Of a DNA stretch of 64,000 nt, positions 1-64,000 are shown one piece after another. Within the stretch, counting starts at the first letter, position 1. Every line of letters begins with the position of its first letter. Origin of the DNA: Nageia nagi (Eukaryota; Plantae; Pinophyta); contig JBITNC010000001.1 in NCBI GenBank assembly GCA_050084985.1, positions 96,410,001 to 96,474,000 on the forward strand. Reading direction: 5' to 3'. Below the pieces are notes generated by a model, which was not told the DNA's origin, did no database searches, and saw only the letters and a list, made by a program, of their open reading frames with translations. Position numbers and translations under genes: made by a program.

Positions 1-489
1 ATATAGTTTCAATCAATCATACAAATGATGCCTTGGGGTAATTTAGCTTAATTCTTAGACATCACACATAAATCATATCTTTTAGAATAATTATAGCTCA
101 ACACCAAAATAATTATAATGCCAAAAATACTATGAGGCTTAATGCCTATGATACCTTGCACGTATATGCTAACATGATCTTCTATGCTAGTGTTTCTACA
201 ACAAATCAAATAGTTCATCAAAGGTAAGTACATGTATTGGTTTCTATTCTCTTACCTTCATATACACATTCATAATTCACTTTTATCATGCTTAATCATT
301 TGCTTGATACATCATGTCCTTGTTGGGTGGACGTTAAATAACCATCACTATTTTATAATCACTTGATTGGAATTACATCAACCATTTTCTTGGGTTAGCT
401 TAGTTATTTGAACTAAACTAACCATCATTATAATGGACACATTATCATTGGTGCTATAATCATTCATGGTTGGGAAACAAACTAATAAT

Positions 490-630
490 CTTTGATTCAC
501 ATTTGCTAGTTGGTTCTCAACTAACCTCTAATATCATCTTTGAGTTACTTTTGTTGGTTGGATCTCAACTAAACTCCATTAGAATATTTGAGTTACCTTT
601 GTTGGTTGGATCTCAATTAACCATAATCAT
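490..630. repeat. 48-bp tandem repeat, about 3 copies
   Basis: TTTGAGTTAC at 539 and 587; TTG(T/C)T(G/A)GTTGG(A/T)TCTCAA(C/T)TAA x3. ORF 470..739 shows LLVGSQL three times. Confidence 0.85.
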
Positions 631-1504
631 GCTAGTTCATTTGTTGCATCTAGGAATGGACATGTATCTCATGACAATGTTCACATATATGGTTATGATT
701 ACATGTGTTCCATCTAGGAATGGGGCATGTACCCCATGATGATGTGGACACACCCTTATCATAATGTTATATTATGCATATTAGAATGAAATAATAACTA
801 TTTATATATTTAGTATTCTCAAGATGCTGTATGTATATTATACTAATTTCATCCTTGCTTCATTAACAACTATATCATTTGCAATGAAATGTTATGATGT
901 TTACTCTTATTATCATTGCTATGTCTTTTATGAGTTAACCATCATATATGTGCTTGGAATTTTTTTATTTTGTCTCTCTGATTTATAGGTTATTCTTTGC
1001 TCTTGATTGATTCTACTTCATGCAAGCCATTACATATCATAACCAAGGAAAAGAGGGGGTAATATACATCATCATTCCTTGATGATTCAAATAGTTATAC
1101 AACTAAATTAGGGAAGTATCAAATTTTGATTCTCTTTACCTTTACTTATTTTGTAAGCATAATGTCATTTCAAAATTCAATTTCATCATACTTACAAAGT
1201 GGGACATTTTTTGACACCTAAAAGTGGTCCCCTTAACATGTTCATACTTAGGTGTAACATTACATACATGTTTAATCATACTTTATCATATTTCAATCAT
1301 ATTTTACCTTATTATCACATATTTATTAGGTTGTATCTTATTTTTATGTTAGGTATACTGGGATAACTTCAACCTTCATACAAGGGGTCAAATGGTTATA
1401 TCACGCATGATATAAATGTAAGTATCTCTAACTTGGGGAAAGCATATCAAGATTACATCTTGATAGCCAATACCCTACACTTGGGTATTTATAAATGCTA
1501 CCTA

Positions 1505-1578
1505 TTGAGATTGGAATCTTATTATCACTTGAGAAAATACTTGTTGAGATTGGAATCTTATTATCACTTGAGAAAATA
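1505..1578. repeat. 39-bp direct duplication inside the putative LTR
   Basis: TTGAGATTGGAATCTTATTATCACTTGAGAAAATA at 1505 and 1544. Confidence 0.9.
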
Positions 1579-2050
1579 TCTATCATCCATCTTCATGATC
1601 ATATTATTGGTTCAACTTATTGACATCTCTACTATTATGAATCCTTATTGGTGAATCTCATACCTTTGGAATACTAGAGCTTGCACTGAACTCTTGAAAC
1701 CTAGCACCTATGTTGAGATTCCTTCTACTGTTAGTTGTAGGGTTTGTAGATCAAGATCATCTCTCTTTGATAAATTTATCTTGTATAAACTGAGCTTTGA
1801 CATAAGTACATATATGTATTTATCTTACACTTGATTCCATGTCTTTAGTTCATGCATTCATTTTGTATCTTGACATCAATATAATTCATAATTTTTTATT
1901 ACACGACTATACTCTTTATTACTTCTTATTCATGTATGTTTATTTAAGTTAAATAGCATATATATTACATATCAAAATGTTTATGTGTATTTAGTTCATT
2001 TAGGCCAAGACCCTAGGTGTACCAAAATACATATCAACAATACCAAAATA

Positions 2051-2542
2051 TGTAATTAAGACTAAAAAACTTAATTCCTATATGCCCAAGATTATATGAA
2101 AGCTCTATCAAACATCAATACTCAAAGCATAAATAATCTCATAAATTGATACCAATGTAAAGTGGTTCCTCCAAATATGGGCGTACATCCACTAACTAAA
2201 ATCCATCTCATTCACAAAGACAAATCTCTTACAAGACCTCTTTTTTCCTTTTCTAACACTAATCCTAGAGCATAAGTTTGCTTCAACTTTTGGTGTGTAA
2301 TTTCAAGGAGAAGGAATTCTATTTATAGGCTAAAATCCTCCCTTTGATCACTCTTTTAACCATTGTACAAAGACATGATATTCTTCACCCTTTTACCCAA
2401 GGGGCATGCTCATGAGGAGTGTAGGACAAGTTACATTATTGTATTCACTTAAATACTTAAATTATCTAGGGATGCCTTTAAGTATTGGTGAATTTATAAT
2501 AAAAACTTTATAAAACCTTACAATAATGCATTATACATTACA
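2051..2542 (-). mobile_element. Solo LTR related to the LTRs of the Copia element at 41778-49135
   Basis: Termini TGTAA...TTACA; flanks AAATA/AAAAA (TSD with 1 mismatch). The reverse complement aligns along its length with 41778-42278 (e.g. AATGCATTATTG, CTCATGAGCATGCCCC, TTATGCTCTAGGAT, GTTAGTGGATGTAC, GGAACCACTTTA). Confidence 0.85.
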
Positions 2543-4540
2543 AAAAAGGACACAATGAATAAGATCAATATATTTATACTTGAAATAATGATGTAGGGTA
2601 GATGGAATAAAATGCATGTGATGGATCCATGGGTGACCAAGGATAAGGTTGTGATGCAAACTTCCTTCAATGACATAACAAAGTAATTTTAGTATTTTGT
2701 TTTCAATGGAAATAAAAAGGATGACCATGCCAAGGATAGGATAAGGAGTCTCATTAAAGGCTCTTAAGGTGGTATTTGGTTGTGTAGTAATATCAATGGG
2801 TTTATTTTAATCTTCAAGGAAATAGATGAATATGAAATTTATACTTGACCTATTATCTATGAGGACTCTATAAATTACCCATTGATATCAATGACAATGT
2901 AAAGTGGTATATGATTTTCATTTGGTGAGATGGAGGAAGGAATTTCTATAAAAGTAATGTTTGGTTTGGCTGAATGATGTAGGATACCAATAAAGTTGAC
3001 AAAGACTCATAATTTGCACCTCTTTTAAACTCAATGGTTTGCAAGTATTATGTCAAAGATTTATGGTTTTGTAGTGAAGTATGTATGAGGTAATAAAGAG
3101 GTATCTTAGTAGGTGTAACCCTAGGTTATCTCATGATCATAGAATGGGTGAAAAATATGGTCAAACCTTGATTCTAATTTGAATTGTATCCTAGATAAGG
3201 ATAGTAGGAAGGAGGTGCAGATGTCTAAATCAACTGAGAAGGCTAACCAAGATTCTATGGAGCATGACCATGATGAAAATCATTATGCTATTCGAGTGGA
3301 TCTTGGTGATATCACCTATTTCTTATGGTGATATATATTGCACCTATGAAATTTTATCAAGGGATAGGAGGATTAATGAGGTTTGTTTGATTTGGAGGTA
3401 GAACATTCTAATTTGTTAGTTGATTATTGGTGTGTTTAGGTAATGGATGGAAAAATATGTCAAGCGATTGATTGGCTATTGGTTTATATAGATTTATTTT
3501 ACTACTATCAATGAGATATTGGATGACATGGAATTATCCTTCACAATAATTGGTATCATGAATTTAAATTATATGGTATGCACAAAACTCTCCATCTTTA
3601 TACCAATTTAGTTTTGGTTTAGAGGGATATTCAAGATGGATTGGTGTAAGAGAATGGTGTTGTATTGAATGATCTTTTCAAGAATGGAGGCTAATGGTTC
3701 ATTAAGGGGTATCCAATGATAGTCTTAAGTATGAGTAAACCAAGATTGAGGTCAAGGAGCATATTGAGTTCAGGTTTGATTAGATTCTTGATGGTTTTAA
3801 TGAGGTTAATGAGGAGGATGTGGTTGAATTTGGGCCTGACCTTGACCATCTTTGAATACTATGGTATCGACTTGGTTTACGAGATTAGGTAGGTCCTCTT
3901 TCCTATAAGGGAATTTGGTATGTTGAAACTTTTGATTATTGGAATGGAGTTTAAGTTTATTTTCTTCAATTGCTAAGGTTTATAACTTGTGAGCCATGGT
4001 GAGGGCTTTTCTTCATCAAAACAACAAAAGGTTTGTACTTGAAAGGTTGAGGATATATGCTTAGCATAATACCTTGCAAATAGGTTGATCAGTTCTTCTT
4101 TGGGAAGATAAAAGGTGAGTTCATTGATCAAGGATCTCCACTTTGACACAAAGTTAAAAATAGAATCATCATCATATTTCTTGATGGCATACAAGTTTAT
4201 GATGGAGGATTTCTTTGTTATATTGATGGAGAAGTGTTCCAAGGATATGGAAGCTAAATGACTAAAGGAATAGATGGAATGGTGTGGTAGGTTATTATAC
4301 TAGTCAAGCACTTTATCAGATAGGGAAATTAGTAATGAATGGAATATAAGAGCATCATCATGGTTGATAAGGTGACATGCATAACAAAATGTTCTTAAGT
4401 GATTTTGGGGATCTTCCTTTCCTTTTAATTTATTAAACTTAGGCATTTTCCAATGGATAGGATAAGAGTGTATGGGGATAGATAAGTGGACAGATTCATT
4501 ACAAATTTGTTTATATGAGGGTTTTGGATAGCAATCCAAA
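2543..4540 (-). pseudogene. Degenerate Gypsy gag-aspartic protease
   Basis: WKMPKFNKLKGKEDPQNHL (4300..4539), SIFNFVSKWRSL (3973..4242), RVLIDNRSSINFI (~2835-2870) and HNLILGHPWIHHMHFIPSTLH (2531..2728). Many stops and frameshifts. Confidence 0.85.
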
Positions 4541-5947
4541 CTTTAGATCTCAAGATTTTGATTTTTTCCAAAAGGATTTAGATAATTCCATCTTGAGAAC
4601 TAGGTTGAGGATTCCACAAAGGTTGATTGACAATGTAAGGTATGTATTATATAGGGATAGTGGAAGCATGAATATTGGTATAAGTAATGTGTCAAGAATA
4701 AGTGGTTGAGGTTTTGATATAGCATGAGAAATTTATTATTGCAAGGAATGAATGATTGGTTGTTAAATGGAATGAACAATTAGCTATTATATAAGATAAG
4801 GGATTGGTTGAACTTGAAATGGATTTAAGTGAAGGATGTTTATAGATTGAGAAGAAATGGTATGAATAGCTATATTGGCCAATTCTTGACTAAGTATCTA
4901 TACAGTAAGTGAGGGGAGTCCTTGAGAAGGTTGAACCCATATTTTGAAAAGGGAGATAGACTACAAAGAAATAGGTTATGGTAAGGTACTACTTACACTC
5001 AAAATAATAGTGGAGGTTAGGTTGATTGAAGAGGTAGGTTGGATGGTTAAGGATAATGTAAACACCAAAGTAGTAAAGGATTATGGCTACAAAATATAGA
5101 AGATTGAATATTTTTGTTGCAAAGGAATAATTTGTGGGCTAACTAAAGTGGTTGAGGTTCCTATTAAGGAATACAAATGACTTGTTTCATGGAAGGAATT
5201 ACACTAATGGGACTATATCTTGAGGGAGTAAATAAGGGATTTGAATGGAGGTTAGGGATATGGACACCTCTAGTTTGTAGGTAATGGGTTAAGGCTTCAA
5301 GATTAGAATGTAAGACCTCTTCAAAGGCTTGTTATTCTTGGGAATAGAGTCAAACATCTATTTATAGACAATCCCATCAGGGGCTCTAGAAGATAATTGG
5401 TGTGAAAGCAAATATTGGAAAGGTATGCATGACTAGAATAGATTCATAGACCTCTTATAGTTATCATTAATGCCTAGTATTAACCATCAACTCTTCCTTG
5501 AACATGAAAGGAATATTGAAGCTATGTACCTATATTTGGCTTATGTGTGGCTTTTAAAAAGGATGCAAAGTTCTAACTACCATCAACTAGAAATAGTAAT
5601 AATAATTTTAAAAGTAACTACTTACCATATGATAACAATAATAAGCAATCCTATATGCTCTTTTTATGTAGCCTATATGATTATTATTTTCCAAGAGTGA
5701 TTCTAGTCAAGTGTTTTAGATGAGGTAGGATGTTATTCTATAGGATGAGTTTATTATACTTTCATCAATATCCTCATTTACATAACTTACAATGAGCATA
5801 GTGATTGACTATTATATGTGGAGAATCCCTGCAATCACATGCAATCACCCATGATCCTAAGGAGTGTAAGGATCCCTTTGGGGCTAATCAACCCAAGTGA
5901 TAGATGAAAATTGATGACTAAATGGCTACCTATAGATAGTTTTAGCT

Positions 5948-6076
5948 TAGAGAGAAAGATCATCCTCTATATATCGTTTAGTACATGAAGCTCGATTCCA
6001 TTAGGGTAAGTAGAGAGAAAGATAATCCTCTATATAGCTTTTAGTATGTGAGGCTTGATTCCATCAAGGTAAGTAG
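5948..6076. repeat. 63-bp tandem duplication in the 5' UTR
   Basis: TAGAGAGAAAGAT(C/A)ATCCTCTATATA...GGTAAGTAG at 5948 and 6011. Confidence 0.85.
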
Positions 6077-6874
6077 GTCATAAGCTTGGGTATTAGGGCC
6101 TTCACCCTCACTTCACCATATGGAGTATAAGGGTCTCAAGGTTTTATCAGTCAAAAATCTCATCTCCTCTTATTTATAGTCATATGGAATAATAAGTTTC
6201 CCCACTTTTAATGCATTCATAGGTAGGGTGTGTTAAAGAAAGAAAGAGAAGGATGGTATGCAACTATATGTAAGTAGAACTAAAATCCCACCCAAGATTA
6301 GAAAAAAAAAGGAAGTAAAACTAGACTAAGTCCCAACATGATTACTAGAAATGTAAGATAAATAAATGTAGTCCTTTTACAACATGAAATAACTAAGCAT
6401 CTATCCTAATGTAAAAGAACATGGGATTCATTTACTAAGAATTACCTATTTGATCATGCTTATTGAGTTCTTCTAGTCTTTACATAAGATATAACTCTAT
6501 AACCTATAACTTATGCATAAGAAAACAAGGATATGATTAAATGTACCTGCATGATTTAAGGAGATTCCTAGGTCTAGGAAAGATTGATTCTTCCTCATAA
6601 GATGGTAAATTCGCTAAACGTATTCAAAGTATGAATAAACAAAAGTGATAAAAAGATGAAAACCAATAGTAAAATAATAATAAAAAGATGAAAATAGTGA
6701 TTCAAATACAAAATATGGTTTACTTATAGCAAAATAACATGAAATGCAGTGCAATAACTTAAGTGCAAGTATTGTAGGAAGAGGGATAATGAGCTTGGCA
6801 CAATAGTAGGTGGCACAATGCTCAAGAGTATATGTAGATGAATATAGAGCTTAGACCTTACACCAATGCCCTGA

Positions 6875-7572
6875 TGTAAAGAGGGCCAAGCTTTATTGGT
6901 TGAGACCTCAAAATGATGAACTTTATCCCAATAATTGAGAGATAAAATCCATAAAATATCTCCTAAGAAAATCCTCAAGAATGTAAGAATAACTACTCAA
7001 AGAAATACTCAAAAGATGTTCAAATACAAGAAGAATAGAATGATTACAAATTATGAAAATTACCTAGACTAGGCCTCTATTTATAACTAAAGGAGAAGTA
7101 ACTCTACCATTAGATATAGTGGCAAGATGGTCAAGTAAGATGAAAGGGAAAAGATGATGGTTACAAAATGACTACAACCCTTGATCGAGATCAAAATAAA
7201 TGGTTAAGATTGATGCATCACATTTTGACATGGATTGACTTGAAGTGCTATTTAATGTATGAAATGTGGATGAATAACATATGCATGATGAGAAAAGGGA
7301 GTGCCGAATCATATGTAGCACACACACATGGATGGTTGTGATAATGTATCATGTATAGGTATGGATCAAGCCTAAGCACATACAATCAAGGGAAATGAAT
7401 GACTCAGATTGGTTCAATGAGTAAATAATCATGGTTGATGGTTATGAGGTGGGTTATTCATAATTTAAGGGGTGTTAATGATAAATTAGGCCAAATTAAT
7501 CTAAATTATCATAATTAAATATGGTTTAGGGGTATTTTAATGTTAAAACTATGTCTTTTTTAGGTGTCTACA
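6875..7572 (-). repeat. Probable 5' LTR of the minus-strand Gypsy element
   Basis: On the minus strand it begins TGTAGACACCTAAAA and ends ...CCCTCTTTACA, with TATAAATAG at ~7076-7085. No clear PBS and no partner LTR. Confidence 0.55.
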
Positions 7573-9379
7573 GGTCTATAAGTAATATCTTATGACTTTG
7601 GAATGGAATTATCTACTATTTTTTTGCATTGAAAATGATTAAATAGAAGATTATTATTATATTAAGAATGTAGATAATTATGGTAACATTTTTGTTTTGT
7701 AGGATTCAGGTGATGCTTATAGGAGTTGAGTGCTTGACCATCCATGAAGTACTTGGTTAAAGTGTGAGTATGTGACCTTAATCTATAGAAGGTTCATTTT
7801 GGTATAACACTTATTAATCTTGAAAATAATTAATGATTTATATTACATTCTCATTATTACATACATTGCATAATGATATCTCTTACATTAAAACCTAGAA
7901 CAATTTCATTTGACCCTAGGACCTAAGTGCACCAATCAAATTGCACCCAAGAGAGTCCAATAAATCATAAATGATTTAAGTTACATGAGGTGATTTTCTT
8001 CAAGTATTAATGATTAGGCCTACATTGATAATTTTATTAATAACATTAGGAGTGAGCCATAAATTTATGTATCTAAAAATATACCTATACAAAAAAGAAA
8101 ATACCACATTGTTACTATTTAATAAATTATATTTATTATATAACAATACTAAACCTAAATTAAATTAAACTTAAGTTACTAAAATAATAATCCCTAAAAT
8201 TAATCATACAAGTAGGAAATAGAAAAATAGGAAAAAAAAAAATTTCATTTTTCAAAGTGTGTAAGCAGGTAGAAAAACCTAGGAGAGAAAATAGGGTTTC
8301 TTGTGAACCCTTGATCTCATAATATATTAAATGGATAGGATTTTCCTAGATTCCAAAATGGTTTCCAAATTGTTTTAGGGAATAAGAATGATGGAAAAAG
8401 TCATGTATGGAGGAAAATAAATAGAGGAATAGTTGTAATAATTATTATGCTCCCATTTCTCACCTAGGTTCATAAATTTGGAAGAAACTTCATAGGGTTT
8501 CAATCCAGGTTTCATCATGAGATCACCAATAGTTTTTAGAGCTTCCTTTGGTAAATGGAAGGTTTCCTAGGAAAACCAATGCATAAAAGAGGCTATAAAT
8601 TTTTCTCAAAGGGATTTCTTCAAATTAGAGGAGTAGAAGAAGAATACAAGGTGAGACATAATGGGTATAATAATTTGGGAAGAAAGAAGAGAGAGGAAAT
8701 ACTTTAGAAGATCAAGTATTGAGATTTGAAAAATTGACTTTGTAGGTATTTTACATCCTTCTATATAGAATGAAAATGTTAGAAAACATGTTTGTAATCC
8801 ATGCTTGTATAATGTCTAAATTTTGCTATTTTTAATGGGTATTAATACTTTCTTTAGATGATGATATTATAATTCATAGAGTGTAGTTTTACTCTAACAA
8901 TTACATTTATTAAAAATCTTTAGAGCCTTCCTAAAAAATCCCTTTATGCACATCGATTGATTTTTGCATCCCATAATATTATAGTCAAAATTAGTTTTGT
9001 ATTCACATGCTACAATCAATATAAGGTATTAATAGTGGTAGAAATAGATGGCCTAAAGACCACCTTTTCTCCCTCCCTTCTTAAAGGATATGGTTCTTGT
9101 TGCATGCATTTTCATAGTAATAAAATCTTATCATTACCCACAAAAATTATAACCTCCATACCAATATGAACATCACTCTCATACAATTATGATATGGTTG
9201 GTTGAAAGACAAAAAGCAAATTTTGTTACTACTCTTACGGTATTCAAAATATACCTTACTTTGTAGATAAGTATTGCCAACATTACCACTAGAAGAAGCC
9301 ATGAGTTTTGACTATATGATTAAATAAGATATTTTCATAATGTATGATGATTTCTAGACCATGGATATCCTCACTAGGA

Positions 9380-10300
9380 AGTGAAACTATCTTACCATTT
9401 TCAACAAACAACTATAGGATCCCTTCAACATTTTTGTCAAATGATTCATAACCCATTCAAATACCCATTTTGTGTGAATGCTGCAACTTGTAAAATAATT
9501 AATCAAACCCCCTTATTATATAAAACAAGTGCATATTGATGGATAATTTTTCAAATAAATTATCATCCCTTTTACTATTGGAGTATTTTAACAAATACTT
9601 CACATGCCCTTTCAACAAATTCACATATTCTAAGTTCGTAGCAGTCTATGAGACTTTGTTTGCATCTTATGTCTTGTAATTTTTTTTATGAACCTTGAGT
9701 AATGTATCATGTATTGCATACATGTATTTAATAAATACATAAACATAATTTTCAATGAGAATTCATTTTTAATTACTCTTGGATGGATGTCTAGACATTC
9801 CTTTAGAATCTTCACGATGGCACATACTAGAGAATTGGTATTAAAAGAAGTAGGGATTCTATTTATGCTTGAATCATTTCATATATTTTAAATTCATCAG
9901 AGTTTTTTAGGAAATCCATTATGTGAACCTTGTAACCTATAAAATCATGACTACATCATGTATGTTGTCAACAACTTCTGGCCTTATATATATACTCCTA
10001 TATTATGTAATTCACGAGCCCTTACATCTATTTGAAAACATGCTATTGACAATGTGATTGCATTTATATCAGGCATTTTATTAAAGAATTCATAGTATTT
10101 TTTTTTTATCTTGTACATATTGCATTCTCTTCCACTATATTAAAAATATATCGATTTGGTAAACATAATATCCACCACTATAATGCATAGGAAATAACCT
10201 TCCTCTTTTGTTAAACAAATACAGGTCCTTTCATTTTGTGCATACTCTACAACATGCCTTTGATAATAATTCTATCAAACACTTACAATCCATTTCAAAG
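9380..10300 (-). pseudogene. Possible highly decayed CACTA/EnSpm-like transposase fragment
   Basis: The minus frame at ~9420-9540 reads SINMHLFYIIRGLINYFTSCSIHTKWVFEWVMNHLTKML, resembling the N-x-H-L...W-x-F-E motif of EnSpm-type transposases. The rest is ambiguous. Confidence 0.3.
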
Positions 10301-13300
10301 CACATTGATGAGTTATTTTATCAAACAAATAGTAGACTCTTTTAACATATTGTGTCTTTCATTTGTTAAACACATGTTGTAGGAACCTATGAGTATACGA
10401 CTACTATCATATTGCAACCAAGTTTATTTGCATAATTGTTACAAAGGATATTATTGTAAGGATTATAAACTAATTCTATAATAAAGGATATAATTAAGGA
10501 GATTATTCACAATACATAGCAATGCAATATCTACAAATTCTTGCACAATAATATGGTCCATGTTTATAGGAAGTAAGGAAACCATGTTCCCTTTTATTGT
10601 CTAAAAAGTATTGAATAATTATACAATATGGTTAATTGTTAACATTTCATTAACAATTAAAAGTGAATGTATACATATAGTTATGGGGAATTTGTGAAAG
10701 CCTTGTATTAGGGAATTATGGTATTAAACTAGTCTTCAAGAATCTTATATGAATGTAGAGTGTAGAGATAGTGAAAGAATTGTAGTAATTGTAAAAAAGA
10801 AGAAGAAATTATTGAAGGAATTAGACAATAATCAATGGAAAATAAATGTTAGAGAAAGGTTTTTAAATAATCAATGATTTTAAGAGATAATACAAACTCT
10901 TAACTATACTTTTCTCTATCATTTTGAGCAATCCTTGATTAGATGCATGTGTATGTTACATTGACCCTCTAGGCCTAAACTCTATAATTCTTATAGGTTG
11001 ATTTTGAACTATCCATGGATAAAATACCAAGAATTATTAGGTGGAATTATATAATGTTATATTTATATGCATAATATTATTTTCTATTTGATTTATGAAT
11101 TCAAATTTCATTTAAATTGCTTCTAAGGACAAAAATTGAAAGGTTAGTTGCAAAATGGAATTTTGGACTAAATTGATAAATGATACTACTATCTTAAACT
11201 TTAGGGATATAAAATAATTAAAAAGTGTTGAAATTTTTTGAGTAGGATATAAACCACATAAGATTATTACAATTAAAAAAATATGCAAAACTGATCCAAA
11301 AGAGAAAGTTACAAGTTTTGTAATATTATATTGTATATGATAGTTTAGGATGTTTGACTGAGTTAGGTTAGTACAAAGATAAAATGGAGGATGTATAATT
11401 TTCCAAATGGGATGAAATTTAAATAGTATATTATACACATAAAAATTCACCTATAATTAAAAAATAACATAAATCAGATTTGTAAAATCAAAATTATAAG
11501 CTCTCCAAGTTGACTATTCTATGTATGATAATTTTGGAGAGCGAGACAATTCGATATTGAAGCTTCAAAATAAATATTTTGAAATTTGTTTTGTGATGAA
11601 TATAATTAATCTAAGGTGGAATTATAAATATCATTTCTTACTATATAATATCAATATAATCCATACCATGTCATATTAATTTATAGTTAGCATAATTTAG
11701 GGATGCATATAATCCTAGTATTATTAATATTTTTGCAATTGATATCAACAATTATACTTGGAATTCATAATAATTTATTCATACCAAGGAAAAGAGGATT
11801 TATATGACCTGAAGGAGGTTAATTCCAAGTTATGGTTTCTATAAGAAGAATATTTTTAACCAAGTCTAAAATAAGATCATTATTGCACTAGTATTATCTT
11901 ACATATTTATCTTCAAATTTATTATCATCACACATTTTGCATAAACTTCATGATGTCATAAGAAATTGAAGAAGAATTTCACTTTGTATACTATATATTG
12001 GGATACTTATTTATGAGAATCTACATGGAGATGTATAAGTCACCTCTTATCAAGTTTTCATAGTGGTTCTATGAGAAGGATAATATTGTATTATCTTACA
12101 TTGATTTGTATATTTGGTTAGAGTTTTATATTCTTTAGCCAACAAAGGGGACATTGGATTAATAATATCCTTGTATAGAGGACCATTTTAAGGTTGGTTA
12201 TTGATTCTCAAAGAGGAATGTATGTGAAATATCCCAATAAATCAATGTAAATACATAAATAGATCTAATGAATTGGAAACCATCATTTGAGAGTGGATGT
12301 ACCTTGAAGCAAGGGGAACTACTATAATTTACTAGATTTTATCATTTTATGTATGGTTCTTCTTTAATTTTAGTTTTATCTCATTTCAATTATGTTCCCA
12401 TTCAATTTAATAATGTGTATTTAATGTGTGATGCTATTGCAATGTGGATAAGATTATGGAATAATAGGTTGGATCTATAGAATTTCATGTATCATATTGA
12501 TTTATGATTATGTGGTCTTGATATTTTATAGTATATTCAAAATGATGGGTGATTATGTTTTGAATGATAAATTCTATTCAACAATATGAACATGTGAATA
12601 GTTATTGTTTGGTTGAACAAATGTAATTGGAATGTTATTGCATTTGACAATACTCTCTTGAAAAACTAATTTTGTATATCATCTCATTAAGAGTGATGTG
12701 TATGACTTTCACTTGTATAATCATTTACATCATTGGTTACATTCTAAAATAAACAAGGATATATTTATATTGCAATTTTCATTAGGAGAATTAGTTAAAA
12801 TATTTCATGATTGATAAAGAATGGGCATGTAATATTTATAGTTTATATAACATTTATATTATATAATTCATTATGAGTTAGATTATATGTTTACATGCAA
12901 GTAAATAAAGGCTTATTCTTTTGGAATCAATGAACTAAAGGAGTTATGGGTGCTTATTAGAGATGGATACAATGTGTTAAGATCATCTAACTATATGACC
13001 ATAAATCATTTTGGAAATAATAACAAGTGAGCATAAAATCACACTAAATATTTGAGATGCTCAACATACAAGGAGGATGGCTAAGGGACCATAGGGTTTA
13101 GTCTCCCATATTTTCAATATGAAAATGAAATTAAGGTCTATGAAAATATTTAATACACCATAATGAAAATGAAGGTTATAAGCACTTAGAAGTGTCTCGA
13201 GTAATCATTTAACATATAAAAAATGAACAAGTAAGTCAATATTTGAAGTTTGAATAAGTATCATCTCTTAGCAAGGGTCACTAGATTAAATTTAGGATTA

Positions 13301-13829
13301 TCATTATTTGATCTTTCTTTTAAACTAAGGTTACTATCAACATACAATAAAAATGAATTGTAATCTAATAAACATGGATTGCTAAGTATCATTTATTGTG
13401 TGTAGCAACATATTGAGGGTGCTTATGATGCTAGCATATTCCAAAATTCAAAAAAATAATTTAATGTGGTTATAAGTGGGATGATACACAAACTTGGATT
13501 GGTGACAATATAGGTGGAAAAATTAACAATGGGGATCATCCAATCCACAATGGATCTAAAATCAATAAAATCAACCTAATTAGAATATAAATAATCAACA
13601 TATGTAAGGGAAGATAAGATGGAGTGCAAATAATTAGAAATAAGCCCTATTTTTAGGACTTGCAAATAATCAACAATAAGCCCCTATCCAATAAGCACCA
13701 AAGAAACTTGTCCTCCTAGCAAAACCTATTCCAAACCCTAATAATAATAGATAAGTTGCAATGCCTATCTATCAGATAGATTAAGAAGACACTCTATCAG
13801 TGAATGCTAATAGTGTAATTAAATACAAT

Positions 13830-16405
13830 TTTAGTTTGGTAAGAAATTAGAAGAATCTTCTCCACACATTATCACTAATGTTGAAAATGATGATGAAGAG
13901 AAGCTAATGGAACAACTTAAACAATATAAGAATTCTAACCAAAAGGATATTGTACCATACTTTGAAAGGTTGGTAGAAAAACCCCAAGATGAAGAATATG
14001 AGCTATAAAAAGAGTTAAGAAAATTGAACATCTCTATACTTGTCTTACAGGAAATCAAAGAAGTCCTTGAACTTAACATGTCAGTAAAGAATCTCTATAT
14101 TTAGAAGGGATGTAGGAGAAGAAAGGATGTATCCCAAAATCATCCAAGTGGATGATAAATTAACCAATATATTAGTAATAAATTTGATAAATCCTAAGTA
14201 TGGTGATCCAAGTATCCCATTCATAACAATATCTATTGGAATCACCAAAATTTAGAATGTGTTAGTGGATTTTGGGGCAACAATAAATGTGATAATAATG
14301 GATATATCTAAAGATTAACCTTGTATGACATACACCCTACTTCAACTATATTGAAAATTGTACATTAGTGAGTAGCTAAACCATAATTTATAATGGAATA
14401 TGTTCAAATAAATATGGATTCTTGGAATTATCCAGCAGATTTTTTGATTTTGAAAACAAATGCAACACATTGGTTATCTAGTAATCCTAAGAAGGCTATG
14501 ATTAGCTACTACAAATGTATTTATAAACTATCAATTAGGAAACATGATAATTTCTAATGGGTATAATTCAAGAACACTCTCTTTATATCCCCTTACTCAT
14601 CCCTCTCTTGACTATTAAGGATGTTTGTGGGATGTTGATGAACTAGAATTTGGTGAACAAGAGACATTTGGAGTATTAGCCACCATAACCATCAAGGAAC
14701 ATATGGAGGAACTATAGGAAAAATTTGAGTTATTAATATAAACAACAACTTGAATAATATGAGGTAAATGAAGAGACATTAATTGTTAGTTTATAAGATG
14801 TTGTATTTAACATTCCATCTCATGAACAACCTCACTTTTTGTCATTATTTAAATGTCCTTTTGACTCATATAATTTCAAAATGAGAAGCTTTTAGGGAGA
14901 GAAAAAATGTATTTCATTCACTATTTCCATAATATTATCCTTTGAATCATCTAGTTCAACTTCCAAAATAAGATAATTTAACCAAATAAGGGATAAGTGG
15001 TTGACATTAGAGGGAGGGAAACATGGGTTTAGGGTTTTGATATCACATACTAAATCATTTGCATGGGAATATTCATACATAAAAGGTATCCCCTTAAAAT
15101 TTGTACTCACCACATCTATATTGATAGGTGAAAACCTATTACTAGCCACCTAAAAGAGTAAATCCAACTTTGAGAGATAGAATAAAAATATAATTTGAAA
15201 AACTATTGAAAGTGAGATTTATTTATCCAATGTTAGATAGTAGATGGGTTTCAATTTTGGTAATTATGCCTAAAAAAATGGGAAATGGTGAGTATACGTG
15301 GATTCTTGAATGTTGAATAAAGCAACATAGAGAACATTTTCCACTACCATTCATTGACTAGGTACTAGATACCCTTGTTGGTAAGAAATAATTTTGATTT
15401 CTTGATTGATTTGGTGGTTATAGTTAGAATAACAATTATGTGGAAATTTATATGGATGAATTTACAGTCCATGGAAACACATTTGAAGAAGCATTAAATA
15501 AATTTGTGAAAGTATTTATTAGATGTAAAGCACACAATTTTTCTCTCAACTATGAAAAGTGATTTATGCTTATGTAGGAAGGCATTGTTTTGGGCCATCA
15601 CATTTCATCATAAGCAATTAAGGTAGATCCAAAGAAATTTGGAATCATCAAGTAGTTGTCTACTCCAAAAAACTAGTTTGATGTAAGGATATTTCTTAGA
15701 ATGATGGTTATTACAAAAGATTCATTGAAAAATTTAGTAAGATTGTAGCCCCTTTAACCTATTTACTTCACAAAGATAGTGAGTTCAAATGGACAACAAA
15801 ATGTGAGGAAACACTCCAAATAATTAAGGAGAAACTAATGAATACTCCTATTTTGAGAGGAACAAATTGGGAGTTATCTTTCCACATCCATATTGATGCA
15901 TCAAACATTACAATTGGAGCAATGTTAGGAAAAGATGATCATAATAAATCCCACTATGCAATTTATTATATCAATAAGTTATGGTGGGGGATGGAAAGAG
16001 TTATACCAAATTGGGAGTTGTCTTTTCACATCCATATTGATGCATCAAACATTACAATTGGAGTAGTGTTAGGACAAATGATCATAATAAATTCCACTAT
16101 ACAATTTATTATATCCATAAAATATGATGAGGAATGAAAATAATTATACCAAACTAGAAAAGGAATTATTATATGTGGTGTATGATATCAACAAATTTTA
16201 ACACTACATTACTAGATTTGAGGTCTTTATACACATTGATCATGCAAACATGAGGTACTTAATGAATAACCTAATTGTAAGTGGAAGAATCATAATATGG
16301 TTATCACTAATACAAGAATTTAATGTAATTATTATTGATAAAATTAGAAAGGCAAATGTTATGATAAACTTATTATCAAGATTGAATAATTTTAGAGATG
16401 ACAGT
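13830..16405 (+). pseudogene. Athila-like Ty3/Gypsy gag-end/protease/RT/RNase H relic, truncated before the integrase
   Basis: PKYGDPSIPFITISIG...NVLVDFGATINV (~14190-14295), AWEYSYIKGIP (15061), HFPLPFID*VLD (~15335), YVEIYMDEFTVHG (~15436), FHIHIDASNITIGAML (15838..16137) and SGRIIIWLSLIQEF (16250..16447). Confidence 0.85.
15863..16153 (+). repeat. ~144-bp tandem duplication of the RNase H N-terminus
   Basis: CAAATTGGGAGTT at 15863 and 16007; NWELSFHIHIDASNITIG appears twice in ORF 15838..16137. Confidence 0.9.
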
Positions 16406-19140
16406 TATAATGTTCCAATAGTTATCCCCTTCATGCAATCAAAATAAGGGTATACAAAATTGAAACCAAACCAATTTAAAATTACACACTAGGAACATAT
16501 TGAGTATGGGAAAACACATAAGGTTTTACAAACAAATGGATTGGATTTCCCCACCATATTCTATTTAAATAACAAGCATTGATAAACTAGGCTCAATTTG
16601 GAAAAACTTCCTCCCCCATGTTTTCACTAAACATAAGTCAATTATATAACACTTGGATTTTAAAATAGAATCAATTTAAATAAAAAAATCAAAATAAAAA
16701 GGCATTTCCCCTTGGTTGATATTATTTTGCAAAAATATGACATGCCTTAGGTTTCTCATAGCAATGAAAGTGAAAATGAAAAGAGAAAACAAGTAAAGAA
16801 ATGAAATGGAGGACTTACCATGTGGTCAGCTAGAGAACTCCAAAGATACTTGGTAGGGCTTATTTTAATATCCCCTCCATGAAACTCTATTAGAAAATAT
16901 TTGGCAAATTTGGATAAAAAATATTTTGAAAATATCAATGATTTTGGAAATTTTTGGAAAATAATGGCTATTTTGGAAATTGTTTAAAAATATTGGTGAT
17001 TCAAATTAGAAAATTAAAAAAATTTGGAAACTTTTGATGAATTGGGCCTTTTTAAAACCCTAAAAATATCCATCTCCAATGTTTAGGATCATTAAAATTC
17101 ACCTATTAATGTATATTTGTGGTTAAAATGAACCCTGATACTTGGCCATGTGACCATGTCTCCTAACCAATGGCCTCTCTATAGGTCACCAATCTACCAT
17201 ATAATTGATAAAAATGCATAATTTATGGTAAAATGATAGCTATAGGGATCCATTTTGCAAATGGAACAACAAGAAATGGTTAAAAGATGATCCTCATCAG
17301 AAAACATGTAGATAAAAGGGATTATTGATAGAGAGATCTAGGTAAGTAAGGGAGAGATGTGATAATGATAATGACTTTTGTCTTTTACCTCTTTTTCTTA
17401 TCAATTTTTATTCTAAACCCTAGGTATGTTCCTATTTTAAATTTTCATAAAATAGTACATGGAAAATACACTTTCAATGCTTTTTCGAGTAACAAATTAT
17501 ATTATCTTCATGAGATTTCTTTTTAAAAACTAGTTTCACGAATTTCACGATGTCCATGTCCTTTGTGTACATGTTATTTTAAGTTAAGAGGGGAAAGATA
17601 ATTATTTCACTAAATACTTTATATGAAAATACCATTATTTCATAAATATAATCTCGAATGATGATCATGATCAAGTTTGCAAAAGATAACTTTTGCTAAT
17701 TCTACAAAAATCAAATTATCAATAGTGTGCAAAATAATATCTTTAGGACATTAGCTTCATAAAATCTTCATGGTTTTTATTTGAAAAATATATATATTTA
17801 ATGAATTAAGGCCATTATATCCTCAAATATTTGCTATATGATGACAACATTGCATATGTTTATCTCATGATTACTTTTTCATAAAAAATGCATGTTGTAC
17901 TAATGACATTTCAAGATTCTAAGCCATAGAAATCCTATGAGCACAAAATTCAAAATTGTAGGTTAACATGATCACAATTTTCCTCTTACAAGCTTGGGTA
18001 ATATTATTACCTCATTAGCTTAATGATTGTAGACTATGAGTTGCAACAGCAATAGTATACCAAAGAATGTTATATTAATTTCATCCTTGCTCTTTATTTT
18101 GAATATTGTTATCATGGTTTTCATTTATAGAAGTATTATATATTTTATTTCCATAGATAATGCTATAGATTAGGGCCTCCATGATACTTAAAATATCCCT
18201 CCACACATAAGATGTCATTTTGGTCCTGATTACCCCATAAAAGTCATTGCAAAGGGAAATTAAAGTCCAAAAGGGGGAAAAAGAGATATCATATTCAACA
18301 TACAAATTATGAAAGGGAAGTTAACTTTGACTTTAAAAATTTTCCACTCCATTAAACTTCTTTGGATTATGCAATATTAATGCTTTTCATTTCATATCGA
18401 AAGAGGAGTAAAATGTAGATACTTAAAATTGATTTATTATTTATTTAATAAATCATATTTTAGATTTCTATTAAGTATTAAAAAGCAATATTACATAATT
18501 CAAGATAAATTTGATATTACAATGCAATGCTATGTGTTATATTAAATACAATATCATTTACCATGGTTCATATTTTAAAGTATCTTAAATACAAAGATTA
18601 TATTATTGCTATAAGTTGGCTTTTACTCCTTTCTATTTTCTTGAGGTTATAAATATAGGAGTTGGAAGTTGACATCCACATTGGATATCTCTAATAGGTG
18701 GTTGACCCTTACATCATACTTTTGGTATCTCTTGATGCCATATATTCGAAAGATATATTATGCTTTAAGCTTTATTACATGCTATAATTTTACATGTGAT
18801 ATGATTCTATAGGTCTCATAATGTTAGTATTATAGAACTCATACATCATAGATGAAATGCATATTTGCAAATCAAAGCTAGAAACAAAAGAGGCAACAAT
18901 AGTTGATTCACATGATCCATCATTATCAAAAAATTCATTTATGATACAATCCAATCCTCTATGTTCCCTTTCCATACCTTGAGTATTGTAACATCATAGT
19001 TAGGTGCACACTTTTCATTTATTTATTTGTATATTTGAATAAGTATCATCCTTGTAGAATTATTTTGTGTTTATATTTTTTATTTACACAATTTACTCTC
19101 TACAACTATAATCAATTTATTCTAACTTTTTGTTAATAAG

Positions 19141-19387
19141 CACAAGATCAATAGAGCCCTAATACAACATCAAAGTATATGTAAATAGAGTTCAAATGAT
19201 TAGTAACCATGTTAAATTCATTCAAGTGATCATTAAGAGATCCACCTTCACCCATTTTCATGTTAAACAATTTCATAAGGAATACCTTATTCAAAGTTAT
19301 GAGTTTTTCATACAAATTGACCAAAGTTACCATGAGGTATTTGGTTATATTTCCTTTGGAGATAGTGAAGGCCATTATGGCTCTTAG
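19141..19387 (-). pseudogene. Isolated Ty1/Copia gag (UBN2-type, Tnt1/Tork-like) fragment
   Basis: LYEKLITLNKVFLMKLFNMKMGEGGSLNDHLNEFN (ORF 19148..19375). Confidence 0.8.
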
Positions 19388-21074
19388 GCATAACCTACTA
19401 GACCAAAAGAGGTTTTGGGGGAGGTTTTAAACCATCACCTTTTATTTTTTTTCAATGGTTATCTTCCTATCACCTATGAGCCTGCCACCAAAAGTCCCTT
19501 TTATATGGGAAAACTAATAACTATTGGTATATCACACTTGAAATTACCTTCTAATATCATACAGAGGTGGTTATAAACTATTGCTCTATTAACAATGCGA
19601 GTAGATATAACTTCCCCTCAACCTACCTCATTATTTTGTAAAGTGGTAGTTTGAGCCATCACTTTATAGATATGAGCAATAGTTTAAAATCATCACATAG
19701 TTATCATATTTAAAAAAAATATTACATAGCCTTGAAGCATTATTCCAAATGGAAGAGTGCTTCAAGCTACACCATCCTTGGTTACCCAAGGAACTCAAGC
19801 TCAATCATAGCAAGCCTAATTATGATGCTGGCCATGGAATCCTGAATAAAATTTAAATTTGATGAGCTACCCTACATGTTATTAAATTTTTTGAATGATG
19901 GTTTGGTATTCAATTTTACCTATCAAATGTAATATTATATATCTATATATAATATTTAATCTATTAATTAATATATTATATATATAAAATTTTACGGGTA
20001 ATAATTGCATTTAAATTACACAGATGATGTTTATTTTTAAATTATGGCCATATTTGATGGGAAAAAATGCCAAAAACATCTAAATGGGTATCAAATTTAA
20101 ATCATGCTCTTGAAGGAAGTCCCAATGGAACTAACTAGATCATTATATATATATTTATATATATGTGTGTGTGTATGTATGTATATATATTATTATATAT
20201 ATTCTATATGCAAATGATGAAGTTGGTAAAAATATGCTTGTAATACTTTGTAACTATTCAACCTAGAAATTTAAATGCTATGTTGTATTATCTCCATAAT
20301 AAGCATAATAAGATATCTTTCTCTAAGATAACCTATTCAAAACGTTATGAATTAGAATATCTCAATAGATTTATCATTGTTATGTTACCACACACAACCA
20401 AATTGGATGCTTGAAATATATTATATGAAATGATCCAAGTCCACCATATGTTAAGAAATTGTGGACTTTTAAGAAAATGTATGATGCAAGACTTGGGAAT
20501 TATTTGACAAGATGTATGATATAAAAATATAGTTTCATTATCTATAATGATTGTAAGATATAAACACATGATGCAAGGCCTAGGAATTGTTTGAGAAGAT
20601 GCATGATGCAAACACTATTTTTTGGAAGCTTAATAAGATTCAAATATTCTCAAATGATAAAAAATACCAATATTATGATCAAGGGTCACATAATCATGCT
20701 CAAATGATTCAAATATGCTCTACAATTTCAATTATTTCTCAAATGATTTAAATATGCTCTATAATACTACTACCATAATATTTCAATTTACAAGCACCAA
20801 GCATACCACTTACATTGAGGTAATTTAAAACCTTTGCATATTAAATTAATAAAGAAAATAAAAGGGAATAATTGGGAGAATGCTTTTAGGATATGCCATG
20901 CTCAGTTTCTCAAGGCACTTGAGATCAATATAATGAGCCCAATCAAAGTGCTGGCCATGGATTCTTGAAGGATGACCTAGTCAAACTTACGAGTCTTGTT
21001 CAATTTTTTACAAGTGCAACATATTGAAATGATTTAAATGCTCTAATAATGAAAATAAAATGATCTAAGTACAC

Positions 21075-21076
<2 letters not shown>

Positions 21077-21103
<27 letters not shown>
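21077..21103. repeat. (AT)n microsatellite
   Basis: Perfect AT run of about 13 units. Confidence 0.95.
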
Positions 21104-21106
<3 letters not shown>

Positions 21107-21737
21107 TATATAATTAATGATTATGAAATGATCCAAATGCACCATTACATGAAATGATATGAAGCATCTAAGTTGGTGTTGTAATTAACATCATGAATAA
21201 TGCTAAAGCATAACTATGACATATCTACTGAAAGCTTGTAAGTGTAGCTAGCCCTGACTATTCAACCCATAAATTTGTCAAAAACCAATCTAAAAGTGGT
21301 AAGTTGGTAAAAACATGCTTGTAATACCTAGTCACATAGAGAAAGATTTGAGCATAATTTAATCTATAGTGCATATTTAAATCATTTGAGCATAATTATA
21401 GAGCATATGATATGAATCTTATTTCACTTATATTTAAATAATGACCTATGATATGAAATATTTTAAATACAATATATGATCCAAAAATTACCATGAATAT
21501 GTAAAGAAACTATTTAACCCAAAAACATTCTAAGCATTAAAAACTATTCCAAAAGTGGTAAGTTGACTAAAATCTACCTTTTTTAGGTTTGTACAAGCTA
21601 CTAAGCTACCAGTCATGCTTACATAAATGTACCCAGCTAAAGATGAAAGTTTACTTTGATCCATGCCAAGATAAATAATGATTTTTATACTTAAAAATAT
21701 GTCTCTACTAATAATATTAAACCCTTTGATATGATGA

Positions 21738-23230
21738 AGCACTTGAATTCAATGCCAAATACACTCATAGAATGGAAAATAAGTCATATTCTCCTACTGA
21801 GCATGACTTGCTTTGCATGATGCAAATAGTTTCATGGTATATAATAAATGAAAATAATTTCATGGTATATAATAAATGCAAATAATTTCATGGTTTATAA
21901 TTATTTTAGGATACATACAAAAAGGGTTTTCTAGAAAAGGCCCATAGAAATCTATGCAAAATGTGAAAAAATAAACAAGGCTTGGAAATTGTTCGATAAG
22001 ATGCATGATGCAAATACAATTTTTTGGAATGCAATTATCAAAGGATATGTAATTAATAATATACATGGTAACATTATGAACAATAATGAAGCATAACAAT
22101 TATATATCTACCAAGAACTTGTAAATGTAGCTAGCCCTAACTTATCTAATTTATGATATTTTGAACATGTTATCTAGGGGGAAATACATCCAACCTTTAT
22201 ATCTTAATATGATTATTATGGAGGTAAGATAAAATAATATTGAAAATTTTAGGGTGACCAATGGAACATGTTGTGGGTTCCTTCATTTCCTAGCTTGTAT
22301 CATAATAGTTTCATGGTCTGCAATGATTGCAAGGTATGCACAAAATGAATTTTCTAAAAAAGTCCCATAGATATGTATGCAAAATGTGGAAGAACACACA
22401 AGGCTTGAGAATATGAGCATAATTATATAATTATGCATCTCATGGATAATTTAATAAGAGTCACTCATGCTATTCAAGTATTTATAGTTGTGTGATGTAA
22501 TGAATATTTCTGATTAAGCACTTAATTCAATTCCAAATAGACTCATATAATGGAAAATAAGTTATATTCTCCCCCTGAGCATGAATTGCTTTACATGATG
22601 CAAATAGTTTCATGATATGTAATAAATGAAAATAATTTCATGGTATATAATGATTTTAGGATACATACAAAATGGATTTTCTAGAAAAGGCCTATAAAAA
22701 TGTATGCAAAATGTGAAAAATACACAAGGCTTGGAAATTGTTCAATAAGATGCATGATGCAAATACAATTTCTTGGAATGCAATGATCAAAATATATGTA
22801 ATTCATAACATTCATGGTAACATATGCATAATAATGAAGCATAACAATTATATATCTAATAAGAGCTTGTAAATGTAGTTAACCATGACTTATCTAATTT
22901 ATGATATTTTGAACAGGTTATCCTGGGGGAAATACGTCCAACCTTTATATCTTATTATGTATATTATAAAGGTAATAAAATAATATTTAAATTTTTGGGT
23001 TGAATAATGGAACATATTATGGGTTCCTTCATTGCCTAGTTTTTATCATAATAGTTTCATGGTCTACAATGATTGCAAGGTATGCACAAAATGAATTTTT
23101 GAAAAAGGCTCGTAGATATGTATGTAAAATATGGAAGAATACACAAGGATTGAGAATATGATAATAATTGTATAATTATGCATCTCAATGATAATGCAAT
23201 AAGAGTCACTTATGATATTAAATAATTTAC
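21738..23230 (+). repeat. Tandem duplication of a ~750-780 bp PPR-fragment block
   Basis: AGCACTT(G)AATTCAAT..CAAATA.ACTCATA.AATGGAAAATAAG at 21738 and 22518. The copies are colinear through AATAAGAGTCACT at ~22453 and ~23198. Confidence 0.9.
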
Positions 23231-23959
23231 AACCATATCTGAATGCAAGCTGCATCTTATCAGTAAATGATCATTACATTTACTACAAAATCTAGCTAGC
23301 TTTCAGATATATTCATTCAAATATAGTTTCATGTACTATAATGATCACATGATGTACACAACATGATGCAAATACAATTTCATGGACTATAATGATCATA
23401 GGTTGCAACCATGAGTTATTTTATAAAATACCTCATCGAGATGCAATCTCATGGACTACAATGATTCAAGATATGCACAAAATGAAAGATTATAGAAAGT
23501 ATGTTTACATCAAATAATTCCTAAGCCTTGTAACTTAAAACTACATAACTTAATATCATATGGTATACTTGGATAATTTCATATCATATATTTGAAGTAT
23601 TAATGCTAGTTATGTGGTAACATTGTGAACAATGTTGAGGCATAACTATGATACATCTATTGAGAAGTTCTGAATGTAGCTAGCCCTAACTTATATAATT
23701 CATGATTGTTTGTTCATGTTATCCTTAGAGGAATACATACAACATTTATACTGGAGGAAAGATAACATAGCATTTATATTTTTTGAATTCAATAATTGTT
23801 AAGTATTACAAGTATGTTTTTGCCAATTTACCAATTTTGGACTGGTTTTTGTTACTTAAAGTATAATGTTTGATCATGTAGCTACTTTACACCTAAAAAT
23901 TGCATCTACTTAAAAGTATATATAGTTTTTTTATTTTTTGCATATATTACAATGATAGG

Positions 23960-24870
23960 ATTAATCATTATACATGCATTGTTTACCTTCTTGGTCATGC
24001 AAGCTATCTTGAGGGAGCTTTGAATTTCACCACAAAAATACCCATAAACCCTGAAATGGATGTGTGCATGTATGTACTTGGTGCATGTAAATCAAATATT
24101 ATGGTTCATGCAGACTTTATTGAGGAAGATTTGAAATTCATTGCTAAAATACCCATAAAACTTGAAATGGGTGTATGCATGTAAATTGAATGCTATGGTG
24201 CATGTAGGCTATCTTGAGGGAGATTTAAATTTCGCTACCAAAATACCCATAAACCATGAAATGGGTGTATACATGTGTGTACTTGGTGCTTATAAATATA
24301 ATGTTATGGTTCGTATAGACTATAGTGAGGGAGCATTAAACTTCATTTCCAAATTACCCGTAAAACTTGAATTATGTGTGTGCATGTATCTACTTGGTTC
24401 TTGTAAATTGAATGTTGTGGTTTGTATAGGATATATTAAGAGAACTTAATATGGGTGCTTGTAAATTGAATTGGGTATATGTATGTGTCTCCTTGGTGCT
24501 TGTAAATCAAATATTATGGTTTGTGTAGGCTATCAAAATACCCATAAACCCTAAATTGGGTGTGTGCATATGTCTACTTGGTGCTTGTAAATTGAATGTT
24601 GTGGTTCATGCAAGCTATATTGAGGGAGATTTGAATTTCATTTCCAAAATACTGAAAAACCCTAAATTGAGCATGTGCATGTGTCTACTTGGTGCTTGTA
24701 AATTGAATGTTATGGTTCATGTAGGCTATAAAAATAACCATAACCTCTAAATTGGGTGTATGCATGTGTCTACTTAGTGCTTGTAAATCAAATGTTATGG
24801 TTCATGCAGACTATCTTAAGGAAGCTTTGAACTTCACTACCAAAATATACCCATAAATCTTGAGATGGGT
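23960..24870 (+). repeat. Tandem array (~9 units, 111-bp master period) derived from the PPR S2/E1 motif junction
   Basis: HYTCIVYLLGHASYLEGALNFTTKIPINPEMDVCMYVLGACKS, followed by repeats of VH(A/V)GYLEGDLNF..KIP..PE.GVCMCLLGACKLN. Unit starts (GG of ATGGTTCATG) are near 23993, 24103, 24197, 24308, 24419, 24518, 24603, 24714 and 24799. Confidence 0.9.
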
Positions 24871-25870
24871 GAGTACATGATGCAAATAGAGTTTAATGGC
24901 ATGCAATGATTATAGGATTTATGGGTTTTGTAAAAGAATACAAAAATATACAAAACACAAACATATATATAGAATGCAAAAGAATACTACAAGTTTGCAA
25001 GGTCACAAAATAAAATTCCTACTTGATCCTCCTAGACAACAAGTCTCCTCTCATTTAGTCTCACCACATATCCTCTTGTTTGGTATCCCTTATCCTCTCT
25101 CGTATTGCCACTACATTAAATGGCCCTCTCTCCTTCAACACCTTAGCTCAAAAAACTTGAAATGATGAAAATATTATAAGTAACCTACATAAAGCTCCCT
25201 ATGTGTGCCTTTTCTTAACTTTCTCATTGTCACTAAGGGGCAATTTTTCACCACCATATATATATTTTGTGGAGTGGCTAAAAATTGTCCAACTAAAATC
25301 ACCACTAAAACTTAAAAAAAAAGGTAGTTTAAAACCAACCCATAAAAACTACCTCAAATTAGTTGCCCCCAAAACCCTTTTTTGGTCTAGTGACCTTATC
25401 ATTCCTAATGCCTTTTTATCTATAAATTAACATGAATATAAGAGGATTTAGATAAACAAATTACTAGAATGAAATAAGAATATATGCCACACAAGATGAG
25501 TTAATATTAACATAATACATAGAGAAAATAAAAATGTTAGTCAATTATCCATCTAAGAAACTCAAATAATGGTCAATAATGATCTAAAAAATAATACTCA
25601 TTTAGCCACCCAATCAAATTATCCTTCAAATAGAGAAGCACCTAAAAAAATAATACATATAGTGAATTATGAGTTAGAAATGAAAGAGGAATATAATAAT
25701 AAAGAGGGTTAAATTTTATGAATAGTATATATAAAAAGGAATCATAGATTAAATAACCTCAAATTTGTAGGATCAAAAACTAATAAAAAGAATATAGAAG
25801 AACAAGGCATAACTCTTACTCAAGAAGAGATGATGAAATTATTGCTAAATTTCAATACCCTTTAGGAATA

Positions 25871-26642
25871 ATGATTACTACTATGTATAATGTAAATGGT
25901 TTTGGAAGTTTCCCTAGACAAATGGTTATTTGAATATTAATTCAATAAATGAACATAGTTGTAATGATCCTAAAAGAAACAAGACTAAATGAATGGAATT
26001 TGCAAGGTTATAATAATAAATTTTGGTGAAATGGAGAAATACATTCCCAACTATTGTAGGGAAGGTTAGGAGATATAACCACTACTTGGAACCTATCCAT
26101 TTCCAAGAACTAGGGTTAAAATTACCTATAAGGGTTCTTATAGTATAACTTGGGAACATAGAGTTAGTGTAAATGTAGATGATCATTAATGTATATAGAT
26201 CCAAATCATTAGAAATGCAAAGGTAGAAATAGAAATATATAAAAAGATTTAAAGAGAATTACCCAAGAAATTAGGATAGTAGAGGGAATGACATTCAAAT
26301 TATAAGAGGATGAAAACAATTATAATGAAGATAATATTATAAAGTCTTTTCTATATACGTTTTGACCAAGGAAAACTACTTTCAAATAATTGTATTTACA
26401 AGGAAAGATTCTTGATAGACTAACTTTGGATCACTTTCTAGTATACTTAAAAATTATAATCACAAGTTTAAGATAAATAAATGCCTTTTATTTTGAATAT
26501 TTTTATATTAAAAAAGATTAAATCATGGGTCTCATTTATGATTGGTATGAGTAAGGTAAATACCATGACAACATAATATAAATTTGCATTCACTAACAAT
26601 TAAGATACATAAGATTCAAATCAAATCCATGGAACATACATC
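25871..26642 (+). mobile_element. L1-clade LINE ORF2, 5' part (APE endonuclease), degenerate
   Basis: MITTMYNVNGFGS...MILKETRLN (cf. MKIISWNVRGL...LQETK), GRLGDITTTWN and IINVY. Confidence 0.75.
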
Positions 26643-28015
26643 TATAAAATCCCTAAATAATTATTCAAGAAAATATTAGCCAATTAAGTATCAAATAATA
26701 TCAATATGCACTCCTAGGTATACCATGAACTATTATGGGGTATCAAACACACATAAAAATGAGCTATAAATACCAAAGATGCACTCCTTTATTCATATTT
26801 CACCTCTACAACCTAACATCACACATGGAGACTCATATATCATGCAAAACACACCATTAATGGCTAGGAATGCCAACTTCACTATACAAGCATGATAAAA
26901 CTAAAATAGCTTAATGTTGGATATATGGAAGTATGAACATCAAATAATGAGAAAATAATGAGATCTAAGTATGCCATGAATCTATTAATGGAAGAATGAT
27001 GAGTACAATATTGAACAGGCCAATGAGGGCTCAATGTTGACCTCCAAGGATCCAACTAAGGTAAATAATATGTAAAGATAGATCCTTCTATTGAAACTAA
27101 TTTAGAATAATCATACACTACCAAATCCATGGATGCCACAGTGAAGGGCCCCCTCATAAGATAGCTCTTAACGAAGAGAGTAGATGTGATTTTGAAATGC
27201 CATTAGATGGATTCAAAGGTTTAGACTACTAATGGATGCATTAGGGTAGGGAAACCTCACAACATCAACATTCACCTTAACTACTATTCAGAAGGTGTTC
27301 TATGCCTTTTGGATTATCCTTGTATTCTATGCTCAAGGTTTCTTGATATTGCCAAGTCTTTGGTAACTACAAAGAGAAGGGTTTCAATATTGAATTGAAG
27401 TCTATCTCCTCAATGAGGCTCCTTTGCCTTATATATCTCATCAATGGATCTAGATATCATCTAAAAGTCATCAACCAACCTTACTAATCCAATGTGGGTT
27501 TCTTAGAAGCCCCATAAAGCTTAATAAAAGTGCCTAGGGGTCAATTCAAGCCCAACATGGGTATCTGGATCTTTTACATGCTCAATGTGGATCATCATGC
27601 TCAATGTAGGTGTTTTGGAATCACCCATGCCACATGGGGATTAGAATGCGTGCATGGGTTTCTTGGAATTATAATAAGCCAATGTGAGGTCTAGAGTGCA
27701 TGTGTGGATGTCTTAGAGTCATCATGGGCCAACATGGGGGTATAGAAGACTTCCCATGGTTGGCACATGTATATAAGTGCTCCAAAATCTAACATTAAGA
27801 AAATTAGGTATTTATCCATGCTTAAGTGTCATCTAGGTGTTATATAAGCATTAGGATTCTCATAATCATCTTTAGGATCACAATGTGGGTCCAACGGACC
27901 ATTATCTTTATATCCCAAGTAAATAACAACAAATACATGAATAAATGAATATTTACAAAAATGGAATCCCTAGGATTACAAAATTATTTATTTTTTGCAA
28001 AAAGAGGATGTTACA
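26643..28015 (-). repeat. 3' LTR (lacks ~70 bp present in the 5' LTR)
   Basis: TATAAAATCCCTAAATAA...GGATGTTACA, colinear with 30366-31807. Confidence 0.92.
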
Positions 28016-28020
28016 AAGCT

Positions 28021-28029
28021 TCCCCTCTC
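28021..28029 (-). promoter_or_regulatory. Polypurine tract
   Basis: TCCCCTCTC on the + strand, 5 bp from the 3' LTR. Confidence 0.7.
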
Positions 28030-28444
28030 AAATTAATTACCCTTAAGCAATTGAAGGATTCCAAAAATAATTATCTTTCAAACATCCTTGGTTCCAATGT
28101 AGGTATCAATAATGGCTCTTTGTGGTGAAATGCAACTTCAATAAATCTCCTCCATAATTCAGCCCATTAAATCCCTATATCAGATCTTAAAGTCCATCCT
28201 AGGTGTCTAGATGTTGCATGCAAAAATTTTGATATTTCATTAAAATTCCTTCTATATTTGGAAATACATATTAAGTACAAAAATATCAAAAAATATTTTG
28301 ATACAACAATCCTATGCATGCAAAAATTTTGACATAGTCATACATGTTGAGTAGAAAATTATAGCAATGAGTATTTGGAAGAACCCTAAAAAATATCATT
28401 GAAAAAACATGGAAAAAAGAAAGCATGAGTGAAAAAGAATGGAG

Positions 28445-28690
28445 TTCTTACCCCATGATATATGCAAAGCCTTCTCTAAGCTCAACTTTGGGTGCCAAGC
28501 TTCTCCTATACCTAATGTTGGATGCTAATTCTCCTTTTTGTCCAATGTGGGATGCCAAACTCCTTTCTTTCCCAATGTTAGGTACCAATATCCCTTCATG
28601 TCCAATGTAGGGTGTCAATTCTCCTTTCTAACATTAGGTGTCAATCCCCCTTGATGTTCAACATGGGATGCCAAACCTCCTCCTTTCCCA
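28445..28690. repeat. 30-bp degenerate minisatellite, about 8 units
   Basis: Units resemble CCAATGTGGGATGCCAAACTCCTTTCTTTC; ORF 28425..28610 has a 10-aa periodicity. Confidence 0.85.
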
Positions 28691-28779
28691 ATTACCTTAG
28701 CTTACTTCTTATCTTCCTCATGGTATATCCAAATCACTTTACATATCTTGTTAGTGACCTATGGGCATTCATTCTTGAT

Positions 28780-29510
28780 TCCTTATAGAGTGTGAGTCTT
28801 ACCATAAGTAACAAAATTCATAGTTAGATTCCTGTAATTGGTATGAATATCAACCAATTAAAATAGCCATTGTACACCCAAGATAATATGAGGATGCCCC
28901 TTAAGTAGATACACATAAAATTTTTCTCTATGTGATTTTGTAATCTCACCCCAAATATTTCCATGATTTGGTCCACTAATGTAAGTTTCCCATTAGTATT
29001 GGAAAATCTGAATCCTTCAAACTCTTGGTTTTGAGACCCTTCTTTTCCAAAAAATATCCAACAATAAAATTATGAGTAGCACTAGGGTCTATTAGGAATA
29101 TTACCTCTTACCCACCTGCTTTCCCAATTACATTGAGATGAAATCATCATTATTGCAATTTTCTAAAAATTTGAAATGAAATCATCTACTATTCCTTGCT
29201 ATCCCAAGGATGCAAGTTCTCTTAAATAATCATTATCCTTTTTTTTTTGTTAAACCCTTTTACCAACCTCTTAGAAAATTCATCAAAAGATGAGATATGA
29301 GAATAATCACGACTAATTATCCCATGTTACTACCATTTGAGAGCATATTCCTCAAAATGAAATGATGCAAAATGGATTGCATCCTCTTCAACCATATTCA
29401 AGTTGAAGGTGAATTATGTTTGAAGCTGATGGAGCCAAGGCCTAGCCATCATTTTCTTTCCATCATACATCAAAACTTGCATTTTGTTACTTTTCTATTG
29501 TAGCTCTCTT
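28780..29510 (-). pseudogene. Gypsy gag relic and protease C-terminal scrap
   Basis: YDGKKMMARPWLHQLQT*F...EEDAIHFASFHFEEYALKW...ISSFDEFSKRLVKRF (~29255-29480) and GVQWLF*LVDIHTNYRNLTMNF (~28815-28880). Confidence 0.8.
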
Positions 29511-30350
29511 TTTTCACCCCATGAGTTGCCTTAAGAGTGGGTGCCATGAAAACTATTTCCCTTCAAGCCCAAAGTCTCTAAGTAGCTATTGAAATTCATA
29601 TCCTTTCTAAATTTTGAATCTATCATAGAATAGTATCTAAAAATATGATTCAACTCAGGAGGATTTGGGACCCAATTTTTTAACCTTATTCAAAGATCTA
29701 TTGATGAACATAGGCTTGGATGGCTTGGGAATAATAGGAGGATATCTTATCTTACCAACATATTCTTCTAAAAGTCTCCCTAGTTAGTCCCTTATGATTC
29801 CTTACAAGAGTGGGAACTTATGAATGCATGATCCTATTTACTCATGGATCCATGATGAGTGGATCCTCTATCCATCAAGCTATACAATCTCCTTAGTATG
29901 GGATATTTCTTTATTATATCCTCCTCTCTTAGTTCTTCTTCCTTAGAATAGAATATGGGTACTCACATTTCATCTGAGCACTTCTTACTTTCTAAACCAA
30001 ACATCCAATTTGGATGACTTATTTTTCACTACTTTAGTCATACTCCTCATGGAGAAAAGGAGCTCATTAAATTTTATTTTTGGTGTAGACTCCCTGACTG
30101 GAGTAGAGCTTCTTCTTCTTCTATATGGTGGGGACATGCCTCTCCTAACTAAATTCTCTTTTCCAAAGGGTTCGCCATCTTGGACATCCTTATCCATGGT
30201 TTATGATCATCATTTTGAGTGGATTTGGCTAAGGTTTCTTCTAAGAACACCCCCTTTCCATCCTTATTAGCTAAAGAAATCTCTTTTCTAAAGCTAGATC
30301 TAGTATAATAATTATGAACGATTAGTATCATTCACAGGCTAGTTAAATTC

Positions 30351-30364
30351 AAGCTCTAATACCA
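30351..30364 (-). promoter_or_regulatory. Primer binding site, initiator tRNA-Met type
   Basis: AAGCTCTAATACCA is the reverse complement of TGGTATTAGAGCTT (canonical TGGTATCAGAGC) and lies 1 bp from the LTR. Confidence 0.9.
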
Positions 30365-30365
30365 C

Positions 30366-31807
30366 TGTAAAATTTCTAAATAACTATTTAAGCAAATATT
30401 AGTCAATTAAGTATCAAAAAATATCAATATGCACTCCTAAGCATGCCATGAACTATTATAGGGTATCAAACATATATAAAAATGAGCCAAAAACCTAATG
30501 ATGCACTCCTCTAGTCAAATTTTACCTCTACGATATAACATCACACATGGTGACTCATATATCATGCAAAATACACCATTAGTGGTCAAGAATACCAATG
30601 ATTCACCATACAAGCATGAATACATTGAAATATCTCAATGTTAGATATATGGAAGCATGAACATCGCATAATAAGATAATAATAATATCCAAATATGCCA
30701 TGACTCCATTAATTAAAGAATGATAAATACAATACCAAACAGGCCTAAGAGGGCTCAACATTGGCCTTTACAGAGCCAACTAGGGAAAATAATATGTAGA
30801 GATAGATCCTTATATCAAAACTACTATAGAACAATAACACATTACCATTTATATGGATGCCACATTGAAGGGCTTCCTCACAGACTAGCTCCTAGTGAAG
30901 AGAACAAATGTGATTTTGAAATGCCACTAGATGGATTTAAAGGTTCAGATTGCTTGTGGATAACTTAAGGTAGGGAAACCTCACAAAATGAACATTCACC
31001 TTAATAGCTATTCAGAAGGTGTTCCATGCCTCCTAGATTATCCTTGTGTTCTACACTCAAGGGTTCTTGATATAGCTAAATCTTTGGTAACTCCAAAGAG
31101 AAGGGTTTCAATATCAAATTCAAGTCTATCTCCTAAATGAGTCTCCTTCATTTTATGTAGCTCATCAATGGATCTAGATATCATCTATAGGTCATCACCC
31201 ATCCTTCCTAATCTAATGTGGGCTTCCTAGAATCCTCACAAAGCCCAATGAAGGTGCCTAGGGATCAATCCAAGCCCAAAATGGGTATCTAGGTGCTGTA
31301 CATGGTCAATGTGGATCATCATGATCATTGTGGATTCTTTGGAGTCACCCATGTCACATGGGGATTAGAATGCATGCATGGGTTTCTTAGAATTATATTA
31401 AGCCAACATGGGGGTTTAGAGTGCATGTATGGGTATCTTGGAGTCATCATGGGCCAAATGGGGGTATGTAAGTCTCCCTAAGGATGGTGCATGTATACAA
31501 GTGCTCCCAAATCCAAAATTGGATCAATTAGGTATTTTTCTTGCTCAAGTGTCATCTAGGTGTTATACAATCATTGGGATTCCCACAATCATCTTTAGGA
31601 TCTCCAAGTGCATTAATGATAAATTAAATAACACATAGTAGCTTAGGAGGAAAACCTCCCTCATGGGGCTCACAATGTGGGTCCAATGGACTATTATATT
31701 TTTATCCCAAGTAAATAACAATAAATACATGAATAAATAAATATTTATAAAAAGGGAATCCCTAGGATTCTAAAATTACTTATTTTTTACAAAAAGGGGA
31801 TGTTACA
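30366..31807 (-). repeat. 5' LTR
   Basis: TGTAAAA...GGATGTTACA, adjacent to the PBS. Confidence 0.92.
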
Positions 31808-34400
31808 ACATCATAAATTATATTTCCAATAGTAAAGTTTAGCTATATTTGGTATTATAGAGAATGTGGAAAAAGAGATCAAAATGGGTAGAATAACTTA
31901 ATATATTTTAGCTAAGAAATAAAATCTCTTGAAAAAAAGGAAGAGATGGATGGAAAATAAGAAATATTTTAGAAACAAAGATCTCAAGTGACATGTCTTG
32001 AACAAGGTGATAGAAATACATTTTTCTTATAGGAAAATCATTTAAAGAGAATTTACCAAATAGAGTACATGTTGTTTAGAACCCTTAAGTAATTATTACT
32101 AACACCAATTGAGTTATGAAAACTCTTGCCAACTAATTATTTCGAAAAAAAAAGAGGAAAAATCATCTTTATCATTTATTCACTAGGAATAAATCTTGGG
32201 AAGCATATCAAAATTAATCACTTGAAAATAAAATGATAATATCCTTAAACATATCTTAAATGAGGAATTAAAGAAGGTGGTATTTAACATGTAGAAAAGG
32301 AAACCCTCATGCCTAAATGGTTTCCCTATTGAATATTTTATGACCATTTGGAGCGCATTAGTTATATTACTGGTTGTAAAAATGGATGAAGCAAAAATGA
32401 TTACATTAGTACTCAATTATTTAAATCATACTTTACTTGCCTTAATTCACAAAGGAGAGAATAATTAAGATATCATCAAAATTAGTTCTATTAAACCTTG
32501 TAATGTTGTATATAAAATTTTGACTAAATTTATGGTAGAAAGTCTCAAATATTTATGCCTTATTTAATCTAGGATGAGAAGGGATGTTTTGTATAAGCTA
32601 AAGAGATATAAATGGTATTATGATAGCCTAAGAGAGTATATACTCTATGAATATGAAATATAGTCAAGGGATATTCATTAAGTTAGATTTCTCTAAGGAT
32701 GAAATAGAGTAAGTTAGGTATTCTTAGCTCAAATCTTAGACAAGATGGGATTTTATTCATAATGATCATCATGGGTCTTAGCATACATACAATTAGTATC
32801 TATTTTTACTTCTAATTTATGAAATATCTTTTGAGAATTTCATAGCTAAGAGAGGAATCTATAGATATTATCCAGTATCATCATACCTTTTTATCATCTA
32901 TGCTAAAGGCCTTGGAATATTACTAGCCAAAAAGAAATAAGAAGTAATCATATATTTGAATGCGGACCCAAAAATTGACTTAACAAACCTTCAATTAGTG
33001 GATGATATATACATGATATGTCTAACTACTATTAGATGATAATAAGTATAAGAGAAATTTTGAATTGTTATATTGAAGCTACTTGTGAAGTACTAAATGT
33101 GAATAAATCTAAGATAGTTTTCTTCAAGGTTGAGAAGAGGCTTAGGGAGGCAATTCTTTAAATTATTCATTTCTTGAAAGACACCTTGCTAATTCATTAT
33201 CTTGGAATTCTTTTATTAGTACAAAAATAAAACACAAATATTATAAACCATTACTTTATAGATAATACTTGAAAATATCTCATTAGACCCATAGATAGCT
33301 AAGTTTGGGATGTTGATTGACTATATTAAAGGAGTTCCTACAAGCATTACCTATTTATAATTTTTTAGTCCTTACTACCCTAATAGGATTTTTGAAATAA
33401 TTGGATATAATTATGAGGTATTTCTTATGGTTAAAACCTTAGTAAGATATAAAAAATTAACCTTATTTCGCTGGAATAAAATTTGCTAACCTAAAGCTAA
33501 AGAAGGATTAGGGGTGAAGACAATAATATTAAACAATTAGTCAATAGCTACAAAACTCTATTAGATATAGTTCACTACTCCAAAAACATTATGAAGTTAT
33601 ATTCTACTAGTTAATTATCTTCTTAAGGAAAATTTAAGCACTATTCCTCATATTTTAGTAGACAAAGATACTTCAATTATATAAAGGAACATGAAATTAG
33701 AAATAATAATGCTAAGAAATCATCTCTTTTGGCATTTGAGAAATAGCTAGTGGACAAGATTATTTTAAGGAATATTCAAACTAAAACCCACCACTTATTA
33801 ATAAATTTTCAAAGATCAAGGATCTGAAATTTTTCTTTCAAAATCATGGATAGATAAAGATCCACTAGTATCTCAAACAATTTCAAAAGTACACATTTTT
33901 CTTACAACAATGCTCCTTTAAAATTTATAAATACACAAAGACTAAATTTAGAGTATTTCAAAGATAAATTTTTTCCATAATAGTGAGAAAAAAGATAAAT
34001 TGGGTTTGATAAACAACCCAACAAGTGTATATTCTACTAAGGAAGGTTATAAATTGATATTACTTCATCAAGATATTATTCATCCTATCCCATGGAACTT
34101 TATTTGAAATAATAAAATTTAGAATAAGGTCAATATGTATACTTTATTAGCTAACCATTGAAGTTATATTACACATGAAAATATTTACAAATAATGTTTT
34201 TTAGAATCTTAAAGATATAATATTTATTAGTAATAAAATGAGTCTATAAATTACCTCTTCTTTACTATTTCTTCACACATTCTTTATGGCAATATGTTTG
34301 ACAATAAGTATCCCCTTTTGTTAGAGTTTTAATATTTCATGAATATTATAGGAAGGCAAGGTTCAAATTCACCAAGTTGAAAGTAGCTTGATAGTTAAGC
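31808..34400 (+). mobile_element. L1-clade LINE ORF2, 3' part (reverse transcriptase, zf-RVT), degenerate
   Basis: EELKKVVFNM*KRKPSCLNGFPIEYF, LNHTLLALIHK, CNVVYKILTK, IKLDFSK, LQLVDD, YLGIL, LQALPIY, PKAKEGLGVK and ESINYLFF occur in the expected order. Confidence 0.88.
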
Positions 34401-34703
34401 CCAAGATTCTTTTGGTGGTACTATAATGAAAACCTCAAACTATTGGATTATACTTGAAAAAAAACTCTTAAGTAAGATCACAAAGACTATGATTGCTAAC
34501 TTTAATTAAAAAAAATTTCTTGAATAAGAGAAAGTAGAAATTTTGGACTACTTAGGTATTAATATGAGTAGCAATTATAAACATGAGTAAAAAACACATC
34601 ATTTTATTTGCATCTAATTTTAGGTTGGAGCCATAATAGATATAGTTGAAGTATACCATGGTATAATAGTTAAAACATATTTCTTTGATACTAGTTAGAT
34701 ATG

Positions 34704-35025
34704 CCTTGGGATAGTTAGCAAGGAAAAAAATATTTTTAAGAGTCTTATGGAAATCTAAAGCAGATATAACTATTATATGTAGTTTGAAATCTTTTAAATA
34801 TTTTTTTTTTCATTTTTCCTTGGGAGAGTTAGCAAGAAAAATATATGTTTTTGAGTAATTATATAAAATATAAAATATTTTAAATGGATTTTATTTTTTA
34901 TCTTTTCTCTTGGAGAATTAGTAAGAAAGAAAATATTTTAAAGAGTATTATGAAAAGTCAAAGAAGATGGAAGTTATCATATGTAATTTGAAATCTCATA
35001 AATGATTTTAATTTTTTATCTTTTT
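34704..35025. repeat. Three diverged ~95-115 bp tandem units downstream of the LINE
   Basis: CTTGG(G)A.AGTTAG(C/T)AAG.AA...AATATTTT.AAGAGT at ~34705, ~34819 and ~34909. Confidence 0.7.
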
Positions 35026-35374
35026 GAAAAAAAATCTATATAAAAGAACACCACTTTTGTTATAGATCAATACTATAAAATATTATAAATACCTTTATAT
35101 GGTATTTTATTTTAATATTTTTCCAAATTTATTTTCTAGGAATAAATCTTTCTAATAAAGAACTTAATCCTTTTGAAGCAAATTAGAAATATTTGTACCT
35201 TAATTCCATAGGTGTATCATAGGTCATGAAGAAGCATACTTGCATTGGATAGCTTAAACTTCATCATATTAAATTTTTTAATGTTTTCTAAGATCATAAT
35301 ATAATTTACATAGATATGTAACGATAATTTTAAGTTTTTAGATTTATATGTCTCATAGGTAAATATAATAAAAA

Positions 35375-37417
35375 TGTTGAAGACAAATATGTAGAAGTAT
35401 CATTCAACTTTGCTCCAATAAAACAATGAAATGAGAATACATAAAACAAAGTATATATGGGAAAATAGAGTAAGGAATACACTCATATTTTTATTCATTC
35501 ATAAAATTAATTACAAAGGTAATATTTTTTCTACTAAAGAGTACATATCAAATACAAAACCTAACTTCTAACTATTTGATCAGTTAACATTGAAACTATT
35601 TAATAAAATAAAAAAAAATAATTATGAAAATACTTTGTAAATATGTGGTTGTAGACATGAATTTCCAACTATCTCTCTTTTTATATGTACACTAGTGATG
35701 CCCATCATTTGTCTCAGCCTTTCAAGTTGATCACAAGGTAGATATTTTGCTAATATATCAACTTATCCATGATACCTACAATGCTTTAGCTTGACTTGCC
35801 TAGATTGTACTAAATAATGAATAAAGTGATGTTTTATTTTAATATAATTAGTTCTACCATCAAACATATAATTTTTAGTCATTTAAATGGTGCTAATATT
35901 GTCACAAAATAAAATTATTGGATATAATATTAATTTTTTTGCATATCTTCCAAAACTTATCTCATCCAAACTACTTAGTAATTAGCTAAAGTAGCTACAA
36001 TATATTCAACTTGTACTAAAAATAAAGAGATTACTTCTTGGAACTCTAGAAAATAGGAAAAGAACCTAACATAAAAACATAACCAAAGGTTCTCTTTCTA
36101 TCATAAATAAATCTTATTCAATAACTATTTATATAATAACATAACTTAGATTCATTTGATTCATCATAAAAAAATAACAAAATTGGATTCTTCATGCACA
36201 TAACTCACAATTCTTTTTGGTGACCACCAATGATTTTCATGAGGATGTTCCATAAACCTTCATGCTAAGCTAATTACATATTGAATGCTTGAGTAAGTTG
36301 TATTTAGATACATAAAACTATAAATCAAGCTTCTATAAAGGGTTGCATTAATTTTTAGGATATCATCAAGTTTGCTCAACTTTTCACCAAATGCTAATGG
36401 AGTTGCAACAGATTTTAATCATGAATTTTAAACCTTGAAACTAAATCAACAATATACTTTCCTTGAGAAAGAGAAATACTATAACCATTTTTATTAACCT
36501 TCAAAATTAGGAAGTAACTCAATTTTCTCATTTTATATGTTTCAAGCTCTTTTTCTATTTGAACTTGAAAGACTTCAAAGAACTTCATGCAATTTCCTAT
36601 AAAACAAGATCATCAACATATAGAGTAACAATAATTTTTCATTTGAATTTTTTTTACATAAAATATAGGCTAATAAGTATTTATGGTTAAACTAGTTTGC
36701 AAGAGCTAGGAATCAATTTATGCATATCATGACGGTGGGGCTTGCCTCAAATCATATTGAGATTTTTTTAATATATAAATAAAATTTTCCTTACCCTTAA
36801 CACAATAGATAAGTGGTTGATCAACATAAAATTTTTCATTTAAAATATTACTAAAAAATGCATATTTAACATCCATTTGCTAAATTTCCCACTTGTATTG
36901 GATTGTAAGTGCAATAACAATTCTAATTGTGCCAAGCCTAGCCAAATAGAAAATGTTTCATAATAATAAAATCCATTAGTTTGAGTAAAGCCCTTGATAT
37001 ATACTCTTTCCATTTACCTATTAAAATATCTATATACTTTAAATTTTAATTTGTAAATGTATTTTACTCCAATCACATTTTTGCCTTTGAATAACTCTAC
37101 CAATTTCTAGGTATTATTCTTTTTAATAGTAATAATCTCTTTATTCATAGAACCAATCCATTTTGATTCAATTACAAATTCTTCAAATATAATAGGCTCA
37201 TATTGAATATTTCCAACCAACACACAATTAATTTTTTTTTTTTATTAGGAGTGGCTTGATAAATATTGTAAAGTCTTCTTACCTTAGGAGGATTTGAACT
37301 TGAATGTGATTGTGAAGATAAGGATGAAGATTACCTTAAGTTAAATGAAGTTGGACTTGAACTTATTCCTAAAGAAATCGTAGGAGGGATAACTTCTTCA
37401 CTATTTTTAAATGATGA
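35375..37417 (-). mobile_element. Outer Ty1/Copia element, 3' part (RT, RNase H, PPT, probable 3' LTR 35375-35670)
   Basis: Minus-strand QMDVKYAF, YDLRQAP, YVDDL, FCDNISTI*MTKN...GRTNYIKIKHHFI and DILAKYLP...RLRQMMG. A purine tract AAAAAGAGAGAT lies at 35671-35682. Confidence 0.88.
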
Positions 37418-37969
37418 TGTAGATGTCTCAAAATGAATTTTCATATATTAAATAATTCATTTTTATAGCATCAATGGATAGTTATTATAAAAAGCAATTA
37501 AAATATACCCAAGGTAATGTAATCATTGGAAAAGGACCACCAAATGATGTAAGTGATACCAAATATCAAGAAAGGCCGCAAGCTATGTAATATATGATGA
37601 TCCCAAGAAAAAGGGAGAATGAGGATGTTGCTATAAAATAATATTAAAGGAAAGTCATTCTCTATCAGATAATTGGATATCAAATAGGTTGACACATGCA
37701 AATTATATCATTTGATCACTAATAATAATTTTTAATACCAACTATTTGAGGATCTATTATCTTCCCTTTGTTATGTCTCATATACTTTAATTTCCATATT
37801 TGGTTCTACTTATTTTAATGCATCAATGATGGTGTATGAACTTAGATTTAATGAAGGTACATTATTATTCATTTGTGTAAATTGATATATTCCTATTATA
37901 TGCTTCTATATTATGTTGTAGAGAGATAGTGCTTCATTTATTACTCCTTGTATTATTTATTTGTCTACA
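37418..37969 (+). repeat. 5' LTR of the Tat element
   Basis: TGTAGATG...TTGTCTACA; colinear with 52139-52763 apart from a ~70-80 bp gap. Confidence 0.9.
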
Positions 37970-37972
37970 TTT

Positions 37973-37985
37973 TGGTGAACCTACT
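37973..37985 (+). promoter_or_regulatory. Degenerate PBS, tRNA-Trp-like
   Basis: TGGTGAACCTAC follows the LTR after 3 bp. The first 9 nt match TGGTGAACCCGACGTGA, the complement of the plant tRNA-Trp 3' end (recalled, not searched). Confidence 0.55.
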
Positions 37986-38219
37986 ATTTTGAATGGTCTT
38001 GCCCTCCTAGCCAAAAACTCACATAAATTCTATATTGGATCTACCATTTCGACATCATGCTTGGATCTACCATTGAGAATGATAAAAAATCTTAACAAAA
38101 GCAAGAAGACTTTAATGGAGTCCTCACCACACCCTTGCTGTATGATATTTTCAATTATCCTCTACCACTTGACCTCAAGGCACATAATTTTGTGATGTTT
38201 AATGGTGATCAACACTTGA

Positions 38220-41200
38220 AATAACATCTTATTAGCTTTTAGGAGGAGTGCTTGTTGAAATTGGTATCGAAGGAGAAATTAATAGCCAAATTCTTCCCAA
38301 GGATTTTGAAAGGTGATGCTAGCCAATGGTTTTATAATTTTCTAGGGGGATCCATATATTCATTCAAATCATTGGTTAAAGCATTAATGAATTAGTACAA
38401 GCATAATATTAAGGAACAAGGTACCATTATAAACTTGTGTGCCTTATGCCAAGAGAATAATGAAACCTTAGAGAAGTACATTATAAGATTCAAAAAGGTA
38501 TGTAAGTCTATTCATAGTAAGTTAGATGAAAAAAAAAATTTGTGGTAGTTTTGTTGATTCCATTCTTCCAACCATTAGGTTATATGCTCTTAATTATACT
38601 GATATAGGATTTGGCATTATGACAAAAAGAATTTTAGCAAAAGAAAATATTTTGATTGAGGTTGGGGGTATCAAGTATATATTCACTCCATATAATAATA
38701 AAATTGTAAGCCATATACTAAGAAGGAAGAAAAAAATATGAACATGGTTGAAGCATTGACACCTGCACCTACATCTACATTGACTAGATTGACTACAACA
38801 AGAAGTATGAATTTTACCTTTCCAATACGATAAAAGTTTATTTGATAAGATTTGATGAAGAAAGTGATGTTGAAGCCATTGGATAGGAAATATAAGGATG
38901 ATAATGTGTCATTAGGGAATTCAAATGCCTATTGCACTTATAATCAGAGAAGAGGATATGCTAAAAATAGCTATAAGTATTTAGAGGATGCCATTTTAGA
39001 CCTTATTACATAAGGGTAGTATGAAATCAATCAAAATGCTTCAAATCTAGACATAACAATTAATGCTATATCAATGGATGAGGCAAGTTATGTTGTAATG
39101 AGAAGGGGACATCCAAAGGACATTCAAAATCCAATCACCATTGAAAAAGTAATTCCCACTTTATCCTAAAGCTTATAACATGATTGAATAGTTGAAAACT
39201 ACTCTTGCTAAGATTAGTCTATATAATCTTATTTGTACATCTCAAAAATATAAGAAGATATTGTATGATTTGTTTAAAAAGGAAAACGTCCCCACAAATA
39301 TTTCTTCTACCTTAGTTTATGAGAAAATTTAGTCCATTAAAGAATATGATACATTTTCCTTTTATAAGTATGAAAAACATAGTAAAGAAGTCCTTGCTAA
39401 ATATCTACCCTATACATTACACCTATGATACATGGATGGGAAATCAAAAGAGCCATGGTAGATAGTGGGTCAGCTATTAATGTATGTTCTAAAAAAATCA
39501 TAGATCAAATTCAATATAAAGGAATCCAAATACAACCTTTAAAGGAGCTAACATTTTGTATTAGAGCATATGATAGTTCCTCCAAAAAACCACTTGGTAT
39601 AGCCATAATTTCTATGTCATTAGGTATTGGAACAATTGAAACATACTTTCATGTCATGGGTAGGAAGCTATCCTATAACCTACTCTTAGGGAGATGTTGG
39701 ATTCATGATACAGATGCAATTCCTTCAATAATACATGGCCAGTTAAAGTTTGAATATTAAGGAAAAATACATACAATGATAGGAGATCTAGAACCTTAGG
39801 CATTGTGTAATTTGGAAGATTTTGATATTGAAGGATTGTATATTACTTTACCTAGATATGAGATTGTTCCTTTTGAAGTAGAGTGAACATTTATAAAGGA
39901 AAAAAAGAAAACTTAGATTGCAAAGATAGGTATGGGAATATATAGAATCCAAAACTTGTACCATTCATCCATAAAAGATTTGGATCATCCAAAAATATTG
40001 AGTATTTTAGAGTGTCCATGTTATGTTATATGGGTTTCAAGGTGTGAAACAAATATGGATTAGGAATTTCTTGCTCAACAATGTAACTATCACCTAATAT
40101 TGCTTCATAAAGAAAAGAAATGATGATGAAGGTCATAGGTAAATCATTTCTATATCCTCCTGTACATAAATACATGAGATAAAATTGCAAGTATAAAGGG
40201 GGAGGATTAGGGAAATGAGATAGGGTATGTCTTCTTTTCCTACTAGTTTAGGAGCTCAGAAAGATTAAAAAGGGCTAGGTAGTGATCAAAATATAAAAAA
40301 GAATACATCACCTATCAAGTTTGTTAAAGAATGCACTATGATTGAGCCTTGTGATAATATTTATGAGGATTTGTGGATTGATGATATGAAACCCCTTGAA
40401 TTTTATTCATTTATTACTAATGATGATATTTTAGAATACAAAGGAGCATATTCAAAATTTCCCAAATGAAATAAAAGAAGACAAACAAATTATGTTCTCA
40501 GTGAGCATGGGTATTTTGGATAAGAAATAAGTTTCAATGAAGTGTTTCAAGTACAACAGGCTAATGATGAAGATGATGAAGCTCATGATATTTCAAGATT
40601 AGAAGTGTTACCTTCATTATTGTAAAAGAAGATGAATTATCATTTTTAGCTAAAGAGTTGATTGATGTCAACATTGGTACAAGTGATAAGAAAGATTTAT
40701 CAAAGTTGGAGTTGCTTTGCCTCTAGATCAATAAGGTACAAAAATAAATTTATTAAATTTCATAAGAACTTTGCATGGTATTATTCTAATTTTCTTGGTT
40801 TAGATACATATTTTTTCATGCATAATTTGCCACTCAAAAAAGGAGAAAAATATGTTCCAAAAAACCAAGAAAAATGCATCCCTCTAGGGCATTACTAGTT
40901 AAGAAAGAGATTGAGAAATATTTGAATGCTAGTTTCATTAAGATAATAGATTATTTAGAATGGATGCTAATATTGTACCTATTAATAAGTGTACTAGAGA
41001 AATAAAAGTTTGTACTAATTTTAAAGATATTAATAATGTTTATCCAAAAGATGATTTTATATTATCAAATATTGATATGATTGTGGATAACATTGTTGGT
41101 CATGATACTTTCTCTTTTATGAATGGATTTTTAGGATATAATAAGATTTCAATAAATTGGATTGATCAACATAAAATAACTTTCACTAAACCATGGGATA

Positions 41201-41777
41201 ATAGTTTTTGGAAAGTTATGCCTTTTGGTATGAAAAATAAAGGTGCAACTTATCATCATGTTATGGTTTCTATCTATCATGAGCGTATTCACAAATTAAT
41301 GAAGGTCTATGTAGATGATATCTTGATAAAATCAAAACAAGGAAGGATCATTTGGAGCTCCTTGAAGAGTTATTTAACATTCTCAAAAAATGAAAGCTAA
41401 GATTAAAACCTCAAAAGTATGCTTTCGGTGTTACTTCATGAAATTTGCTTGGTTTAATGGTATCATAAAGAGGAATTAAAGTAGATCCAAAAAAGGTGAA
41501 AGCCATTATTAGCATGCCTTATCCAAAGAGGTATCATAAAGAGGAATTAAGGTAAGATGAATTCGGTAAGAAGATTCATTTCTCATCTTGGTGATAAGTG
41601 TATACCATTTACTCATTTGTTGAAAAAGGATGTAAAGTTTGTATCAAATTAGAAATTTCAAAAGGAATTTTAGGATATAAAATATTATTTTATCAATCCA
41701 CCTATCCTAGTTCCCATTAATTTTAGTAAAGAGGCATATCTTTATATATTAGCCACATTATTTGCCTTGGGCAAAAT
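38220..41777 (+). pseudogene. Tat gag, protease, G-patch, RT and RNase H N-terminus
   Basis: FPRILKGDASQWFYN, MVDSGSAINV...YNLLLGRCWIH (39425..39760), YKGGGLGK (~40192), MPFGMKNKGATY...YVDDIL (40960..41400), and FALGK at the breakpoint. Confidence 0.92.
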
Positions 41778-42278
41778 TGTTGGAATGAATAATGCATTAT
41801 TATAAAATTTTTGTAATTATCCTCCTTGTAAAATCACTATACTTAAGGGTATCATTAGATACCTTAATTATTTAAGTGAATATGATAATGTAACTTATCC
41901 TACACTCCATGTCATGAGCATGCCCCTTGGCTAAAAGGGAGTTCCATGTTATGCCTTTGTACATTGGTTAAAAGGGTGATCCAAAGGGGCATTTTGGCCT
42001 ATAAATAGAAGGCCCCCTCTTTGTGATCACACACCAATTTGTGAAGCAAAGTTATGCTCTAGGATAGTGATTAGAAAATTATATTAGGAGAATTGTAAGA
42101 GAGATGTATTTGTGAATGAAGTAAGATCTAGTTAGTGGATGTACTCCTAGTTGTAGGAACCACTTTATCTCTTGAGTTATTTTATGAGATTATCTTCTTG
42201 AGTTATCTTGATGTTAGTATGGACTTCCATGAGATCTTGGTAGTTTAGAATTGTATTTTTTATATTTCAATCCCTTTA
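41778..42278 (+). repeat. 5' LTR of the inner Copia
   Basis: TGTTGG...TCCCTTTA (CA mutated to TA); TATAAATAG at ~42000. Confidence 0.95.
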
Positions 42279-42280
42279 TT

Positions 42281-42292
42281 TGGTATCAGATC
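42281..42292 (+). promoter_or_regulatory. PBS, initiator tRNA-Met type
   Basis: TGGTATCAGATC versus canonical TGGTATCAGAGC. Confidence 0.9.
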
Positions 42293-45089
42293 TTGGTGTG
42301 GAAGCTCATCTTCAACTTGGAGGTCCTCATCCTCTACCCTTCGCTCCATTGTGAGGTAAAAGTGCTTCAAAGGTATAACCTTCCTCTTCTCTTTATCTTG
42401 GATTACTAACATATTTTGTGTTATGTTAGTCCTTTTTTATGATAAAATTTGTTTAAATTAGCAATATATTTTGATGCATTTTCTATACCAACATGTCTTA
42501 TTCCTAGTTGTAATTTTTTAAATTGCCTATTATGTTGCTATAATTTTGCATATCCTTAATTTTTAAAGGTTTTATTATATATATCAAAATGTTTAAGGAA
42601 AATATATACTAAATTTTTTTTCTTTCAAAAATTAAATGCAAATTTCAATGGAAAGTTTATATATTGCTATTTCTTCTTTTAATAGTTATGCCAGTTTTAG
42701 TTCTTTTATCAAAATAGTTTTATTCTATAAATATTTTATACAACTATTTTGATACTAACAAAAATTAAAGTAATTATTTTTTTACTACATTTTTTTACAT
42801 ATTTTCATTTAAATAAAAAGGGGAGGATTTAAAAAAAATGGGGGGGTCCTTTAGATGTTTTTTCAAAAACTCTATATAACCTTTTTTAAAATATTTCAAA
42901 AGTTTTTCAAAATCTTCTTTTTTGAAAATGATAAAGTTTTTTTTTTTGATATATTTTTTGGAGGAGGAGGTTGACTAGCTACTAGCTAGCCAAACCCCAC
43001 CCCTTTGTTCTTCCATCACCCCTTTATTCCTCCATCACTTGCCCCTCTTCTCACATTCACTGAAAGCCAAATCTACCAAGCTTTATAGGTTGAAAGTCAT
43101 AGGCTTAGGGTCAAAGCAATCTACCATTGCAAAACTATCACCACCCACCTTTTGAGCTACCTTTTTCCTTAGTTCCTTTCCAATGTGCACAAATCCCATG
43201 ATCTAAAATGAAAGGACCAATCTAACCTAATACAAATTGTTTGCACTATAACTAAACCATGAAAGAAATGGGCTATTGATGAGCCAAACTCTATAATGCA
43301 TGGGAGCTCTATGCTATGCAACCCCTTATTATTGAGTAGTTTAAATCAAGGAGGATCCAACCTTATTTTTTCCTTTGGCACCTTGTAGCTAGGATGTGAT
43401 TAGTTATCCTTTAATCATCCCCTTCAAAAGCATCGAACCTACGTAGGGCATAGCTCATTAGATTTATGTGGTTTTCTTCACCCTCCACTATGCCCTACTT
43501 ATTCTATGTGACCTCCTCATCTATGCATGACCCTCCTTTTTTTTCTATCCATATTAGCCTTTGACTTTTCCCTCTATGCAGCTCCCTCTCACCTCTACAT
43601 TTTTTTTTATTGCTTCATTCATTTTTTTACTACTCCATTTAATTTCTTGGGTAAATGATTTTTTCTCCTTCCTTGTAAGAAATATTTATTGCAAAGTTTT
43701 TTAATTTGGTAATGGATGTCCATATGCCTTTTTCTTCATTAATGAGTGTCATAACTCATTACTTTTTTTTTTTTGATTTTGAGTAGCATTTAAGATAAAC
43801 TTAAATGATGAACTATTTAAGTGTCTTGGAGAAAGGGTGCTACAAGTCTTTTAAGGAAATTAAAAAAGAAGAGGGGTGGTTACTTAAATATTTTAGTTAA
43901 AATTATTTTGCAAGTAAACATGACAAGGGAACAACTTTTTACTTGCATAGGCATTTTTTTTAGAGAAATTTATTCAATGCCTAGAAGTATTTTTAGCATC
44001 ATCATTGTTTACTATGCTACAAATTAAATTCCATAAATTACTTTTTTTATGATTAAAGATATTATGATCAGTTTACTTAAGATAGGTATTTTTTTACTTT
44101 GAAATAAAATTTCACATGCAATTACGTAAAAACTTTTTTTTGTATATTTATTATATTGCTTTAAGATCAATTTTAATTAACAAGAGGGAATTGTTTATGA
44201 AGTTTTTACTTCAAATTTTTAGATCTTTGGTGCAATGTTATGTTTGGAATTATGCAAATTTAAGAATGAACTTGTGACAACTTATGCAAATAATGCATGC
44301 ATATCATTTAGAATTATGTGAATGCCTCTTAAGTATTTACTTTAAATTTGTTATGAATAGATTTGTTCTTATGTAGGAATGATGCATGCTTATTACTTCA
44401 ATTTTTTAATTTATAGGAATGATGCATGCTTTCTACTTAATTTTTTAAGTTATGGGATGTTGTATTTTTTAATGAATCCCTATCTTTTTCTTCCTTATGC
44501 AAAGTATGGCATGGACTTATGCAAAATAAGGAATGATGTAAATATATCCTTTAGGGGTTGGTAAACAAAACCCATTGGACTCTTAGGTTCCAAGTTATGA
44601 ATGGATGGTATTTTATTTATGTACTTTACTTCATGTTTCACACTTTTTCTTTATTTACTTATGCAAAAATTGTAAACATTGAAATGTGTAACCCCCTAAA
44701 ATGAACACATTCGCATGTACATTCTATAACATGACTTATTTGGGAAGCCACAAGGTGAGGATAGGCAAATTGGATCCTTTAGTCTAATGATCCAAATGGT
44801 GAAAAGTTTGTACTTCTCAATTTCCTCTAAGTCCTTTGTTGGTATGGATATAACTCCAATAAGTGGACATGCATTTGTGTAGTGATACCACATGTTTGCA
44901 CATCCATTCAAGGATTATCCTAATAACCTAGGAGGAAAAATTGAAACTTAATCAAGCTTAATAATTTTGCCAATCCAATATACATCATAACCTTGGAAAA
45001 TAGTAGGTACTCCCTCTTATGATAGTATATTACTACCCAAGGTGAACTCATTGAGGATTGGTAGCACTTAGGCTCCACCTTGCAGGCAT

Positions 45090-47895
45090 TTAGGTGAAGG
45101 CCTAATTGGAAGTGTGTTGATTCATGGGAAGGTTTTAGAAAATGTGCTCTATGTTCCTAAGCTCAAGATGAACCTTATATTAGTGATTCAAGTTGTAAGG
45201 AAATGATACTCTTTTGAGTTTGAATCACAATCCTAGTGCATTAAGAAGGGAATTACCATGCTAGTTAAAGGATCAGTGAAAGATGATCTCTACATTATGG
45301 ATCAAGTTCCAACAAAGATGTGTCTTACTGCAAATGTGTGTTCTAGACGTAATCTTTGGCACAACATTTAGGGCACCTTAACCAAAAGAGTATTCAAGTC
45401 ATGAAAGATCAAGAACTTGTGGAAGGTTTGCCTTCAATTTCATCTTCAATTGATTTGTATGAAAAGTGAATCTTAGGAAAGATGAATAGACAAAGGTTTG
45501 AAAAAGATAAGAAAACAAGGGCATCTCTACCTTTTCAGCTTATACATTTAGATTTGATAGGTCTATTTTAGACTAAGTCACTTGGAGGAGCATCTTATGT
45601 CTTGACCTTCATCGATGACTTCAGTAGGATGATGTTTGGCTATCTAGTTGAGAATAAGGATCAAACCTTTGAGAGTTTTATGAATTTTAAGGCCTTAGTT
45701 GAAAATTAGACTAACCTTAAAATTAAGATGTTGAGATCAAATAATGGGGGAAAATATAATAGCAATGAGTTCAATGACTATTATGCTATGTATGGAATCA
45801 AGAGGTAGTTTACAATTCCTTACACTCCTTAGTAAAATGATGTTATTTAAAGGAAAAATAGGATAATTATGGAGATGGCTAGATGCATGTTGGGTAATAT
45901 TCCTAGTTTTTTATGGGGTGAAGTTGTGAGCACTGATATTTATACCTTGATAGGTGTCCCACAAAAGTTGTTTAGGGTAAAACTCTTTTTAAGGTTTGGT
46001 CAGGAATAAAACCTAACATTTCTCACCTTAGGGTATTTGGTTGTGAAGCATTCTCATACATTATTTTTGAGAAAAGAAAAAAGTTGGAAAAAAGAGCTAA
46101 AAAATGCATATTTGTAGGTTATGATAGTCAACATAGAGGCTACAAGCTCTGCTCTCCATCCTACAAAGCAATGTTCATATCGAGGGATGTAAAGTTCAAT
46201 GAAATTCCTAAAGAATCTACTTCTAATAAGGATTTTGATGATCCAAATGACTCATTAGTTACACCTAGTTGGTTGGATATTGATGTAGACAAGTCACCTC
46301 AGGAAAAACATTCTCCAACACAAAGGGTAACTAGGAGCATGACCTTGAACAAATCCTTATTTGATACAATTGATAACAAAAATGAGCTTTCATCTTTCAA
46401 AGATGCTTCTAAGCATGAGTGATAGATGGAAGCCATGAAAGTGGAGTATGAGGCTCTTATGAAAAATGAAACTTAGGACTTGGTTTTTTATCCTAGTGAG
46501 AAGAATGTGCTTGGAAATAAGTGGATCTACAAGGTCAAGTTCAATTCAGTTAGGGATATTGAGAAATACAAGACAAGATTAGTAGCCAAAGGTTTTGCTC
46601 AAAAATATGGTATTGATTATGAGAAAATCTTTGCTCCCATGGAAAAAATGCCCACTATCAAAATTATCTTTGCTCTTTTAGCAGCTTAGGGATGGAAAGT
46701 TTTTCAACTTGACATCAAGAGTGCATTTATCAATGGTGAATTAGATGTGGAAATCTACATGAATCAACCAAAAGTATTTATTGTGGAAAGAAAAGAGTTA
46801 TTTGTGTGCAAGATCAAGAAGTCATTATATGGACTTAAGCAAGCACCTAGAGCTTCGTACAAGAAGATTTCAAGATACTTTAGAAACATTAGATTCTCCA
46901 AGTATTTTTTTGACTCCAATTTATATGTGCTAAATCAAGAAAAAGATTGATCTTAATTCTCCAATATGTGGATGATCTTCTAATTACTAAGAACAATGAT
47001 AAAATCATTCAAGAGTGTATATCCAAACTCAAGGAAATATTTGAAATGATTGATCTTGGTCTCTTACACTAATATCTTGGAATGCAAGTATACCAATAAA
47101 AGGATTGCACTTATCTTAGTCAATCCAAGTATATATCACACATCTTACAAAATTTTGAATGGAGAAGTATATACATGCTATGATCCTTGTCTCTCTTGAA
47201 ATCACTATTTCCCTTAGCTTCAACTCATAGTTGGTAGATACTACAACTTACATGCAATTAATTAATAGTCTTCTTTATTTGATTATTTCCAATCTAGATA
47301 TTACTTTTATAGTGAATCTAATAGAATGATTCATGTAGAAACCATATATTGAGCACCTCAATGCTGTTAAGCAAATATTAAGGTATGTTGTAAGGATGAA
47401 GAATCTTACTCTCAAGTATTCCAAGTTACCCTCATTTTTTCTCTTAGGTTTATATGATTCTGACTATGGAGGAGATAGAGATGATAGAAAATCAACCTTT
47501 GCATTTATTTTTAGCATTGGTTTAGGTGCTATCTCTTAGGCTTCAAAGAAGTATACCTATATTTCTCTTTCCATGATAGAAGTTGAATATTGTGCCATAT
47601 ATGTTGCAACCAAGAAGCTATTTGGCTAAGGTATCTTCTAAAAGAAATTAGGTATTAGAAACCTGGACCATCTCTAATTTCTTTAGATAATCAATTGGCT
47701 ATTTCTTTGGCTAAGAAACATGTGTTCCATCAGAGAATAAAACATGTGGAAATTTAGGCCCATTTCATCAAGGAAAAGGTTCTTGATGGCATTTTACACG
47801 TGGAGTATTATCCATAAATCTTGAACTTTGCTAAGCCCCTCCTTAAAGCTCAATTTAGTAAGCTTAGGGATGCTGTTGGGTTGGTGAAGTTTCCC
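45090..47895 (+). pseudogene. Copia pol relic (protease C-terminus, GAG-pre-integrase, integrase, RT, RNase H)
   Basis: LENVLYVPKLKMNL, LGHLN, SLGGASYVLTFIDDFSR, KCIFVGYD, KWIYKVK...YKTRLVAKGFAQ, KSLYGLKQAPR, YVDDLL and DSDYGGDRDDRKST. Confidence 0.95.
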
Positions 47896-48635
47896 TCAAG
47901 GGGGAGTGAAGCTTATTTATGATGACAACTTCATCCCTAGGAGGAATTTTATGTTGTATAGTGCTAATTTTATTATACACCTTCATGGTAAGTTCCCTCT
48001 ACATGAAGAACTTGTTGTATATTTAAAAAAAAAAAAGATTGGCCAATCTAGCACTTTTTTAGTTATCCATGTGTGAGGAACTTGTATGTGTATTTTAGCA
48101 CTATTCAATTATCCATGTGTGAGGAAATCATATATGAATTTTATTTTGCTCTATTTGGTAATGATAATCAACACATGTTTTGTATACAATAGGTGATTGT
48201 GAGTATTAGGTTGGCATCTTTGTGATGACTTATAGTGCACCATTGATCAATTTATGATGGTATTTGTTTTATTCATCTATCCTTATTGATATAAATATGT
48301 TGCATCTAACTAATATTGTTATTTGAGCTACTTATAACTTACAGGTTCTCTTGATATTGCAAGTTACTTACTTCAAATGTGTAGGCTCATGGAGACTCAT
48401 CATGACCTCCAATTGGGTGACTACTTTATGTACATTGAAAAAAATTATGGTTAATGATTATATTGTAAACCATTTGCTAAAATGGTAAAGTAGTGAGTCC
48501 CAAAATAAGATCTTGCTTACTTCACAAAGATGTAAAAAGTTCTCATCTCTTGTTGTATATATTTGGAGGAGAACTCTCTTACTCTCTCTTTCTTCTCTCT
48601 TATTTTCTCTATTCCAATATTGCATTAAGGGGGGG

Positions 48636-49135
48636 TGTTGGGATGTATAATGCATTATTGTAAAGTTTTTGTATTAATCCTCCTCGTAAATTTACTAATA
48701 CTTAATGGTATCATTAGATACCTTAAGTATTTGAGTGAATATGATAATGTAACTTATCCTACACTCCATGTCATGAGCATGCCCCTTGGCTAAAAGGAGT
48801 TGCATGTCATGCCTTTGTACATTGGTTAAAAGGGTGATCCAAAAGAGGATTTTGGCTATAAATAGAAGGCCCCCTCTTTGTGATCATGCACCAATTTGTG
48901 AAGCAAATTTATGCTCTAGGATAGTGATTAGAAGATGAAATTAGAAGAATTGTAAGATAGTTATCTTTATGAATGAAGTAAGATCTAGTTAGTGGATGTA
49001 CTCCTAGTTGGAGGAACCACTTTATCTCTTGAGCTATTTTGTGAGATTATTTTCTTGGGTTATCTTGATGTTAGTATGGGCTTCCATGAGATCTTGGTAG
49101 TTTAGGATTGTATTTGTTATATTTCAATCCCTTCA
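48636..49135 (+). repeat. 3' LTR of the inner Copia
   Basis: TGTTGG...TCCCTTCA, preceded by the PPT and followed by the TSD. Confidence 0.95.
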
Positions 49136-49140
49136 AAAAT

Positions 49141-51360
49141 GTTATGTTAGCAATATGATAAAAATAAAGAAAGAGCTATCTACTACCTCAACAAGACTCT
49201 CATAGACCATGAAATAAGGTACATTCCTATGGAAAAGATTTATTTTGGTATTGTTTTTGCTACTAAAAATTTGAGGTATTATCTTTTGTACTGCATGACA
49301 TATTTTGTGAGCCCAATTAACCCATTGACATATCTCATAGCTAAGCAATACTTGCTAGGAAGAGTAGCTATGTGGTTGATGTTATTGCAAGAATTTGATG
49401 CAAATATGGTCAAATAAAAGTTTGTAAAGGGCCAAGAAATCATATATTTGATAGCAAAATTTTCTCATATTGATAAGACAATTATCCATAAAGAGTTCCC
49501 AAATGAATATAATCAATATACTCCAACTTTAGAGCATGGGTGTTATGGTGGAGCACTTCCACAACGTTAAGGTAATTAGTGGAACATTCTAAGCAAGTTT
49601 GTATGCTATGTAGAGGATGAACCTAAGTCCTAGAAACTTTAATTTGATGGATCAAAGTGTATATATGGGTAGGGGTAGGTATTGTACTAGTTTCACCTTC
49701 GAATGATGTAATTCTTATGGCATACAAACTTAGATTTGAGTGCACTACCAATATGGGAAAATATGAGGATTTGATATTGGATTTGAAAGCAATTATTTTG
49801 TTGAAAATAAAGAATATGGAAATATATGGTGATTCAAAAATTTTCATTAATTAAGTTAATGAGATATATAATACAAAATATGAGAAATTAGCCCACAAAA
49901 GATGGTAGTTGTTGAAATTCTTCATCAGTTTGATAGGAAAACTATTTGGAATATTCTAAGAATAAAAAATAGTTATGTAATTACAATAGCAAGTTCAAAT
50001 TCTTTAGTTCTATCTGAAATAGAATATGATCATACAATTCTGAGGATCAACCACTTGAGTACACCATCTTGTGTGGATAGTGATAGTGATGTAGAGGTAT
50101 ATTGTGTGACTCAAGATGAAATTAAACCATTATGGTATGATGATATTTAAAATTACTTGAAATATTAATCAATTCCATAATATTTTGATAGGAATAAAAA
50201 AGTTATATCAAAATAATAACTCTTAAGTATATCATCATTGATGAAGTATTGTATAGAAGGTCATTTGATGGGGCTCTATTGAGATGCCTTACGCATAATG
50301 GAATAAAAATAATACTTCAACAAGTGCATGATGGCCTATGCGAGGAAATTTCTTTGTAAAAGCATTGTATACTAAGATTTTGTGCATTGGTTACTATTGG
50401 ATTTCCATGGAAGAAGATTGTAAGAGTCATATCAAAAGCTACCTTCAATGTCAAAAGCATTCCAATTTAAAAAAATAATCAACATAAGAGTTGAATGCAA
50501 TTGTGTCACCATCATCCTTTGCAATTTGGGGTATATATTTGATTAGTCTTATAAATCCTCATTCAAGGGAGGGCATAAATTCATTATCATAGCTATAGAA
50601 TATTCTACAAAATGGGTTGAAGCCATACCAATGAAATTAGTCACACATGATAAGATCATTAATTTCTTGGTTAAGAATATTATAACAAGATTTGGTGTTC
50701 CACAACAATTGATAATAGACAATGGGAATAATTTCAAAGGTAAAGAAATGAAATCATTCTAAATTTTTTTTTCATATCATTCAAATATTTTATTTTGTTT
50801 AATACCCTCAAGGAAATAGTCAAGCAGAAGCATCAAATAAAATAATTAAGACTATTTTGTCAAAAAAATGGGATGGATATAAGAGAGATTAGCATGAAAA
50901 ATTACCATATTCACTATGGAATATATAATAAGTGTTAGGACTACTACTAAGAAAACTCCATTTTCATTAGTTTACAATGATGAAGTGATTATACCATTAG
51001 AACTAAAATACCATATTTAAGAATCTCACTACATGGAGATGTTTTAGATGAAGAGGCTTGGAAAGCTAGATTACAATAGTTGGAAGAACTTCATGAGAAG
51101 AGAATTTATACATTTGAATATCAAAATCATATCATGCAAAGTTAAAGAGAGAATTTCAAAAAAATATCAAGCCAAAAGTATTTCAGGTAGGAGATTGATA
51201 TTGAAAAAACATATCAACAAAACAACTACAAATGATGAAGTCAAAGGGAGTTTGAGCCAAATTGGCTAGGATGATTTGTTGTGGTAGACTATATTCCATG
51301 GATGATAAATAAGAACCAAAAACCTTCAATTACATACATTTGAAATACTTTTAAATGTAA
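49141..51360 (+). pseudogene. Tat RNase H remainder, additional (archaeal-type) RNase H and integrase
   Basis: ERAIYYLNKTL...EIRY, GRVAMWLMLLQEFD, FDGSKC...GVGIVLVSP...KLRFECTTN...YGDS (aRH), GYYW...CQKH, EYSTKWVEAIP, RFGVPQQLIIDNGNNF and PQGNSQAEASNK. Confidence 0.92.
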
Positions 51361-52138
51361 TATAACAACTCTATACCTTGAAAAATAACAAAGAATAAGA
51401 ATGAGGTACATGCATATTATTTTTCATTTTTGTTTCTAAGTAATTTTATATTATTTTCATAGTGTTAGTGCCATAATTCTTGCACAATGTTGACATCATA
51501 AAAAAGGTGAAGAGAGCATATGTCTGCAGGCCATTAACATAAAATATAAGATCGTTGATGGACATCATAATGGCTAGTGAGAGTTCACTTACTTAAAAGG
51601 TAAATCAATGATATAGCCATAAGTGAGATGTTGAAATTAACTCATCCTCAATGGATGATGCAACTCACTATGTATAATTTTTTTTTTAGGGTATATTTAA
51701 ATTCTTTTTGCAAGTATCTACAAAAATAAAAAAAACTATAGGATGCAAGGCATCCATGACGTATGAGTACTATTTGCATAGTGTTGACACTATTTGTTGT
51801 ACCTCATCAAAGGTTGAAATTAGTATACCTCTTTTGCATCAAAGCATGGATGACAAAACATAAGACTCCCTAGTATCATATATGAAGAGTAGTCACTTTT
51901 CACTTTTATACTTGATAAGAGCAAGGGGTAAAAAGAGATCTTTCTTCATATTTTATCTTGGCTACTCCATGCATGGAAATTTGCTAGGGGAAACCAAGTT
52001 AAAAGGGACCAATGAAGGACCTTCATTAAAGGATTGTGCTACTAGATAAAGAGTTCAAAATTTTCAAAAGTTTATTATACTCTTCATCTTTAGATATATA
52101 ATTTCAATTATACAATCACACCTCCAAAGAGGGAAAAA

Positions 52139-52763
52139 TATAAATGCTTAAAAATGAATTTCCATGTATTAAATAATTCATTTTATAGAATCAATAGTAT
52201 ATTTATTATAAAAGGTGTTAAAATATACCCAAGGAAATGTAATTAATATAAAAGGACCATCAAATGATGTAAGTGGTGTCAAATATCAAGGAAGGCACCA
52301 TAAGTTATGTAATATGTGATGATCCAAGAAAAAGAGAGGATCAAGGCATCGTAATAAAAGAATATCAAAGGCAAACCATTCATTATTGGATAATGAGATA
52401 TCATATAAGTTGACACATGCAAATCATATAATCCAAACATCAATGATTTTTTGTAACACCACCTATTTGAGGATCTATTATATTCCCTTCATTACATCTC
52501 ACATACTTTAATTTTTGCATTTGGTTCTACTTGTTTTAAGATGATAATGATGTGCCTTCAGTAAGACACTGGAATCATGGTTTTTGTATCTAGATGAGTG
52601 GATATTGATTTATGATTTCATTTTGGTGCATGAACTTAGATTTGATGAAGGTATATTATTATTCATTTATGTAAATTGATATATTCATGATATATGCATC
52701 AATATTATATTATAGAGAGATAATGCTTCATTTATTACTCCTTGCTTTATTTCTTTATGTACA
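52139..52763 (+). repeat. 3' LTR of the Tat element
   Basis: TATAAATG (decayed TGTAGATG)...TATGTACA, following the PPT. Confidence 0.9.
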
Positions 52764-53362
52764 AATGATATGAACTTTATTTCTTTTAGAGCTTGCTACT
52801 CTAATGATTTACCTTTGTACCAAAATCCACCTTCATCAAATATAACATTATGATTGATTAAAACTTTTGTAGTAAATGAATTATATAAATTATATCATTT
52901 AGTCTCTTCACTATATCCAACAAAGATACATTTCTCACTTTTTTTTTAATCAATTTTCCACATCTTCTCCTTTAGAACATGTGTATATTCAATGGACCAA
53001 AAAAAATGAGATGATAACATTATGTCTTCTTCTATTCCAAGCTTCATATGGAGTTATATTTTTGATACTCTTCGTATAACTTTTTTTCAATAAATAAACA
53101 ATGATAAAAATAACTTCTGATAAAAATTCATTTGACATATTTTTAGATGTCATCATGCTTTATGAAAACTCCATTATAGTTCTATTTTTGCATTTAGCTA
53201 TACCATTTTTTTGAGGTGTATAGTGTGGTATTAGTTACCTATTAATACCATTTTGTTTTAAATTTATTTCTAAATTCACCAGAGGTAAATTCACCCCCTT
53301 TATCTAAATGCAAAAACTTCACATAGAAAACACTTTTTTTTCTATAACAACTCTAATGTTCT
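52764..53362 (-). pseudogene. Outer Copia integrase core/C-terminus (continuation of 35375-37417)
   Basis: Minus-strand LDKGGEFTSGEF, YTPQKNGIAK and SEKCIFVGYSEETK*Y...NVIFDE. Confidence 0.88.
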
Positions 53363-56300
53363 TGATGTGTAATTACTCTATGATTATAGATTTTAAGAGC
53401 TCTTCCACTTATAGATTATAAAATAATGTTATGGGAATATAGAGTTCTATGTCAACTTATGTATTATCATGCATTTATTAACCACTCTACTATAATTAAA
53501 ATAGGAATTAAAATCAACACACACATATTAAGTAATTGATAAATATTTATAGGGGTTTCTCTTAGTTTGAGAGTACATCCCCTTTCAATCATAAGCCTCT
53601 AAATTCTATTAATTCCAATGAGTGAATGTTTACAATTTAAGAATATATCATAATAGTATCCACAACACAATATCTCCATCTATTATTTGCAAACACAACA
53701 ATAAACCCTCAACAGAAAAAGTCTCCTTTAACTCCTTCAAAATGCATTACATCCTTGGTGGTTGGTGCTCAAGTTACCTCAACCATCACAAAGAAACTAT
53801 CAGGTCTAGTCTCCCAAGGATCAGGTAATTTTATGGGTCCAAAATGGCTTTTGATATACATAGGCTTTTTGATATGATATATGCATAGGATTTCCATGCG
53901 AGTATGTCAAGTCAAAAAATGAATGTCATATGGGATCAAACTATGTTAGATAAGCCCAAAATATGTCAAATATGTTATGTCAACCCTAGATATAGTTATT
54001 TCAGTACTAAATGGAGAATGTCAACCCAAATTTGAGAATGCAAGTAAGAGTGGATAATGTTGGGTGAGAGTGAAGAATGTCAAGTAAGATTTAGGAATGT
54101 TGGAAAAAGTATTAGGAAGGTTAGTTAAGTGCCAAAACCCTCCAAATTAAACCAAATTCATTATTTCTAAGGGATCAAGCTTAGAGATGATGTCCTCTAG
54201 TTAAAATGACCATTTAAACATGATCCAAAAATCATAGCTCCCCAAAGGGAAGGCAATTTAGTCCCACAAATGCTTAGTTTGGGATAAGGTTAGGAAACAA
54301 TTCCTTAACCTTGGATTTATTATACCATTTTGCCTTAGAACTTGGGTAGTTTTCCTTTCAACCCTACTAACCAAATATCTTATTATCCCCTTCTTGTATG
54401 AAAAACCTTTTTCTATAGTACAAATTCTTCCTTTAACTCATCCATGGTGCTTGGTGCAAGGTATTAAATGGATGGAAGCACTTATCCTAACTCAAAATCA
54501 TCTTCAATCATCATGTAAGGCTCAAATAATTTCAAGTTGTCAACATTGACAATGAGTAAATATGCATGTAGGTAGGTAATTCAAGTTTGAAGGTATTCTT
54601 ACATACTTGTTCAATAGTCATAAAGGCCCATTATTTAAGGGTTTTAGCTTCTTAGTAGGTCCTTCTTTCTTGTCTTTACTGAGATACAACCATACCTGAT
54701 CACTAACTTGAAACTTGTGATCAACATGATGCTTGTCATATCTTAACTTGTATTTAGTTTTACTAGCTTTTAGTTATTCTTTAACCTTGAGATGGACCAA
54801 CCTAATCTTGTCTATGAAATTCTCAACTTGTTGTTCCTCCTTAATGATTACATTAGGATCACTTTGCTTCATAAAAATATAATAAAATGGTGATGGTGGA
54901 AGATATCTAAAATATGTTTCAAAAGGTGTCTTTCTAGTGGAAGTGTGCACTTATCTATTGTATGAGTTTTGAATATACATAAGGTATTCATACCATGAAT
55001 TTAGATGTTTAGCACAATACCCATAAGTAATTGAACTACTATTTTATTCACCACTTCTATTTGGCCATATTCCAGGATGAGCAATAATATTTCTCTTCAA
55101 TTTGGTTTCCATATTTTCCCATAAGGTAGTGCAAAACTATCCTAAGAACTTACTATGTTGCTATCAGATATAATAGAACTTAGCAACCTAAAATTAACCC
55201 ACATGTGAGATAAGAACAAATTTGAAACATCCTATCTAGTTATAGTGTTTTTACATGGTATCAACATACACATCTTGGTGAACCTATAAATAAAAATAAA
55301 TAAATAATGATGTACCCCTTTTTTCATAGGTAAACCACCCACAAAGTCCATTGATATACTCTCCTAAGGTTGGTTTGGAATAGGAAATGTTTGATACAGT
55401 CATAATTTTTAGATTCTAGGCTTGCTCAGATAACATAACACACAACCTATTATTTACTTACTAGCTTGTTCTTATATTTTGGGTCAATATACATTCCTCT
55501 GTAAGTTTTTCAAAGTCTTACCAACAACAAAATATCTAATAAATATGAGATGAATGTGCCACCCTTATCAGTTGTACTCTTTCTCCTTAAGGAACATGTA
55601 AGGTATTAAACTTGTGCAATAACCAATCCTTCACATTGTAGTCTAAATTTTCATCATATCTAGGTCATGCAAGTATTACTCTTTATACAAATATTTAATA
55701 AAAGGATAGAGTTTTAGGATAGTACTCGACCTAAAATAGTGGTGTGTATTGGTGTCTTGATAACATATCAAGTAGCTTATTTGTATTTCCATTTTTATAC
55801 CAAATTATGAGATGATGATTTTGTAATAAGCCCATCCACTTGAAATTTATAGCTTGTTGCAACTTTTATTGGGTCTGTAGGCATTGTAATGGTTGATTGT
55901 TAGTGTGCACAATGGTATCTCTTCCCACTAAGTAATGTTTCCATTTTTTAATAGCTTGTATAAGAGCAAATAATTCTTTGTAATATACTAGGTAGTTTAA
56001 AAAAGCTCCACTAAGTTTTTCTAAATAATTCTTTATTAAATATTTCTTACTAGTTTCCTTCCTTGCATAAGCACTGCTCAATTGCTTACCCACTTATGTT
56101 AGTTTTCTATTTCAAAATGTTGTTGTAAATTAGGTAATGCTAAGATTGGGACATTGATAAGATTCTCCTTTAAAGTGTCAAATGCAACTTCTTTCTGGTT
56201 ATGTCATTCAATGTAGAGGCAATAGATGAAAAATCAATAATGAACTTCTTGAGGTATTGAAATTCTCCAAAAAAAATTCTTATTTCTATACATTAATAGG

Positions 56301-58338
56301 TCTAGGCTAATCAATAATAACCTTCACTTTATTAGGGTCAATTCTCAACTATCCATCACTAATAATGTGTCCTTGATACAACAAAATGTTTCTTGCTAAA
56401 CTCACACTTACCCATTTTCAACATCAATCTATTTTCTTTAAGAGTTAGCAACATTTGTTTGAGGTGTACTACATGGTATTCCCAAGTTTGACTATACACA
56501 AGTATATCATTCAAGTAAATAACTATAAAAAATCAAGAAAATGTCTAAGAACTTCATTCATTATCCTCATGAAGGTTTCTTATGCATCTCATAGCCAAAA
56601 AGGTAGTAAAAGCATTCAAATAATCCCTTCTTATGGAATGTAGTATTTTAGATGTTTCATCTTTTATTCTAATTGGTGATAACTACTCCTTATTTACAAC
56701 TTGGAGAAAAATTTACCCTTTTGTAATTTATCTATATTATCATCAATCATTGCAATATGTAATGGTTCTTGATGGTAGTATTTTTAATGCTTGGTAGTTA
56801 AGACACATCCTTCATGATCTATCCTTATTTTGCATAAGAATAATAGGTGAACAGAGGGTGATGTGCTAGGTCTAATCACTCCTTGATTAAGTAAATCCCA
56901 AATTTGCTTCTTTACCTCCTCCTTTTCAATAACAAATTTGCTATACAATCCAATGTTGGGAAGAGTTGCATTAGGAATTAATTGGATTTCATGTTGGATG
57001 GCTCTTTTGGGTGATAGTCCTTTTGGCTCCTTGAATGATTCATAATATATTCAATAGGATTTAAATTATCTTATCATTATCTCCAATGTTGACATTGTTC
57101 CCAAAATCGAGGTTAACCTTCTAGGGTCTACAATCTCCTTTGGTTGGATCATAACAAGCATGAATCTCTTACTAGAACTAATGAGTCTCTTAGCCTGATA
57201 AACAGTCACCAATTCCATCTTCTATCTACTTTTATGAGAATTGATATCATAAGATACTCCATTCTTAACCAATATATATTGGTTCAATTTTCTAAAATAA
57301 ATAGCATTTTGATCTTTTAAATATAGATGACCAAAAATAATACCACACAAATATCAAGAGGAACTACATCTACTACCACCTCATCAATGTAATTCTTACT
57401 AATGAAAAGAATCAACTTACACTATCTAGTGACTTGGATCCTTGTTGCATTGTTTACCCATTAAAGGATATGGATGGGGGTTGATTGTATGTTTTCAACC
57501 TTAACTTGTTAAGGAAGCTTTCAAGCAATAAAATTGGCTTAAGATCTAGGATAAAATATAGAATCTATTCTAATTTTACTTGAATTTTGAGATGAAATAA
57601 CTAAATCTTATATTCTTGTTCATTTGCACAAGTTGTTCTTTGTACGGTTGCATAAGAGATTTCATTATCAAAATTAAAACTATTGTTAACAACTTCACCT
57701 TTTATTACCATATTATTATTCTTACCATCCTTCTTCTTATTATTCCTAGTTGCCAGTGCCTACTCCTTCATTTCATGGTGAAGTTCGCAATAATCATCAA
57801 TAAAAAGTACATTATTATCATAATGAGAATAAATTTACCATTTTTAGTGGTAGTTGTAGCTCTCTTTCCTTTTATTTTACTTTACCCTTGTGTTGGGATT
57901 TATCATTTTCTTATTGACCTTTTTGACTAGCATTTTTTTAGTTCTCAAATTGTCTCTCTTTCTCATCATCTTCTAGATATTGTGCTTGCAAACACAGTTT
58001 ATCAAGGTGAGAGGGATCAAATAAAAATGATCAATTTTTATAAATGAGAATTTAAACCTTAATATACTTCATCTACACACTAGGATATTTAAGCAAAATT
58101 CCAAAAATAATAGCTTGCTTTCAAAAATTGATGGTGTATTCTTGGATGATTGACCTCTCTGCTACATAAGGAATTTTCATTTTATTATTTTTTCTTGTCA
58201 TTTCCCAAGGGATAAAAATACTCTCTCAATAACTCTTGAATTCTCCCATGAATAAATAGGTGGAAGGAGTTCATTCTTTAATGACTCACTATGGGCTTCC
58301 CACCACATCAAAGTATGACTACTCAACTTCAACCTAAG
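53363..58338 (-). mobile_element. CRM-like chromoviral Ty3/Gypsy, 5'-truncated within gag; probable 3' LTR at 53363-54234
   Basis: LTR termini TGAT...ATCA; G-rich PPT at ~54237-54244. Minus-strand motifs: RLKLSSHTLMWWE (gag), IQHEIQLIPNATLPN, YLNDILVYS (RT), ELFALIQAIKKWKHYL (RH) and GPTKKLKPL...FKLELP...NVDNLKLFEP (INT). Confidence 0.85.
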
Positions 58339-58496
58339 GTTCATTGAAGAGCCCATTTTCAAATTCTTTGGAAATTTTTTGATGAATTGAATTCATATTC
58401 AAGGTGAATTTAAGTAAATTTGTAAAAATTACAAAGGTTAATTTAAAACCCCCCAAAAAAATAGATTTTTTTTTTTGTGAATTGGAAGACTATCTT

Positions 58497-58610
58497 CATG
58501 GTGGAATCATGCCTTTGAATAGTGGCACCATGCCATTGCATGAAGTTATGATACCTTCACATGATAATATGATGACTCTACATGATGTATGATGCCTTTA
58601 CATGGTGTAT
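58497..58610 (+). repeat. 21-bp tandem array, about 5 units (consensus ~CATGGTGGCATCATGCCTTTG)
   Basis: 7-aa periodicity HGGIMPL/NSGTMPL/HEVMIPS/HDNMMTL in ORF 58404..58592. Confidence 0.85.
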
Positions 58611-59850
58611 TCATCATACCAGGATCGATTCCTTGATGCAAAATTCCTTATGAAATAATATTTATTTGTGCAATTAATAACAACCAATATTCATATGCCA
58701 TGTGGTCTCCTTTTCCTATAAAAAGGATTGAGATGACTCATTTGGACTATTTCTGAAATGGTTAAAATATCGTAGCTATCATTTCCTATCTCTTTGACCA
58801 AATCCCTTTTGACTTCACTATTTAATGAAATTCCTTCTGACCATCACTTTCACCAAAAATATGTAGTGATATTACAAACTCTATTCCTTCATCTTCCACT
58901 AATCAATGTTGATTTTCTTATATAAATTTAGAATGCCCCAATATTTTATCATTTTTTATATTAATTTGTACTTAAATTGGGTTGACTGTATTGGGATTTG
59001 AGGCCTTATTTTCATACCTCAACTCAAAATAGATTCAATTTTTTAAACTTTCTTATATCTTGTTATGATAGCAAAAAAGGAAGGTTCAATGTGTTATTAT
59101 AGTCAAGGAGCTTTTTATTTGGTATTTCTCATTTAGATTTTGGTCGATTGACGGGTTTACCACATCATGGTGATGAAAAACTAAAATTTACAACAAAGGC
59201 CCTCCTGTCTATAAAAGAAAAACTCTATCTAGAGTTAAATTACTAGATTCATGTTGACACAAGTGGTAAATTTCTTATAATGGTAAATTTTCTTATAAAA
59301 TTATCTTTGATTAACTTTATAAAATTACTTTATGTAAATTTATTTCTTATATTTATAACAATGTTTTAAAAAATGTTTACATTCATATTTTATCAGAATA
59401 TAAAAATCAAAGATGAATTATTTACCATAATTTTCAAAATGATTATCTAAAAGCAACATGTGAATTTTTCCAAGCCAGAATTGTGTTACAAGGAAGACCA
59501 TCAAATATTCTAGTTTAGTCTATAGTTTACATCCTTTATTTGTTGAGTAGTAAAAAATGTAGCTGGTGTTCATTTATTTCAAAGAGGATTCAACATGTTA
59601 TGAATTATGCCATTCAAAATGATAATAATTATATTACATCCATGAATTTTATTTTGGCTTTTTATTACAAATCCTTCTATGATTTAGTGAATACAACTCT
59701 AATTCTAATAACATTGCATTCATAGATGAGTCCAATTTCATTACCAACTACAAGTATTTAGGTTTTTGTATCTACAAATCATAAATATTTTGATACATTT
59801 TTATTTTGAATAATTCTCTTACAAATATTAACAAAATTATATTTTTTTAG

Positions 59851-61660
59851 CATCAAATAGAATAAACTTCTTAAAAAAGAGGAAACACTTAAAGGAGCCA
59901 GTCTTGAAGGCAGTGTGATCTGAGTTAGCAGATAATGGTCCATTGCTATTAAGAAGAGACAATCCTAAAAATATAAGGAGTATAATAGCTCCTACAGTCA
60001 TTGAAAGTTCAATATTTATATAGGTATATATGATTATAGTTGATATATTTTGGTATTAAATTTTATCAATAAAATTCAATTTTTTAGTATATTATTATGG
60101 ATTTAGAACAAGCTAATGTTGGTATTCCCATAGGAAGCCACCTAGAAAGGACTTCAATTCATGAGATTAAAGATCAAGAAGTCCAATGTCTTGAAGCTCC
60201 AACATAATAATAAGGTAAAGAGTATATAGAGATTACGATCAATTTTTTATATCTTCATACCATCACATGGAGTTTTGATTATAATTGGAACAATGGTAGA
60301 TCAACCAACGCAACCTCCCACTTCTAGTACTCAATAGATGCAACCTCCAAATTCCAATCATTAAATGATGCAACCTAGAACTTCTACTCCTACTTCAAGT
60401 AGTAGTTGTTTGAAAACTTCATTTTGTTCAATTCATTCTCCATTAGTAACTTGTTCATAATATGTCAAAATTTTTGTTACAGATTGCAGTTATCAAAAGA
60501 TAAATTCATCCATGTTTCCACTACCTCCTCCACATCCAGTATAAATAATAAGAGTGGGAAAATACCTCAGTTTATAGGATCAACCATCTTGAAGTTGCAA
60601 AGATGTAGGAACCATTAACATAAAAAGAATCTCTACTTTTCCTAATCTCGATTTAGATGATGTATAAAGCTTAGGCATTTATGGTTTGAGAAACATTGAG
60701 ATGAAAAATGATTATTTAGGAATTGATAGTGGTTCTAATCCAATATTAAGAACCCATGATATTATTAAGAGTTAAGTTAATCTTTTACAACCTCCTCCAC
60801 AGTCAAGTTCACCACCACATCCACAAGATGTGGAAGACTCTATTGATAAAATAGATAATGAAATCACATACTTTCCTTTGAATGCACTTATTCTAGATGA
60901 TACTTTGTCATGTATGAATGATGTTATAATAGATAATATCAATACTTTGAAAATGTGGGAAGTGCATGTCAAAGCATTGATCAAGAAAATCAATACCCAT
61001 TTTCACAATCATTCTTAATGGGATTCTTTATTTAATTGGTTGAACCAATGAAAATAGAACTTTTAAGGGATCAAACATAAGCAGGTTTAATCAATGTACA
61101 AAATCCATATAATGATGATGTAATGACCATTATATGTAATTGTTTGGAAAATATAAATACAAAAGCTCAAGCTTATTACGATCTTTGGTGGAGAGCCAAA
61201 ATAATTGGTAGCAATTACAAATGCATAAAAATAAGAAGACGAGGTAACATAATAAGAAACAATTTGTATTTATGTTTATTTTTTTTTTAATTTCTTGAGT
61301 TTTAATATAGATATTTTTATATGACTACAGGCAAGGTATGAAAAAATCACAAAAGATATTCAAGTGTTTAAGATTCATTTGAGACAAACAAATAAAAGTA
61401 TGACTTCCTCCATTCAAATGAATGAAGAAATGAATAAGTTAAGAGGATGAATAATGCTTATAGGATGATAATCAAAGAGAAAGCACTTGATCAATAAATC
61501 TTATAGAAAGAGAAAATAGATGCTAATCCTAGTTTGCTTTCAATAGACAATGCATCTGTTTCATAACAAGCAATACTTTTCAATCTTCTTGAAGTAGCCA
61601 ATGTTGTTGGTATTTCACTAGATGACGTGGAGGGAGGGACATATTCAAAGGTTCTATTTA
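59851..61660 (+). pseudogene. Multi-exon gene relic of unknown family
   Basis: Candidate AG/GT-bounded exons at 59851-60023, 60107-60214, 60483-61243 and 61331-~61660, separated by T-rich intron-like stretches. Includes ORF 60830..61018. Stops are present. Confidence 0.45.
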
Positions 61661-62304
61661 ATTTAATTTCTTATGAGTAATCTTGGAAAAAAATGAATAT
61701 TATGTTGGAAAATATTGAATGTTATCTACTTAACATTTTTTTAGACAAAATTGGTTTTGGATACTTTATATTATTTTAGACTAAATTTATCTTGGATACT
61801 TTTAAATTATTATGTTATGTTATTTTGGATAAATTAATTGTTATGTTGGACTAAATTGAATATTTTATCATTTTCAATGTTGAACTAAATTGAATGTTAT
61901 GCTGAACTAAATTGAATGTTATGTACATTTTTTTCAGTGTCTCATAATATTGAATGTTGCACTATAGTTGATTTCAATTTAGTTTTTTCAATATTACCTA
62001 ATATTACTTAGTATAAATTTGAAATTGTAGTGAATGTATTAATATCTATCATTATAATTTTTCAAAAAAAAAATTCAATGGTAACATAATTGTAATATTT
62101 GATAACAAATCATTAAAAATGATCAAAGTATAACACATTGAAAAAAATTTATATAAAAGTTAAGTATTTCAGACTCAAACCCTTCAGCAACATGTTAAAA
62201 TTACCTAGGTATAAATGTTAATCAGAAAAGAACATGTAAACATCAATGCTTTAGTAATGGAATTCTCCCTTATACAGAGACAATGGTATTTTCTTTCCAC
62301 TGTG

Positions 62305-62510
62305 CGAAGGCATGCTGCTTTCGTATAGAAGTATTCTACCAACATTTAGAGATATGATGCCACCATGCAAAGGTGGAATTCCAATGTGTGGTGGTACATT
62401 GCATCCGTATGGTTCTACCTATCTTCATACGGTGGCACTCGATCTCCGTATGGTAGGAGGGGTTACTTCTCTTTGCACAAAGGCAGGTTACCTCCGTACG
62501 GTAGGAGAGA
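62305..62510 (-). repeat. Inverted copies of the 21-bp unit plus CTCCGTA(T/C)GGTAGGAG repeats
   Basis: TGATGCCACCATGCAAAGG (62355-62373) is the reverse complement of the left-array consensus. CTCCGTA(T/C)GGTAGGAG occurs at ~62444 and ~62492. Confidence 0.7.
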
Positions 62511-62985
62511 TCCATTTTCATGTTGGCCGAGATTCTCTGTGCAAAAATAAAATTAGAATGAGAATAAGATCTTAACGAACACTCACAAACTATCCTCAAA
62601 TCCTCTGGAATGTTAGTGGTGATATGCTCGCTTGAATCATTTATCTTCTAGAGGAAGTCTTCCAATAGATGTTTTGAAGTACTATGCTCTAAATCGAATT
62701 TGAAATAGTATTTACGGTGGAAAATTCTTATAAATAAGAATACATGACGTTTCATATTATTGGTGAAGTCGATCATGTGATGTAAAAATTTAAAAAAATA
62801 AATTTAAAATATGAAATTAGGTTGGTTAGTAGGTTCAAAAATTTAAAAAAAATTAGAATTTTTTGATGATGTGGGTTTTTTGCAACTCCTAAAAATTGCC
62901 ATTTCTAAACTTGAGGATCATCAAAATTTGCAGTTTATATAAGATAAATGAAAGTTCTTATTCCAACAATAAACTTCATTATGCC

Positions 62986-63796
62986 CATGTTCTTTTTACA
63001 ATAATTGCAACATAAATTATTAAATTTTTATTACCTTAATCATATGAGGTATACCTTCCTCTACAATGTCCTTTTCATGGTACCTTTCTAGGGCTTGTGA
63101 ACCCTCCTTGTCTTTTTTTTTATTAGATGAAGATTTGTCTTGAATGTGTTGGTGTTTTTCTTTATTTTTATCATCTTGAAAATTGATTTTTGTTTGAAGA
63201 GCTTGCTCAAAAAATGTTTTAGTAGTTCTACTAATTCTTTACTCATGAATATGAAGAGATCCCATGAGTTCATCAACAGAATATGTGGCTAAGTTTTTTA
63301 TTTCTTCAATAGCAATGACCATTAGATCATATTTTATAAGAAAATTGCATAAGTTTTGACAACTGCTCACCATGAGTTCTTATTTGATTTATAAGGCTCA
63401 TGGCTCTTGTGAAATTTTTTGTGAACTCTTATATTCTTTCATAAATAAATTCTCAAAATCTCTTCTAAACATTTGTAATTTAACAACTTTCATTTTATCA
63501 ATACCTTAAAAAGCTTATTGCAAAATATTCCATAACTCCTTTGCTTTGGTAGCTGCTGCTATCCTTGAAAAAATTGTATGAGACATTGCTTGTTGAATTA
63601 AAAACAATACACTATTGTTTTTTGTTTTTAATTTTCTTTCAATAATTCTTTGTCTAATTAAGACAATGCTCCTAATATAATGCAACTTGATTAGCAAGCT
63701 TCTTCATTTTTATGGTCCAGAAATCATAATTCTCCCCTTAAGCAAAGGTATTTGTGGCCGTGTCACATTGACACCACTATTGTTGTTGCTGACCAT
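62986..63796 (-). pseudogene. Ty1/Copia gag relic from start codon to zinc knuckle
   Basis: ATG at 63796 gives MVSNNN...PQIPLLKG/NYDFWTIKMK, then LFLIQQAMSHTIFSRIAAATKAKELWNILQ (63515..63697) and CNYCKK at ~62993-63010. Confidence 0.88.
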
Positions 63797-64000
63797 GTTA
63801 TCTGACCTTCAATTCGTCAAACAATACCCGGTTCTTCTTTATGTTAAATAATTCATTTGATTATTTGAAAAATAATATCATTAATTAATTTTACATAACA
63901 AAAAAAATTACACAAGAAATAATTACTTTTACATTAATGTTCCGTTCTTTTTATATATGTGGATTGCCATTCTGATCTCACAAATTAAACAAAAAGGATG

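What the first reader, a model, noticed from the sequence alone, without database searches (positions are those of the whole stretch)
23960..24870. PPR S2/E1 junction amplified into an in-frame 111-bp (37-codon) tandem array
Seen: one lead-in HYTCIVYLLG is followed by about 9 head-to-tail units encoding roughly VHAGYLEGALNFITKIPINPEMGVCMCLLGACKLNVM, and full units are 111 bp. Known: in PLS-class RNA-editing PPR proteins this stretch (HYACMVDLLGRAG.L.EA..FI..MP..P...VW..LLGAC) occurs once, just before the E/DYW extension, and is not reiterated. Units share loss of the conserved Trp (C or Y instead), so amplification followed divergence from a normal gene. Inference: this is either a nascent satellite born from a PPR gene or a relic of a novel reiterated S2/E1 helical-repeat protein. 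It could also be a siRNA source against the large editing-factor family.
Basis: partly seen in the sequence, partly recalled or inferred. Interest (0 to 1): 0.8.

Follow-up and report, generated by a model that had tools for sequence, protein, structure and literature searches.

The report
Transposon-borne repeat copied from PPR genes
This is a broken tandem repeat copied from a piece of the plant's RNA-editing (PPR) genes and carried inside a jumping DNA element at an estimated thousands of places in the genome; it likely encodes no protein, and whether it could silence the genes it came from is untested.

Summary
The array is real (23996-~24880, nine units, four of them full 111 bp) and comes from the S2/E1 junction of a PLS-DYW PPR gene clade. 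It is not in frame as a whole: its longest open frame is 96 aa. It is also not a local event. It lies inside a 5,997-bp CACTA (En/Spm) element (19396-25392) with terminal inverted repeats and a 3-bp target duplication; 31% of the element matches pieces of one PPR clade. Sister copies carry the same array plus a broken Transposase_21 gene on the opposite strand; the window copy lacks that block. The genome holds 5,286 exact unit junctions (about 3,300 loci by extrapolation), dispersed, with no long satellite seen. Of 81 full units, 27 have stops (26.9 expected if neutral), and 41 of 44 odd spacings break frame, so a reiterated PPR protein is unlikely. Gene capture by CACTA, an antisense PPR piece in a CACTA (grapevine, two copies) and arrays inside CACTAs are each in print. 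A gene-derived array spread this widely was not found in eight paper searches. An siRNA role is sequence-feasible but untested.

The parts
19393..19395 (+). 3-bp target-site duplication, left copy (ACC)
19396..19422 (+). Left terminal inverted repeat (TACTAGACC..., first base C>T from CACTA)
19396..25392 (-). Whole non-autonomous CACTA element, 5,997 bp; strand given is that of the transposase in sister copies
20486..20627 (+). Captured PPR coding piece
21635..21706 (.). Point where the ~3.75-kb transposase block of sister copy A (L146) is missing
21732..23229 (+). ~750-bp internal tandem duplication (85% identity) holding several PPR pieces (21886-22057, 22305-22412, 22625-22806, 23053-23157 on +; 22426-22487, 23169-23234 on -)
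23315..23484 (+). Captured PPR coding piece
23958..23995 (+). Lead-in: first half of the S2 motif (HYTCIVYLLG)
23996..24880 (+). Array of nine PPR-derived units (111, 94, 111, 111, ~99, 85, 111, 85, partial); 99 of 111 bp come from the S2 second half plus the start of E1, 12 bp form a junction absent from donor genes
24876..24918 (+). Next PPR piece, from an upstream motif, directly after the array
25366..25392 (-). Right terminal inverted repeat (...TTTTTTGGTCTAGTG; reads CACTAGACC on the - strand)
25393..25395 (+). 3-bp target-site duplication, right copy (ACC)

Best explanation
The array is a broken tandem repeat of a PPR gene piece lying inside a CACTA DNA transposon copy that lacks its transposase; it likely arose once in an ancestral element, was likely spread by transposition, and is likely non-coding and decaying neutrally. 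Inferred order: (1) a transposase-bearing CACTA captured pieces of one PLS-DYW PPR clade near its 5' end, antisense to the transposase; (2) a captured piece ending just inside E1 was duplicated head to tail with a 111-bp period, in frame by chance and not in PPR motif register; (3) master elements with already diverged units spread to thousands of sites, gaining and losing units (2-12 per copy); (4) the window copy lost its transposase block and accumulated indels and transitions.
For: SHOWN. TIRs and ACC/ACC flanks; exact 3-bp duplications in L028, L031 and L146. 11 of 20 array loci run collinear to the same right end. 865 exact 17-nt TIRs in the genome, control 0. 5,286 exact junction 20-mers, control 1. 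Copy A (L146:101-9148) has both termini, a 4-unit array and PF02992 (198.5 bits, with stops) on the opposite strand; B and C are collinear with A at 71-84%; the window matches A on both sides of the missing block. PPR origin: host S2/E1/E2 profile hits 23951-24109 at E 4e-11, reversed control none; unit majority sequence is 84/99 identical to the donor clade's. Decay: 27 of 81 units with stops vs 26.9 simulated, 41 of 44 non-111 spacings not multiples of 3; 0 of 20 donors have a stop there. Inheritance: identity within arrays equals identity between them (0.818 vs 0.818), best match lies in the same array for 10 of 81 units, and unit type follows position (24 of 32 first-half vs 0 of 25 second-half units carry one diagnostic base). 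Intermediates: L134 has a 567-bp S2-E1-E2 piece and no junction; L143 has a 659-bp collinear PPR piece running into 2 junctions.
Against: Pfam gave no PPR hit on 3 window array ORFs or 7 array ORFs from other loci, and a protein search with an L037 ORF found nothing; the PPR call rests on host-built profiles and DNA identity. The dN/dS test does not discriminate: units give 1.8 (bootstrap 1.2-2.6) but donors give 1.3 (0.7-2.6) over the same 99 nt. Spacings are not independent (12 of the 44 are one inherited 85-bp type). The far end was found in only 2 of 20 TIR-anchored stretches, by a rule allowing one TSD mismatch. Clear subterminal repeats were not found. No intact transposase with these termini was found: two stop-free transposases checked showed no termini of this family nearby. 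The order of events is inferred.
Confidence: 0.88

Rival explanations
1. The captured PPR pieces, and their amplification, are kept because they act through small RNA: antisense read-through from the element would make siRNAs against the donor DYW-PPR clade, or the pieces would shield the element from silencing (epigenetic conflict).
For: PPR pieces lie mostly on the strand opposite to the transposase. 63 of 898 array 21-mers have at most 1 mismatch, and 171 at most 2, to at least one of 20 donor genes; reversed control 3 at up to 3 mismatches. 14 of 20 TIR-anchored stretches hold at least 200 bp of this PPR clade. One 853-nt multi-unit contig of another copy occurs in runs X3 and X4, which are guessed to be RNA. 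Precedents: PMC13317346 (maize capture and siRNA, passages), PMC4651229 (PPR phasiRNAs in spruce, passages), PMC2528002 (antisense proposal, passage).
Against: Only 1 of 898 window 21-mers matches a donor exactly. Divergence looks unconstrained. No small-RNA, strand or methylation data were available. The donor clade is large, with 11 of 20 sampled genes having an open frame of at least 586 aa through DYW, and donor-like sequence dominates the laid contigs.
Confidence: 0.15
2. Relic, or living copy somewhere, of a novel protein made of reiterated 37-aa S2/E1 helical repeats.
For: The unit is 37 codons; L038 holds a 233-aa open frame of six units.
Against: Stops at the neutral rate and frame-breaking indels. 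A six-unit open run among 23 arrays has a chance of 0.13-0.33 under neutrality, and L038 units give dN/dS 1.5. Third codon positions vary least (0.094 vs 0.154 and 0.117). No database protein matched (weak evidence). The period adds about five residues between the helices compared with S2 (inference from the alignment).
Confidence: 0.03
3. A nascent satellite: a PPR-derived monomer that has escaped the element and is being homogenised into long arrays.
For: L037 has 11-12 units that form their own group in an unsupported FastTree tree of 99-nt units, so local expansion happens.
Against: The first 100 of 5,286 junction matches fall in 63 loci with at most 4 each. The 100 listed of 131 triple-junction matches are scattered, at most 3 in a row. 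Within-array identity is no higher than between arrays. The longest array among 23 has 12 units.
Confidence: 0.07

Closest known systems
Pack-CACTA elements (Arabidopsis Pack-CACTA1a; PMC6379663 and PMC8903248, passages read)
   Same: CACTA termini of about 26 bp, 3-bp TSD, non-autonomous, captured coding fragments.
   Different: Those are mostly low copy and mix several loci. Here all identified cargo comes from one PPR clade (only PPR donors were tested; 69% of the element is unassigned), a captured piece forms a tandem array, copies number in the thousands, and transposase-bearing sisters carry the same cargo.
Grapevine Cactavine-5 with a PPR fragment (PMC2528002, passage read)
   Same: A CACTA carries part of a PPR gene opposite to the transposase; an antisense role was proposed.
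   Different: Two copies, one fragment downstream of the transposase, no array mentioned in the passage. Here many fragments lie upstream of the transposase and one is tandemly amplified.
Chenopodium Jozin CACTA with gene fragments and a 171-bp satDNA array (PMC8978399, passages read)
   Same: Gene fragments in the 5' region upstream of the transposase ORF; a tandem array inside a CACTA.
   Different: There the array and the gene fragments are separate additions at opposite ends; here the monomer is itself the captured coding fragment.
PLS-class E/DYW PPR editing factors (donor clade L058/L050/L068, L096-L115)
   Same: 84/99 nt identity of the unit to the donor S2/E1 junction.
   Different: Donors have one S2/E1 followed by E1-E2-DYW; the array has no E2 or DYW and no long frame.

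Membership tests
CACTA (En/Spm) superfamily | Terminal inverted repeats starting with CACTA | tested here: met
   Right end exact, left end has C>T at base 1; both ends exact in L146
CACTA (En/Spm) superfamily | 3-bp target-site duplication (PMC8978399, PMC6379663; a passage in PMC8903248 says 5 nt) | tested here: met
   Exact in the window, L028, L031, L146; one mismatch in L152, L131, L134
CACTA (En/Spm) superfamily | Transposase_21 gene in the element or its family | tested here: met
   Absent in the window; present but broken in sister copies A, B, C, and its DNA in 3 of 20 TIR-anchored stretches
CACTA (En/Spm) superfamily | Subterminal direct and inverted repeats | tested here: inconclusive
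   Only weak 2-3-copy repeats and short hairpins near the ends
Pack-CACTA | No transposase, with captured host coding DNA between the TIRs | tested here: met
   No transposase hit in the window; 1,857 of 5,997 bp match 4 donor coding sequences, reversed control 0
Pack-CACTA | Mobilisation in trans by an autonomous partner | not testable with these tools
   No intact transposase with these termini found; copies about 72-80% alike suggest past activity
PLS-class PPR gene | One open frame of P/L/S motifs followed by E1-E2(-DYW) | tested here: not met
   Longest frame 96 aa, no E2 or DYW in the element
Satellite DNA | Long arrays homogenised within the locus | tested here: not met
   2-12 units; within equals between identity; dispersed; only 100 places per genome search were listed
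siRNA-producing captured fragment | 21-24-nt reads and an effect on donor genes | not testable with these tools
   Only assembled contigs were available

The most novel reading that the evidence does not exclude
A conifer CACTA family has specialised on one large, fast-turning clade of DYW RNA-editing genes: it holds many pieces of that clade antisense to its transposase and has multiplied the S2/E1 piece in tandem at thousands of sites, forming a dispersed small-RNA reservoir that ties silencing of the transposon to dosage of the editing factors.
Probability: 0.15. Interest if true: 0.75.

Novelty: new variant of a known kind. Interest (0 to 1): 0.45.

Why it matters
It shows, with intermediates still in the genome (captured piece alone, piece plus two units, arrays up to 12 units, with and without transposase), how a protein-coding fragment becomes a dispersed tandem repeat inside a transposon. 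It warns that PPR counts and repeat-protein predictions in large conifer genomes can be inflated by thousands of transposon-borne pieces. It also offers a large natural test of epigenetic conflict: one donor clade, thousands of carriers, and untouched PPR clades as controls.

Tried and rejected
Pfam on array ORFs: no PPR family; the weak hits (DUF1422, MatC_N, AvrPiz-t and others, all below cut-off) were taken as chance. Protein database search with an L037 ORF: none of 182 candidates passed. Sequencing runs: no RNA holder listed, which is no evidence on expression. dN/dS as proof of neutrality: rejected because the donor control was not below 1. Helitron, suggested by the CTAG end: rejected for TIRs plus TSD. 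Intact PPR genes riding inside this CACTA: no enclosing termini within about 4.5 kb of 20 donor genes, and no open frame over 272 aa in the 20 TIR-anchored stretches. Nested transposase in copy A: no inner termini seen. Earlier scan notes: nothing. No fold was predicted, since no evidence points to a protein. Dedicated P/L/S/E motif HMMs were not on hand; the host-built profile included one wrongly oriented locus (L059) and one frameshifted locus (L051) among 30.

Full report
Observation. TRF reports overlapping arrays with periods 111, 94, 85, 196 and 205 at 23992-24847. Aligned unit by unit, there is a lead-in from 23958 and nine units from 23996 to about 24880; four are full 111 bp, and the others carry deletions of 17 or 26 bp, a scrambled stretch or a 2-bp insertion. 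The longest open frames are 95, 96 and 73 aa in three different frames. The unit is a whole number of codons, but the array is not in frame.

PPR origin. Pfam gave no PPR hit on 3 window ORFs or 7 ORFs from other arrays, and a protein search with one ORF was empty. I took the 30 best of 150 scored E-motif loci in the genome and built an S2-E1-E2 profile. It hits 23951-24109 at E 4e-11 and three later units weakly; reversed sequences give no hit. In DNA the closest of the 30 are L068, L058 and L050 (81% over 141 bp). That clade has at least 40 members at 93% or more over E1/E2 (40 scored of 3,917 candidates). In 20 fetched members, 14 keep E1-E2-DYW complete and 11 have a frame of at least 586 aa. 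The best named database relatives of one member are conifer proteins (Cryptomeria, Taxus) at about 70-77%. The unit majority sequence is 84/99 identical to the donor majority; its last 12 bp are not donor-collinear. The S2 and E1 labels are recalled from the PPR literature; Pfam's E_motif begins right after the copied stretch.

Context. One unit has 2,056 candidate places in the 4.3-Gb genome (40 scored, 85-90% identity). Flanks are shared: 11 of 20 fetched loci run collinear to a sharp end at 25383-25392. That end reads CACTAGACC on the minus strand, its mate lies at 19396, and ACC stands on both sides. L028, L031 and L146 also have exact 3-bp duplications. The exact 17-nt terminus occurs 865 times, control 0. 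Of the 5,997 bp, 1,857 match four donor coding sequences (1,696 on +, 161 on -), reversed control 0. I picked three places where a Transposase_21 hit lay close to a terminus or unit listed. Copy A is complete (9,048 bp) with a four-unit array opposite to a broken transposase; B and C are collinear with it; the window matches A on both sides of a missing 3.75-kb block at 21635-21706. So the window copy is most simply a deletion derivative, and the array sits about 0.5 kb from the element's 5' end, antisense to the transposase.

Family size and variety. The junction 20-mer occurs 5,286 times, control 1. The first 100 matches fall in 63 loci over 94 Mb, which extrapolates to about 3,300 loci; 36 of the 63 have a single match, and the pattern catches only 37 of 81 sampled units, so this counts junction-bearing loci, not arrays. 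Three junctions in exact register occur 131 times; the 100 listed are scattered. In 20 stretches chosen by terminus alone (one lost its terminus to a cut), 14 hold at least 200 bp of the PPR clade, 4 hold junctions and 3 hold transposase-block DNA; the far end was found in only 2, so some of this DNA may lie outside the element. L134 (S2-E1-E2 piece, no junction) and L143 (659-bp piece running into two junctions) look like earlier stages.

Coding test. From 23 arrays, 133 anchors gave 81 ungapped full units; 52 gapped or partial ones were dropped. Twenty-seven have a stop against 26.9 simulated; 41 of 44 non-111 spacings break frame, though 12 are one inherited 85-bp type; third positions vary least. 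None of 20 donors has a stop in the same stretch. dN/dS was 1.5-1.8 for units but 1.3 for donors over 99 nt and 0.84 over 294 nt, so this test shows no purifying selection on units but does not separate them from donors. The 233-aa frame in L038 is expected by chance (0.13-0.33). C>T and G>A changes dominate and are higher at the two CHG positions (0.36 vs 0.13), which fits methylation but rests on few sites.

History of the array. Units are no more alike within an array than between arrays, and in 13 arrays unit type follows position, so diverged units were likely inherited from master elements rather than homogenised locally. L037 is the exception: its units group together and mostly keep Trp. 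Since 19 of 20 donors have Trp, the Trp change probably came after the junction formed, although reversion cannot be excluded.

Expression. Only assembled contigs from runs guessed to be RNA could be laid, on 23154-25392. Most laid pieces continue into donor-gene sequence. One 853-nt contig with several units appears in X3 and X4, but it is not this copy, and strand, level and RNA status are unknown. By sequence, 63 of 898 array 21-mers are within one mismatch of a donor and 1 is exact, so cross-silencing is possible but unshown.

Literature. I read passages only, from PMC8978399, PMC13477047, PMC8903248, PMC4651229, PMC13317346, PMC2528002 and PMC6379663; no supplements. CACTA gene capture, an antisense PPR piece in two grapevine CACTA copies, and a satellite array inside a Chenopodium CACTA are described there. 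Eight searches showed no title, abstract start or read passage on a PPR-derived tandem array spread by CACTA; most listed papers were not opened, and the library lacks most subscription journals.

Verdict. A Pack-CACTA-type element with a PPR-derived internal array: the anatomy is shown, the order of events is inferred, and any regulatory role is untested. New variant of a known kind; interest 0.45.

Noticed in passing
L096-L115 (e.g. G000:C5:29.56 Mb, C200:401.9 Mb): The donor PLS-DYW clade is large and close-knit (at least 40 members at 93% or more over E1/E2), varies in length (up to 1,222 aa), has 9 of 20 sampled genes broken or short, and shows dN/dS near 1 around S2/E1; partial duplicates of the gene often follow it downstream.
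   Followed up: partly
window 19148-19395: The element's left flank is a broken copia-type gag remnant (Pfam Retrotran_gag_2, E 2e-5, below cut-off).
   Followed up: partly
window 8878-11084: A second, older patch of PPR pieces of the same clade, with similarity to L131/L134-type elements; no terminus recognised.
   Followed up: partly
window 26636-27887 and 30359-31610: 1.25-kb direct repeats at 82.5% identity, possibly the LTR pair of a 5-kb retroelement.
   Followed up: no
window 41778-42276, 48636-49133 and 2063-2546: A ~500-bp repeat, 92% between the first two copies and inverted at 76% in the third; possibly LTRs, with integrase-like text at 45976 (label recalled).
   Followed up: no
G000:C200:139499762 and C86:143236627: Stop-free CACTA transposase frames of 826-827 aa with nearly the same N-terminus, only about 30-40% identical to the PPR-carrying family's transposase: a different, younger-looking CACTA family.
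   Followed up: partly
L036:8329-9859 (oriented): Just outside an array-bearing element lies an inverted mosaic of donor E1/E2, DYW-side and downstream pieces at 79-86%.
   Followed up: no
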